Shown here: in pieces, positions 1-64,000 of the stretch
How positions within the stretch are numbered: position 1 is the stretch's first letter
Layout of the letters: each line of letters opens with the position of its first letter
Source of the DNA: Podarcis liolepis
Lineage: Eukaryota
Assembly: GCA_965112155.1 (NCBI GenBank)
Contig: OZ218099.1
Direction: 5' to 3' (one strand)
Length of the DNA stretch: 64,000 nt
Position numbers and translations under genes: made by a program
The notes under the pieces: generated by a model
The model's database searches: none
What the model was told of the DNA's origin: nothing
The model's input: only the letters and a program-made list of their open reading frames with translations

Positions 1-904
1 ATCCCACAAACACACATACCCTCCACAAGTAGTGGCTTTGACAGTTGTAGAAACTTACCGGTGTTGAAGACTGTACATTCTTTGGGTTCTTGTAACACTG
101 ATTAGAATGTGAGTTCAATATCAGCATTATATCTTTTACAAGGAAGAATTACTACAACTTAAAATGGAGTCATCATGAAAATAACGATGGTAAGCAGTCC
201 AGAGTTATCTTTGATTTTAATGGGCATTTGGGAACAATAACATCTCTTTTGGTGAATACTGCATGCGAGATGTGCAGATTCATCATTTCACTCCTTTTAC
301 CTTGTCACACATTTAAGGAATGCTTTGCTGTGGAGCAGGATTTGCAGTTTCCTAGCTTGCCAACATTTTTGTACGTCTGCAACTTACTGTCTCAGATGAA
401 TCCTTATTTTTTTACTTTAGAGCAGCAGCTTGTTGGGAATTCATGAAACTTGTAGCTGTCAGACTTTGGTTTACAGTAATCAAGCCTGCACATTTTCCAG
501 AAGCATAGCCATGTCAGTCCATTTTAGCAAAAACAACGAAGGGCACGGTGGAACCTTAAAGACTTGCACGATGTGGGAGCAAAAAAAAAAAAAAAAAAAG
601 TACTTAGCAACACAGAGCTTTGAAGCCTGTTGTTATGATGCACTTTAACATTTATGCTAAACCATACCACAAAAAGCAAACTTGGTCATCAAGCAGTCAA
701 AACAAACAGTTTGATCATTACAATAGTCTGATGGAATTAACTTAATAGTGTCATAAACAAACTGTATCATACAACTCTATCTGTGCATATTTATTATTTA
801 ATCAATATAGTTTGCAGGTAAAAAATAAATTGCAAGTAAATATGATTATGTGTGTTGCTATTTTCTGCTTTATGTGAAGTTGCCTTTATTCATTCATTCA
901 TTCA

Positions 905-1295
905 TTCTTATTTATTTATTTATTTATTTTATCAGTTGCTTTATCTTGCCTAGGGCAACCCAAAACAACTTACAACCAAACAAACATAAAATAAATCTCA
1001 CATAGATACATTAAAACCAAGGGAAAAGATAAAAGCATTAAACACATCCCAATCATTTTTAAAAGCCACAGATAGTCAAAAGCCAAAGGCCTGGTATCTA
1101 AAGATATATAATGATGGTGCCAGGCACACCTCCCTGGGGACAGCATTCCACAAATGGGAAGTCACCGCACAAAAGGACTGTTCTTGTGTTGCCACCCTGC
1201 ACACCTCTTGTGGAGAAGGCACACAAAGAAGGGCCTCAGATAAGGAGCGCAGGGTCTGGGTCTGTTCACATTGTGAGAGGTGGTCCTTGAGGTAT
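905..1295 (-). mobile_element. L2/CR1-clade LINE 3' fragment with (TAAA)n tail
   Basis: Reverse strand reads like the L2 ORF2 C-terminal P.LWNA.P motif (cccatttgtggaatgctgtcccc). (TTTA)n tail at about 905-928. Boundaries approximate. Confidence 0.65.
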
Positions 1296-1801
1296 TTAGA
1301 ACTACTGTCTTTTTATGGAAAAGAATTTCCCTTACCTTAAGTTACCATAGGCAGGCAGAAATCAATAAATAAAGTCCTTCCTGGCATGGATATATGGATG
1401 GAAAAAGATACATCTGTTGATTTCTGCCTCTCATGCAATTCTTAACAGTAGCAACTCTACAAATTATAAGTGAGCCTCTGGTAAGTTATAGTTTTCACTA
1501 AGCAAATGTGTTATTATCTATGTGCCTAATGTTGACCTCAGTGAGATTCTGAATGCATGCTGTACCATCATGTCTTTACTTCAACGTCTTTATTTAGGGA
1601 GAGATATGATTTAATTTAGCTATAAGTCTTGTGATTATAGATGCGTGTGGAAATATAAAATCATGGCTTCTGTTAGAAAATAAACTTCAGTTTGGAAGAA
1701 AAAAGAGGCCTCAGTCCGGAGCAGTCTTTCATGCCTTAAACTTTCATGGATAAAAGTGAAACTCTGCATAACATTCCTTCATTATTCTCTCTTGACCTAG
1801 A

Positions 1802-1933
1802 TAGGGTTGCCATATTTTGAAGAGCAAAAAAGAAGACACATTTGCCGACTTATACTTTTAACTATGGATCTCTATGACTCTCATCATGAAAAAGAGAATG
1901 TGTCCTGGAAAAAGAGGACATATGGCAACCCTA
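1802..1933. mobile_element. hAT (Blackjack-like) MITE
   Basis: 13-bp TIRs TAGGGTTGCCATA...TATGGCAACCCTA; ctaga in both flanks (degenerate TSD). Confidence 0.8.
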
Positions 1934-1959
1934 GCTAGAAACTATTATCAGTTCCAGTT

Positions 1960-2265
1960 CCTGGCCTCGGGGAGTAATGATGACAAGGCAAAACAAGAAT
2001 TGGCCTTTTCTGCAGTGGCCCCCCAGTTGTGGACTGCTCTCTCTTACATTGCCTTTAGGGACCAGGCAAAAATGTTCACCTTCAACCAGGCCTTGGGCTG
2101 ATTGTCATCCAATGCCCTTTTGGATGTGTTGTGGAAGAGGTGATTATTGGGTTGTTTCTGTTTTTATTATGTATTTTGTGGGGGTTTTTTATATTGTAGT
2201 TTTGTGTTGGGAACTTCTCGGAGATCTACAGCTAAAGGGTGGTATCCAAATGTAATAAATAATAC
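1960..2265 (+). mobile_element. L2-clade LINE 3' fragment
   Basis: Translates AFSAVAPQLWTAL...FRDQAKMFTFNQA (L2 ORF2 C-terminal signature) and ends in an aataaataata tail. Confidence 0.7.
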
Positions 2266-3359
2266 TAATGTAGAACATGGGCAGGGAACATTTTCCTTAT
2301 GTTACTAAATAACTGCACTCAGCTTCCATACATCGGGGATTTAGGAGGAGAGGTATCCATGTTTTATTTTAGAAATGAAATACTCCCAAACTTGCTACCT
2401 TTCGATTGCAATCTTCCTGTAACTTTAATATCTACATGGCGTACAGAAATTCATTTGGTGCAGTGGCCCCATCCCTGCATCTCCATGCCAGGAAAAATGG
2501 CACCTGCTGAACATATGCCCGCAATGTGGTTGTTGGAAGGCTTGGGGATTCCACCTGAAGTACTACCTAACTTGCCTGCACATTCAGTCACAATAGGGTA
2601 GGATGTCACTGGTTGTGAGCTATGGCAGCATAGGGGAATCTCCGGCCCATGGGCCTAATTTGGCCCGCATGGCCGCTACAAATGTCTTCGAAAGTCGTTT
2701 TTTTAGCAAGCCCCACTTGCTAAAGTCCTATTTGACACCAACTGCCATTTTCAGCAGCATTCCGCATGTTAAGACTTATATTTGTTATGAATTTTTCTTA
2801 CATTTATGCATGTTGCGCACAGTAGAAGTAACCCAGGAAAGAGGTTCGGGCAAACATTTGATAAACCACCAAATGCCTCCTTCCGTTCTGCAAGTCCAGT
2901 TCCTATTAAAAACACAGGAGGTCCAGATAAGGAACCTCTCGCCAATGGCCAGAGATGATGGAAATTGTAGTTCAGGAACATCTCAAGGACCACAGATACC
3001 CCACACCTGATGTAGGGGGGGGGCATAAGGAACCTCTCAACCTAGGAGCCAACTCCTGGGGGCAGAGTTCTCTTCGCGCACCCCCTAAAATATTTGCGAG
3101 GGCCAGGACCCCCCAAAGTTGATGGGCATTGTCATTCAAATAGGGTGCGTGCACCGCATCATGTGACCTATTTCTCTCCCCCCCCCCAATATTTTATTCA
3201 AATTGGCACTTCTCCCTCTCCCAACCCCACCCCTTAGCACTTGTGTGAAAAGCAGAAGTTCAGCCGGTGAAGTTTCTTTCCTGGCATGTTTTCCCCCTCC
3301 CCTCCCCTCCCCTCCCCCAACAAACTACTGCGAAGAAGAGACACAGATTTTTTTAAAAA

Positions 3360-4680
3360 AAGTAGGCCGTCCTGTCAGGGACGTCGCGAGCATGGAGGCG
3401 AGCCGCTGCTGCCTGAGGGCTTCGGTGCCGAGCGCTTCAGGTGCCCGCCGTTGCCGTTACACAAACGCAGCCTAAGAAGAGCGGGCGCCGTTTCCCCCTT
3501 ACGGCAGCGGCGGCCGGTGCTCGTCGTGTGAGGAAAAGTCCTCGTGGCCGGCCGGGCAGCCCTGCCGCCGCCGCCGCCTCCCTCTCTCCCTCCCTCCCAT
3601 CAGGCGCTCTTTCTCCCTCTCTCCCCGTCAGCCAGTCACTCCGCGCTTGAGCTGAGGCGCGGCGGCTGCGGCAGAGGAGCCGGCTGAGGCGCGCTCTCCC
3701 CCTTTCCCGCCTCCTTCTCCTTCCTCGCAGGCAGGCGAAAGGGGCTCGACTTGCCACCCGGCGGCGGCGGCGGCTTGGGCTCCCGAGCGTTGTTTGGCGC
3801 TGCCCGCCCGTCTGCCTTGCCTGCGGCGGCCATGACCTCGAGCGGCAGGCGGAGAGGCCGGGAGCGGGGAGAGCCTCACCAGCAGGAGGAGGATGAGGAG
3901 CTGCCCGTGTACCTGGCGCGCCCGGGCACCGCCGACCAAGTGCCCCGCCAGAAGTATGGCGGGATGTTCTGCAGCGTGGAGGGCGCCTTCGAGAGCAAGA
4001 CGCTGGACTTCGCGGCGCTCAGCGTTGGGCAGAGAGGGGCCCGGAGAGCCCCGTCGCGGCAGCAGGAGCCCCAGCAGCCCCCGCCGGAGCCCGACGCGCC
4101 CCCGGACGAAGCCCCAGCCCGCAGCGTCGAAATCCGGGCCCGCTCCGGCAAGGAGCGCCTGCAAAACCTCGACTACGAGGATTACAAGGTAAAGGGGGTG
4201 GGATGGGGAGTCCCTCAAGGGTCAGAGAGGAGGCAGGGGGACCGCGGAAAGGGGCGGGAGGTGTCGGTGGGTGGCATCTCTGAGATGGGAAACAAAAGAT
4301 GAGGCGATGAGGGCGAGGGAGATCCGCAGCCTGATCTGGAGGGGTGTGTAATGTGTGTGTTCGTGTCGACGGCTCTTTGTGGTGCCTGTTTACTCGCGAG
4401 TAAGGCGCCCCCGAATCGCAGCCTTCGGCAGTTGGACTGACACGAGACAAAACTACTTACTTCTGGGCTTGTGCGTGATCTGCCCTCTTGAGAAACGTCC
4501 GAAGCATCTTTCGAACATCTCGCCCTCGTCAAGCTGCGAAGCGGTTAAAATTCAACAGAAGTTAAAACAAAACGGCACGAATCCTACTTGGCCGTACATT
4601 TTTACGGCCTGTTCCGAAGTTGATGATGGCTGTTAAGACGGTTACTAAGAGAGAGAGAGGCCCCTAGCGCCCCCCCTTCC
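3360..4680 (+). promoter_or_regulatory. DPYSL3: CpG island / distal promoter of DPYSL3 long isoform
   Basis: Abrupt rise in GC and CpG density around the first coding exon, against AT-rich CpG-depleted flanks. Edges approximate. Confidence 0.9.
3832..4188 (+). CDS. DPYSL3: DPYSL3/CRMP4 long-isoform coding exon 1A (119 aa)
   Basis: gcggccATG start. MTSSGRR...LPVYLARPGTADQVPRQKYGGMFCSVEGAFESKTLDF...VEIRARSGKERLQNL matches the CRMP4 long N-terminus. Donor AAG|gtaaag, phase 0. Confidence 0.95.
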
Positions 4681-4868
4681 TCCTGAAAAATAAACTTAAC
4701 AACTAAATAATGTGTGGATGAGGCATCTCTTCAACACTGCTGCCTTGTGTTTCCTGACGTTCCCGATAAGCCCTTGCAGCTAGGAGTAATTCTGGTAAGA
4801 TATCAGGGTTTAGGGATGTATGAAACAACCCTACATACTCTTAGTGGCGCCTGGATCTTAATTGTAGA

Positions 4869-4880
4869 GGTCACGTGACC
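4869..4880. promoter_or_regulatory. Palindromic E-box GGTCACGTGACC (USF/TFE/CLEAR-type)
   Basis: Perfect 12-bp palindrome containing GTCACGTGAC at the 3' shore of the CpG island. Confidence 0.45.
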
Positions 4881-5399
4881 ACATTCTAATTATTATTCAC
4901 CATCCCTGTGAATGAATCAGTTGCTCATTCTGCTCTGTATATATGCTGAATCTTCTTTATTGCTCACAGAGGTTGTGGTTAACCAAGAGGAGGCTCTACA
5001 ACTTTTTTCTGTTTCTTTTCAAGAGAAAAAGGGAGAGACAGCTTTTCTTTGCCATCAGCCTGTACTGCACAAGCTGAGTGTCAGCATTTTTAAAGTTATT
5101 AACTTAAAAGCTCTATGCCCTATGTTCCAAGAATGGTCAAGTAAGCCAATCAGGAGAGAATGTAGTCAACTTATGCCAGGATTGGTTACTTTAAAGTCAG
5201 TCCTCCCCATTTTCTTCATAAAAAGGATGAACTTGGAACTTAATTTAAATGGCTTGACTTTCAAAAGTTTGACCTTATAAGGAGCAGCTGAATAAAACAG
5301 GAACACCTTAAATATTGCATCATAGAAGTAAGAGCTCTTTTGTTAGAGGTTACATGCAACCTTTTAGGTTTTAAAAGTGGCCTAAGCATTCTTTTTTTA

Positions 5400-5739
5400 G
5401 GGACACGGGTGGCACTGTGGGTTAAACCACAGAGCCTAGGACTTGCCCATCAGAAGGTCAGCAGTCCCTGCTCCTGCTCCTGTTGCTCGGTCCCTGCTCC
5501 TGCCAACCTAGCAGTTTGAAAGCATGTCAAAGTGTAAGTAGATAAATAGGTATCGTTCCGGCAGGAAGGTAAACAGCGTTTCCGTGCACTGCTCTGGTTC
5601 GCCAGAAGCGGCTTAGTCATGCTGGCCACATGACCCGGAAGCTGTACGCCGGCTCCCTTGGCCAATAAAGCGAGATGAGTGCCGCAACCTCAGAGTCAGC
5701 AACGACTGGACCTAATGGTCAGGGGTCCTTTTACCTTTA
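5400..5739 (+). mobile_element. Sauria SINE (lacertid type), B-box region altered
   Basis: gggacacgggtggcactgtgggttaaaccacagagcc...gtagataaataggta...ggtcaggggtcctttaccttta; flanking cattctttt duplication (5387-5395, 5742-5750). Confidence 0.9.
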
Positions 5740-6039
5740 ATCATTCTTTTGGGATCCAAGAATTTCCAAGTCATTTATAAATAGCCTTTATTTATAGTTG
5801 GTCTGACCTACTGCAAAACAGGAAAAATACCTGAGAACTACTAAAAATAAGTGTCCTGCCTTCTAACCCCATCCCAGTTATATTTCAGGAAATCTTCTCT
5901 GAGCTGACACCAACAAAAGTTGGTCCTGAAATCAGGGGTGCGTTTTTCTGATTTTGGTCAGTATGTTTCTTGAGCTCATGTTTTGTTTGTAGCCTTGGCT
6001 AGAATACAGGTGTCTGGTGAGTGATACCTACTCATCTAA

Positions 6040-6455
6040 GGCTATGTACACATTAGTGGCTTAAAATGCAGCAAGGTTGTAATCCCCATCCTCCCTGCTG
6101 TGTTTTAAGTCACATTTGCCAAGTTGCTGTGCACACCAGAGAGGGGGCAAGGATGTCTTCACCCAATGCACATTACCTGTTTGTTTTCCTCAAGCCTACA
6201 ACCCACTCACCCTGAGCTTCTGCTCATGGAGCTGTCATCTGTGCATGTAAATGTACATACTTCAGCTTAGTTGTGAAATGATTGTGGATTACGTTTTCAA
6301 ATCAGATGAAAGCTGATTTGAGGGGAAATGCATCAAATAGCAGTGTTTCTCAAGAAACTACATATGGATTGTGGCTGATGTCATGTGGACACGGCTTCAA
6401 ACGCCAGTAGTGGCAGTGCACTGGAGCCAGAGTTAAGTGCTAAGTGTACATAGCT
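6040..6455. mobile_element. PIF/Harbinger-like MITE (old)
   Basis: Terminal inverted match ggctatgtacac...gtgtacatagc preceded by taa. Confidence 0.5.
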
Positions 6456-7364
6456 GGTGTTACTGATAGATACTTCATACATGATAATTTCCATACAGAA
6501 CTAACAAGTGTGGCAATGAAACAGAACCACTGTTATGTATGTGGTAGAGCTTAAGCTTTGCTGCAAGAACATGAATCAAGAATATAATGCCAATATTATT
6601 TACACAATGTATGTATTTGTCACAAATAAGGTTTTTCTGATAAGTCTTATAAGTGATGGTTTACATTGTTAGTTCCTCCATGCAGGAGAAAGCCACCATG
6701 CATTAACTAGTTCTGAGTTCCAAAGGGGATGGAACTGTGCCAGATACGGGCATAAGTATTGGTTGGAAGTTCTCCTGTCCATTTCTAGGTCAGTGTGGGT
6801 TGCTTCAGTGAAGTCAGCTGGAGCTGAAATCATCCATAGAATGAATTCTTATTTCATATGATTCAGTATGGTTGCTGCTTTGCTAAGGGGCTGCCTTAAC
6901 AGAATAAGGCTAATTTCACACTGAACTTCAGTTCATCCAGCTGTAGATGAGCGCCGGATCCTTGAGACTGGGACAACAGATCCTTTGTCACATGTAAGAG
7001 CTGGCACCCCTTTAAGCGTGTAAGCCAAATAAAACTGATTGGAAGATTACGTTCTTAAGCAATGAATAGGTTATAAATGAACTGTTGATAAATGCTTATA
7101 ATGGTATGATAACTTCTTTTTCTCTGGTTCTGCCTAGATCTGTATTGATCTAGGGTTGTTAGTTCAGGTATTCCTGATCTGAAACTTTGGAAGAGAGCTG
7201 TGCTGGATTTTTAGCTGTGGTAGGTTTTTCTTCAAAAAGGTGCAAAGAACGTTGATTTATTAGTACTGTGCTGCCTTTCAAACAGCTTTTGCTAAATATT
7301 TGCCAAAAGAGTCTGCCGTGACATAGACTTTCAGCTACCAACTTTCTATCCAATTACTATCTTA

Positions 7365-7555
7365 CTATTTAGTCTTGTTTATCCCACCTTTCTTTCAAGG
7401 AGATCCTGGGAGAGTACATGGATTTCTCCCCCTCAGTATTTTTTCTTGCAACAACCCTGTGAGGTCAGTTAGACTGAAATATAGTGACTGTCACCCATTG
7501 GGGATTTGAACCCAGGTCTCCCAGATCCTGCACTTAAGCCACTGCAACACACTGT
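7365..7555 (-). mobile_element. MIR-like tRNA-derived SINE
   Basis: acaaccctgtgagg core and ggatttgaacccagg (reverse B box). Confidence 0.65.
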
Positions 7556-8239
7556 TTCTCTTAGGATCGAGACAGCATTATCACACAATTTTTATCTTTA
7601 CTAAACAAATAAGATGTGTGGTGATCCTGGCTGGGGCTGGAACATGAGGGAACTTCAACCATTTGTCCCCACCACTGTTCCAATCTGGATTGAGTGGGGG
7701 AGAGTTGCAGTTGTTATTTTCTCCTAGAACATTGGCAGTCTCTGGGCTGTGTGTGTGTGCAATCCAGATCAGGACTGTGTTGAGGACAAATGGTTAGAGC
7801 CCCCTTTGGTCCAGAATAGGATTGGGGATTCCTGCAGCTGCTATTAAGTTAATAAAACTAGTTTGCAAGGGCCAGTCATGTGTTAACATAATATCTTTGT
7901 TCCTTTGTGCATTACGATCTACATTAGTGCATAGGCTGAACCTCAGCCCTTGAGCACCCTAGAAGCTCTATTGCCCCTCTAGGGAAGATGTTAGAATGTA
8001 CAACGCTCATTTATTTGGGAAGCCTATATCCTGCCTTTCCTCTAAAATAATCCCCAAGGTAGTTTAGAGAAAGAAAATTCAACACCACAAGTATAGTAAA
8101 CCATGTTCAAAACATTAAAAACAGCAGACAAAAACCAATAAAACAGTTACAGGACGATAGCCAAATTTATCAGTAGAATAAATATCACTATCACCACATA
8201 AAAAACCCTCTCTCTGGTAACTACCTCCACATCCTCTAA

Positions 8240-8660
8240 AGGCAAGTTTGTGAACACTCACAAATATCAATGTTTTTTTTCCAAAACAAAGTTGATGAGA
8301 GTAGTAATTTCTGATAAAGAAAAGAAAAGACCACAGGACATGCCCACATTGTATGCCTCAAAGAGGGTTTTCAGCGTTATGTTGCCAACATCTTTCTGGA
8401 CTAATCAACCCCTTCCTTATAAAGGTGCTGTGGAGTTCCATGTACTCCAGACTTCCTTTTTTCATTGAATCAGTCTCAATTTTAAATCTAAACAAATACC
8501 ACGTATTGATGCTATAGCAACTTTCCGTCGATTGGAAAACATCTAACTCCCTTCCATTTGTCTCCACGATCCTGAACATCAATTTTACAACATTTCTATA
8601 AACAAGTAATATGGGTTTAATCTTCAAACATCCATTTCCTCCAGGAGATGCTGAGGCTTT
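8240..8660 (-). mobile_element. Degraded L1/Tx1-like ORF2 C-terminal fragment
   Basis: Reverse strand gives CW...H.MW.CP, resembling the L1 zinc knuckle, with frameshifts. Confidence 0.35.
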
Positions 8661-9444
8661 CAAAGCTGATGGTCCAAAAATAGACTAAAATGTGCTGTAG
8701 TTGAAGGTATTGCCATTCAGCACTAGTGAGTCAAGTGGTATGTAACCTGCAAAACTGAAAATGGCAAAAAAATCCATCTAATCCTATTAAGTGGTCTAAC
8801 ATGTAAATAAATATCACTTCAATCCACATCTACTATTTTATTATTTATTTTCTTGTCTTTTGTTGTTATATTTTTAAATGACACTTGCCACACATGCACT
8901 TGCCATACATACAACACCCACAAAACACCCACAAACAGTAAACAAACTTGCCAGGCATACAGCTGTCTGTTTAAGAATTCAGTACATACCATTCCCCGCT
9001 ATTTCCAGTCATTTCCCACTGCCTCCAATGATTTTTATATAAGTTATGCTGCCATCGGCAATGTTTTGAAATTGTATTTATCATTTCTTCAGTTCTCTTT
9101 GACACGCAGGGTGCTCACTTTTTAAAAAAGTTGCTGCTCGCCTTCTTAAAGTTCCTCTGTTTTTCTCTCCTCTCTCTTGCTGGCTGGCTGCAGAAATGCT
9201 ATTAGTATAACAACTTGTAAGGGACAAAGTTCTTAAATAAATAAGCACAAGAAATCCACAAAACACCCAAGGAACACCTGAGCTATGGAGGGAGAAGACT
9301 GGTTGGTAAAAGGTTAAAAGGTGGGAGGAGCTGCTGTTGCTAACATAACCCTGTACTGTATAAGGGGCTGCCTGTCAAGGAAACTCAGAAGCTTCAACTG
9401 AAAGCCTCATTCCCATGTTGGTGGCACATCATCCCAGAATGTAT

Positions 9445-9675
9445 AATAATAATAATAATAAATTTTATTTATATCCCGCCCTCCCCAGCCGAAGCCGGGC
9501 TCAGGGCGGCTAACAACAATCAAGTAATCAGTCAGATAATCACAATCTAAAAATATTTCATTATAAAATTAATTAAATTAACATGATGGCAACCAATTAA
9601 GCAAAATTCTGTGCAGGTTGCCAGAGGAGGGGGTCAGGCTGCGCCCTGACCAAAAGCCTGGCGGAACAGCTCTGG
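9445..9675 (-). mobile_element. L2-clade LINE 3' end with (ATT)n tail
   Basis: (AAT)n followed by tttatatcccgccctccccag...agggcggctaacaac, with CpGs retained (young copy). Confidence 0.6.
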
Positions 9676-9709
9676 CATTTGAATAGCTATGTAGATACAT
9701 CAGTTATTT

Positions 9710-9910
9710 TTTGCTGTGTTCTACGTCCACTGTTGGAGGCAAAATGGCTTTGAATACCAGTTGCTGAGTATCAAAACTGGGGAGAGCACCTTTATACTCA
9801 GGTCTTGCTTGTGGACTTCCCCTACATCTCTTAGCTAGCCACTGTAAGAAAGGATGCTAGACTAGATGGGCCTTTGACTTAATCCAGCAGGGCTTTTCTT
9901 ACATTCTTTG
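9710..9910 (+). mobile_element. CR1-type 3' end / CR1-dependent SINE
   Basis: ggatgctagactagatgggcctttgacttaatccagcagggc tail; related partial copies near 33050-33145 and 57925-58007. Confidence 0.6.
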
Positions 9911-12900
9911 AGAATTCTTATGTCCAGTACTGATATAAATTAGATCTGTTCTAGAATGTCTGAGTAGACATATATAGGATTGCACAATAAGCAGAGCTAA
10001 AATATATGGCAAAACACTGTTTAGTGCTTTGGGAAGCATAAGGCAGAATGATTATTCTGTTAATTACATCTACTTCATCTACCTTAATCAGAAAAAAACA
10101 TTCTATTATGTTTTCCTTTATCCAAGAATTGGACAAGTCTTTGTCTCTTCAGCATGTGGACAATACATTTTCTCTTTTCCTAGGTAATTCTCTGAAGGGC
10201 TTTTCCTTGACAGCTGGCTGTAATACAGTATTGTACTATGCAACACAGGCTTTACTGCAATTGCAAATTACAACTTTGTTGCAGGATTAGGCACAGAGAT
10301 GATCTGGTTTATGAGGGAAAATGCTCCTACTCTTCAGTGGAAGCCAATGGTCGCTAAGTAAATCTTCCATCAAAATAAGAGTTTACTGAATAATCATTCA
10401 TTTGCTGGTATCTATTGCAGCATTGTGTCATGGTTTCCATTGTCTATATAAAAACCAGAATGTGTGAAATTAGTACATCTATTATTTATGTCTGACCTAA
10501 AAGAGGCCAGTTAAATTAAAAATATAAAGTGTTCCTACCGTAAGTAACCTGTAGTAGTATATAGAAAGATGAACTGAAATTGCTATAATTTGCATGAATA
10601 CAGATACAGCTATATTATCAAGCAGTTTCAAGGCCCATTTAAAATGCTTTAGGTTTCTCATTTTATCGGGGGGGGGGGAGATGTGTCTGCCTAACTTTTG
10701 CTAATTAGGAATTTATACTACTTCAGAGAAATCGGTGCATAGCAGTTGTGTGGAAGCACAAGTGTGCCCTTGAAGAGAAGGAAGAAAAGACTAGCTCTTA
10801 AATTGATTATTCTGAAGGGAAAGTTTCATTCCATATTCAAAACTGATTGTACAACGATTAGATCACAGTTTACCTGTACTAAATATTTATGTGTGATATT
10901 GTGTAGTGTGTACTTTGACCTACAAATGCAGAGGAGACTGATTGGTGTTTGGATGGAAATCCTCCATCCAATAAATGAAGAAACATCTCAGTAAGTGCTA
11001 CATTACAGTGGTGACTACTATTAAATGCCTAGCTAAGTGGCTGTCCAGTTTGATGGGGTCGGATGAATGGAGAAACAAGCCAAGTCCTTCTTGCTCCTAA
11101 TTTCATTTCTTGAAGCTAGTTGTCCAGGCCCAGACCATACCTCTGTGGCTGTCTTTAGCTGCAGCAGCATCTGTGGCTAGCAGGCAGGCCTTCCAGCCAC
11201 TCCTTGTTTCTCCCAGCAGTTACTCGCTCAGAGTATTATTATTCTGGGACTAGTGCAGGTGGGAATGGAGGAAGACAAATGCTTGCAGTCTGTGGTACAG
11301 TTTGCTGTGACACTGATCTCCTTGATATGCTGCAGACCAGGTGTAACTGGGAGCGAAGACAAAGGCCCTGTCCTCACATCATAGTAAGCTTACTGGGATA
11401 GTATGAATGAGCTTGCTAAAAGAGGAGCAGAGCAACTGTGATCTTCCTGGCAGCCAACATATTTGTGCATTTGCACAAAGTCATGGTTTGGCTTTCATGT
11501 AAACATGGCCAAATTGATTTTAACTTAGTTGGAATCAGCGTTCCTCTTTTCTCTCAGCTGTGTCCTGCTCAACAATAGCTGGAAGAAGTGGTAGTGGTTC
11601 TCTGTATACTCCTATGGGAGACAGTTTTCCTCTTCTCTTTCCCTTTGGCTCATAGTTTTTTGCAGGTATTGTTGTTGGCCTACAATTTTTCAGTCAAATA
11701 TAAGGTATAAGAGCAGTGGTGGAGCTGATCCAGCTCTTTGCACAGCTGCATTGCATTTTTCCTCTTTCCCTTGCATGCCCTATTTTGCTGGTGAATGTGG
11801 CTTAGTCAAAAATATTTTGTTGGCCAAATGTGATGGCCTGGCTGACCTAACTAATCAGTGCAGGGGAGAGATCTTGGAGGAGTTAGTATTCCATAATTAG
11901 GGACACTTGATAGGGTATATATGCTCAGCACTTCATTGGATGCCATTTTTTCATATTTATATTCTAAAAAAATAACAGAAAACAGGCATATGCTTTTGCA
12001 AACTGGAAATGTGCCCAAATAATTTTGTGCCCAATGTATTGTTTAGAAGATACAGTTTAGAAGATTTATAATAATGGCCCCAAAGCATGAGTGCAAAACA
12101 GTAATTGTCAGTTTCAATAGCACCTAGTTTAGAAGGTGATTGATTGATTGATTGATTGATACACATCTGCTCACTTGTGGAAGTGCTCTGTTGTTTAGCC
12201 ACTGGCAGATATATTTTGCCTTGAAGAACAATAGACATGAGGGTGCCGTTATTTTTATTTGTTTCGATTGTTTTATTTGTTACTCCCGTGGTGTAATTTC
12301 CTTTCGGACTGCCAGCTTAAGTGCACATTTGTTATGTAATTGCTTTAAGAAACTTCCTGTATTTTCATGAAGCTGTTCACATACTGATCTGTGATTCTGC
12401 TTCAGCTGTGGACTTGGGATGGAATTTAGGAAGGCAAGCCAGATTTCTCTAGTACTGCTCATTATTATCAATAGAGCTCCTGTCTTTTAGCTGATATAGC
12501 ATCTCTGTGAGAAGATGATAGATTTGAGGATGAATTGGGAAGCTCATCAGATGTAATTAGAAGAATTGTTATGATTGTGTTACTTTCAGGTTATTGTCTG
12601 AATGACTTGGAAATGTGATGTAGTGGGTTTCTTTCTTTCTTTCTTTTAGTTGGCTGTTGATGAACTGTCAACAAAAAAACTTTTCAGCCAACATGTAATG
12701 ATCCAAAACTGGCCCTGTTTTGGTTTTGATGGGAACAATGAAAACTTATTTTAAGAACTTAAGAAAGAAACTAATGTCTGCAAGGTTGTTAACAGTGGCA
12801 AAGGCATGGTGAATTCTTCTGTATCATTAGAGTGTTGGAAAAGTCTGGTTTGGAATTCAGCCTTGTTAGAGAAACTAACACTACAGGTACCAAAGACATA

Positions 12901-14392
12901 CATGTAGAGCAGTTTGAAGTCAATTCGAATGACGTTGTTGCTTTTCTAAATAAAGGAAACAGTGGTTGGACACTTCCAGAAATGTATTGTTTGATGTGAT
13001 ATTTTGAGTTCACAGGTGTGGTACTTAACAAGATTCTTTCTGTAAAAGAGGAATTGAAAAGAAAATACTATCATGTTGGTTTGTATATGTTTGTTTTATT
13101 GTATAAAGTATTTAATGTTAACAGGTGATTGCCACTTCTGCTCAGGATGAATATTATTATTGGTAATTATATATGACATACAGCTTCCAGAAATGCTGCA
13201 TATGTGTTGATTATGAAGAATACTTGCCTAGTATCAGGATTCTTGCATATCTAAATCAGGCATGAGCTCTGAACCAAATATCCCAAACCTTTGGAGAATT
13301 ATTGTATCCAGTCTTCACTAAATTTGTACTTGTTTGACAAACAATTGGAACCTACTTATTTGTATCAGGTTGGAAATGATTGGCTTTATACGTCTTGTAC
13401 TGTAAAGGAGTGGACTAAAATCTAGGCTTTGGGAGATTCAGAATAGCAGTGTGCTGCTCCAGCTCTGGACCTTACATGATTTACTGATGGTGCTTTGCAT
13501 TGTACTGAGTTTATGTTCAGCAAGATAATGGGAAATTTACAAATACAAATATTTGCAGTAATTGTGGTCACCTAGTGGAAGAACTGTATGCATTGCTATC
13601 GAAATAGTAGTAGTAGTAAAGCGAAATAAGGTCAGTATTGCTAACCAGAAAGATCTCACTTTGCCACCAAGTGTCCTATCCCTCCTTTCTGTAGCAGTAA
13701 GCCAAATGATCAGTCCTCTTTCCTCAACTCTTTCTTCCATGGAGTAAGTAATGCCACATCTACCTCCTAAACGACATATAACTGACTCAGCCACCCAGTT
13801 TCTTAGCAGGCTATTATGCCTAGTAATGAAAAATGAGCTGTGCTATCCCACATTGAAGTAAATTTGAATCTAAATCTAGGCCTAGTCTGTGTTAGATGCT
13901 TTTTATACTTGAATTACTATCCTAGTAGACTCAGAATTGACTTTTCATAAAGAACAGTCACAGCATCTGAGTTGGAAATGATTAAGAATCCATATTCTTT
14001 TAATTAAATTCATTGGAAACATGTTGGTTTAAATTAAGGAGGAGTGGAGGAAGAGTAAAATGTTCTTTTGTTGAAAGGGGGGGAACCGTTTAAGTTAAAG
14101 CATGATTTTTTTAAAAAGTCCAGTGCTTTGGAAAACTTTCCTTTGCATCTGGACTGAAATCACCAATGTGTTTTCAGGAAACCCAGTTACTGTCCATTTC
14201 AAGTTTCCCAAATTCAGGGAGAGGTGCTTATGAGATCATAATTGGAAAAACAGATGTATTCAGAGGACCTTTCCTGATAGTGATTTTTTTGCTAAGTGAG
14301 CATTGATCATTTTGGCAGCCATTTCTGGTTGTATTTCTTTTTCCAATAGAGATTTTGTGAAGAATTCATTTTAAAAACAACAACAAATCCTC

Positions 14393-14479
14393 CTGAAGAA
14401 GTGTGCATGCACACAGAAGCTTATATCCAGAACAAACTTGGTTGGTCTCTAAGGTGCTACTGGACAATTTTTTTTATTT
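14393..14479 (+). mobile_element. Penelope-like mini-insertion with degenerate hammerhead motif
   Basis: ctgaagaagtgtgcatgcacacagaagcttat...taaggtgctactgga, flanked by aaatcctcct direct repeats (14385-14394, 14480-14489); paralogous to 18892-19016. Confidence 0.75.
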
Positions 14480-17400
14480 AAATCCTCCTTAGTTACTGGA
14501 TTTTAAACTCTCTTTTAAAATCACACGCTGTACCCTGATTAAAGTACAAAAGGAAAACCAAAAAAGTCAACCTAAATATAAGTCTACAGAACGTTCAAAA
14601 AGCTTCAAAATCAAGACATTAAAAAAATATTCAAACAACAGTTGTCCCAAACGCCCCTTACTAACAGTCACATTTAAGTCTTGAAGGTTAAAGTGTGCAT
14701 ACGTGTAATGGAACTGAACAGATACAGCACAGTATCATAAGCTATTAAAAAATACATTTTTAAGCCCAGTATCTTGTCTCCATTAACCATCAGAGTGTTC
14801 TTGTGTCCAGGAGTCTGAGCTCACCAGATAGACCTAAACACTGGACTCCTTCTCATGATGGACAATAATGACACTTAATTAGATGATATAAACTAAGTAT
14901 TGATACACTAATGGGGAGGCCTTTTATTTTCTGCCTGTCATGCTGTTAGCTGGCTATCTCCATAATGAGCTTTATTCTTGGAGAAAGGACTCTGATATTA
15001 TAGCCTCGGTGGTCTATCTTTCTTGCAAGGTTATGTTGCATTGATAATTGTGGACTAAAATATAAGCATTCTGTATATGTACATAAGCCAAACACCTATG
15101 AAAGTACAAGTGTTACTAAAAATAAGAGGTCTGTGTGCCATAGGCAAGGTATGATGGGACAGATCCCCATCTAATATATAAACTGGACCAACTAGAGTAT
15201 CTGTTAGTTGTAGCTAGCCCTATATACAGTATAAAAATTTGCTTTTACCATCAGTTTCACACTGTTTTATATAAAACTATGGCTAGTGAAAACATTGATG
15301 AATACTAATATTTTAATATTTAGAGACAACATAAAATGCTTAAAAGCCTGGGTGATCAGCACCTGGGATATTTTCTCCTCTTCCATGTTTCAGAAGTAGA
15401 TGCTCTTTAAGATAACTTTATATTTGGGGAATTATACAGCATTTTTCTTGGTGGTGCCCTTCAATATTCTGATTATTCTAAAACAAATAAATATATGGTT
15501 TGCTTGAAAGTATTGTCACACAAATGTAAAACTGGAAAGAACAGCAGCAACATTGAGCCTATATCATGTTGGTGTTTTAGCAAATATTCATTCACCTCAT
15601 TAATTGTCTAGGTAGTAAGGTAAATGACATGTATCTTAGATGATAGGTTATACTGCCAACATTCAGAAAAACACTGGTGAATATGATCTGTTTGGTGCAT
15701 AGGATGTTCTTAATACCCCAGTGAGATCTAGAACTTGAAAGCTTTGTGGTTCTGAACCTCTTGCAGCTTTTCCTGTGTACTTCAGGTAGAGAATTTAAAA
15801 TATGTTCTTCTCCATGTAGAACCTGTGCTGAAATTTTCACAGTTTCTTTATGTGTTAGGTTTTATGCATTAGTACTATCATTTAAGTTGGCAAACACACT
15901 CCTTTGTGATATTTGTCTGGCTGCTTGTTTTGTGTCAGCCATTGTCTAGTGTTCTCATAGTGTATCACAGTCTTCCCCAATCTGGTTCCCTCCAGATGAT
16001 TTGGACTACAACTCCCAGCAGCCCCAGCCAACCTACTTCTTACCCCATCACTGGTATGCACCATTTCAGTACAAATGTATTATTATTGTATTTTAGTGTT
16101 TTGTTGGAAGCCACCCAGAGTGGCTGGGGAAACCCAGCCAGATGGGTGGGGTATAAATAATTTATTATTATTATTATTATTAGTCCTCAAGTAAGCAGGT
16201 GGCTTTGAGGAAATCACACAGCAACCACTGTATAGAACTCACCACATACAACAGCTGCCATACTGATGAAATTTGAAGCTGCCTGTATATGGCAGACATC
16301 TTGCATGAAATGATCCTTCAAAACTACAAATACATCAGTTCAATCAACCAAAACATCTGGGAAGTACTACATGTTGTACAGTCTCACTGTGGGTCTCAGT
16401 GCATCTCAAATTGCAGCTGTGATTGTGGGAATTCCTTGAGACTTTGACAGGCACACCATATACATGGTTACAGTGGGGAAAATAAATCGTGTGAATTTGT
16501 CTTCAGAAGTCTTTCTGTATGAGTGTGAATTAAAAGAGAGAACAGTTGCTATGGATGAATGAAGAAAAGAAATTGTCGGAAACAAAAACAAATGTCTGAG
16601 ATGCTTTCCAGAAAGCAAGTTAGGGAAGCAGGAAAATGGGCATTGCTTCATACATGTCCAACTGGAGCCTGGCTAAGGCAGTGTGTGGTTCCATCCATGA
16701 CATCCACCTCTCAAATGGGAAATTGCTATGATCCTTTTATACTGACAAGTTTGGAGGAGGAAGTTTAGAGCAGAAATCTCACCTCCCTCTTTACATTCTT
16801 AGTATTGTGTGTAACTAGGGGGGAGTGAAACAGGTGCTTTGGTTTTACAAACTTGCCTTTATTCTTCATTCTTGTCAGCAACTGAATTAATGCAGTGGGG
16901 AAGCTGGATACTGTTCACTGTATTGACCAGATGATAATTGCATTGGGGTGGGAAGATATTTATCTTGCAATGAACTTTCTCCTCTTTTCTAGGCTCAGTT
17001 TACAAAATCCTAAGATGCCCTGTCCCATTCAGGATAGCTCTCTGGCTCTAACTAGCAGATTCAGGATGTGGTGCTTTCTGTTCTTCCAGAAAGAAGAGGG
17101 TAATTTGGCAAAAGCTATAATAAGCTATTTTCTCCTTCTGGCTTTCACAACTTTTCCTTGTGGCACTCTCGACAGCCAGTCATGTGGGGTGTAAAATTTT
17201 CAGTGCTTTATATTTTTGTGGGGGAAAACCAGTTTCATAGCTTCATCAGGAACAATGAATGACTTCCAATAGCAAGCATTAGGGAAGCTTGGCCATTTCA
17301 AAGTTTATAGCTTGATATACTAAATACAGGTAAAATGAACATGCTAAATTAGATTACTCTCAAGGATATCAGAAAATGTTGCAGTGCAAATATTCCAATG

Positions 17401-17613
17401 TCAGTTGCCTCAGTTGGTTTGTTTTATCCTTCTTTATAGCTGTTGAATTTACTTAGTTTTTGTTTATTGGAAGCTAAGGGTTCAGGCCTTCTTTTGGAGG
17501 TGGTGGTGGGAGGGAATGAACATGAACATGAACTAGAAGCTGTTCAATGTTCAGCCCCAAAATGAACTTAATTCTCCTTTAGATTACCCAGCAATTATGG
17601 AAACTACTTCCAG

Positions 17614-17705
17614 GCAGGGCTCTTTTTTTTCACCGGAACTCAGTTCCAGCACCTCTCAGGAGGCATTAATGGTGAGCCCCTCTTTTTCTAGAAAAATAGC
17701 ACAGC
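17614..17705. mobile_element. hAT-like MITE (deleted copy)
   Basis: cagggctcttttt...ctagaaaaatagcac; reverse-complement relative at about 27082-27213. Confidence 0.55.
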
Positions 17706-18888
17706 TTTCAGAGATGTTTGAACTGGTTCATTGAACTGAACTAGTTCATTCCAAACCCTGTTTATCATTGCCCCCACAAACTAGGCTTTGAACTGTGCTT
17801 TTTCAAGGCAAACAACACTGTTACAAGCAAAGTGTCACCTTTAAAAGCCTTCTTTTGTTTGAAAAGCTGCTTCAGGAAGGGACAGTTTAAGAGTTAGAAG
17901 AGTAAAGTACTCTCTGCACCTATCTTAATGTTTCCAAAGAACAACAAAACAGTTGCCTGAGTACCATTTCTGATCAAGAGCTTCATTAACTACAAAACCC
18001 AACATTTGGGATCCCCTCCAAATCTTTCGTTGGATTTTGTAGTCATTTTGTAGCTCTGCCCAAGCCAGTACTGTATTAGCACCCCAGAGTCTTTGGGCTA
18101 TATTAAGACAAGGTGTTTGAGATCCATTATGAAATTTGGACAACAGTGCATTGTAGGAGGATGGGGAGCGGGGCGGATAACATCAACCCTTTCCCTGCAT
18201 AGATTTCCCATTGAAAGTGCTCCCTAGCTGCCCCATAATAGGTGCTTGGGTGAAGGCATTTTACGCCAGAAAACAGTGCAGTAAGGAAGGGTTCTACCTT
18301 CCCATCCCCACAGTACCAAGGTCTTGATTAATTCAGAGGGAGGAAGAGAGAGTTGTTGCTTTAAAAAAATGAAAAGGTTGGGAGAACCAATCATGGATCT
18401 CAAACATATCTAATCTGGCCCACTGCTGCAGAAATTGGGTGAGGCTTATATCATATCATGCACATCAGGAAGTCATCAATGGTGTAAGGCTGATGCAGAG
18501 TATGCATACTGTTTCCAGTGTGATTTTTGGCCAAAGCAGCAAGACTTAAGCACTTTTCTTTAAAAAAAAGAAAGAAGAAAAGAGAGAGTCTTTACAAGGG
18601 TAAAAAAGAGATATGAAACAGGCCCAGAAAGGAATGCTGGCAGCACATCCCATACAGGATGAATGTAGGGAAAACCGTCAAGTGGAACAACTTCTAGCCT
18701 AGACTTGGCATGGAAGTTGATGTCTTGTGCAGTGAATCTGAGAAGTAAAAGCTTTTTCAAAAATGTCATTAAAAATGAATGTTTAAAAGAATAGAAAATG
18801 TGACTTGGCAACAAAGAAAGCAGAACCTCCCCTCACTTCCCAGAACTTACATGCAGCCTGCATGGTGTAGTTTGATGTAATGGTTAGT

Positions 18889-18926
18889 GTATCTGAAGAA
18901 GTGTGCATGCACACGAAAGCTCATAC
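18889..18926 (+). ncRNA. Minimal type I hammerhead ribozyme motif (Penelope-type)
   Basis: gtat-CTGAAGA-a-gtgtgc(at)gcacac-GAAA-gc-TC-atac: complete catalytic core, stem II, palindromic AGCT helix III, 4-bp stem I. Predicted cleavage after 18922. Confidence 0.7.
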
Positions 18927-19016
18927 CTAGAACTAACTTAGTTGGTCTTTAAGGTGCTACTGGAAGGAACTTTTTTATTTTATTTTGACTATGGCAGACC
19001 AACACGGCTACCTATC
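18892..19016 (+). mobile_element. Penelope-like mini-insertion (125 bp) with 16-bp TSD
   Basis: Flanked by perfect tgtaatggttagtgta repeats (18876-18891, 19017-19032). Ends taaggtgctactgga...cagaccaacacggctacc as in reptile Penelope pseudo-LTRs (recall). Confidence 0.8.
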
Positions 19017-21165
19017 TGTAATGGTTAGTGTAAGACTAGGACCTGGAAGACAAGGGTTCAAATCCTCACTCAGCCATGAAACTCATTGGATGACCTTGGA
19101 CGAGTCTTGGCCTAATCTACTTCACAGGGTAGTGAAGGGTTGTGAAGTAGATTAAATGAAGTAGGAGAATGTTTGGGTTGTGCCTCCCCACCCCACCCCT
19201 GTAGATGTCGTCATTAGCATCCAGCCTAGTGTTTGAAATTCCAGTGTGTGTATACTGTAAGCTCTTCAGGGTAGCCTGCCCTTTGCCCCAGCTACAGAAC
19301 AGATGTAGATGACCCAACCATCCTTACCCCAAGGCTTTATGAATGCTATGACCAATAGGAACAGGCCTTTCCATTGACCATTGACCAAACCAATGAGCTT
19401 TTTGGAAGACAGGGACATGCCTCTGGGATATGAGAACTAGGAAAGGTATAAATTTGAAGGCTGTTTTTTCTTACTACACTTGTCTATTGATTTATAAAAT
19501 CTGATCTCTTCTCGGGGCTAAGATGCAGAAAATGATTATTTGTTACAGAAGTTCCATGTCTTTCTGTGGAGATCCTGTACACTAGGAAATCCAAATATTT
19601 TTATTAAGGGGATTTAATGGAACCACTAGTATATGTGCATTGCAGAAATACTCAATTTTCATTAAATAATATGCTGCACAAGAGATAAAATTAACTTTGT
19701 GCTATTTCTGAACAGAAACTCTAGCCATAGGTAGTTCTGATTACTTGCTGTCTCTTTCGCTTTATATTTAACAATTATTTGCTGTGATCTTGCTGTGTTT
19801 GACAAACCCACCGCCTGCTCCAGCTCCAAGAGAGGAGGAAGGGAATTCCTTCTACTGTAATCCCCAGTCTCTAAGCATAAGCTGCTCCACTGAGCATTTT
19901 GATGGATGCCCTTGGCTCACTTTTAATCTTCAAACCAGTATTGGCTTTTCCATGGCATGCCAGGTGAGATGCATGCGAAAGAGGAGATCTGAGAGTGGAA
20001 CAAGAGTAGAAAGTGGGAAAGGTTAATGTAGCAGAAGGATGCAGGTTAATCAATATGCATAAAGACTCATACAAAAGGAAGCCCATGTTTGGGTCCACTT
20101 TATTCTCTAACTTCTCTGCATGAATTCTGAGGGTGGTGTAAATTGTTGAAACGTGAAAGTCCCTGGAGGTAAAAGTTCTTCATTGCATATTTATCAAAAC
20201 GAAAAATCACTGAGCAACAAGAGCTGTTATGTTACACAAGTCAGTCATTCAATCATTCGCTAGCTACTGTGGAATTACTGAATTTCCCGTCAGCCCAACT
20301 GGCAAATGTTTTTGTCTCTATTGAAAATAAGCATTTGTAAGGGTAAGTGTGAGCCATCCCTACTGGCATAGTCTGTTGGCTGACTTGGTAGGTGGTGAAC
20401 CCTAAAGCGGCTCTGTGGTCTGAGCACCCACAGTCCTGGACTCAAATCAAGGGGTTTGTGGTTAAAACCCTGGGTGCTTAGTGGGAATTCTAGAATGTGC
20501 CTTAGGATAGTTTGTTTCTTCCACAAGCTCTAGTAGCTGACTATACAATATTTCCCCTGCCCTCCCTTCAGCTTACAGAGCAGATATTTTGTACATATGT
20601 TCTGCAAATGGATGAGATTATCTCACCTCAGGTATGAAGCGCAATATCCACAAACCACATCAACAATCTTAGACCCCCTAACCACACTGTAAAACTTTTT
20701 AGAACAAAGAAAGTTTATATTCCAGAGGGCTTGATGATGAGAAACTTTTTGATTTTGCTTGTTTTGTGCCCCCCCCCCAGCTTTATGTATGTCAGTTACT
20801 TTTCACAAGCCCTGAAAGAAATGGATTTCCAAATAAAAACCTTTGAAAAAATATTGATCATTTTGACTAAAAAATTTTTAAAAATATGAAAATTCTTTTT
20901 AAAAAAGCGGGTGGGGGTGTTGTTCTAAAATAAAGTTAGGTATTGTAACCCTGTTGCACTTCTCCCTTTCCTGCACACACTATTTTCCGAACAACACCAA
21001 GATTTTAAAAATGGATAGGTTTTGAATTCCTTAGGGAGCACTTTCCAGTGAAATGGGGTTGAAATGGGTTAGGTTTTCAAGCTTGGTCTAAAACCATGAG
21101 AACAAGAAGATTACTTTGCAGGGGATGGTGGAAGAATCACTACAATATGAAAAATGATAAGGTAG

Positions 21166-21368
21166 CAGCTTTCCAAACTGTGTGTCACAACACATTATTG
21201 TGTCAGTTGCATTGTGTAGGTGTGTCATGGGAATGCTCCCCATGTTCTTCCCAAGGCCGGAAGGGGGTTAGTTTATCCTCCGGTTTGCTAGTAAAACTGA
21301 ATTACTGTGGCTTGAAATGATGCATTGTCTAAAATGTGTGTCACCAAATTGGAAAGTTTGGAAAGCTG
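21166..21368. mobile_element. hAT-Charlie-like MITE
   Basis: 14-bp TIRs cagctttccaaact...agtttggaaagctg. Confidence 0.7.
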
Positions 21369-21545
21369 TGTCGGGATTTTAAGGAGACTTTCTTACAAAA
21401 GAAACACTGTTGTAAATATGAGTACTAGCTTAACTGCTTCTTCCTTTACAAAGTTTTTAGTCTACCACATGCCAACTTAGCTGCTACTCTTCCATTTATG
21501 TACATTTTGTCAAAGCATCTGTTTTAGACAAGAAACAAACTAGAG

Positions 21546-21668
21546 TAAGGTTACCGGACATCCCCGTTTCCTGGGGACAGTCCCTGGATTTACAAATCAG
21601 TCCCCATACAAAATCCATTGAAGTTGAAAAGTGTCCCCAGATTCATTGAAAAAAATCTGGTAACCTTA
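21546..21668. mobile_element. hAT (Blackjack-like) MITE
   Basis: TIRs taaggttacc...ggtaacctta; 8-bp TSD aactagag/aactagaa. Confidence 0.8.
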
Positions 21669-21949
21669 AACTAGAAGTCATTTGTTGCTCAAAGAGATGA
21701 AATATATCTGACCATTTTCCACTGGGTATCTGTGGATACTAATTCCTAAAATCTTAGCTGCTTGCTAGTCTCTGGGAAGTTTGATGCGCTTCTCTGACTG
21801 CTCCCTTGAATTGTCAGTGCTGGCTTGTAGCTCCTTGCTTCTTCTGCAGTAGCTAACGTCCCTGGGAAAGATCTTATGGGCCTTGCCCAGTCCCTTTGCA
21901 AATGTGGTAGCCAGTCTTTCCACTGCTACCCTCTAGCGGCTGTCATGCC

Positions 21950-22289
21950 TTACTGCTATGACAGCAGCTCGGAGTGGGTGAGGCAAATAAGGCGAGGAGA
22001 GAAAAATCAATGCACAGAGAAAGCGAGACTGGGAAGAAGGAGAAGGGAGGAGTCGCCTCATCAGCCATTCCTGTCTTACAGGGTCCCAGCTGTCATTGGT
22101 AAAAGAGGAGGGAGGGAGAGGATTTACTATTGTGTGAAACAAGTGGGAGGGGGCAAGACAGAGAGGAAGACGAGGAAAGGAAGGAAGCACCATTTGTTTC
22201 ACCTGAGCCTGAGCTTCTTTGCAAGCTGGTACTGCTCCTAGGTTGGAGGATAGGAGCTGGTTCTATCCCTGCCACAACAGCCGAACGTC
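21950..22289 (+). promoter_or_regulatory. DPYSL3: Proximal promoter/5' UTR of DPYSL3 short isoform
   Basis: Purine-rich, non-CpG-island region directly upstream of the short-isoform ATG, with no polypyrimidine acceptor. TSS not determinable. Confidence 0.55.
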
Positions 22290-22331
22290 ATGTCTGGTTA
22301 TCAGGGCAAGAAGAACATCCCCAGGATAACA
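22290..22331 (+). CDS. DPYSL3: DPYSL3 short-isoform coding exon 1B (MSGYQGKKNIPRIT)
   Basis: Canonical CRMP N-terminus; donor ACA|gtgagt; phase 0 joins exon 2 SDRLLIK. Confidence 0.95.
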
Positions 22332-25300
22332 GTGAGTGGCTTAACGTATCTTCTTTCGTTCTCCCCACCCTCCGCTCTTCATGTTTGCTGCATTTATGCT
22401 TCTGTCTTCACATTTGTTTTGTATTAGTTTACTCATCCCCACCAGCTACTACCCATGTCAGTCTAGTTTTGTAAGAAGCTGGTGCTGATTCAATTCATAG
22501 TTGCGAGGGATATTAAAAAGCCAGCCAGCTTGCAAAAATGAGGAGGTGCATGCAGGGGCAGCCCTGATTAAGTAAATCTTGGGACTTTCATAAACTGTAC
22601 AATTGTCTCGTGCTGTTAAATTACTGTCTGGGAGGACTGTACTTGTGTGAAGCAGTGATATCAGACTGCAGTATCTTCAAGCCCCAAAATGTTGCTATCA
22701 AATCTCTCTTCTCTCCCCCCCCCACCTCCCCCTTCATGTCTGTTGTCCATGTCTGTGGGGCATGGTGAGGATTTAGTGACATTCTGTTTTCAACCCTGCA
22801 TGTTGGGAGTAGATTTCCCTCCTTGTTCAGTTCAGGATGTTTGATCACTTTTTAAATGCTTTGGACAGACCCTTGTTTTTGTTTTTTGTTCTGTCACCAC
22901 TCCTTTTTTTTTTTAAGCAGGAACACTGGTATGCCTAAGTTGCCTGCTGCATAGTTTCATTTGCTGCATATTTGGGTGCGTCATGTGCTTTGACTGGCTC
23001 AGGAAAAAGAGGAATTGATTCATCTGTAAATGTGAAAGCTTTGTTTTACAAATGAATGTGAAATATATAATTTTCTCTTCTAAATAATGGTTTGCTTGTT
23101 AACATGAAATAAAAACTGTCTGTTGGAGAGCATGGGGGGAAATACTGTGAAAAATAGCAGTGTGTTTTGCATCTTTGCATCAGTGTGTGCCCTGCAGATG
23201 CATTTCCAGTGGCTTCATACTCCACCCTGATTTATTGTTGATGCAATGAAACGGCTTGCAGAGGGGGTACCCCCTTGGTCTTTAATAGGCCTGGGGTTTA
23301 TTGTCGCTGGCTTCAGATGCAAGGAGTGCAGCTGTGCTTTGTCTCCAATGCATTTTAATGAAATCTTTTGTGGGATAGGGTATGCATTGGGGGAACGGGT
23401 GGCTACTCCATCTTTGAGGCAAACAAAGGAAGCAGCACAACCAAGCATGCACACACACACACTCGCGCACACACTGGATTGGAGGGGGGAGAAGCTTAGC
23501 AGATATTTTGTCTTCCACTGTACCTGTTTAGAGGGCAACTAATTTCACTAAAGGATTGCCTTTTCTGATGGGATTTTATTGAGTGCTTTCTTTTGTTTGC
23601 CCATTTAATGGCTTAAAAGCATTTGAATAAAATTGATGCTCATGAATTCATTTTGTGATCTGTGGGGCATATTTTCCAACCTGTGACCTTAAATAAGGGA
23701 TGAGTTTATGTTAACTACAGTTTGTTTTTGTCACACCCCCACCCCACCCCACCCCACTGAAACAGCCAGTTTTCTTGAACCTTTTTTGGAACAGATATTT
23801 TTCTTTTAAGGTGAAAAACACTGAGAGTCGCAGACTAGACAGTTGGGAATAATTATATAAAATAAATAGACATAGCCAACATCTTATTTTACTCTCACAT
23901 TTCTGGCAGTGCTGAATTATTTGCCTTTAATGCCAAAGTCATTTAATATTTAAGCCAATTTTTACCTGCTTTCAGATAAAGCAGCTAGGTGTGTACATGC
24001 ACAGTATAATGCTATAAAGCAGCCATGTAAACGTGCTACATTTTCTTCTCTCTTAGGTCTAGAAGGTGTGACCTACATTAGCTAGCTAAATCCCATGATA
24101 TTGTTTTCTTTTGTGCTGCTGCACCTGACTGCAGCAGTTTTTCCTCTTTGACGCTCTGTGCAGTGGGGCCGCACCTATCTTGGTATTCAGCATATGCTTT
24201 CTTATGCTTTCTTTGAAATAGTGGAAAGTCCAGCTGCACTAGGGTCCAGCTGCTCACTATTGTGTGTTGTTTCATAGGTCTGCTTTGGTTATTTTATGGC
24301 TACAATTAGCTTAAAAAATTATGGCATTTAGTGCTGTGGATCTAAAGTCAGGATAAAAGTAGTGATAATAAATAAATTCTTTGAGAGTGATATTATTCTT
24401 TTCAGGGGGTTTTAAAGCATTCTCAGCAGCACTCTCTCAAATTAATGTCATTTTAAAAAGCAGTTCAAGATGGTGTAGCTGGAAAATAAATGGTAAAGTT
24501 AGGTATGCACCTTTAAAAATGCACACCTAACAGTCCTCTGATAGTGTTAATAATTGTCAATTCTATACCACATGGTAACCACATAGTACAGAACTGTAAG
24601 GTGTGTACTATTGCAAGAATGTTCCTTGTTCAGTATATGAGATGTTGGTCCCCTGAAGACATAACACATTGAAGAACTGCTTTCTTAGGAGTCCTGGGGG
24701 AACCCCACCCCCACTTTCTACAGGGAGGTGCATCCCTGCATTTGAAAGGGTGTGACCACCCAGGAACCAGAAGTAATTTCCAAGAGGGAAAGAGTATACT
24801 GGTATTCAAGATTTTTTCTGCCCACAACACTGATTGCCACATGTGGCCAGCTCAGGCTGTGCATAGCCCATCGTTGTTTCCTCATTTGACAGGTTGACTA
24901 GCAGGGGATTGCAGTGCTGTAGAAGAACATCTGAGATCAAGAAAATAAACTCTTGAGGTATAAGAGCACTGAATCCCTTTGTCATCATAGCTGGCAGTAA
25001 ATCTCACTGCTAGTAATGAATATTGGAGTGAAAACAGTAGTACGCTTCCACAGGCAGTGATGTGTGCCTGGTTGTATGGGTGGGGCTCTGCCTAAACTCA
25101 GGCATAACAGTTTCTGCGTGATCCTTAGGGATAAGCCAAAATCTTGCAGAATAATAGTGTTGCTTGTTTGTACTTAGCTTGTACATAAACTAAGAAATCC
25201 ACAACAACTTGTGCAGATATTTATCTTGCATATTGTTGAAAAGCAGTCTGATGAAATGGGAATGGCAGGATGTCTGTCTTGTCTTTCATACTGGTGCTCA

Positions 25301-27081
25301 TGAGCAGCAGCTGTATTGTGCATATGTGGCTATTTTCACTGTGTTCTCAGGGCGTTGCCATCTTGAATATGGCTATACATGTATAGTGAGATTACCTAGA
25401 CACCTGAATTAGGAAGATGGTGAGGTAGACTGAATAAAATAAGTTGTAGATAATGTATTGGAACTGGCCAATATTGCAAGAGCTCAGTGGGCTTAGGTTA
25501 GGAAGTAAAGATGTGAGACAGATAAGATGCAGACTATACAAATAGTATGTGTTTTGCTCAAAATAGACTCTTAGGAATCAAAATTACAATTGATGCTATG
25601 TTTATTTTTTTAAGTCTTGACAGATAATTGACTATACTAAAGACAATAGATGAAACTTGGATTGCATGCAAAGATCATGCAGATTCCGATCTGGAATATT
25701 CACTAGTTGTTTTTTTTTACTCCTCATCAATATCACTTTGGGAAGAAAAATGGAGTCCTGAAGGTAAAAGTGACTTTCTCAACTACATCTGCATCAACTA
25801 CATTATTTTATTTTTAGACTAGTCTTTTTTCCACTGGGCATCTCCTAGCTCCACAGTATATTTTTGTTTATAAAAATATGGTATATTGGGGAATATACCA
25901 TATATACCCAATTGGCGAACCCAGTGGAAAGTTGTTCATGAAGCTGAGGTTTCTAACAGTAACCACGCCACCAGGATAATGCATACCTTGTACAGTATGT
26001 AGAACACTATTCACTTGCCCCTGCAATTCCCAGAAATTGTGATTTTTGGATTGTCTTGGTAAAAAAGAGGGGACATAACAGCACTCTTTTACAAGAGAGA
26101 GCTGTATTGTTGTCAGTGCATGACCTTTGTAATGTTTCTTTCAGTAACAGGAATAACATTTAAACTCTGCCCTTCTTCCAAGCCATGTGCCTTGTGGACT
26201 GTAAATATGTAAAGTATTATCTTCCTGGCTGAAACTAACCTGTTCCTTTTCTGACCTGAGTCTCAAAACATGTACCCAGTTACTGTATTTCTGAACATCT
26301 TTTGGCCTGTGAAGTGTTGCAGAGGACCAGGAATTGCGTGTTAAGCAATTTGGAAGAAAAGTAATGGCAAAGTGATGGTTTTCAAGGAAGCATACCTTTA
26401 TTACACACACCCAGAACAGTTTACATAGGACTCCTTGATTCAGTCATTTTAACAGGCCAAATCTGCTTAGTTGCAATAGTAGAATTCCATTGTCTGCTGT
26501 GAGACTATTCTCTATATAACTCTGCATTGTATAAAGAGTCTGTGTAAAATTCCATTTTCATACTCCTGCCAAGTCAGGAAGCGTCTCTAATATATGTATA
26601 TTTTATGCTAATTTAACATACTTCATTGGCCACATACCCAATACTTTGAAATATGAGTATACATCTGAGAGTCGCACCTATGCCTATAAAAGATCCAGGA
26701 AAACATCATGTGGGAGACAAGATGAACAAACTATGGAGCTACTCCAGCAGTACTCTGTGTGCATGTGCTGCCCAAAATTGTATAAGATGGCTTTTCCCCC
26801 TTAGTCCTTTGTATATGTATGAAAGAGGTAGAGTAGAAAGAATCTGCTCCAGTCTTTCAAAAGTAAAATGAGGAGGGGACTTGAGATTTAGATGAACGTT
26901 ATCTTTTTTAACAGAAAAAACTGTTCTTATAACTTGGACTCCTGTTTGTTTTCTGTTTCCCTATTGTTTTTTTACAAATGTCAAATATGATGTCCCCAAA
27001 ACATGAGAATCAGGTAGGGAAGGCATGGTCTATCATTTTAAAGCAATCTGAAAGATGAAATAAATCACAAGTATATGCTGT

Positions 27082-27213
27082 ACTACTTTTCTAGAAAAAC
27101 AGGTGCTGGAACTCATCAGGAACACCTTCCCCTTTCTCTTAAAATGGCAATGGCACTCACCTGAGAGGTGTCAGAACTGAGTTCCGGTGTGTTACCCCTG
27201 GAAAAAAAGCCCC
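27082..27213. mobile_element. hAT-like MITE
   Basis: Reverse-complement relative of 17614-17705 (tgagaggtg...gaactgagttccggtg, ggaaaaaaagccc end). Confidence 0.55.
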
Positions 27214-28009
27214 ATATCCACCCTTCTGCCACTACCACTACTGAACCCAAACACCAGTGTTCAAAACTTTATCAGAAGATATGTTGCTTGAACCACACAA
27301 ACACAGTGAAATTGATTTCCTGAGGAGTATTGCCCATTGTGTTTTTTAAAGAAACCCAGTGAATAGAAATACTTTGTGGCTTGTCTGTTAAAGTTCTGGA
27401 TTCTCTTGATGCTTTGGTTCCATTTCAAAGGCAAAGGGTGTGTTGGGTTCAGGGTGTTGGGGCCAAGACACTTGAAAATACAGAAGACACAGGGTTAGCC
27501 ATAGCATATATTTCCCCCCACAAGCTGGAAATACATAGGAATTGGAAACTTGATTTACAATTGGTCCTTTGTGGTAGGGATTTAAAATCAGTTATTTATT
27601 TTAGATCAATCTGCCTTTCTACAGACCATTGTTTTTGGTAGGGAGCATGCTAGTAATTGCACATTTGTGCTGCCTACCAGGAACATTTGACTGGATTGAT
27701 CAATATAGATTTTTAAAGTCACCAGGAAAAGGGTCAATTTTAAATCAATGAGTTAAACCAAATTTCCACTTTTCTAATTCATCTATTAACATGCATCCTA
27801 ACTGGTTGTTGTAGCAATTAAAACATCTTCATACAACCTATGAATATAATCCAGAACCTCTGATCATGTAGCCTACATGGCCTTTGTACAAAAGGACTTT
27901 ATGCAGATTTGGAATAGTTTTAAAATTAGGAGTTCCTGGTGTTCTTGCATATGCAAGGACACTTAGCAAGATCACTTACATGAAGATTAAGTAACCAGAA
28001 GTTTATTGT

Positions 28010-28203
28010 TGTTAGCTACATTTATATCCAATCTTTCCTACAAGTATAAGACAGCATGCATAGCTCCCACCTTCCATTTTATACTCACAACAGTCCTACA
28101 AGGTAGAGTAGTGACTGGTCTAAAATCACTTCATGGCCAAGTGAAGATTTGAACCCAGTAATCCCCAGCCTCAGTCCAACATTCTAAACACTATATCACA
28201 CTG
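28010..28203 (-). mobile_element. MIR-like SINE
   Basis: ccattttatactcacaacagtcctacaaggtag...gatttgaaccca...actatatcacactg. Confidence 0.6.
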
Positions 28204-30472
28204 TCCATTTCAGTGGAAAAGGGAAATGCTCTTCGGTTGACTTCTAAATATTCATGGCTTCCTCAGTGATAACTAGAATATATATTACATGTGTCATATC
28301 TGTAATATGTGATCTTGAAAGTTGCATATGTTTGCCCTTTGTTTCTATTTTTAATACAATATTCCTTCTACAGAGTCAATTGCTTTAAACATGTTTGAAC
28401 TGAATTTATATTTTGTTTTAAACCACAAAACAAACCTAATTAATCTTTTGGAGAGAGAAAAAGTTGTTTCAGAGAAAAAAAATGGTTTTTACTGTTCCAT
28501 CCTGTGGTGCATAATCCTCTCCAGATTTTTATAGACACCAGCTATCAAGGAATCTGGCAGAGGTGCCAGAAGTTTCAGTATCAGTCTTGGGGCCATTTCA
28601 CATCTACAAACGTGACTTCCATTACAAATCTATGCAGTTAGTCTACATAGAGTGAATGTTTGCCTGTGAATTACTACAAGGATAAATAGATTGTATTCAT
28701 AGTAGAGCATCAGTGCAGTTTGTCCCATTCATGGTAGTGATTTATGCTTGTGAAACATGAAGGGCTGAATTGTGCTACCATTCTACCTGTGTACATTCAA
28801 TCTCAGCTAAAAGAAACCCGTGCATTAGTATTCCATGTGCACCCTTCTTTTCTCATAAAGTCAGTGTTGTTTTGTGCAAGGATTTTTGGATGGCAGGGGG
28901 GAAATGGGAGTTCATGGTGGCTTGCATCTTTTTAAAATCAAGCCATCTGCCTTCCTGATCTTGCTTTTGCAGTCAGACAGTACTAATGTCTCTTCCTGTA
29001 GAAACTTGCAGAGGAGTAGCCAAATGAGTCTGTGCTCTTAATAGTTCATGGCCGTGTATGCTGTAATAACTTTTTAGTCTTAAAGGTGGTAGATAACTCT
29101 TTGCTGTTTATCCTTTTGGTAGAAAACATCTGGTGTGTAGGGTAACATTTATGTGAGAATGAACAAGCAATAAAGTCTCCTGTAGCAACAGAGAGGCATC
29201 TTCATTTAACAGGATGCTCAAAGGAGGTAACAGAGAAGGCCTGGGATCTGTGCCAGAATTTCCAAAGAGAATCCAAGATGCACTTAGATTCTTGGTGCTT
29301 TTGTTGTGACTCGATGAATGTGATTTCTCTCATCTGTATCTTGCAGATAAAATTTCCCTCAGGCCAACAGTGGCTAATGATGCAGCCTGCAACAGGGTTG
29401 GCAGGAAGACATGGCTGGGTGTGGGGAAGCAGAAATGAGCTTTGGCAGGATGAACAGAGTGTTTATTGTAATAGCCCGGGAGATCTTGGTAAGCATGCAA
29501 AAGCCCTTGAATTAGTCAGGCCCGTTTCCTGATAAGCGCTTCAGTTTCCTCTTTAGTTCCTCTTGCATACGAACGAATCCAGAACTTTCTGTGCCAGAAT
29601 AGACATGATGTCATTGAATGTGCCATCCCCCACCCTTTTCTTCCTACCAACTAAGGGAGTTGGTGCTGGCCTTCCTCTTTCTTATTTTGCTGCTACTAGG
29701 GCTCGGCACAAATGATGATAAATGCAAAACTTTTAAATATCAATGAAACAACCATTACATTCCTGTATACTTTCGCTACAGCAACAGTAGACCAAAATAA
29801 ACTTCTAACTGTGCTGTGCCTCGTCCTTTATTCAGATTCATTAGCATCAGTTACTTCTGCCCATTAAGAATTCAGAAGGGGGGAAATGTACTTCAGTCAA
29901 AAAAGTTAAGTAACTTGCATTCAGCAGTGAGTTAGGGCAAGGTGGCAATAAGGGAGGTGCACACAGACCTTTTGTTCCTCTTAAGGTTTTGTTGGGCTGC
30001 AAGCATGCAGACAGGGGAAGGCTGTATTGAGCCCTGTCAGAATCATCCCTCTGTGGGGGCTGGTACGATCAGATTGTTCACTTCTTATTTTCTCCACATC
30101 ACATATTTTTTTTTATTTGGAGATCACATTTTAGAGCACGGGTCTGAATCTAGAAGATAAAGATTTTTTTAAAAAAGCATTGCAGATCTAGTACTGTACT
30201 GTATTAAAACAAACACAGATTGTGCTACAATGTAATTTGCACACACTTGATACATTCTGCTGATGAATTCCTGGCCTGACCTTCAACACTTTCCCACCAA
30301 CCCTTTAGTATAGGCAATGTTATTTTGCCACCCCCCCCCCCCAATTATTCTGTTTGCTTCACAATTTTGGGAAACTTGGTGTCTAGAACTGAAATTGATC
30401 AGCCTAGGTGAGATTTTTGTCAAGAGCTTGCTTGTTATTTTGTGCTGAGGAAATCACCAGATATTCATTATA

Positions 30473-30715
30473 CAGTGATACCTCGGGTTACATATGCTTC
30501 AGGTTACATATGCTTCAGGTAACAGACTCCGCTAACCCAGAAATAGTGCTTCAGGTTAAGAACTTTGCTTCAGGATGAGAACAGAAATCGTGCTTCGGCG
30601 GCACGGCAGCAGCAGGAGGCCCCATTAGCTAAAGTGGTGTTTCAGGTTAAGAACAGTTTCAGGTTAAGTACGGACCTCCGGAACGAATTAAGTACTTAAC
30701 CCAAGGTTACCACTG
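30473..30715. mobile_element. Tc1/mariner (Tigger-like) MITE
   Basis: TA|cagtgatacctcgggtta...taacccaaggttaccactg|TA; near-identical copy at 56345-56570. Confidence 0.9.
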
Positions 30716-31223
30716 TATTTGTGTTATGTGTACTGTTAGAATGCAGGAGTCTTAGGGTAATTTAAGAAACAAGCTGAAATTGTATAGTTGTTTTTAACAG
30801 TGTATTTCATATTATATTACAACATATGAATAAAACTTGGGGTCCTTTTATGGGAGACCATATGGATGATACATATGTACCCCTGTCTCTTTCAGATGTG
30901 TTGGGCATTTGAAAAATGTTTGTAGGAGGTCTTCCAATAAACTTTTCATTTGGGAGCAAAGCATAACAGCACACCTTAAAATCAGTAAAATCACAGGTTG
31001 TGTACGAGTGAGAAAGATGATGTTTAAGAACAGAGAATTGTATTTTTTGTCTCATTGTACCTCAGGAATTATGAACTGGAGTTGTTGCTTAATTGAATTT
31101 TCACCTGTCCAGGAAGGCCAACTTTATTATAGAAGTAGATGCCATGAAGAATGAAGAGGTGGAGGGGGGGCACTGTTGTTGCCATAAATTCCCTTCTAAT
31201 ATCTATTGGGTTATTTGGAAGAC

Positions 31224-31571
31224 AGGTGGTGCTGTGGTCTAAACCACTAAGCCTCTTGGGCTTGCCGATCAGAAGGTTGGCGGTATGAATCCCCGCAATG
31301 GGGTGAGTTCCCGTTGCTTTGTCCTAGCTTCTGCCAATCTAGAGTTCAAAAGCACACCACTGCAAGTAGATAAATAGGTACTGCTGTAGCAGGAAGGTAA
31401 ACAGCATTTCCAAGCACTCTGGCTTCTGTTCTGTTGCACCAGAAGCAGTTTAGTTATGCTGGCCACATCACCTGGAAAGCTGTCTGTGAGCAAACGCTGG
31501 CTCCCTTGGCCTGAAGCAAGATGAGCGTCGCACGCCTTTGACTGGACTTAACCATCCAGGGTCATTTATCG
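31224..31571 (+). mobile_element. Sauria SINE
   Basis: Homologous to 5400-5739; flanked by an atttggaagac direct repeat (31213-31223, 31572-31582). Confidence 0.88.
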
Positions 31572-32068
31572 ATTTGGAAGACTAGCAATCCTTAACTAGC
31601 AATCTATATTGTAATGTCTATTCACTTAACTGATTTGCTTGGACTATACTCCGAATAACCATGGAACCCATAACAGTAGGGATTCAAGGTTGCAGAGAGT
31701 AAAGAAACTAACCAAATGTTTATGTGTAGGTTATTGTAACAGCTATGAAAACAAAGCCTGCCCTTTTTGTGTGAACGGAAATAACTATTCCTGGTTCACG
31801 AGTCATGTGTGTCAGCATGGCGCAGCAGCAGAAAGGACCACGGAGGAGCAAAGCCTCTGCAAGCTCCCTCTCTGGAAGCCCACTCATTTGTGCTAAGCTA
31901 AGTGTGATGTGTGGAAGAGGTGAATGCATTTCAGAAAAGGACTCTGTGTATCCAAGGGAGTATTTCTTGCATTATTTCCCCCTGATTTTTATTACGATGT
32001 TTGCATGAGGTCTTGCTTTGGATCTCATTGGGAAGTAAGATTGGTCTATGTATGGGGTAGGTATGGAA

Positions 32069-32196
32069 CAGGGTTTCCCCAGACTTGGATTTCCAGCAGT
32101 TTTGGACTACAACACCCATCATCCCTAGCTGGCAGAACCAGTGGTCATGGATGGTAGGAACTGTAGTATAAAAACAGCTGGAGACCCACTTTTGGG
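32069..32196. mobile_element. hAT-Charlie (URR1-like) MITE
   Basis: ggactacaacacccatcatccc...ggaactgtagt palindromic core, same family as 33527-33662. Confidence 0.65.
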
Positions 32197-33526
32197 TTGT
32201 TGTTGGAAACAATAGAGGAGTGCACCTTGGGGGGTGAAGTCAAACTGCTGGAACGTTGCAGCACCTGCTGTGGCTGTAGAGACTGATATGGGAGAGACAA
32301 AAAGTTTTGCAGCTGGGGTTTCTTTTTAAATGGTGTTTTATACTTTTATTATTACATTGGTTTGGCACTCTTATACATTAAGATTTTTTAAAATTTTTGC
32401 ATATATATTCAAACTTGTTTTTTCACAACTGGTGCTTTTATTTTCCCCTTCCCCCCATTAGTGTTTACTTTTCTCTAGAGCCAGTAACCATCTCATTGGG
32501 TTGTTCATGAAGGGGAGGTTTATTCACTTTGGGTTCCCACCCCCTAAATATTCATTTCCACTGCTACAAACCTTACAGTTCCCTCAAGCTGATAGCCAAA
32601 TAGCTAAAACGGAAACAATCATTCAACTTTCTTGAAGCATTTTTAGGAAGCTCATTTTTACAGTGAACTGACCTTTCTACAACATAAAAACATTGCCTTT
32701 CATCCAAAATGTCTTAAGGCTGCAGAGTGTGCACGGAGCTTCTCAAAGGAGGGGCTGCCCCAATTACGGTGTTGGAATGTGTGCAGTGCATGCATGGCAT
32801 GTAACTGAATCCTTGGCCTGTACAGAGCTGGATGGGCACATTAGTCTGGGGGTCAGGTTTATTTGATTTTGTTGTCTCCTATGACAAAAAGAGGGAGAAA
32901 AGATAGTGAAAAGGAAGAAGAGTACTTGCCAAAGTAACAAAAATTGTGGTGTTTTTTATTTTTTGTAAATTGCCTTAGAATTTGAGGCAAGGGCATTTCA
33001 GTCAAAAAATATTTTGAGTCAGGAATGCAGAAATCAAACATTGTCTGGGTTTCCAGTTGAATGCTGCTTTTAGGCTACCCATAGGCATCTTCTTGGCCAT
33101 TGTGAGAACAGGATGCTGGGCTAGATGGACCATTGGCCTGATCCATGAGACACAGTGATATGGTAACATCCAAAGGAATAACTTTCATAAATACATTAAA
33201 AAAACTGGTGCAGTGAAGGAGCTCCCCCCCCCCCCGACTGGTGTAAACAGTGGGGATACGAAACTGCCTTAGTTTAACCACCAGGGACCAATTAACTCTT
33301 TCTGGAGTCCTTAGGAGAAATTGGTTCTGGCATGTACCAGCTTCCTGCTTGTGGCTCAGTACTGTGGATTATGTTGGTTATTCTATGATGGTCAACCTTT
33401 TCAGGCCCATTTGTGTACCCTCTATTATTTTTAACTTAAATGGTGCTGATATTTTGACTTGCCTTAGGTCTGGCTGTGACCCAGTAATAGATCCCCATCC
33501 ACCAGTTGAAGATCTATGGTTTATGG

Positions 33527-33662
33527 CAGGCACGGTCAAACTTGGCCCTCCAGATGTTTTGGGACTAAAATTCCCATCATCCCTGACCACTGGCCCTGTT
33601 AGCTAGGGATGATGAGAGTTGTAGTCCCAAAACATCTGGAGGGCCACGTTTGGCCATGCCTG
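33527..33662. mobile_element. hAT-Charlie (URR1-like) palindromic MITE
   Basis: caggca...tgcctg termini; long internal inverted repeat ggccctccagatgttttgggact/agtcccaaaacatctggagggcc; TSD gtttatgg/gtctatag. Confidence 0.85.
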
Positions 33663-34004
33663 GTCTATAGGAAGTTGGTAAGTCTTTCCTTTGGTCCAAG
33701 TGTTGAACTAAATCTTTTGCACCTTCCAATGCAGATTATTTTAATGTTGTGAGGCCCCCCCCCCAAAATGTAATGTTGATATGATGGTGCTCAAAATTAG
33801 CTTCTACACTGAATGCTGTTAAAAAAGAACTCTCAGAACTGTTCAGTAGTAGCAATATCAATAGCATCCAGGTGAAACTGCCGCTTGTTCATGGACAGCA
33901 GTGGGATTGCATCAGCTATCCAGCTCTAGGGAAATGGGCAGATAATTTGTAACTTATGCCAAACAGAGATGGAATTGATTAAAGATTGGGCCTACTTTAA
34001 CTAA

Positions 34005-34208
<204 letters not shown>

Positions 34209-37200
34209 TAGGTATACAGTTCCCACAGCCCACTCTTTGTTTTCCTAGTGTTCAGAATATATCTATCTCTTGAAGAGAGGAACGGGATTCCAAAAATTGT
34301 TATGTGCAAGTTTATATTGCATGTATACTGTCTTGTTCTTCATGTCAAATAGTCTATGATTAAGTCATTTACAGCACATGGCTTTCTATATCAGTGCATT
34401 TAAACTGTCATAGTATTTGGAGACCCTTTGCTAAAGAGAAGAGATGACAAATGTAATTTATGTTTGGTTTCTGGCTTGCCTACTGCATCATAAAAATGAC
34501 TGTTACATTTATTGCAGTTAAAGATGGTAAAGATTTTCTTAAAAGAAGCTGTGTCTTTAAGATTCTGAGAGGTTTTAGGCAAAAGTTGTTATGCTTTCTG
34601 TTTTATCTGGCTTCTGGTTATGTTTATGAAGTCAAAGTAATGACTCCAGTGGTTAAAGGCTGAAATTGTTCTAGTGTGTAAATACATGCAATTAGGATTA
34701 AATCCCAGTGCAGTGGGGTTTGAGTTGTGGGATATTTTATAGCCAAGGATCTCAAATGTTCTTTGCCATTAAAGTATAAAAGCAAATATCCAGATTCTTC
34801 TGCAGGAAATATTTTTAAAAGCAGCAACAGGGGAATCAAATAATATTTAAGAGGAGGAAATTGTCCAAGTGTTCAAACCCTGAGGGAAAAAGGCAATTTA
34901 TTAACTGCTGGTTTGTTGCCACAAAGACATTTGGAAAGAGTACCATCTGTAAAATATGTAAAACTCACAAATAATTTTTCAAATGTTGTGAGTTCATTGA
35001 TACAGAGATGTGGGGTGTTTGTGTTTAAAGGTTTCTTTTTTATACCCCAAAAATGTATCCCCAAAAGATGTATACAGGCAACGAGCATTTTATGCTTGTT
35101 CAGTATGTGTGTAGCTGCACACATGTGCATCATTGCAACCTGGAAGCGGCCGGAAAAGGGGGGTCGGAGATGTAACAGGGCTCTGCTGATGGGCACAGGT
35201 TAGGAACATAACCCCCGTGCAAAACGGCCATTGTCTCTGTCGTATCACAAGCTGCCAGATTTGATTTGAATAACTATTAGGTGTAATCAACATTTTGATG
35301 AATGCAAGAGTTGGAATTGCTTCAGTTAAAACTGAACTAGTGTTCTTTGTGTACACAAGGTTGTGTGGGCTTGTAGCTCCCCCCCTTAAAAAAAGACATT
35401 CTGCAATTTTGGCACTTTGGCTTAGAGAAGTGAGTATTAGTGGTATAAAACTTACTCATATGTAAGCACAAAGAAAATGGAATTGTGCATGTATTCAGAA
35501 GGGCTAATAGAAGACATTTTGGAGCATATATTTATACTTGTATTCCACTTGTCTTTCCATCATGTATAACAGGATGCCCAAAGCAGCTTAAAATCAATAT
35601 AATTTTCAAAAAATATCAAAATTGGAAACAAAAAGCAAACAGCAGTTAAGAAGAAAGGAAATTTACAAAAAGCTTCAGCTCAAAATTCAGACAAATTATA
35701 AGCTTGAATAAAATTGTCTTTACCTGGCATCTAAATGCCACCAGAGAGGAATCAGCCAGGTTCCCTGGGGCAAGGTCCTCCAGAGTCCTGGCACCACTAG
35801 AGGAGGCAATGTTAGAGGAGAGGTAGCTCTAGGGGGGTGGTCGCACTGGGCACGTAACTTTTGGGGCACAGGAGCAAGCTCCACCACTATTGCTCCAAGG
35901 TAGAGTGGGAGGTGGGTGGCTAGATTTTGGCATTGCACAGGGTGCCACTGAAATTTGAGATGCCAAGGTCCACCAGTGGTTAGAGGGGGTTTGGGTGTGG
36001 TAGCGATATCTTTGCTGGTGAGGATGAGGCCCCCACTGTGCCTGCTGAAAGCACAGTGGAGTGCATTCAACTGCCTAAGGTGTTTCTACCAGCATTTACT
36101 GTTGTAGTACCCTGAAAAAGAGCACTGTGCACAAGCTGGGATAGGGTTGGTGATGGATCTGCTGGATCCAAAGCAGGCCTGTTTCCTGGAGCTAGCAAAA
36201 CAAAGTGGAAAATTACAGCCCTTCGGCTTCTACCCTGGCCAACAGGGCTGTGGATGTGGCAGTGAATCCATTGGTTCACTACCACCCCAGCTGCAACGTG
36301 GATTGCTGTGTAAGTCCTTCAGGTCAGAGGAAGATGAGATTCAAGCAAGAAGATAGTATTTCTTGTACTGCTATAGCACAATGAACGTGCTGTTAAGAAT
36401 TCTGCACAGAATGCACAAGGCTATGTCAGTGGATGTCCAAATACATAGCGAACTCATTGTCAACTCCCAGGGAAAGGGTTTTCTTTGTTTTATAGAGCTT
36501 TTTGATGGTGGTGGAATTGCAAAACTCTGGCAAAACTTAAGAACAGTTCAGCAGCTGTGTCCATTATATTTGGGAGTTTTCATTTTTTGCAACAAGTAAT
36601 TCTAACTTTTAGACCTTAAGGACTTGAGAATTGTTTTTGCATATGGAGACAGGGCTTTTAAAAATATTTTTTAAAAGCTTTGTTTTTACCTCCTATTTAT
36701 TTACAGCAAAATACAAGTTTATTTATTTTTAACATCCAGACAAAATTCTCATGGAATTGATTGGTTGCAAAGAGTACAGTTGGTGCTTTAATTTTTTTGG
36801 TAGTAAATAGAGGTGGGAGCTTGATCTTTTTTCAGTTATTTTTTGTGTTTATTTTGGAGCAACCTGATCTCATTATACATTTTAATGATGTGAATGAAGA
36901 GTGATTGCATCCAGTAAAGCTGATGTTGCAGTAAGTTCAGGACTGACAAAAGGAAATGCTTCTTCACACATTTAACTTTTGGAATTCACTGCCATAATAT
37001 TTGCTTCAATGCTTCTTGCTTACAGCCACTGCAGTGCTGTAAGCTCGGACAAGGGAAACTGAGGTTTAGATCCCTGCTCAGCTGTGAAGCTTACTGGCTG
37101 AACCTGGGCACCTTTCATTCTGTTGGATGATTGTGGGCACCCTGAGCTCCTTGAAGATACAATATATAAATGCAACGAATTATCCTAATTCATGAAGGTT

Positions 37201-39057
37201 GGTCTGTGAACAGCTGTGAATAGCCACGCTAGCTGCCCTAAATGACACCATATTTAGAGGCAGTATGCTTCTCAATTTTGAATCCAGGGGATAAGCAAGG
37301 GTTGGCCATCACAAAAAAGGAAATAAATCCCAACAATCTGAAGTCTTGATAAAAAGATTGGGTTCAAAACATAGTTGCAAACTAATGTAAACACACACAG
37401 AGAGAGAAACAGAGAGAGAGAGAAGGGCAGGATTCACCTAAGAAGCCCCTTCAGCAGAAGTCATGCACAAGAACTCCTGCTTGCACAATGGGACTCCCCC
37501 CCCTTTCCCTGTGTACCCCTCAAAATTGGCTCAAATCAGTCAGGAGAGCCCCCAGAACAGCAGAAAGAGGAGAGGGGGATTGTTCTATCTGGCAAGCTGA
37601 AATGCTTACACAGATGGAATAGAACAGTGTTGAATTCCACCAAATATAATTTAATGGAATCTAATGACAATTAAAAACAAACAATGCTATTTATAACCAA
37701 AGCAAAAGCATACAAATGCAAACAGTGTATATTAGCAAAATAACTGAACAGATGTAGCTCATAAGATATCACAGATCGCTGGAATGTCAAGAAACAAAAC
37801 AAATAAAACTTGCAAACTATCCCAAGACTCAAAGATATTTTGATATTGGTCTTCCTCACTGGTCTTTACTATGTGCATGAAAACTGTTTGGTGGAAAAAG
37901 TAACTGTAACTCAACAAACATGAAGCCAAATGTACAAATTAAGAAAGTAACACTACCTGCTGATACAAAATATAATAATAATAAATATTATTATTTATTC
38001 AAAATAATACATTTAAAAACTCAGATGCTGCCTTCCCAAATGGAGCCTTAAAAGAGCAGAAAACATATCAAGTTACAATAAACTATACAGTGAAGAAAAA
38101 CAATATAATGTTAATATAAATTCTATCCTTCAAATGATACTTACAAATATCTTTTAAAAACTAATGTTAGAACTGCTTCATAAATGTCATAACTTTCTAC
38201 ATGAATATAAATTCCATGTAGGAAATTGCTTGCATGTACCTCACGGTATGTGATGCACACCATGTCTGTTTCTCCATCATGAGAAGCTTTAGCTTGTTCT
38301 GTGATATATACATATGATGAAACAGAAACATTTGCTAAGTGAGATAGGGTATATATAGGGTACATGAAATTTCCCACATGAAAATTATGTAAATTGTCCA
38401 ATTACATATATCTAGCTTGCCTTTCCAACATTTTGGTCCATATGTCTTACGATGACACCGTATACCAAAAATATAATTAACATTCACATACAGTGAAAAT
38501 CCAATCCATAATGAAACACTAGTCTTTTGATTACCAGAAAATATTTCATGGCTTTGTATAAGTCCAGCAGATGCCCGTATTGTTGGTGCCTGAATCTCTG
38601 AAGCCTTGGGAGAAGTACATTCTTCTCTGAGCAGGGTGTTCATGGGTGAAACGACCCTTAGTCAAGCTGAAGCTTGGCTTGTAAACCTTGGGAATTGCTC
38701 CCCCCAGTTTTTAAAACAGGAGGCTACTATACTCCATACCAAATGGAGAACATTTTGCTTAAGGTAAATACGTACTCTTCTAATAGGCAGGTCAAATAAA
38801 GAAATGTTTGTTGAAATTTACTCAAATCCTAACTCTTTTGCAAAAGGAGTATAAAAAACATATATTTGCTCCATTATTGTAATACTTTACTTTACAGCCT
38901 AAAGTAACTAAAATGTATAAGAGAAATCTGTACTAAATATGCTGGTTTGCTGATCAGTTATGGTGGATGAAAGAACTGTCTTATTGTGGAATAAATTGCA
39001 CATGACATTTGTCATTGTAAACGTGTTTATCAGACTGGTTTGTTATTATTTAATCAG

Positions 39058-39242
39058 GCAAATTGGAGACAACTTGATAGTCCCTGGTGGAGTGAAGACC
39101 ATAGAAGCCAATGGAAGGATGGTTATACCTGGAGGGATTGATGTCAACACTCATTTGCAGATGCCATACAAGGGGATGACAGCAGTGGATGACTTTTTCC
39201 AAGGGACAAAAGCAGCCTTGGCGGGTGGGACCACCATGATCA
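39058..39242 (+). CDS. DPYSL3: DPYSL3 exon 3
   Basis: cag|G CAA ATT; [11 protein letters not shown]...MPYKGM...GGTTMI; A|gtaagt; 185 nt. Confidence 0.97.
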
Positions 39243-40826
39243 GTAAGTACAAGGGTGGAGGGGGGCTCTCTTTGTGACTTCCTCGACAGTTTGTGGGTCT
39301 TCTAAACATTACCTTCATTTTTTATTATTACAAAACTTGTTTCTGGTGCATAATATGGTGCTAGGTATAGATATAATGTTGGTTATAGTTAAGATAGGGT
39401 GAACGTTTTACAAGTGGAAAGTACAGTTCATTGAGTGTCCTTCTACATGCTCCCATCAGTCCCAGCCAGAATTGTGGTCCATTACCATCTACCACATCAG
39501 TCATCCTTGCTGTGGAACATTTTGAGGGCTGCCTCAGAAGCTCAATAATTGCCATTATTGGTTCATAGTTGTTTATTTCTATAGTGTTTAAAATGTTTAA
39601 AAATGCTTGAAAACTGCTCTACTCATTGCAGCTCCATTGGTCATCAGATGTAATGGGTGATGCATATCCTCCATGGAAATAATTTGGAGCTAGAAAGTGT
39701 GTAGTTATGGCAAATGAACTTCAGTAGACGCCAAAGCGAGATGAAGTTTGTGTTACAGCTTCCATGGAAAAATCAGGCTTTCTGGAAAAACTTACTGAAG
39801 TGTAAGGATTTATGCAATAACCCAACTTAGCTTCATTATACTGTGAGATTTTTGTTGAAGGTCTTGTTTGCTCAAATATCAAGATTTAATCTTTTAGTCA
39901 ATGGCATTTCAGCAGTTTAACAAAGAATAAACGTGCACAAAATTGTGATTTAAAAATAATAATAGTAGAGCATGCCTCAGAAGACAAATCAATCTCCCAG
40001 CATGCCTAGGAAGTAAACTAAAATGGGAGAGCAATTCTTGCTTCTTGTTTTTAGAATGTTCTGGTTCATGGCTTGATGGTTCTGCAGGGTTTTTTTGGCT
40101 TATTGAGTCATAGGACAAGTTGCAAGTGTGACTGCAGTTGGTTGAAAATGTTTTACTTCCTGCTCCTTCATTTTTGTGTTGAAAGAACTGCAGTATCTGC
40201 CGCAGTGTCTGTTGCACATAATAACTGCAGTAGAAATTGAGGATTACGTCAGGGGCAATAAAAAGGTAAATTAAGCTGCATGTTAGGAAGAAACTTTCTT
40301 CTTTTTTTAATGAGTCGTAGTGAAGGAAAGAGATGAGGCAACCTGCTACTACTTCCCGCTCACTTCTTAGCAAAAGCCTGCTAAAAGCACCTGGTATAAT
40401 GCCAGGAACTATTAATCCAAAGCACAGTGCCTTATTTTTTCATTCTTCCTTCTGGTAAGTGCACTCTAGACATATCTGAGAAATTACAAGCAGTAAGATG
40501 AGACATGCTCTCTTGGTTCACTTTCTAGACCCAAATTGTCAAATATGGTAGAGGCTCCTGTGTTGAAAATGCCTGGACAATGACTGCTCTTTATAGTTCT
40601 AAAATATTCCTATCTCTGAAGTATCTTCTCTGTTTCTTCTTTACCTGGATTCCTTGCTATTAACTTGGTTGCCCCAAACAGCATAGTGACTGAGACTTTG
40701 AAAAGCTGTTCAGCTGATTTCTGTGGTACATTGTGTCTTGTAGAATGCTGGGGAACAGCATATTTTTTGAAGGATCCATGAAGTTGGCTATTAGGATTTC
40801 AGGAGTCTTTGGGCAAAGAAGACATA

Positions 40827-41009
40827 CTGTATTTACTTGAGTCTAATGCACCATCAAATCTAACGCACAGCTCTATTTTCAGAACATTGAAATCTAAAAA
40901 ATGAATTTGCTGCCGAATGTAAATTTGCCATCGAATGCCCACCTTAATTTTCGCAACGTACCAGTAATTTGGCCAAAAAGGGGGGAAAATTAGATTTGAG
41001 TAAATACGG
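40827..41009. mobile_element. Tc1/mariner (Tc2/pogo-like) MITE
   Basis: TA|ctgtatttacttgagtctaa...ttagatttgagtaaatacgg|TA inverted termini. Confidence 0.75.
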
Positions 41010-41094
41010 TAATTGTTTAGAGGGAAATCTCCAGACAGAAGGGAATAGCATAAGATCTTCATTCTTTACTACAGCTTGCTGCCTTTGTTCACAG

Positions 41095-41259
41095 TTGATC
41101 ATGTTGTTCCTGAGCCCGAGTCCAGCCTCATAGAAGCATATGAGAAGTGGCGAGAGTGGGGTGATGGGAAGGCTTGCTGTGACTACTCCCTGAATGTGGA
41201 CATTACCCACTGGAATGATAGTGTCAAACAAGAAGTGCAAACACTTATCAAAGAAAAAG
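41095..41259 (+). CDS. DPYSL3: DPYSL3 exon 4
   Basis: cag|TT GAT CAT; DHVVPEPESSL...CCDYSLNVDITHWND...KEK; G|gttcgt; 165 nt. Confidence 0.96.
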
Positions 41260-41899
41260 GTTCGTCAATGCCAGAGGCCAATCCCTTGTCTTCCCACATT
41301 CTAATTGTATGTTAGAATATATAGTGCACGATTCTGTGCTGAGATTTGTTGGGTCCAACCACAGTTTTCTTACTATCTCCTTTGAGTGATATTAATTGTT
41401 CCCCAGTTGTATGATAAGTAACTCTTGATTCTATGTGATAATTATCTTAGTGTAGAAAATGGCTTACAAATCATAGTACTGATGTTATTTGGTATTGCAA
41501 TACCAATACCAAATGGTTCAATCTCTTTTTGCATGCTTTCTTCCAGGCTACTAAATCAGTGTGATCCTGAAAGTGTCCTCTCATCTTTGTTAGATTTCTA
41601 TAAGCAGCACTCCAAAAGGTGCCCACATGCCCAATAAATATTTTCCCTTTTCTTAAGCTTTTGACTACATTTAAGATTCAACAGAGCTTTGGCTAGATAA
41701 CTTCAATGTTTCAGAGAATCAACTAACAGGACAATAAACAGAAAATTTCCTTTTGCTGCTGGCTCTTGCCAAAGATTCCCATTCCATTATGTGTGAGTAA
41801 TTCCTCACATGACTAGTGGAGTACCGATTTAGAATGACGTGAAGTAGAGAATAAAATCTTATTTGCCAACTTTTCTTCTTATATAATCTTTTGCTTTAG

Positions 41900-41961
41900 G
41901 TGTTAACTCTTTCATGGTTTACATGGCCTATAAGGATTTGTACCAGATGTCAAATACAGAG
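41900..41961 (+). CDS. DPYSL3: DPYSL3 exon 5 (GVNSFMVYMAYKDLYQMSNTE)
   Basis: tag|GT ... GAG|gtaaga; 62 nt. Confidence 0.96.
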
Positions 41962-42434
41962 GTAAGAACTAAGCTGTTCAACTGTGCTGTATGCATTGCT
42001 TATCAGCCTTTTAAAAGGGTTAATAATGTGTTTTAATTTGTGATTTTGAGCCTTCTTGGTGGCCTCATGTAGGACTAAATGCTAGGACAGAAATTAACTT
42101 ACCAGTAAAAATGTCCATCATTGATTTGTGACAACTACAATCTAATACAAATACCGCTCCTCCCCATTTTTTTTATGAGGGCTACACAGTGTCTCACAAG
42201 ACATCTAATTAAGAGGCAACAACACATGTAAGTGCAGCCAGAATTTATAGGCTTCAGCCAGTAGTCCTTTAGTGTGGACGTCTAGTTCCTTCTCCTGAGC
42301 TCTTTGGTAGCCCTTTCGAAGTCCAGTGCTAATAACAATAAATAAAGAAATAAAATCTCTGCTAATCAGAAACATGAAAATGTTGAACCACATGTTTTCT
42401 AATGTTGGCTTTCTTGTTAATTTCTCTTTTTCAG

Positions 42435-42515
42435 TTGTATGAGATATTTAGTTTTTTGGGAGATCTTGGCGCAGTAGCTCAAGTTCATGCTGAAAATGGA
42501 GATATCGTTGCACAG
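42435..42515 (+). CDS. DPYSL3: DPYSL3 exon 6 (LYEIFSFLGDLGAVAQVHAENGDIVAQ)
   Basis: cag|TTG ... CAG|gtgatg; 81 nt. Confidence 0.96.
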
Positions 42516-43181
42516 GTGATGTTGTTGTATCTTCTCTTTGACCAAAGCACATATTGTAAGCAGAAATAATGTATGTATACTAGTGTAAAACATGACACAT
42601 TGTACAAATGTATTCTGAGAGAGCCAGGTGGGTCCTTAGATCCCAATCAGGTAGAGATTGTAAATGCCTGACTTAAGTTTCTGTCCTTCAACTGGAAATT
42701 CTAACCAATTAAGTAGGATTATGTTGTCTGAATACTGTATAGTTTGTCTTATGTCTTCTGATTAATCAGCAGAACTGGTAATGTACCAAAATTCTGAGAC
42801 TTACAGTAGTTGTGTGCAAGCATATTATCCAGATGTACCTGGGTTTTGCAGATATTTATCACTGGCTTTAAATCTTGATTTCAGCACTATAGTTCTACTA
42901 TAGTGTTTTGTTCCAAAAATCGTTTTGTAAATGCTAGCTTATGTAAAAGCTTAATAAGTTTTTAAAAAACTATAATAAGCTGTCAGCCAAGGCTATATAA
43001 CATTTAACTACAGTCATTCCTGTATTAGGATTGGTTAACCACAGTAATCCTAGCTCTGGTAACCACACCTTTAGACTTTGCTCTATGCAACATATTCAGA
43101 TGACTGTAATGTATTCAGATTTACTCCTTAATAAAAATTCTTAAATCTGTTTCTTAACTTCATTCTGTTTATATTCTTTAG

Positions 43182-43250
43182 GAGCAAGCTAGGATGCTGG
43201 AGATGGGAATAACTGGCCCAGAGGGCCATGTACTTAGTAGGCCAGAAGAG
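43182..43250 (+). CDS. DPYSL3: DPYSL3 exon 7 (EQARMLEMGITGPEGHVLSRPEE)
   Basis: tag|GAG ... GAG|gtaaga; 69 nt. Confidence 0.96.
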
Positions 43251-46200
43251 GTAAGATGTCACTGATGAATCAACAAACACCCTTCGGACAGATTGTTGCT
43301 GCTGCACACTCAATTTTGCAGTAGATGGTTTAAGTTCCCAGGGCTAACATGAACCAGTGCAGTTCCAAAAGCAACCCACAAGTCCTGCCTGGGCGAACTG
43401 GGCATTCCATAGCACATTCCTGCAGCTTTGCTTTTTATAGTCTTGAGAAACAAGACAGTGGAAATTAGGGTAATTAAAAGCACTCTCTAGTGGTGCATCT
43501 GCATGGTAAAATAATTGTCTAGAAATTTGCCAGTATCTAATTTCTGCTTACAGCTAATATTAGCATCCAGGTTCTTTATTATTTGGCCTATTAATCCACA
43601 TTTTAGTTTAAGGCTGAATTTTATACTATCACTTGTGGTAATGAGGGTTGTTTTTTTGACAGAGTAAACACCCTTCATACATTCCTAGCGCTATAGTCAG
43701 GGCTGGCCATGGTAATTCTGCAGCACTAAGAGCAAAGGAAATTACTATGTTTAAATAGGTATAACTTTATACCCATAGGGAGCAGGAGTGGTAGGAGCAT
43801 TACATTTGCACATAATACTTTCATTACTATAATTGTTCTAAAATAGGAAGGTCAGTGTACGTTAAATGCTAACATGCTTCTACAGCTGGCTTTGGAATAA
43901 GGTATCTTCCATTCATCTTGGTAGGTAGGGTGTAACACATTTTCCCTGCTTACTATATTTTTGTGGTTGGTTTTGAGGATTTTTGAGAAAAAGGACAGGA
44001 ATTCTGAAACTTATGTAAGTTGTTTGCCCAGGCAGCTGTCCCGAGTCTCTCTCTATAGTGCTGCTGCTGTTCTAAGGTCGCTGGACTTCATGGACAGTCT
44101 CTTTACTCCTGACTCAGAACTGTCTTGTGGGGAGGATGATGTGTTAACCACACATATGGTTTCCTTAGCACACATCCTGATGGCACATGTGGTATGGTTT
44201 TTGGACCGCAAGCCTCAGTCATTACCGAATAGTTGCAGCCATGTGGAAAACACACCACTTTGGTTATCTGGAATGTTGCACAAAACAGCCATTCAAAAAT
44301 ATGTTATTTGGGATTCCTTTAAATTTCTAGGATAAAGCTACTCCATAATTCAGGGAAATCTGAACATGTCTGGGGTATAATTGAGATTCCGTGTGTTGTA
44401 GATTGGTGGGGAGCAAGTTGGCTGTCCTGGGGCTGCAATTCCCCATCACCCTGATGAAGATCTTAATTGCCTATTTCCTCTAGACTTAAAGCTGAGAAGC
44501 TACATATCTAAAGCATGCTTCCTTTAAGCATACAAGACTGCGCCATACTACTGTACAAAGTTCCACATTGTTTTTGTATTTGGATGTTAATTTGTTTTTC
44601 AAATTTGTAAGCAAATACCTTGTTGAGCACAACACCAGTCTCCTTCCTTGGTGTTGTGCTCTCTCTCCAGGAAAGCAACAGTGCACATACACAGCAGCTG
44701 CAGCACTCTTCCGTCTTCCTCCAGCTGGCTGGTCAAGTGTGTAATAAAAGGCATGTCTTAAATCACTTGCTATGAAGTTTTCTCTCTCTTCATTTTCAGC
44801 AGAATTAGTTCATAAATAATCACCTGCTATATAACAAAATGCTTAAATATTCTCAGGCTGGCTCATAACAGTGAAATAATACATTCAGAACATATATTGC
44901 AACAATATTTTGCAAATAGTTCAGTTTTTATCCCTGTGGGCAGCAAGTGATTTTTGAAGGTTGCTCATAGCTGCCTTCACCTGTGGAACAGGGAAATTGT
45001 GGTTTGGAAATATTTCAAACTTATCTTTGCTTGGAGGTTATTTATGTTTTGCATTTACTGGTGCTTCTCATAAACATCCTTGTGCTGAATTTCCAGCATC
45101 CCAGCTGTATAGCAGTTAGGTCTCAAATAACATTAGATATTCAGATTCTAGGGGGGGGGGCGGTGCACGTAAGTATGTAACTCTTGGCAAGTCCCTTTAC
45201 AATGCTGACAGATGGAATTTAAATCATTTCCTCAGCAATTGGCAAGACAGCCAATTGTATATTCTTAAGTAAGACAGCCCTAAGAATTGTATTCACATAT
45301 TCTTGACACTTTGTTAGAGAAGAAATTGTTTCAGCATAGGCAGATGGTTGAGTGAACAACTTTTCAAACTTTGATTCCTTGGTTCTTTTACAAGCTTGCC
45401 TAAAGTTGAACCTCTACTTACCACAGCCTCTTCTTACAGTATATGGTTTGTTTCAGGACACTCTTTTATTTTTTCCTTTCCTTTTTAAAATATCAGTATT
45501 TAAGCTGTTGGCAGTCAGAAGGTATTTTAGATTATGTCAGGCTGAACAGTGAATGATGTAATGCTCCAAAGATATCTTACTTGCTGAAGTGTTGAAAGTT
45601 ATAACAGCAAGCAAGATATGAAAATTACAGGCTTCTGATGTCATGGGAGGCAGCAGGGGCCAATAGGAAGGGAAAACAGTCATCATAATTGGGTTGGAAC
45701 TGCATCCTAAACAAATAACCAGCAGAAAACCATCCTCTTTTCCAGTACAGCCATTGTTAAGTAACAAAATAGACTCAGGCTGCATGCCTTATTCAGTAAA
45801 TAAGCTAAAGCTTTAGTTCAAGATCAGTTTTAATCAGTGAGGGTTAAACTTGAGGACTGAGAGATAGGGAGATGAGGAGAAGAGAGAAATTGTTGTAATT
45901 GTGGGTTGTACATATAATAAGAATGAAACTGGCAAATTTTGGGTTTGTAGCTCACAGTTCTATGGCTCAGGTGGTTTGATTGGCTCTGCAAGAAATGCAT
46001 GCTGTTGCTTTTAGAACAGCTGCTAATATATACTCAATGTTAACTGTTAATAAAAATGATACACAATTTTATCACCACTAACAAATTAGTGAACTCCATT
46101 TTTTCCTTTTTGCTGCTGCTTTGGGACCATTCATAGCCTAAACAGTCTCTCTGTGAATTATTATATTCATTTCTATCCTGCCTTTCCTCCAGACTGGTAC

Positions 46201-46779
46201 CCATGGTGGCTTCTGGATAAAAATATAAAAACACAAGATAAATTATTCCTCCTCCTTTCCCCCTGTTAAGTAACTGACTGCTGTATGGAGCACATCTCTC
46301 TATTTAGCAAACACCGGTTTCATTTACTAAATGGGTTCAATGGGGGGATACAGGGTTAATGCACAAGCTAAGCTTAGACATAATAGCCTCACATAGCAGG
46401 TTGTGTTAGCTTTCATCTTTCAAGGCCCAAAACTGCTACTGTGCATGATTTGCAATGTTTTCTATTGCAAAATGCATGAACTACTGTGAATGAAGGAGTC
46501 TTTGGAGAGAGAGAGGACAGTTGTGCAAGAAACACCCATCACACATAAAATAGAAAGTTGATACTGTGTTGGGTAGACTTTGGAAAGGTTAGTGAGGGAA
46601 GCATTTTAGAATTTAATGCTTCTGCTTTGTTCAGGATTTGAGGATCATTCTTTTGTTGCTGTTCCAAACTTTCTTAAGGGAATGGAAAGGTCATGCTTTG
46701 AAGTGGAATATATTGTGTCATGCAAAGTTACTGAACTCCTTTGCTGTTTTCTGAGCTCACAGCCCCTTCTCTGTTTCAG

Positions 46780-46900
46780 CTGGAGGCTGAAGCTGTCTTC
46801 CGTGCAATCACCATTGCCAGCCAGACCAACTGCCCCTTATATGTGACCAAAGTGATGAGCAAGAGTGCTGCTGACCTGATTTCACAGGCCAGAAAAAAAG
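46780..46900 (+). CDS. DPYSL3: DPYSL3 exon 8
   Basis: cag|CTG; [40 protein letters not shown]; G|gtgagc; 121 nt. Confidence 0.97.
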
Positions 46901-47734
46901 GTGAGCAGCTGCATCTTTGTTACCTTACTTACAAGGCTTGCTAGAATGGCTGTAGCCTCTGAATGACTTTAAAAAAGGAAATCAATATAAAAACAACTAG
47001 AATAAGGGTAATCATCTTGTGGACTACAACTCCCAGCAGCCCCAGCCAAAATGGGAGGGCCACATATTAAGCGCTCTTGAACCAGAAGAACAAAAACCAA
47101 TAGCACAGAAGCAGCCAATTAAAAGAATACAAAAACATAACTGAAATAGACCAAGGGCCACAAAGCTTCCCCTAAAGAAGGTTTTCATGATCCTCCTGAA
47201 AAGGAGTAAGCATGGTGGGCAGTGAATTCACTTGGAAGAGGATCCTGCCATCAAGGAGGCCTGCTTATTTTAGCCTTCTTACATCAGAAGATGAGGCTCT
47301 TTATCAGCTATACCTTTAACACTGTCCTTCAAAGGGGTCAGTGCTTTGTTCCGTTCTTCAGATAATTCCTTTTGAAATTTATCCAAGATTCCCTTTGCCA
47401 GCTCAGTGTCTTCTGTACATAGTCTGTGTTTTTTGGCACCATCGTGGGTCCGTCTTCAACGTCATCAGAACCCATCTATTGAGTCAGTTTATGATGTTAA
47501 AATGAATCTTCAGAGTCCGTTCTTTCACTCATTGTGATATATCCTTCTCAGGGTCAGTGTTAAATCTAAATAGTTTTAGGATTTGGGGTACATTTAATCT
47601 GTTATTTCATCTGGCTGAGGAGGAAAGAGCTGCTCAGCTTGCCATCTTTATCAGTGATGTCACTGCTCCCCTTGGACTAGTTGACAGGATATTTGAACCT
47701 TGATTTACCAAGTCCTAGTCTGACACTCCTTTAA

Positions 47735-47850
47735 GGAACCCTGGGTTTAGAGCTTTAAAGGCAGTCTGATTTGTCCTTGAAAGACCGGAAGTCGATGTAG
47801 TTCTTTAAGCATAGGTGATATATGCGGTCTGCAGCAGGTTCTAATTATGG
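47735..47850 (-). mobile_element. L2 ORF2 fragment
   Basis: Reverse strand translates HISPMLKELHRLPV (L2 HITP.L..LHWLPV motif). Confidence 0.55.
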
Positions 47851-48006
47851 CTGCCATATTCTAGAGCTAAACTAACTGAGGATGGCACTAATTTTATAAA
47901 TGTGTACTTCTGCCAACAGAAGCAGCTGCAGGCCTAGCTCCCCCTCTCCCCTTCTGTAAAATGTATTGTCCTTGCCCTAAATCTCTGTTGTTATTTTCAC
48001 CATCAG

Positions 48007-48163
48007 GTAATGTAGTGTTTGGCGAGCCAATTGCAGCCAGTCTTGGAACAGATGGAACACACTATTGGAGCAAAAACTGGGCAAAAGCTGCTGCATTTGT
48101 GACCTCCCCTCCGCTGAGTCCAGATCCAACAACCCCTGATTACATCAACTCCTTACTGGCCAG
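48007..48163 (+). CDS. DPYSL3: DPYSL3 exon 9
   Basis: cag|GT AAT; [52 protein letters not shown]; AG|gttggt; 157 nt. Confidence 0.97.
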
Positions 48164-48558
48164 GTTGGTTATAGCGAGAAAGGGAAATACTCTCTCTTGC
48201 AACCAGTCCTATGGAAAATGAATAGTAAGATGATGTTTAGAGCTAACATAAACAGGAAAGTAGTGAACTGCACCCACTCAACTGGGGACTTTCCAGATTC
48301 TGTTTATATTGCCTTGTTCATTTGGAGCATTCTGAGGTGTTGCTATTGCAAGTGCACATTTGCATCTGGAATAGCTCATAAGACAGCTTCAAACTGAGGA
48401 CAGCGGTGATGCTGAAAAAGAAGGGATATTTACTAAAAAAATTAGACATATAGAAAAACAAAAGAAGTGGGTCATTTAGCACTGGGGGGTAGTTAGCTGA
48501 ACTGCATGTTGGCACAGACCTGGATTAGTGAGCACCCAGAAACTAGAAATAAGGTTTG

Positions 48559-48626
48559 ATGTTTGGAAACAGTGAGGTATATCTCAGATTTCATGTTTGG
48601 AAATAGTGAGGTGCATCTCAGATTTC
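48559..48626. repeat. 34-bp tandem duplication
   Basis: atgtttggaaa(c/t)agtgaggt(at/gc)atctcagatttc twice. Confidence 0.85.
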
Positions 48627-50311
48627 AAATTGTATCCGTTGACTGGCGGCTTGAAGAGAAGACTGAATAAACTAGGTGTGAGTTGTATTAAAACTGACCA
48701 ACATGGAAAAAAATATTTCATAACACATATGAAGTGGCCAAGTCCTGGAAAAAAGGAACCATGCCTGCTTTTCTTAAACTCTCTGCTCAATATTCTTTTG
48801 GCTATAGTCTTTAGGAGGATTGCATGCCTGTTAGTTAGCTAGTTTTTAGCAGAACAAATCTGACTGACACAAATCTCTCTGTGTAGTAAAGCAGACATAT
48901 GGCACCAAATTATTAAGAGGAGATGGAGATTATCATTGGATTAGGACTTGTGTTCTGAAGCCCAGACTGAGGCCACGAGGCTCAGAGACTCTTTGAATCA
49001 GAAAATCAGACACAGGGTCCATCTGGAAGGCAAACAATCTCTATAGTTTCCTTTTTTAGTGTTTAGACAAGGCTTTAAGCCCCCCCCTTTTTTTTCTTAA
49101 TTACCGTGCATCCTTTCAGCTAAGTCCCCGGCAGCTAGCAGACGCCAGGAAGCAGGAAGTTTCCATGGAACTCTTTGCATAGTCTTTGGTATGATTGTTA
49201 GGCTATGACCATTGTTTGTTGCTGCCCTCTAGAGCCACAAGCAGATAAATATAATGGATGAAAGCAAATGACTTAGTGTCTTTAGACACTACATGAACTT
49301 TGAAACAATTTTAAGTTAATAGGTTATGCTAAAAGCTTGTTTCATACAGTGGTTGAAATACTTTGGATTATGTGGGTCAAGGTTTTGTTACATTGCAGGA
49401 AAGGGTAGAATAGAAACAATGTAGCAATTCTATCATAGACGAAATCTGGATGCCTTTCCAGTAAAAGATTCTAGGTGTGGCTAAAGTAATAAAGTCTTTA
49501 CCTTTACCAAGAAATAGACAAACCAAGAAGCAGATGCTTTAGGCAGCCAACCAGTTTTATTTCTCTCTCCTTCACATAACATTTTGACAGTATGTCGTTG
49601 AAGATTTCACTGCTAGTGGGCAATCTCTTGTGACTCCAGTATCTAATTTTCACACTGAGAGCTGGTTCTAATCATATGCTGTTCTAAAAAAAATCCTGCT
49701 CACATACATTGTACCCCCCTGAGCATTATAATGTGGAACCTGTGAACTCCTGCAAGATCATGGCTCTCCTTCCATGAAAATGAAAAACACTTTCTGGTTT
49801 CACAGGAACTGTGGATTCATCTTAACACTGTTCATGTGAATAGACTTGCATCAGCAGACTTTCTTTAAAGCACAGTGTTGGCACTGATCTGTTGTCTGAC
49901 TCAGTTGTCTGCAATCAAATCAATCTGGTGCTAGCTGCAATAATTTTTTTGCTTCATTTTTCAAGAGCAAATAAATCTTCAGCTGAAAAAGGTTCTTGAA
50001 TAGGTTTAGGTTTACAATGATCAGTAAACAGGACTGTCTCTGTCTTAGGCTTACAATCTAAAAGGCATGACACAAAAGGAAAACAGATGTGGGAGGAGGA
50101 GGGAAAAAGCAATATTGGGCATTGCTACTTAGTCACAACGTTCTTTTATACATTACTTTTCTAGTTCACATTTATGCTAATTACAGTTCTGTGCCCTCAT
50201 TTTTGTTGCTGCTGTCGTTACAGAGAGTGGAAACTTTCAGTAAACTACTTGGAGATAAAAGCATTCTTGTATGACTGAACTAATACATTTTGTTGCTTGT
50301 CTCTGAGCTAG

Positions 50312-50453
50312 TGGTGACCTCCAAGTCTCAGGAAGTGCACACTGTACATTCAGTACAGCGCAGAAAGCAATTGGAAAAGACAACTTCACAGCAATCCCAG
50401 AGGGGACCAATGGTATTGAGGAACGGATGTCTGTTATTTGGGACAAAGCAGTG
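50312..50453 (+). CDS. DPYSL3: DPYSL3 exon 10
   Basis: tag|T GGT GAC; [47 protein letters not shown]; GTG|gtaaga; 142 nt. Confidence 0.96.
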
Positions 50454-50489
50454 GTAAGAGAAGAGGATGGGGAGGTGGGGATTGATATT

Positions 50490-50880
50490 ACTTGTATTAT
50501 TTATTCAGTGTATTAGTTGCTTGCCTCACAGAAGTCTTGAAGTGACATAAAAATTAAGGAGCATAAAGTATAACGTAAAATCATAATAAAGAACTATACA
50601 TTACCATCAGAGCCGTACAGTAACTTATAAAACAGAACCAATAAAACAGCAGCAGAAAAATACCATAGACAGCTATGTCATAATCCATCAAATATATTGG
50701 CACCATGTGGACCTTAGTGTGAAAGCATTCCAAAGCAGGTAGCCACAAATGAAAAGACCCTGTCCCTCATCACCACCCTTCAAATCTCCTTCAGAGGGGG
50801 GGACCTGGAGGAACACCTCAGATGACAGATCAAAGGGTCTGTGGAGGTTCTTATTGGGAGAAACGCTCCAGAATATATTG
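50490..50880 (-). mobile_element. L2-clade LINE 3' fragment (old)
   Basis: gcattccaaagcaggtagccacaaatgaaaagaccctg resembles the other minus-strand L2 copies. Confidence 0.5.
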
Positions 50881-51009
50881 GTTGTGCATTTAAGGTGAAT
50901 CTGCTTAATGACCTGCTCTTTTAATAATACTAGTTTTATCCAGAATAAAGGAAACTGAATTATTCAGCTATTGGAAATGAAAACTTCCCTTTGTAACCCG
51001 TATAGCCCC

Positions 51010-51350
51010 TGTTTAAAACAGCTGCATGGTTGTCAGCTTGTTTCTGAGCCCAATTCAAGGTGCTCACATTAATGTTTAAAACCTTATATGACATATGCCC
51101 CAATTATCTGAGATTGCCTCCTTCCTTACAGACCCTCTGGGTATTAAGACTGGCAGAGAGGACCCTCTTGGTAGTTCCACTACCTAGTGGTGGCCCAGGT
51201 GAGGGCATTCTCTGTGGCAGCTCCTAGGCTGTGGAATTCCTTCCCCACAAAGGGGCATCTGACACCTTCATTATATGGTTTCCGATGTACTCTGAAGATG
51301 CAGCTCTTTATCTTGGCATTTGATATCTGAGATTTGTATTTTTGGGACCT
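51010..51350 (+). mobile_element. L2 ORF2 3' fragment
   Basis: LHG...AQFKVL..MFKTLY and RAFSVAAPRLWNS motifs. Confidence 0.7.
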
Positions 51351-51417
51351 TCTTTATTCCTGTGACTGTAACTTGTTTTACTTGCCTTATCTTTCTTTTA
51401 TGATTCATACCCAAAAG

Positions 51418-51588
51418 GCTACGGGGAAAATGGATGAGAACCAGTTTGTGGCTGTGACAAGCACCAATGCTGCCAAGATCTTCAACATGTACCCAAGAAA
51501 GGGCAGAATTGCTGTTGGATCAGACAGTGACCTTGTCATATGGGATCCCGATGCAGTGAAAATTGTATCTGCTAAAAGCCACCAATCA
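51418..51588 (+). CDS. DPYSL3: DPYSL3 exon 11
   Basis: aag|GCT; [57 protein letters not shown]; TCA|gtaagt; 171 nt. Confidence 0.96.
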
Positions 51589-51616
51589 GTAAGTCTTTTG
51601 CTGGTCAGTAAGTCTT

Positions 51617-51655
51617 TTAACTTCACAAACTGACATGGTCAGTTTGTGAAGTTAA
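51617..51655. repeat. Perfect 18-bp inverted repeat with 3-nt loop
   Basis: ttaacttcacaaactgac-atg-gtcagtttgtgaagttaa. Confidence 0.95.
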
Positions 51656-52121
51656 GCACAGGAATATAGGAACCTGAGCCCTGGACAGCTTTGTCCTCTC
51701 TTCATTCTGGGTTGCTCTTTTCTGCTTCAGTCTGCCTTAGCCCACCCACATCCTCACAGAAATGAAGTAGCAAACAAAAATGAAATGTATTTCCTTATTT
51801 TTAAAAAAGATGTTTAGGCTATAGGGCCAAAGCATTCATCTCTTGAGGGCAAAAAGTTTTGGTCCTGAATGCTTGTGTGTTTTCAGACCTTAGGAGGAAT
51901 GCAATGCAGTGCTAATATCATTTAGTTAGCACAAGCATTTCAGCTTGCCAGACAGAATGATCCCCCACCTGCTGTTCTTGGGTTTCATAGAGTGTATCTT
52001 TTTTTTTTTTTCTTTTTAAAAATTTATATACCGCCCTATACCCATACGTCTCAGGGTGGTTCACAGGATAAAATAGAATACAAAACCGCAAAATACATAA
52101 TCACATCAACAAGAACTCAAT

Positions 52122-52153
<32 letters not shown>

Positions 52154-52391
52154 TTTTAAAAGGGCATAGGGTGTCAGTCAACCCAGCTAAAAACAGTTAA
52201 AATAATTTTAAAAGATATTTTTTTTAAAACACAATTTAAAAGCAATTTAAAATAAGAAGCAGTACTCTGCTGGTCAGCAGCCAGGTGGCTAGAGGCAGGG
52301 GTAGGCCCGCAGGGTAGAGGGTTAGACTTGGCACTGGTTTAGGTGGGCTGGTGGCTTGATGCATAATGAGTCTGACTCCAATGTGTTGTAG

Positions 52392-52571
52392 GCAGCAGAA
52401 TACAACATCTTTGAAGGAATGGAGCTACGTGGAGCCCCCTTGGTTGTCATATGCCAGGGGAAGATAATGATGGAAGATGGCAACCTTCATGTGACACAGG
52501 GGACAGGACGCTTCATTCCTGGCACCCCTTTCTCAGACTATGTCTACAAGCGCATCAAAGCAAGGAGGAAG
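52392..52571 (+). CDS. DPYSL3: DPYSL3 exon 12
   Basis: tag|GCA; [60 protein letters not shown]; AAG|gtaaga; 180 nt. Confidence 0.96.
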
Positions 52572-53097
52572 GTAAGATAGAGAAGCCCAGTATGTAGGGT
52601 TTTAATGATGGTGTCTCTTCCTTCATACTGCTTTATGGCAAGGGAACTGTGCACCACAGCTCTTTCCCATGCTGTGAAGATACTACCAGAAGCCCTGATT
52701 CACATGGGGGTAGCCAGCATTGTCCTAGTTTCTAGAAGGTATCATGCTTATGTTGGGTACAGCTGTCATGCGGTCTCCTCTCTTACAGCCATGAACTTCA
52801 GACATTATCTTTGTCATAGAGGCAGCCATAGAGTAGTAGCTTCTACAATTGAGAAGGGACCCTTTCTGTGTATCATTAATGAGAAATGCATGGCTACAGT
52901 TCCTTCCTCAGAGAGCTTCTCCTTATTCAGATTGCCTTGCTTGGTAGCATGTGTTTACGAGACCAAAATCTGTAGTAAACCATCATATCACTCCCACCCT
53001 TCTGCTAATTGTGGATGGGTGAGACAATGATGGAGAAGTCTGTGAAGGCCTCTGCACTGACAGTTGAGCCGACAGTTGAGGGAAGCCAGGCCTAATA

Positions 53098-53593
53098 CAG
53101 GGGTTTTCAACCTTTATTGGTCCACGGCTCCCTTGACCAAATACATTCTTTATGTGGCACCCCTGTGGGGCTCAGAAGCCCAGTTATGTCACCCCTTATC
53201 TGCACAGCTGGCAGCCTCTCACCCTTTTTTGAACACCCTCCCTTGTGGAATGTTCCCTCAGCCTCCTCTCCCCTTGGGAGTCCTCTGGGCAGCCGCTGCC
53301 ACCGCCCCTGGTTTCTGAGTGGCACCCCCTGCCCCAAAGAGAGGTGTCTCCTCACATTGCCCCACAGGGACCTGGGAAGCACCTTGTGACCAGCCCAAGA
53401 GGCACCATTTGCCTGGGGAGCTTGTAGCCAGAGCTGCTGCAACAAACAGCTATGGAAGCCTTTGGGAGGCAGAGACACAAGAGGGCATCAGAGGAGGGGG
53501 GAAGGAAGGAAAGAGGGACAGAGGCCAGTGTTGCACCCCTGACCACCATTCAAGGCACCCCAGGTGCCATGGCACACTGGTTGAGAACCACTG
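53098..53593. mobile_element. hAT-Charlie non-autonomous element (496 bp)
   Basis: TIRs caggggttttcaacc...ggttgagaaccactg; perfect 8-bp TSD gcctaata (53090-53097, 53594-53601). Confidence 0.92.
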
Positions 53594-53629
53594 GCCTAAT
53601 ACATTGCTTTTTTCTCTTGCCTGTGACAG

Positions 53630-53792
53630 ATGGCTGAGATGCATGCTGTGCCAAGGGGCATGTATGATGGGCCTGTGTTTGACTTGACCACTACACCTAA
53701 AGGGGGCACTCCTGCAGGCTCTACTCGGGGATCACCTACCAGGCAGACACCCCCAGTAAGGAATCTCCACCAGTCTGGATTTAGCTTATCGG
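53630..53792 (+). CDS. DPYSL3: DPYSL3 exon 13 (phospho-regulatory tail)
   Basis: cag|ATG; [54 protein letters not shown]; G|gtaagc; 163 nt; CRMP4-specific sequence. Confidence 0.96.
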
Positions 53793-53876
53793 GTAAGCTA
53801 TCGGGTAAGCTATCTGTTAAGCTGATTGGGTAAGAAGATGGTACATTGATTGGGTGAGAAGATGGTACATTGATTG
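53787..53876 (+). repeat. Tandem 12-mer x3 plus 24-mer x2 spanning the exon 13 donor
   Basis: tatcgggtaagc tatcgggtaagc tatctgttaagc, then tgattgggt(a/g)agaagatggtacat twice. Confidence 0.92.
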
Positions 53877-54332
53877 CAACACCTCTAGGCAGAAGGCAAG
53901 GGAAAAGGTGCCACTGGTATTTAGTACAGCTTCTCTAGCTGCAATAAAATCAAATTCACCCAGCTGGCAGTTTTGAGATTTGTTTCATTCTATTAGGCGG
54001 AGAAGGGAAGAGGACGTCTTTTCATTCCATATGCTTATTGTAACCTTTGTCAGCATTTATGTGTTAAGACCACTAGTGGATTTCACACACTAGATTTGTA
54101 GCCACCTATTCAGATTATCAGGGATCTCAAATAGTAGGAAAGTTAAGCCACACCAGGTGCCACTCTTTGCTGTGGAATGGTTGACTGTCATCTACTTTTT
54201 ATATGATTTGCCGCCACTTCTCCCTTTATGGTGAGCATAGATACTTCCAGAGTTAGTTAGCTAGCTGTACCTGTGCCAAAACAATTGTGTTCTAAGATTT
54301 TATGGTTGACAAGAAAATAGTCTTCATAGCAG

Positions 54333-54809
54333 GTCTTTCGCTGGGAGATTTTAAAATGCTGGGGGACCGTGTCCCGGGGAGATTTTAAAATGCTGGCGGG
54401 CGGGAGCGAACGCTTCGCTCCCGACCCCTAGCATTTTAAAATCTCCCCGGGACAGCAGAGACTTCTCTGCTGTCCCGGGGAGATTTTAAAATGCTGGGGG
54501 TCGGCAGCGAATGCTTCGCTCCCGCCCGCCAGCATTTTAAGATTGCCCAGGGCAGGCGGGGGGGAAGGCAGGCGGGGGGGGGGGAGCAAAGACTTTTGCC
54601 CCCCGCCGGCCTTCAGAAGATGTCCTCTTCTGAAGGCCGGCTGTGGGCGAAAGTCTTTGCTCCCGACCGCCAGCATTTCCCTATGGGCTTTCGTCTTGCG
54701 ATGCAAGCCCATAGGGAAATTCGTCTTGCGAAGCGCCTCCAAAACAGAAAACCCTTTCGTCTTGCGGGTTTTCCGTCTTGCGAGGCATTCGTCTTGCGGG
54801 GTACCACTG
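54333..54809. mobile_element. Tigger-like Tc1/mariner non-autonomous element, one end missing, with nested palindromes
   Basis: Ends gtaccactg|TA like the 30473/56345 MITEs; repeated ttcgtcttgcg subterminal motifs; CpG-rich. Confidence 0.8.
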
Positions 54810-54896
54810 TATTACTTTTTCTTAGCCCTGTGAAGAAAAGCACCTAACTTCCTTTTCCTGCTTTTCCCCCTCTTTCATCTTGTGTATGCCCTGCAG

Positions 54897-54985
54897 GTAC
54901 CCAAATTGATGAAGGTGTTCGTGCAGCAAGCAAGCGCATTGTAGCACCTCCAGGAGGCCGCTCCAATATAACATCTCTGAGTTAA
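54897..54985 (+). CDS. DPYSL3: DPYSL3 exon 14, terminal (GTQIDEGVRAASKRIVAPPGGRSNITSLS*)
   Basis: Long polypyrimidine tract, cag|GT ACC; TAA at 54983-54985; CRMP4 C-terminus. Confidence 0.97.
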
Positions 54986-55638
54986 GCACCCAGTACTCAG
55001 GGAGGGGAGAAGGGGGGGAAGGGAAGGGGGAAACTGTTATTTGAGAAAACTAAGCAATGGTACCTTGATATTTAAGAAGGAAAGAGCAACTTGAAGAAGC
55101 GTTCAGATTTTGAAGAATCAATAAGCCTCAAGCCTTATGTTTCATAAATGCTACTCGCTACCTAGCTTTAAAAAATATTGCGGGTTTTCTTTTCTGTTTA
55201 TTCATAGCCTTAATATCCCCCCCCTTTTTTTTACATGCATGCAAATCTGACAGGTGACTAAGTTAAGAGTATGTAATTGTACATGGTGAGTGCTTGTGTG
55301 ATAACACATTGTAAGAAGGGGATTGGATTAAAGATGGGAAACTAATGACATGAGCTGTTTATTTAGCCAGTTTTACTTGGGCAGAATCAACCAAGGAGTT
55401 TTAGTGTTGGGGAAGGGTGGGGGCAGAAAGTGGTGGGGCAGGGTAGTGGGAGGTGGACGGGGGGCAGACCAAGTAGATCTGTGTATTGTGTCCATGTTCT
55501 TCTGTTTCCGCTAAATTCAGACAAGACATAGTTGCCTCAGAGCACTACATGAGGCCATTGGAAAATTCAGCCATCTTTGTAATGGTTCTGTTGTATCACC
55601 TTCCTGTTAGAGATTTTATTACTTTGTACATTTTATTG

Positions 55639-55644
55639 AATAAA
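55639..55644 (+). terminator. DPYSL3: Candidate polyadenylation signal AATAAA of DPYSL3
   Basis: AATAAA about 650 nt after the stop, with upstream TGTA and T-rich elements and a downstream T/GT-containing segment. Confidence 0.55.
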
Positions 55645-55919
55645 AAATGGAAAGGCATGGTTTTCCCCCCCTCCTTGGCTTGTCGAGGCAAAGTAACAGT
55701 TTCTTCCTCCCTCACAATTAATTTCAAGTTCTTGGGGTGGGGGTAGGGGAAAGGTATGCTCAGTTTGTACAGGACTGAACTTCTTGCCAAATCCTCTTTC
55801 TTTCATATCTCACAAACTGGTTAGTGAACTGGAAGTTGTAGCATCTCCTCTCATGAGGGCTGTGACTGATTTCCATTCTGCTCTGGAATCATTAAGGGCT
55901 TTTTGAATCTCTGGCTCTG

Positions 55920-56200
55920 TTGATTGATTGGATTTATATACTGCCCTTCATCTGTAGATCTCAGAGTGGTTCACGGCATAAGAATACAAGATAAAAACAC
56001 AAAATACATAATAAAAGCAAAACAAACCAATAACCCCCAACCCCCTCCCACAAACACATTTAAAGGGATTTAGGATGTTAGTCAGCCAAAGGCCTGGTTG
56101 AAGTGGAATGTTTTCTCCTGGCACCCAAAGGTGTATAATGAAGGCGCCAGCGAAACCTCCCTGGGGAGAGCCACCACAGAAGAGGCCCGTTGCCGCCCTC
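55920..56200 (-). mobile_element. L2-clade LINE 3' fragment
   Basis: Homologous to 905-1295 (agccaaaggcctgg...aaggtgtataatgaaggcgccagcgaaacctccctgggg). Confidence 0.7.
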
Positions 56201-56344
56201 CAGGTTGGTGTTAGTGGCATGCCTGCATGACCACTTTGAAGATAGGCAAAGCTCTTCTCAGTGTTCCTCACATTCTTCAGTGCTGTTTGGTACCATGGGT
56301 TGGCAACAGGGATCTGCATGGCCTCTGCATTCCACACACTGGTA

Positions 56345-56570
56345 CAGTGGTACCTCGGGTTACATACGCTTCAGGTTACAGACTCCGCTAACCCAGAAAT
56401 AGTGCTTCAGGTTAAGAACTTTGCTTCAGGATGAGAACAGAAATTGTGCTCCAGCGGCGCGGCAGCAGCAGGAGACCCCATTAGCTAAAGAGGTGCTTCA
56501 GGTTAAGAACAGTTTCAGGTTAAGTACGGACCTCCGGAACGAATTAAGTACTTAACCCGAGGTACCACTG
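56345..56570. mobile_element. Tc1/mariner (Tigger-like) MITE
   Basis: TA|cagtggtacctcgggtta...taacccgaggtaccactg|TA, perfect 18-bp TIRs. Confidence 0.93.
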
Positions 56571-59500
56571 TAGTCGCCCATGAAAAAGTGTATTTATAAA
56601 GCATCTACTTAATTTGCTTTCAGTTCAGTACACAAGCACCAAACAGACCATAGAATATTGCTGATTTTATCCGTATTTACACCAAAATACCTTTTCACTT
56701 TCTCTATTAAAAAGTGCCTTGTCAAACATTAATATGTATCAGGTAGATTTCAGTCAGGTATAAACAAACAGCATCTATGCCAGAGAAGTGGCCGCAAGCT
56801 TCCTTCAGTTTCAGCTGCAATAATCATGAACATTAAGTTATGTCAGATCAAACCAGCTGAGACCCTGTCTTTCCACAACAGTTGATAATATAGCCTGCGC
56901 AAGAAACAAGAAATGTGCTCGTAAATTAAAGGAGGCCCAACACAATAGGTTTACCTGTCAGCTTTTGGACTGCCCTTACCTGGCAGATTAGAAAATGACA
57001 AGGAGCAGTTTTGTGATTTAAACGGATAAAATTCACACAAAGTTAGCTGGTAGGCTTAAAATATGGAAGCTGCCTTGTTTTAGGAGAACTAAACACACTT
57101 GGTGAAATTCCACTTGCCCTATTAACATTTAGTCCGTCAGCACAAACATCTCAGCTTGCCAGATAGAATAATCTCACCTATCCTTCCTCCTTGCAGTTCC
57201 ACAAATGAACTATGATGATAAAAACGTCCTTTGCAAAGAGCAAGACAATAATGTGGGTTTTGAGTCTCTTAGTCATGGCCTTGTTCCACATGATTTAAAT
57301 GGATAATTTTGTTGCCTGACATTGGGCATGGTGAAGATGGAACATAAGAGTGTTTTTAAGGTAAAGCACTGTAGCTAGTATAACAGCATTGGAAGAGGCC
57401 TCTGTCATCTATGTGCCCAGTCTGCTAGGTTTGCTTCTCTGGTTCCTGGAGGAAATGCATGAGCATTATTGTATCCTGCTGTCTTTACTCCAATCTTTGC
57501 CAGGTTCATGCTTAAGAATATCCTTCACAGCAGGCTGCATGTTCAAATAACATCCTATTTAATAGCTGTTAAATTAATATAAGCTAGAAAAAACTTTTCT
57601 AACCAAAGGTATAATATGGGCCCTTTGTAAATATGCCAAATGACTCTAAGGTAAACTTGACCTCACATTGCCTAAGGTGCACAAATATGTATATGTTGTC
57701 AGTCACATTTCTATTTCGCCATCTTTTTGGTATGCTGGAGTAACCTTTCCTTCTGTGCCTCTAAATATAATACAGAATCTCAGTCACCATTTTTTCTTGG
57801 TTGGCAAGCTGACTTCACCAGTGACATCTGTGGTCTGCTGGCACATACTTTGCCTGCAAAACATCCCACATTATATCCCTGGTATCTCCAGGTAGGACTA
57901 GAAAATATCTATCCAGAACAGGGGAGCTACTGTCTGTCAATGTGGAGACAATATTGAGCCAGATGGACCAATAGTCTCAATAAAAGACAGCTTACAGTGT
58001 TCCTACAATAGTTGCATTATTCCCAAGTTGCCACAAGATGGGGCCAAACTACAATAAGGGAACACATACTGTTGAGCTGTGGTTTGTGCACACTTGCTTG
58101 ATCTCAGAAATCGGACTGTGTGTTTTAAGAGGAAGAAATGTGATGAGAGATGGGAGTTAGTTTCTGCAACACGGACATAAGCATACTCCTTTCTGTGTCC
58201 ACAATGGGACTTTTCACAAGTGGAAAACTACATACTGGCAGCCACCTCATGCTCATACAATGTAGGTTTTGTACACATTTTGATTCTGCAGGCTGCTTTT
58301 TTATATTTCTTATTTAATATTTTCTAGAATTGAACTTGATTATATCCAAGCACCTGTCTTACAATTGGCAATTCTTACTAGCTTTAATGGAAGAAGGGTA
58401 AATATATGCATTCTCACAGACTGGCATTAATGTGCTTCTAAATGTGATTCGTGGAAGACTTGTGAAATGACTGCTGTACATCTTCATTTGTGGCATCCCC
58501 CTAACATCAAACCATCAGCATCACAGAGCATACCTTACTTACTGCAGTAAGTTACCTGTTCAAATGAGACTAATGCCACTTCTGGCCACATTCTACAGGG
58601 CTCTGTGGATAACAGCACAGACCTAATACACATCAGATGTGAACTGAACCTGAAAGGCGGGATATCAAATCCAAACTCTTCTTCTTCTTCTTCTTCTGTA
58701 ATTCACAAGAATAGATTCAGCTGATGAAAATTTCAGAAAATCAATGAGCTAGTCAAGGATGGCCATTCTTGCGCTTGTGACAAGTCAGCCTGACAGCAGG
58801 TGATCTATATGCAGGTGTGGATCAGAAACTGACAAACAGCCTCTAATTCTTGTCAACAAAAGTTTTAACACAACATGGATATCTTGATTGCTGTTTGCAA
58901 TTGTCAGTTAACAAACTTGATGACTTTTTAACATAACAGATTGCTTGAGACTTTTTCCTGCCTTTGCGATTTGAGGTAAGTTTTTGCAATCTGGGATAAA
59001 AAAAGGATGTCATCAAGCTTTGAAAAATACATAAAACTTATTAACTGGCGCTCACTGGAGCTCCAGCCAGCAGTGAAAATCAATCAGATGTGTGAACTCC
59101 CCAACACATCAATGTCACCTTAAGTACTTGGAATTGGAAGGTTAGGAACATTCTATTCCTTTCTGAGAGTTGTTTTACAACTACGTAAAAGAACAGAAAA
59201 AAACTGAAAGATCATATTTGTGAGAATTCTATCTAAGCTTCAAATAAAATGAAAAGTGGCCAGAAAAGGGGGGGGGGGTGAAAGAGAGCTCATATTCCCA
59301 CAGAAGCTCCCCTACAGAGTCTCTCTACTATGATACTTGAGCTTTCACATACAACCAGACACCTGTTGAGTATATTACAAATGTTGGGGACAGTCTAGCA
59401 GGATGTTCTTTGCAAACTGCAGTTTAAAGATATGGGGCTGTTCAAGAGCATGGATTGTGTATATAGTTAGTTTAGAAAGGTGCCAGGCAAACAATCTAGG

Positions 59501-59717
59501 GCCTTTTAGTCATAGTGTTTTCATGTGTTACTATGTTCTGTATTTTTATATGGTAAACTGCCCTGTGAATGTCACATGAAGGGTGGTATAGAGATTTTAT
59601 AAATAAAAATAAGTAAACTATAATGTGGCAATTACAATGTAAATTAACTTCATTTTAAAAATGAAGTTCTATTGCCAAAAGTTCCAACTCACAGTTTATT
59701 GAGCAACATTTAATTCT

Positions 59718-59738
59718 GCCACTGTCCAAGGTGCTGTG
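59718..59738 (-). promoter_or_regulatory. RE1/NRSE (REST binding site) candidate
   Basis: Minus strand caCAGCACCttGGACAGtggc: both half-sites perfect, with the canonical 2-bp spacer. Confidence 0.6.
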
Positions 59739-60527
59739 TAGAACATAGGGCAGGGACCCTGCTGTCTGATGACAACCCTCATTAAATTAAGAAGAGAACA
59801 AGCAGGAGTTGGCCATGGAAGGGAATGCAGGAGAGGAGAATGACTAGTGCTAAGATGGTCTGGCAGAGAGTTGGGTCTCACCTTTATAATACAACTAAGC
59901 AGGTTTGCTGCTATTCACATTCTGGCTTGCCTTACAGGAAGATCCATGGCTATATGACATCCCCTCTTGGTCATCCCTTATCCCCTTAGCTACCTTATCA
60001 AAACAGACTCCGCAAACCTACAAATTTATTGAATGGGACAAGTCTCACTTATCTATCCAACAGACTTTTTAAACGAACATTTAATAAATCAACACAAGGT
60101 TGTTTTTTTAAAAAAAATGCAAGGGTAAAAAAGAGTCAACACAGTGTTAAGAGTCTTATAGAAAGTTTAATAGACCATGTTTATAAAATGGAAGAGAAGA
60201 AAAGTGCCAGAAATACCACTTGTGTATTTTCATTAAACCTGACATAATTACTAACCTGTTAACATGGATAATGAGCAAGCTGTCTTCGCAGCCCATTTCT
60301 ATGCAAGACAAAAGGATGAAGCCTAAAACCCAATTGCTTACAATTGTTAGATATGTGACTATAACCAGATTTAATGCCTCCTATTTATCGCTGTGCAGAA
60401 AGCTATCCAGGGCAGACAGTGCATAGGCGGCCATTTTACTGTGGCATGTTGAACAACTGTTTACCAGTTAAACTTTTCATGGGAAGGTTATTGCTTGAAA
60501 GTGACAAGAGATCAAAACTGCACCAAG

Positions 60528-60653
60528 CAAGGGTAGCCTACACAGTGCTCTTCAGATGTTGCTGGGCGCAAACTCCCATAATCTCTGACCATTGGTCAGG
60601 CTGGCTGGGGCTGGTCAAACAACATCTGAAGGGCACCATGTTGGCTACCTCTG
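60528..60653. mobile_element. hAT-Charlie (URR1-like) MITE
   Basis: ggtagcc...ggctacc termini and ttcagatgttg/caacatctgaa internal inverted repeat. Confidence 0.6.
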
Positions 60654-62769
60654 GAATGCAAAAAAAAAACAATTATTGCTGCTGCTTGGCCCTAAATTGG
60701 TAGTTCTGAGATAGCCAGCAGCTCATGTCCTCTTCAATCCAAAGTGCTGTCTTTTAGCGTTTTAAAATAGTGCAATACCTCACAAGTTGTGGCATACTCC
60801 GGGATTCAAATTAGACATAAGGCACTCCTGCCCACAAAAGTTTTATTCTACCACAAACACAGTTGTCAGCTACTGATTCTGTTGCTGCAAAACACATTTA
60901 CCAACAGAGCATCAAATAGGATAGTATGTTTAACGCATTGTTGCATCTCACTATCTTTAATTCAAGAAAACAACCATCCTGGAGGAAGGGAGTTTTAACC
61001 CTCTCGCCTAGTGCAGTTTTTCTGAATGAGATGCTACAGCATAAATAGCAACTTCAGGGGAAAGTTTTTTGGGGAAATGGGACAGGCTTGAGTTCCACAG
61101 TTCCAATCAAGATGTGTGTGGGTGTTGATGGGGAAGTATACCTACAGAAATATGCTTATGCATTTACCCTAAGCCCACAGTTTGATATTCAAAAAAAAAA
61201 AAAAAATGGTGTCTTGCCCCATAACGCACAAACCTGCTTTACAAGTGGGTGTTTCACAGCTTATCATTGAGTTTTTTGGGCACCGATTGGATAGTGCCAA
61301 TGACATCACTCAGTCTTTTGAGGCTGTCTGTTCTACATTGTACAAATCAGGCCTAGTAGCTCACATTCAGCCTTAAAAAAGCAACACATCTCGACAAGGC
61401 TATTCCCTGGTGCTGCAACAATCCCAATTTACTTCTAGGCTTTACATGCAGCTGAGATATCAAGCCAATGGGATTGGCGTACAGATTGTCCTAGCACAGC
61501 AGTAAGACTTAAATGTAATATAGTGTGAATAGTGGAAGTTGGACCAAAGCTGTGTTAAAGGGCTTTGTGGATTTTTCCTTGATACTATACAGTGACATGG
61601 GCTCCTCCCAGTTGAGAAGCAATGCCATGACCATTCAGCCTGGTGCAGCAGGCCAGGCAGAATGATGGCAGGGAGAGCTGGAGCCTGGGAGCCCCCAGTT
61701 AATCATCTCAGCTGTACAGCCCAGGCAGAGAGCACAGTAAGGCTATAGTCTTAGAGCTTATTCAGAATGTTGGCATCTATTATGCTTAATGCACCATGGC
61801 CAAAGGAAGGGTAGTTTGTGATCACCTTTTGTGCTGGGTAATGATGAGCTTGGGTATCTAATGATTAACGTTATACAATTGCATTCATGCCTGGTCTACA
61901 GAAGAGAAATTGATAAAAGCAATACCTCACAAGTTGCGTCTCCAACACAGGATGAGTGACACTACAAAGACACTGCTTCTTATTGAATACAACAGGCACA
62001 CAAGGCAATGCTCTGATCCCAACTACTTTGGAACCCGCTTTGACTCTGGTTCTGGGAGAATTTCATACCACATATATTTCATTTTGGAAAGATTTTGGTC
62101 CCAAGACAGCTACTGGCCTTTCACCTTTAAAAGCAGCGGAGAGCTGGGTCACAGCCAGCTGCTACCTGGGGCGGTTTTCTTTGGCAGAAAGAAGCCAAAG
62201 TGTTTTGTTGAAAAATAAATTGCGGGTTGTTATTATTATTATTTTTGCAGGAAGTACACATAAAAAGGATGTAGCTAGAGGGCCTTAGAGAACATTTTAT
62301 CGATTTCAACATCCAAGGCAGCAATTTTAGCTTAAGCTGCCTGAAGAAATAGATGGGCTTAAGCAGCCCGTCTTTCTTTGTGCATGCAGATAAACTACTT
62401 ATTCCAGATGATTGGTCCTCTCCCCACAAGGCAGTGGCTTTCCTTGAGTGCAAGAGAAACCAGATATTAATAGAAAGCAGCTTCTCATATGTGAAAGCAG
62501 CCCAGTGAGCCTATAAAGCGAAGACGGGGTTGCTTGCTCAGTTAGCCAAATGTATGAAGTGTCTGTCTGCCTTGCTTCAGTACAGTGATTAAAACCCAAG
62601 ATGCTGGGCATAGTCTAGCCACAGTCTAGTTTAACTCTAATTTTGAAATAAATGGCATTGAAAAGCACTGAACTTACAGCTGGATTGTGTCTATTCCTTG
62701 CAGAGTTTCTTTTTCTTTGCTGCTTTTCTTTTAAAAACATTTTTGTACACGAGTGTGCACGAAAATGAA

Positions 62770-62788
62770 AGGCCACCAGGGGGCAGTT
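62770..62788 (+). promoter_or_regulatory. CTCF motif
   Basis: aGGCCACCAGGGGGCAGtt, near-consensus, within a locally CpG-retaining 200-bp patch. Confidence 0.7.
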
Positions 62789-64000
62789 GGCCGCAAGAGT
62801 GGTGGAATAATCACTCGGCTCATTTTGACTCCCGGTTGCAAACTATGGGCTTGACTTTCACATCGGTGAGATCACTTGGCCAGCTGCGTTCCAGCGGAAA
62901 CATGGAGAGAAGAGAACATGGCGAGACGATGGCTAAAGTCCTGAAGCAGGACTGAGCAGAAATCTAGTGAATTTTTGATACATATAATATTGGTTTTCCT
63001 TAAAGAACTATTCTTAATATTGCCAAAAATGGAGGCTTATGTAATTGTTATGCTTTGTACGCTCACTCCACCTCACTTGCTCATTTCCCCTTTGGCAGCT
63101 CCTAGCAGATCTGAGTGCATACAGTGTCAAATAGCAACCTAAGGCTACAAAGGTAATAGGCTTCATACAGTTAAGTGTGATGTGATGTCATATTGATTTT
63201 AGGGGGCATCAACCTTTGCTGAATGACTATTCCTGATTATGCAGCCTTTATTTCATTTTAAAAAAAACAAAAACAATGTTTTAAGTTCAGCCCTATCCCC
63301 CACAGTTAGAGTTGCCAGTTGTACTTGCTGGTGAGTTCTATCTAACCACATCCCCTTAGAAGATTTTAGCGACTTATATCTTTGTTTGTACCTACCTGCC
63401 AACAATTCAATTTCTGATTCACATAGCAACTCTAAGATCACACACTCACCACATCCATTTGCCCTTGAACGCTACATATATAGTGCCAATAGTGTGTGGA
63501 GGGGGGAATCCATGGCAAATAATAATTCTTTGTATATTTTGAGCTGGTGTACTAAATATAAGCTTTAGATCAGAGTAGTTGCTGGTGCAGAAAAAGCTGG
63601 TGTTGACATTGGACTCTCTTGTTGTCCATTTGCACAATTTTAGTTTTGGACCATCTATTTGAAACATCTATTAAAATATGCAGCCACCCACCTAACAAAC
63701 ACTTAATAAAAACCTCATCACTTTCCTACAGGCAGTTGACGGAGCCCAGTAATCAGCAAACCCTACATCCTGCCACAGAAAAGCTACATAAAGAAAATAT
63801 GACCTTTCTTCATTCTTGTTCCCTTTGAGGGGAAAACACCACCTTCTTTCCTGCTTTTTTAAAACACCGGAAAAGGCATAAAATGAGAATTTGCGCCTTA
63901 TGCACTGCTGCAAGAGACTAGGCCCTAACTCCTCAGCTTCTGGTTTGGAGAGCCCATAGCAAGGGAAGCTGTCTGCCTTGTCTTGATAGCAGTGTGCAGT

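Follow-up and report, generated by a model that had tools for sequence, protein, structure and literature searches.

Minimal hammerhead ribozymes (min-HHR) were described by Cervera and de la Pena (2014, PMC4209133) in the pLTRs of metazoan Penelope-like elements (PLEs). According to the accessible part of that report, they are of type I with a 4-bp helix I, an unpaired base between positions 9 and 10.1, a G10.1-C11.1 pair and palindromic 15/16 positions, are present as thousands of solo copies and have also been reported in Neptune elements as well as in turtle and snakes. The single motif is given as inactive and dimers as having low activity (PMC4209133; review PMC6765202, likewise accessible in part). 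Neptune-clade EN+ PLEs, as outlined by Craig et al. (2021, PMC8557442), combine an RT, a CX2-5CxxC linker and, at the C-terminus, GIY-YIG with partial tandems, heavy 5' truncation, an inverted partner and a 30-40-nt tail, and the available sections give the linker for both the Neptune and the Nematis clade. The element PAc (Poseidon_Ac) of Anolis carolinensis carries a hammerhead at the pLTR/ORF junction, starts RT at two sites that frame the tail, and takes uncleaved RNA as template (Frangieh et al. 2024, PMC11167929). In the available excerpts of that paper, the PAc hammerhead is inactive without protein and needs the protein plus at least 172 nt of the ORF; RNA-seq revealed no ends at its cut. 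Ribozyme motifs in sense within an intron are known from CPEB3 and from T3H48 in zebrafish (PMC11856399, in excerpts), which are fast monomers, conserved or optimised. Finally, non-LTR retrozymes are defined, in the accessible part of a preprint (bioRxiv 10.64898/2026.07.22.740005), as tandem arrays of short units that each contain a hammerhead; retrozyme sequences are under-represented there in Xenopus introns, a finding that concerns tandem retrozymes and not orientation.

The window analysed here, a stretch of 64,000 nt of lizard DNA, contains a minimal type I hammerhead at 18889-18926 (+ strand). With a probability of about 85%, we consider it part of a recent, 125-bp truncated copy of an abundant Neptune-type PLE, which retains the element's own hammerhead and is likely inactive in the DPYSL3 intron where it resides. 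Read from the letters, helix I is formed by GTAT (18889-18892) with ATAC (18923-18926), giving 4 bp, followed by CTGAAGA (18893-18899), an extra A (18900), stem II (18901-18914), the GAAA box (18915-18918) and GC-T-C with the predicted cut site at 18922/18923. All core nucleotides of the PLE minimal hammerhead are intact (C3 U4 G5 A6 N G8 A9 / G12 A13 A14 A15.1 / U16.1 H17, with C at position 17); A18900 is the unpaired base between positions 9 and 10.1, and G18901-C18914 is the G10.1-C11.1 pair. Helix III is a palindromic AGCU (18918-18921), loopless and without a hairpin in cis. A preliminary description had claimed a complete core with an extra A after A9, a palindromic AGCU and a predicted cut after 18922, and the letters agree on each point. 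Its stem II of 6 bp with a 2-nt loop was not reproduced; in the fold, the perfect 14-nt palindrome forms 5 bp closed by a loop of 4 nt. The traits listed above for the min-HHR recur in this motif, whereas helix II is shorter (5 bp) and perfectly palindromic over 14 nt in comparison to the published min-HHR as far as described (PMC4209133), a description that names neither this lizard family nor the locus. A simple minimal-hammerhead scan found the motif once in the 64-kb window (both strands) and not at all in 20 shuffles. The proposed covariance-model check did not recover it: Rfam models yielded no hammerhead match at E<=10 within 17500-20500, the only match being a chance one to SNORD51 (E 7.9). 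The motif is shorter than canonical hammerheads.

Folding predictions depended strongly on the context chosen. Fold z-scores of the motif region were unremarkable (-0.83 to +1.04). Helices I and II together reached a probability of 0.73 in the narrowest context, compared to 0.04, 0.11, 0.52, 0.03 and 0.01 in five wider ones; the value of 0.73 was attained by only 5 of the 51 short and 2 of the 43 longer copies sampled elsewhere, so that in this context the present copy outperforms most others, although 41 of the 51 short copies were trapped by an inverted partner. A possible distal helix I, pairing 18882-18888 (partly host) with 18932-18938, appeared in the minimum-energy fold of 18876-18940 only, with a mean pair probability of 0.78 there and of 0.02-0.18 in three wider contexts. 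In the narrow fold model, the host contribution is an optional distal helix through bases 18882-18885, and most wider contexts lose it. The stem I extension suggested earlier (tag/cta) can be drawn, but it relies on a minority base at 18928 (2 of 94 sampled copies), and its mean pair probability varied with context between 0.03 and 0.43. For two copies, a modelled double hammerhead (-12.7 kcal/mol) was less stable than two monomers (-25.2 kcal/mol) or a stem-II-swapped dimer (-42.2 kcal/mol), all of these being rough energies of the core helices only, and the best modelled dimer left helix III unclosed. Besides AGCU, the element carries a perfect 14-nt palindrome (18901-18914) and an interrupted 13-nt one (18931-18943), for which duplexes between two molecules were predicted at -25.2 and -7.8 kcal/mol, respectively. 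By these models, the palindromes could pair two element RNAs.

The motif belongs to a large family. The 35-nt core (18892-18926) has 11,366 exact copies in the genome, compared to none for the reversed control. Ninety-four copies, fetched from the first 100 matches listed and all located within the initial 5.2 Mb of contig C1, were compared, and the longer ones run upstream into a pLTR and a C-terminus with GIY-YIG. An intact-looking tandem (L136, G000:C8:51194500-51204499) with a period of 3,019 nt contains an open frame of 921 aa, in which Pfam RVT_1 (E 3e-12) and GIY-YIG (E 3e-5) were both detected above cut-off and whose translation carries a CX4CX2C linker. A PDB search with the element protein gave no match. 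Around the RT-EN frame, the hammerhead recurs with the 3,019-nt period, i.e. in the pLTR of a PLE, and together with the core nucleotides this bears out the earlier proposal that the motif is a PLE hammerhead of the minimal type I, for which cleavage as a dimer was expected. The element has a single ORF with RT and C-terminal GIY-YIG and a linker of the CX2-5CxxC form before the EN, and its copies show partial tandems, an inverted 5'-truncated partner and an optional 30-40-nt tail. Linker, inverted partners and tail have been described as marks of Neptune-type PLEs (PMC8557442, in part), and by these sequence features the family is assigned to that type, an assignment in which Nematis is not formally separated. 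Head-to-head inverted partners accompany 61 of the 94 sampled cores, and such partners would form long hairpins in any transcript. In L136, the tandem and its inverted truncated partner are 100% identical to each other, and its hammerheads have U at position 17. This position is C in 91 of the 94 sampled copies reaching it, while T accounts for about a fifth to a third of the contig depth. A non-LTR retrozyme was ruled out, as a single copy with a target site duplication (TSD) is present and the unit has no direct repeat in 18700-19300 or elsewhere in the window. The motif is real and of a known kind, and the copy is an ordinary one among over 11,000 near-identical stubs.

The unambiguous insert comprises 125 bp (18892-19016, + strand) and represents the 5'-truncated end of the Neptune-type PLE with hammerhead, short leader and ORF start. 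Identity to the element extends over 18886-19021 when microhomologies of 6 nt on the left and 5 nt on the right are included, and this segment aligns to the intact L136 tandem unit at 92.6%, with gaps. The first in-frame ATG of the 921-aa frame maps to 18991-19021, so that this part holds the first codons of the ORF and constitutes the optional 30-40-nt tail; compared with 27 of the 39 tailed copies, the insert shows one substitution plus a short T-run duplication. The insert is flanked by a 16-bp direct repeat (18876-18891 and 19017-19032), the left TSD being host SINE sequence whose last 6 nt equal the 5' end of the element; the right TSD, in turn, opens with 5 nt equal to the element's 3' end. 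The older SINE split by the insert extends over 18853-19133 (+ strand, left edge approximate) with 40 relatives among the matches listed (78-90% identity), and contains what we take to be A/B boxes of tRNA type.

Sequencing runs were compared at the orthologous site. In organism B (run X3) and organism C (run X4), single contigs about 99% identical to the window lead up to 18891, where the letters from 19033 on follow directly; they are empty and carry one copy of the 16-mer, and thus the TSD is genuine. In run X1 (organism A), the contig passes from the flank into the element. Overall, two of the seven runs were empty, both from one study, and one was filled, the left flank being uncovered in X5, X13, X6 and X7. 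The direct repeat, the empty site and the SINE relatives agree with the 125-bp insert and perfect 16-bp TSD inside an older SINE that had been described before. The empty site in two close relatives marks the insertion as recent and speaks against a feature conserved in the host; the conservation at the orthologous site that would mark a host-exapted intronic ribozyme was not found in X3 and X4. This absence likewise separates the minimal motif, located in a recent repeat missing from close relatives, from the conserved or optimised CPEB3 and T3H48 ribozymes (PMC11856399, as far as accessible). Further downstream, a perfect 14-bp inverted repeat is present at 19113-19154, and runs X3, X5 and X13 lack 10 nt near 19126 which are present in X1 and the window.

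According to the preliminary description, stem I was completed by host target sequence. The three bases GTA are indeed formally inside the TSD and hence in the target; however, the element carries the same bases. GTA precedes the core in 87 of the 94 sampled copies and in 9,879 of the 11,366 exact core copies genome-wide, whereas the full 16 upstream nucleotides plus core are found in only 3,449. Because GTA is part of most genomic copies, stem I is encoded by the element, and the host bases match its 5' end by microhomology rather than specially completing the ribozyme. Similar overlaps were seen elsewhere: by rough automatic calls, 13 of 33 solo copies have a TSD of 10-15 nt, which overlaps with the 5' end of the element in 9 and with the 3' end in 10 of these 13.

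How such stubs arise was approached by mapping the ends of the copies. Samples were taken from the first 5.2 Mb of one contig, and the copies anchored downstream of the cut were the 100 matches listed. Of these 100, 39 start at -7 to -2 of the core with a peak at -5, 20 start at -1 to +27, i.e. inside the hammerhead, and 32 lie further than 30 nt upstream; the cut itself is the start of none, and three start within 3 nt of it. In the sample of 94, 51 copies stop within 10 nt of the core. The 5' ends pile up at -5 and -3, which is 31-33 nt below a TATA box (L031-L100, L139-L154), and the -7 to -2 peak was seen in 10 solo copies too. The motif TATATAG starts at -36 of the core, 31 nt above the peak, and about 31 nt is the usual distance between a TATA box and the transcription start. 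An extra G, of the kind that a cap might leave, was observed in 7 of 13 copies at -3 and in 6 of 20 at -5. At the other side, 40 of 94 copies have their 3' end directly in front of the first ATG and 36 of 94 at 27-38 nt inside the ORF, the two clusters being about 35 nt apart. In PAc, which belongs to the Poseidon clade, stem II is where the ORF begins, and reverse transcription is initiated 111-118 nt inside the ORF (PMC11167929, in the excerpts available), whereas in the lizard element the first ATG is located about 65 nt below the hammerhead and the ends lie just before this ATG or 27-38 nt into the ORF. TATA and Inr-like motifs were reported in rotifer pLTRs (PMC3846280) and pLTR-driven transcription in Drosophila (PMC2377424), both according to partial texts.

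The pile-up of ends, the distance to the TATA box and the internal RT starts known from PAc together argue for the stub being a cDNA which reaches from the tail back to the 5' end of an uncleaved mRNA; on sequence grounds we regard this as likely, with the start site deduced from the TATA distance and the ends. The element protein would nick the host SINE, and reverse transcription would begin inside the element's own RNA about 30 nt into the ORF, at the end of the tail. Approximately 130 nt would be copied back to the RNA 5' end, where transcription likely starts, 30-31 nt below the TATA box of the pLTR, and the cDNA end would be joined via the 6-nt microhomology, leaving the 16-bp duplication. 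The template was probably uncleaved RNA, and the ribozyme itself would serve the tandem transcript of the element, by dimer or protein-assisted cutting. As in PAc, two RT start sites appear to frame the tail. Alternatively, reverse transcription from the 3' pLTR of a long RNA might have stalled, folded back or switched template just past the hammerhead, thereby creating the sharp 5' end. The 41 of 51 short copies arranged head to head with an inverted partner and the 20 of 100 ends inside the hammerhead would fit this, and self-priming has been proposed for such junctions (PMC3846280, partial text). Nevertheless, the peak lies at the canonical TATA distance with the 10 solo copies included, and PAc shows internal initiation (PMC11167929, excerpts), so we consider a stall or fold-back rather unlikely. 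Two further candidates were rejected: a splice acceptor (AG at -6/-5) as cause of the sharp end, as the upstream bases of short copies contain no common exon, and cleaved RNA as template, as 0 of 100 ends are at the cut.

The start-site pile-up at -5 was not found described in our literature search, beyond whose coverage other papers, or figures in supplements, may hold it. The genomic ends agree, in vivo, with what had been modelled in vitro, namely that initiation is internal and the template uncleaved, and the end map extends this model from Poseidon to a Neptune-type element. The family thus has modest value for the open question of how Penelope-like elements copy themselves; its end map is the only part worth keeping, whereas the locus itself matters little.

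The insert is located in the gene DPYSL3/CRMP4, for which long and short isoforms are known (PMC7053045, in part). The first coding exon of the long isoform (3832-4188, + strand) lies in a CpG island, has a GT donor at 4189 and encodes 119 aa with 100% identity to the start of the 676-aa DPYSL3 isoform X2 of a Podarcis lizard; an atlas search with this exon gave no usable match. The short-isoform first coding exon (22290-22331, + strand) matches residues 2-15 of short CRMP chains in the PDB with weak E values of 0.02-0.14 (20-aa query), as expected for 14 residues. This short exon (MSGYQGKK...) encodes one residue more than the PDB CRMP chains, which match from residue 2. Both first exons end in GT donors and are in frame with the shared exon 2, which starts at 34119; for the exons at 39 and 41 kb, DPYSL3 chains are the best match. 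The insert therefore lies, as the preliminary description had it, in sense in the intron specific to the long isoform, between 3832-4188 and 22290-22331 on the same strand, with the long first exon 14.7 kb above it and the short ATG 3.3 kb further down; from the latter distance we infer that it is upstream of the short-isoform promoter. An older, diverged related copy (14393-14479, 85-86% identity) is present in the same intron and on the same strand, with an altered GAAA box and without the 5' strand of helix I. This was the only other related copy in the window, which holds no intact tandem partner for the hammerhead.

As helix III is not closed, no intact partner is at hand and the downstream ORF RNA needed by the anole protein is missing, a lone intronic stub would cut rarely or never, the activity data for this being borrowed from a schistosome motif and a Poseidon-clade element, i.e. 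from other families than the present one. Evidence against inactivity consists of the probability of 0.73 in the narrowest fold and of 0.52 in one wide context, and of the intact core with C17. Activity might also be provided in trans, in that, where the element is expressed, its RNA (as hammerhead partner, via the palindromes of AGCU and stem II) or its protein switches on intronic stubs like the present one. The family is young with intact tandems, three palindromes permit intermolecular pairing and the PAc hammerhead is protein-assisted (PMC11167929, excerpts); nevertheless, the stub with its approximately 31 nt of ORF ends at an RT start site and presumably lacks the downstream ORF RNA which PAc needs, helix III stays open even in the best dimer, dimer rates in vitro are low (PMC4209133, PMC6765202, as accessible) and no copy of the 100 sampled begins at the cut. 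Activation in trans is thus improbable in our view. We give an equally small chance to the broader proposal that thousands of sense intronic Neptune hammerheads are cleavable only with element RNA or protein, and that this copy, aided by the host distal helix, selectively lowers long CRMP4. If it were true, filled and empty alleles among close lizard relatives would represent a natural experiment on transposon-triggered pre-mRNA cutting, and a retrotransposon would have a new way of altering host isoforms, through stubs that cleave introns of the host on demand.

Least probable of all is that the intact motif cuts long-isoform DPYSL3 pre-mRNA, alone with the host distal helix or with the copy at 14.4 kb, and thereby lowers CRMP4L and not CRMP4S: the sense orientation between the two first exons, the intact core with its favourable narrow fold and the up to 20-fold lowering of mRNA by an engineered fast intronic hammerhead in zebrafish (PMC11856399, excerpts), which makes such a route possible in principle, are outweighed by the missing helix III in cis, fold probabilities of 0.01-0.11 in four of five wider contexts, the absence of the insert from two close relatives, the more than 11,000 identical cores in the genome and the silence of published monomers (PMC4209133, PMC11167929, in the parts available). 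A heterodimer with the 14.4-kb copy, which is 4.5 kb away and has a damaged core, was rejected for its negligible pairing energies (+0.2 and -2.2 kcal/mol).

Elsewhere in the window, the segment 54400-55000 is GC-rich and CpG-rich, carries open frames on each strand and what looks like an internal repeat, and is probably another repeat element.
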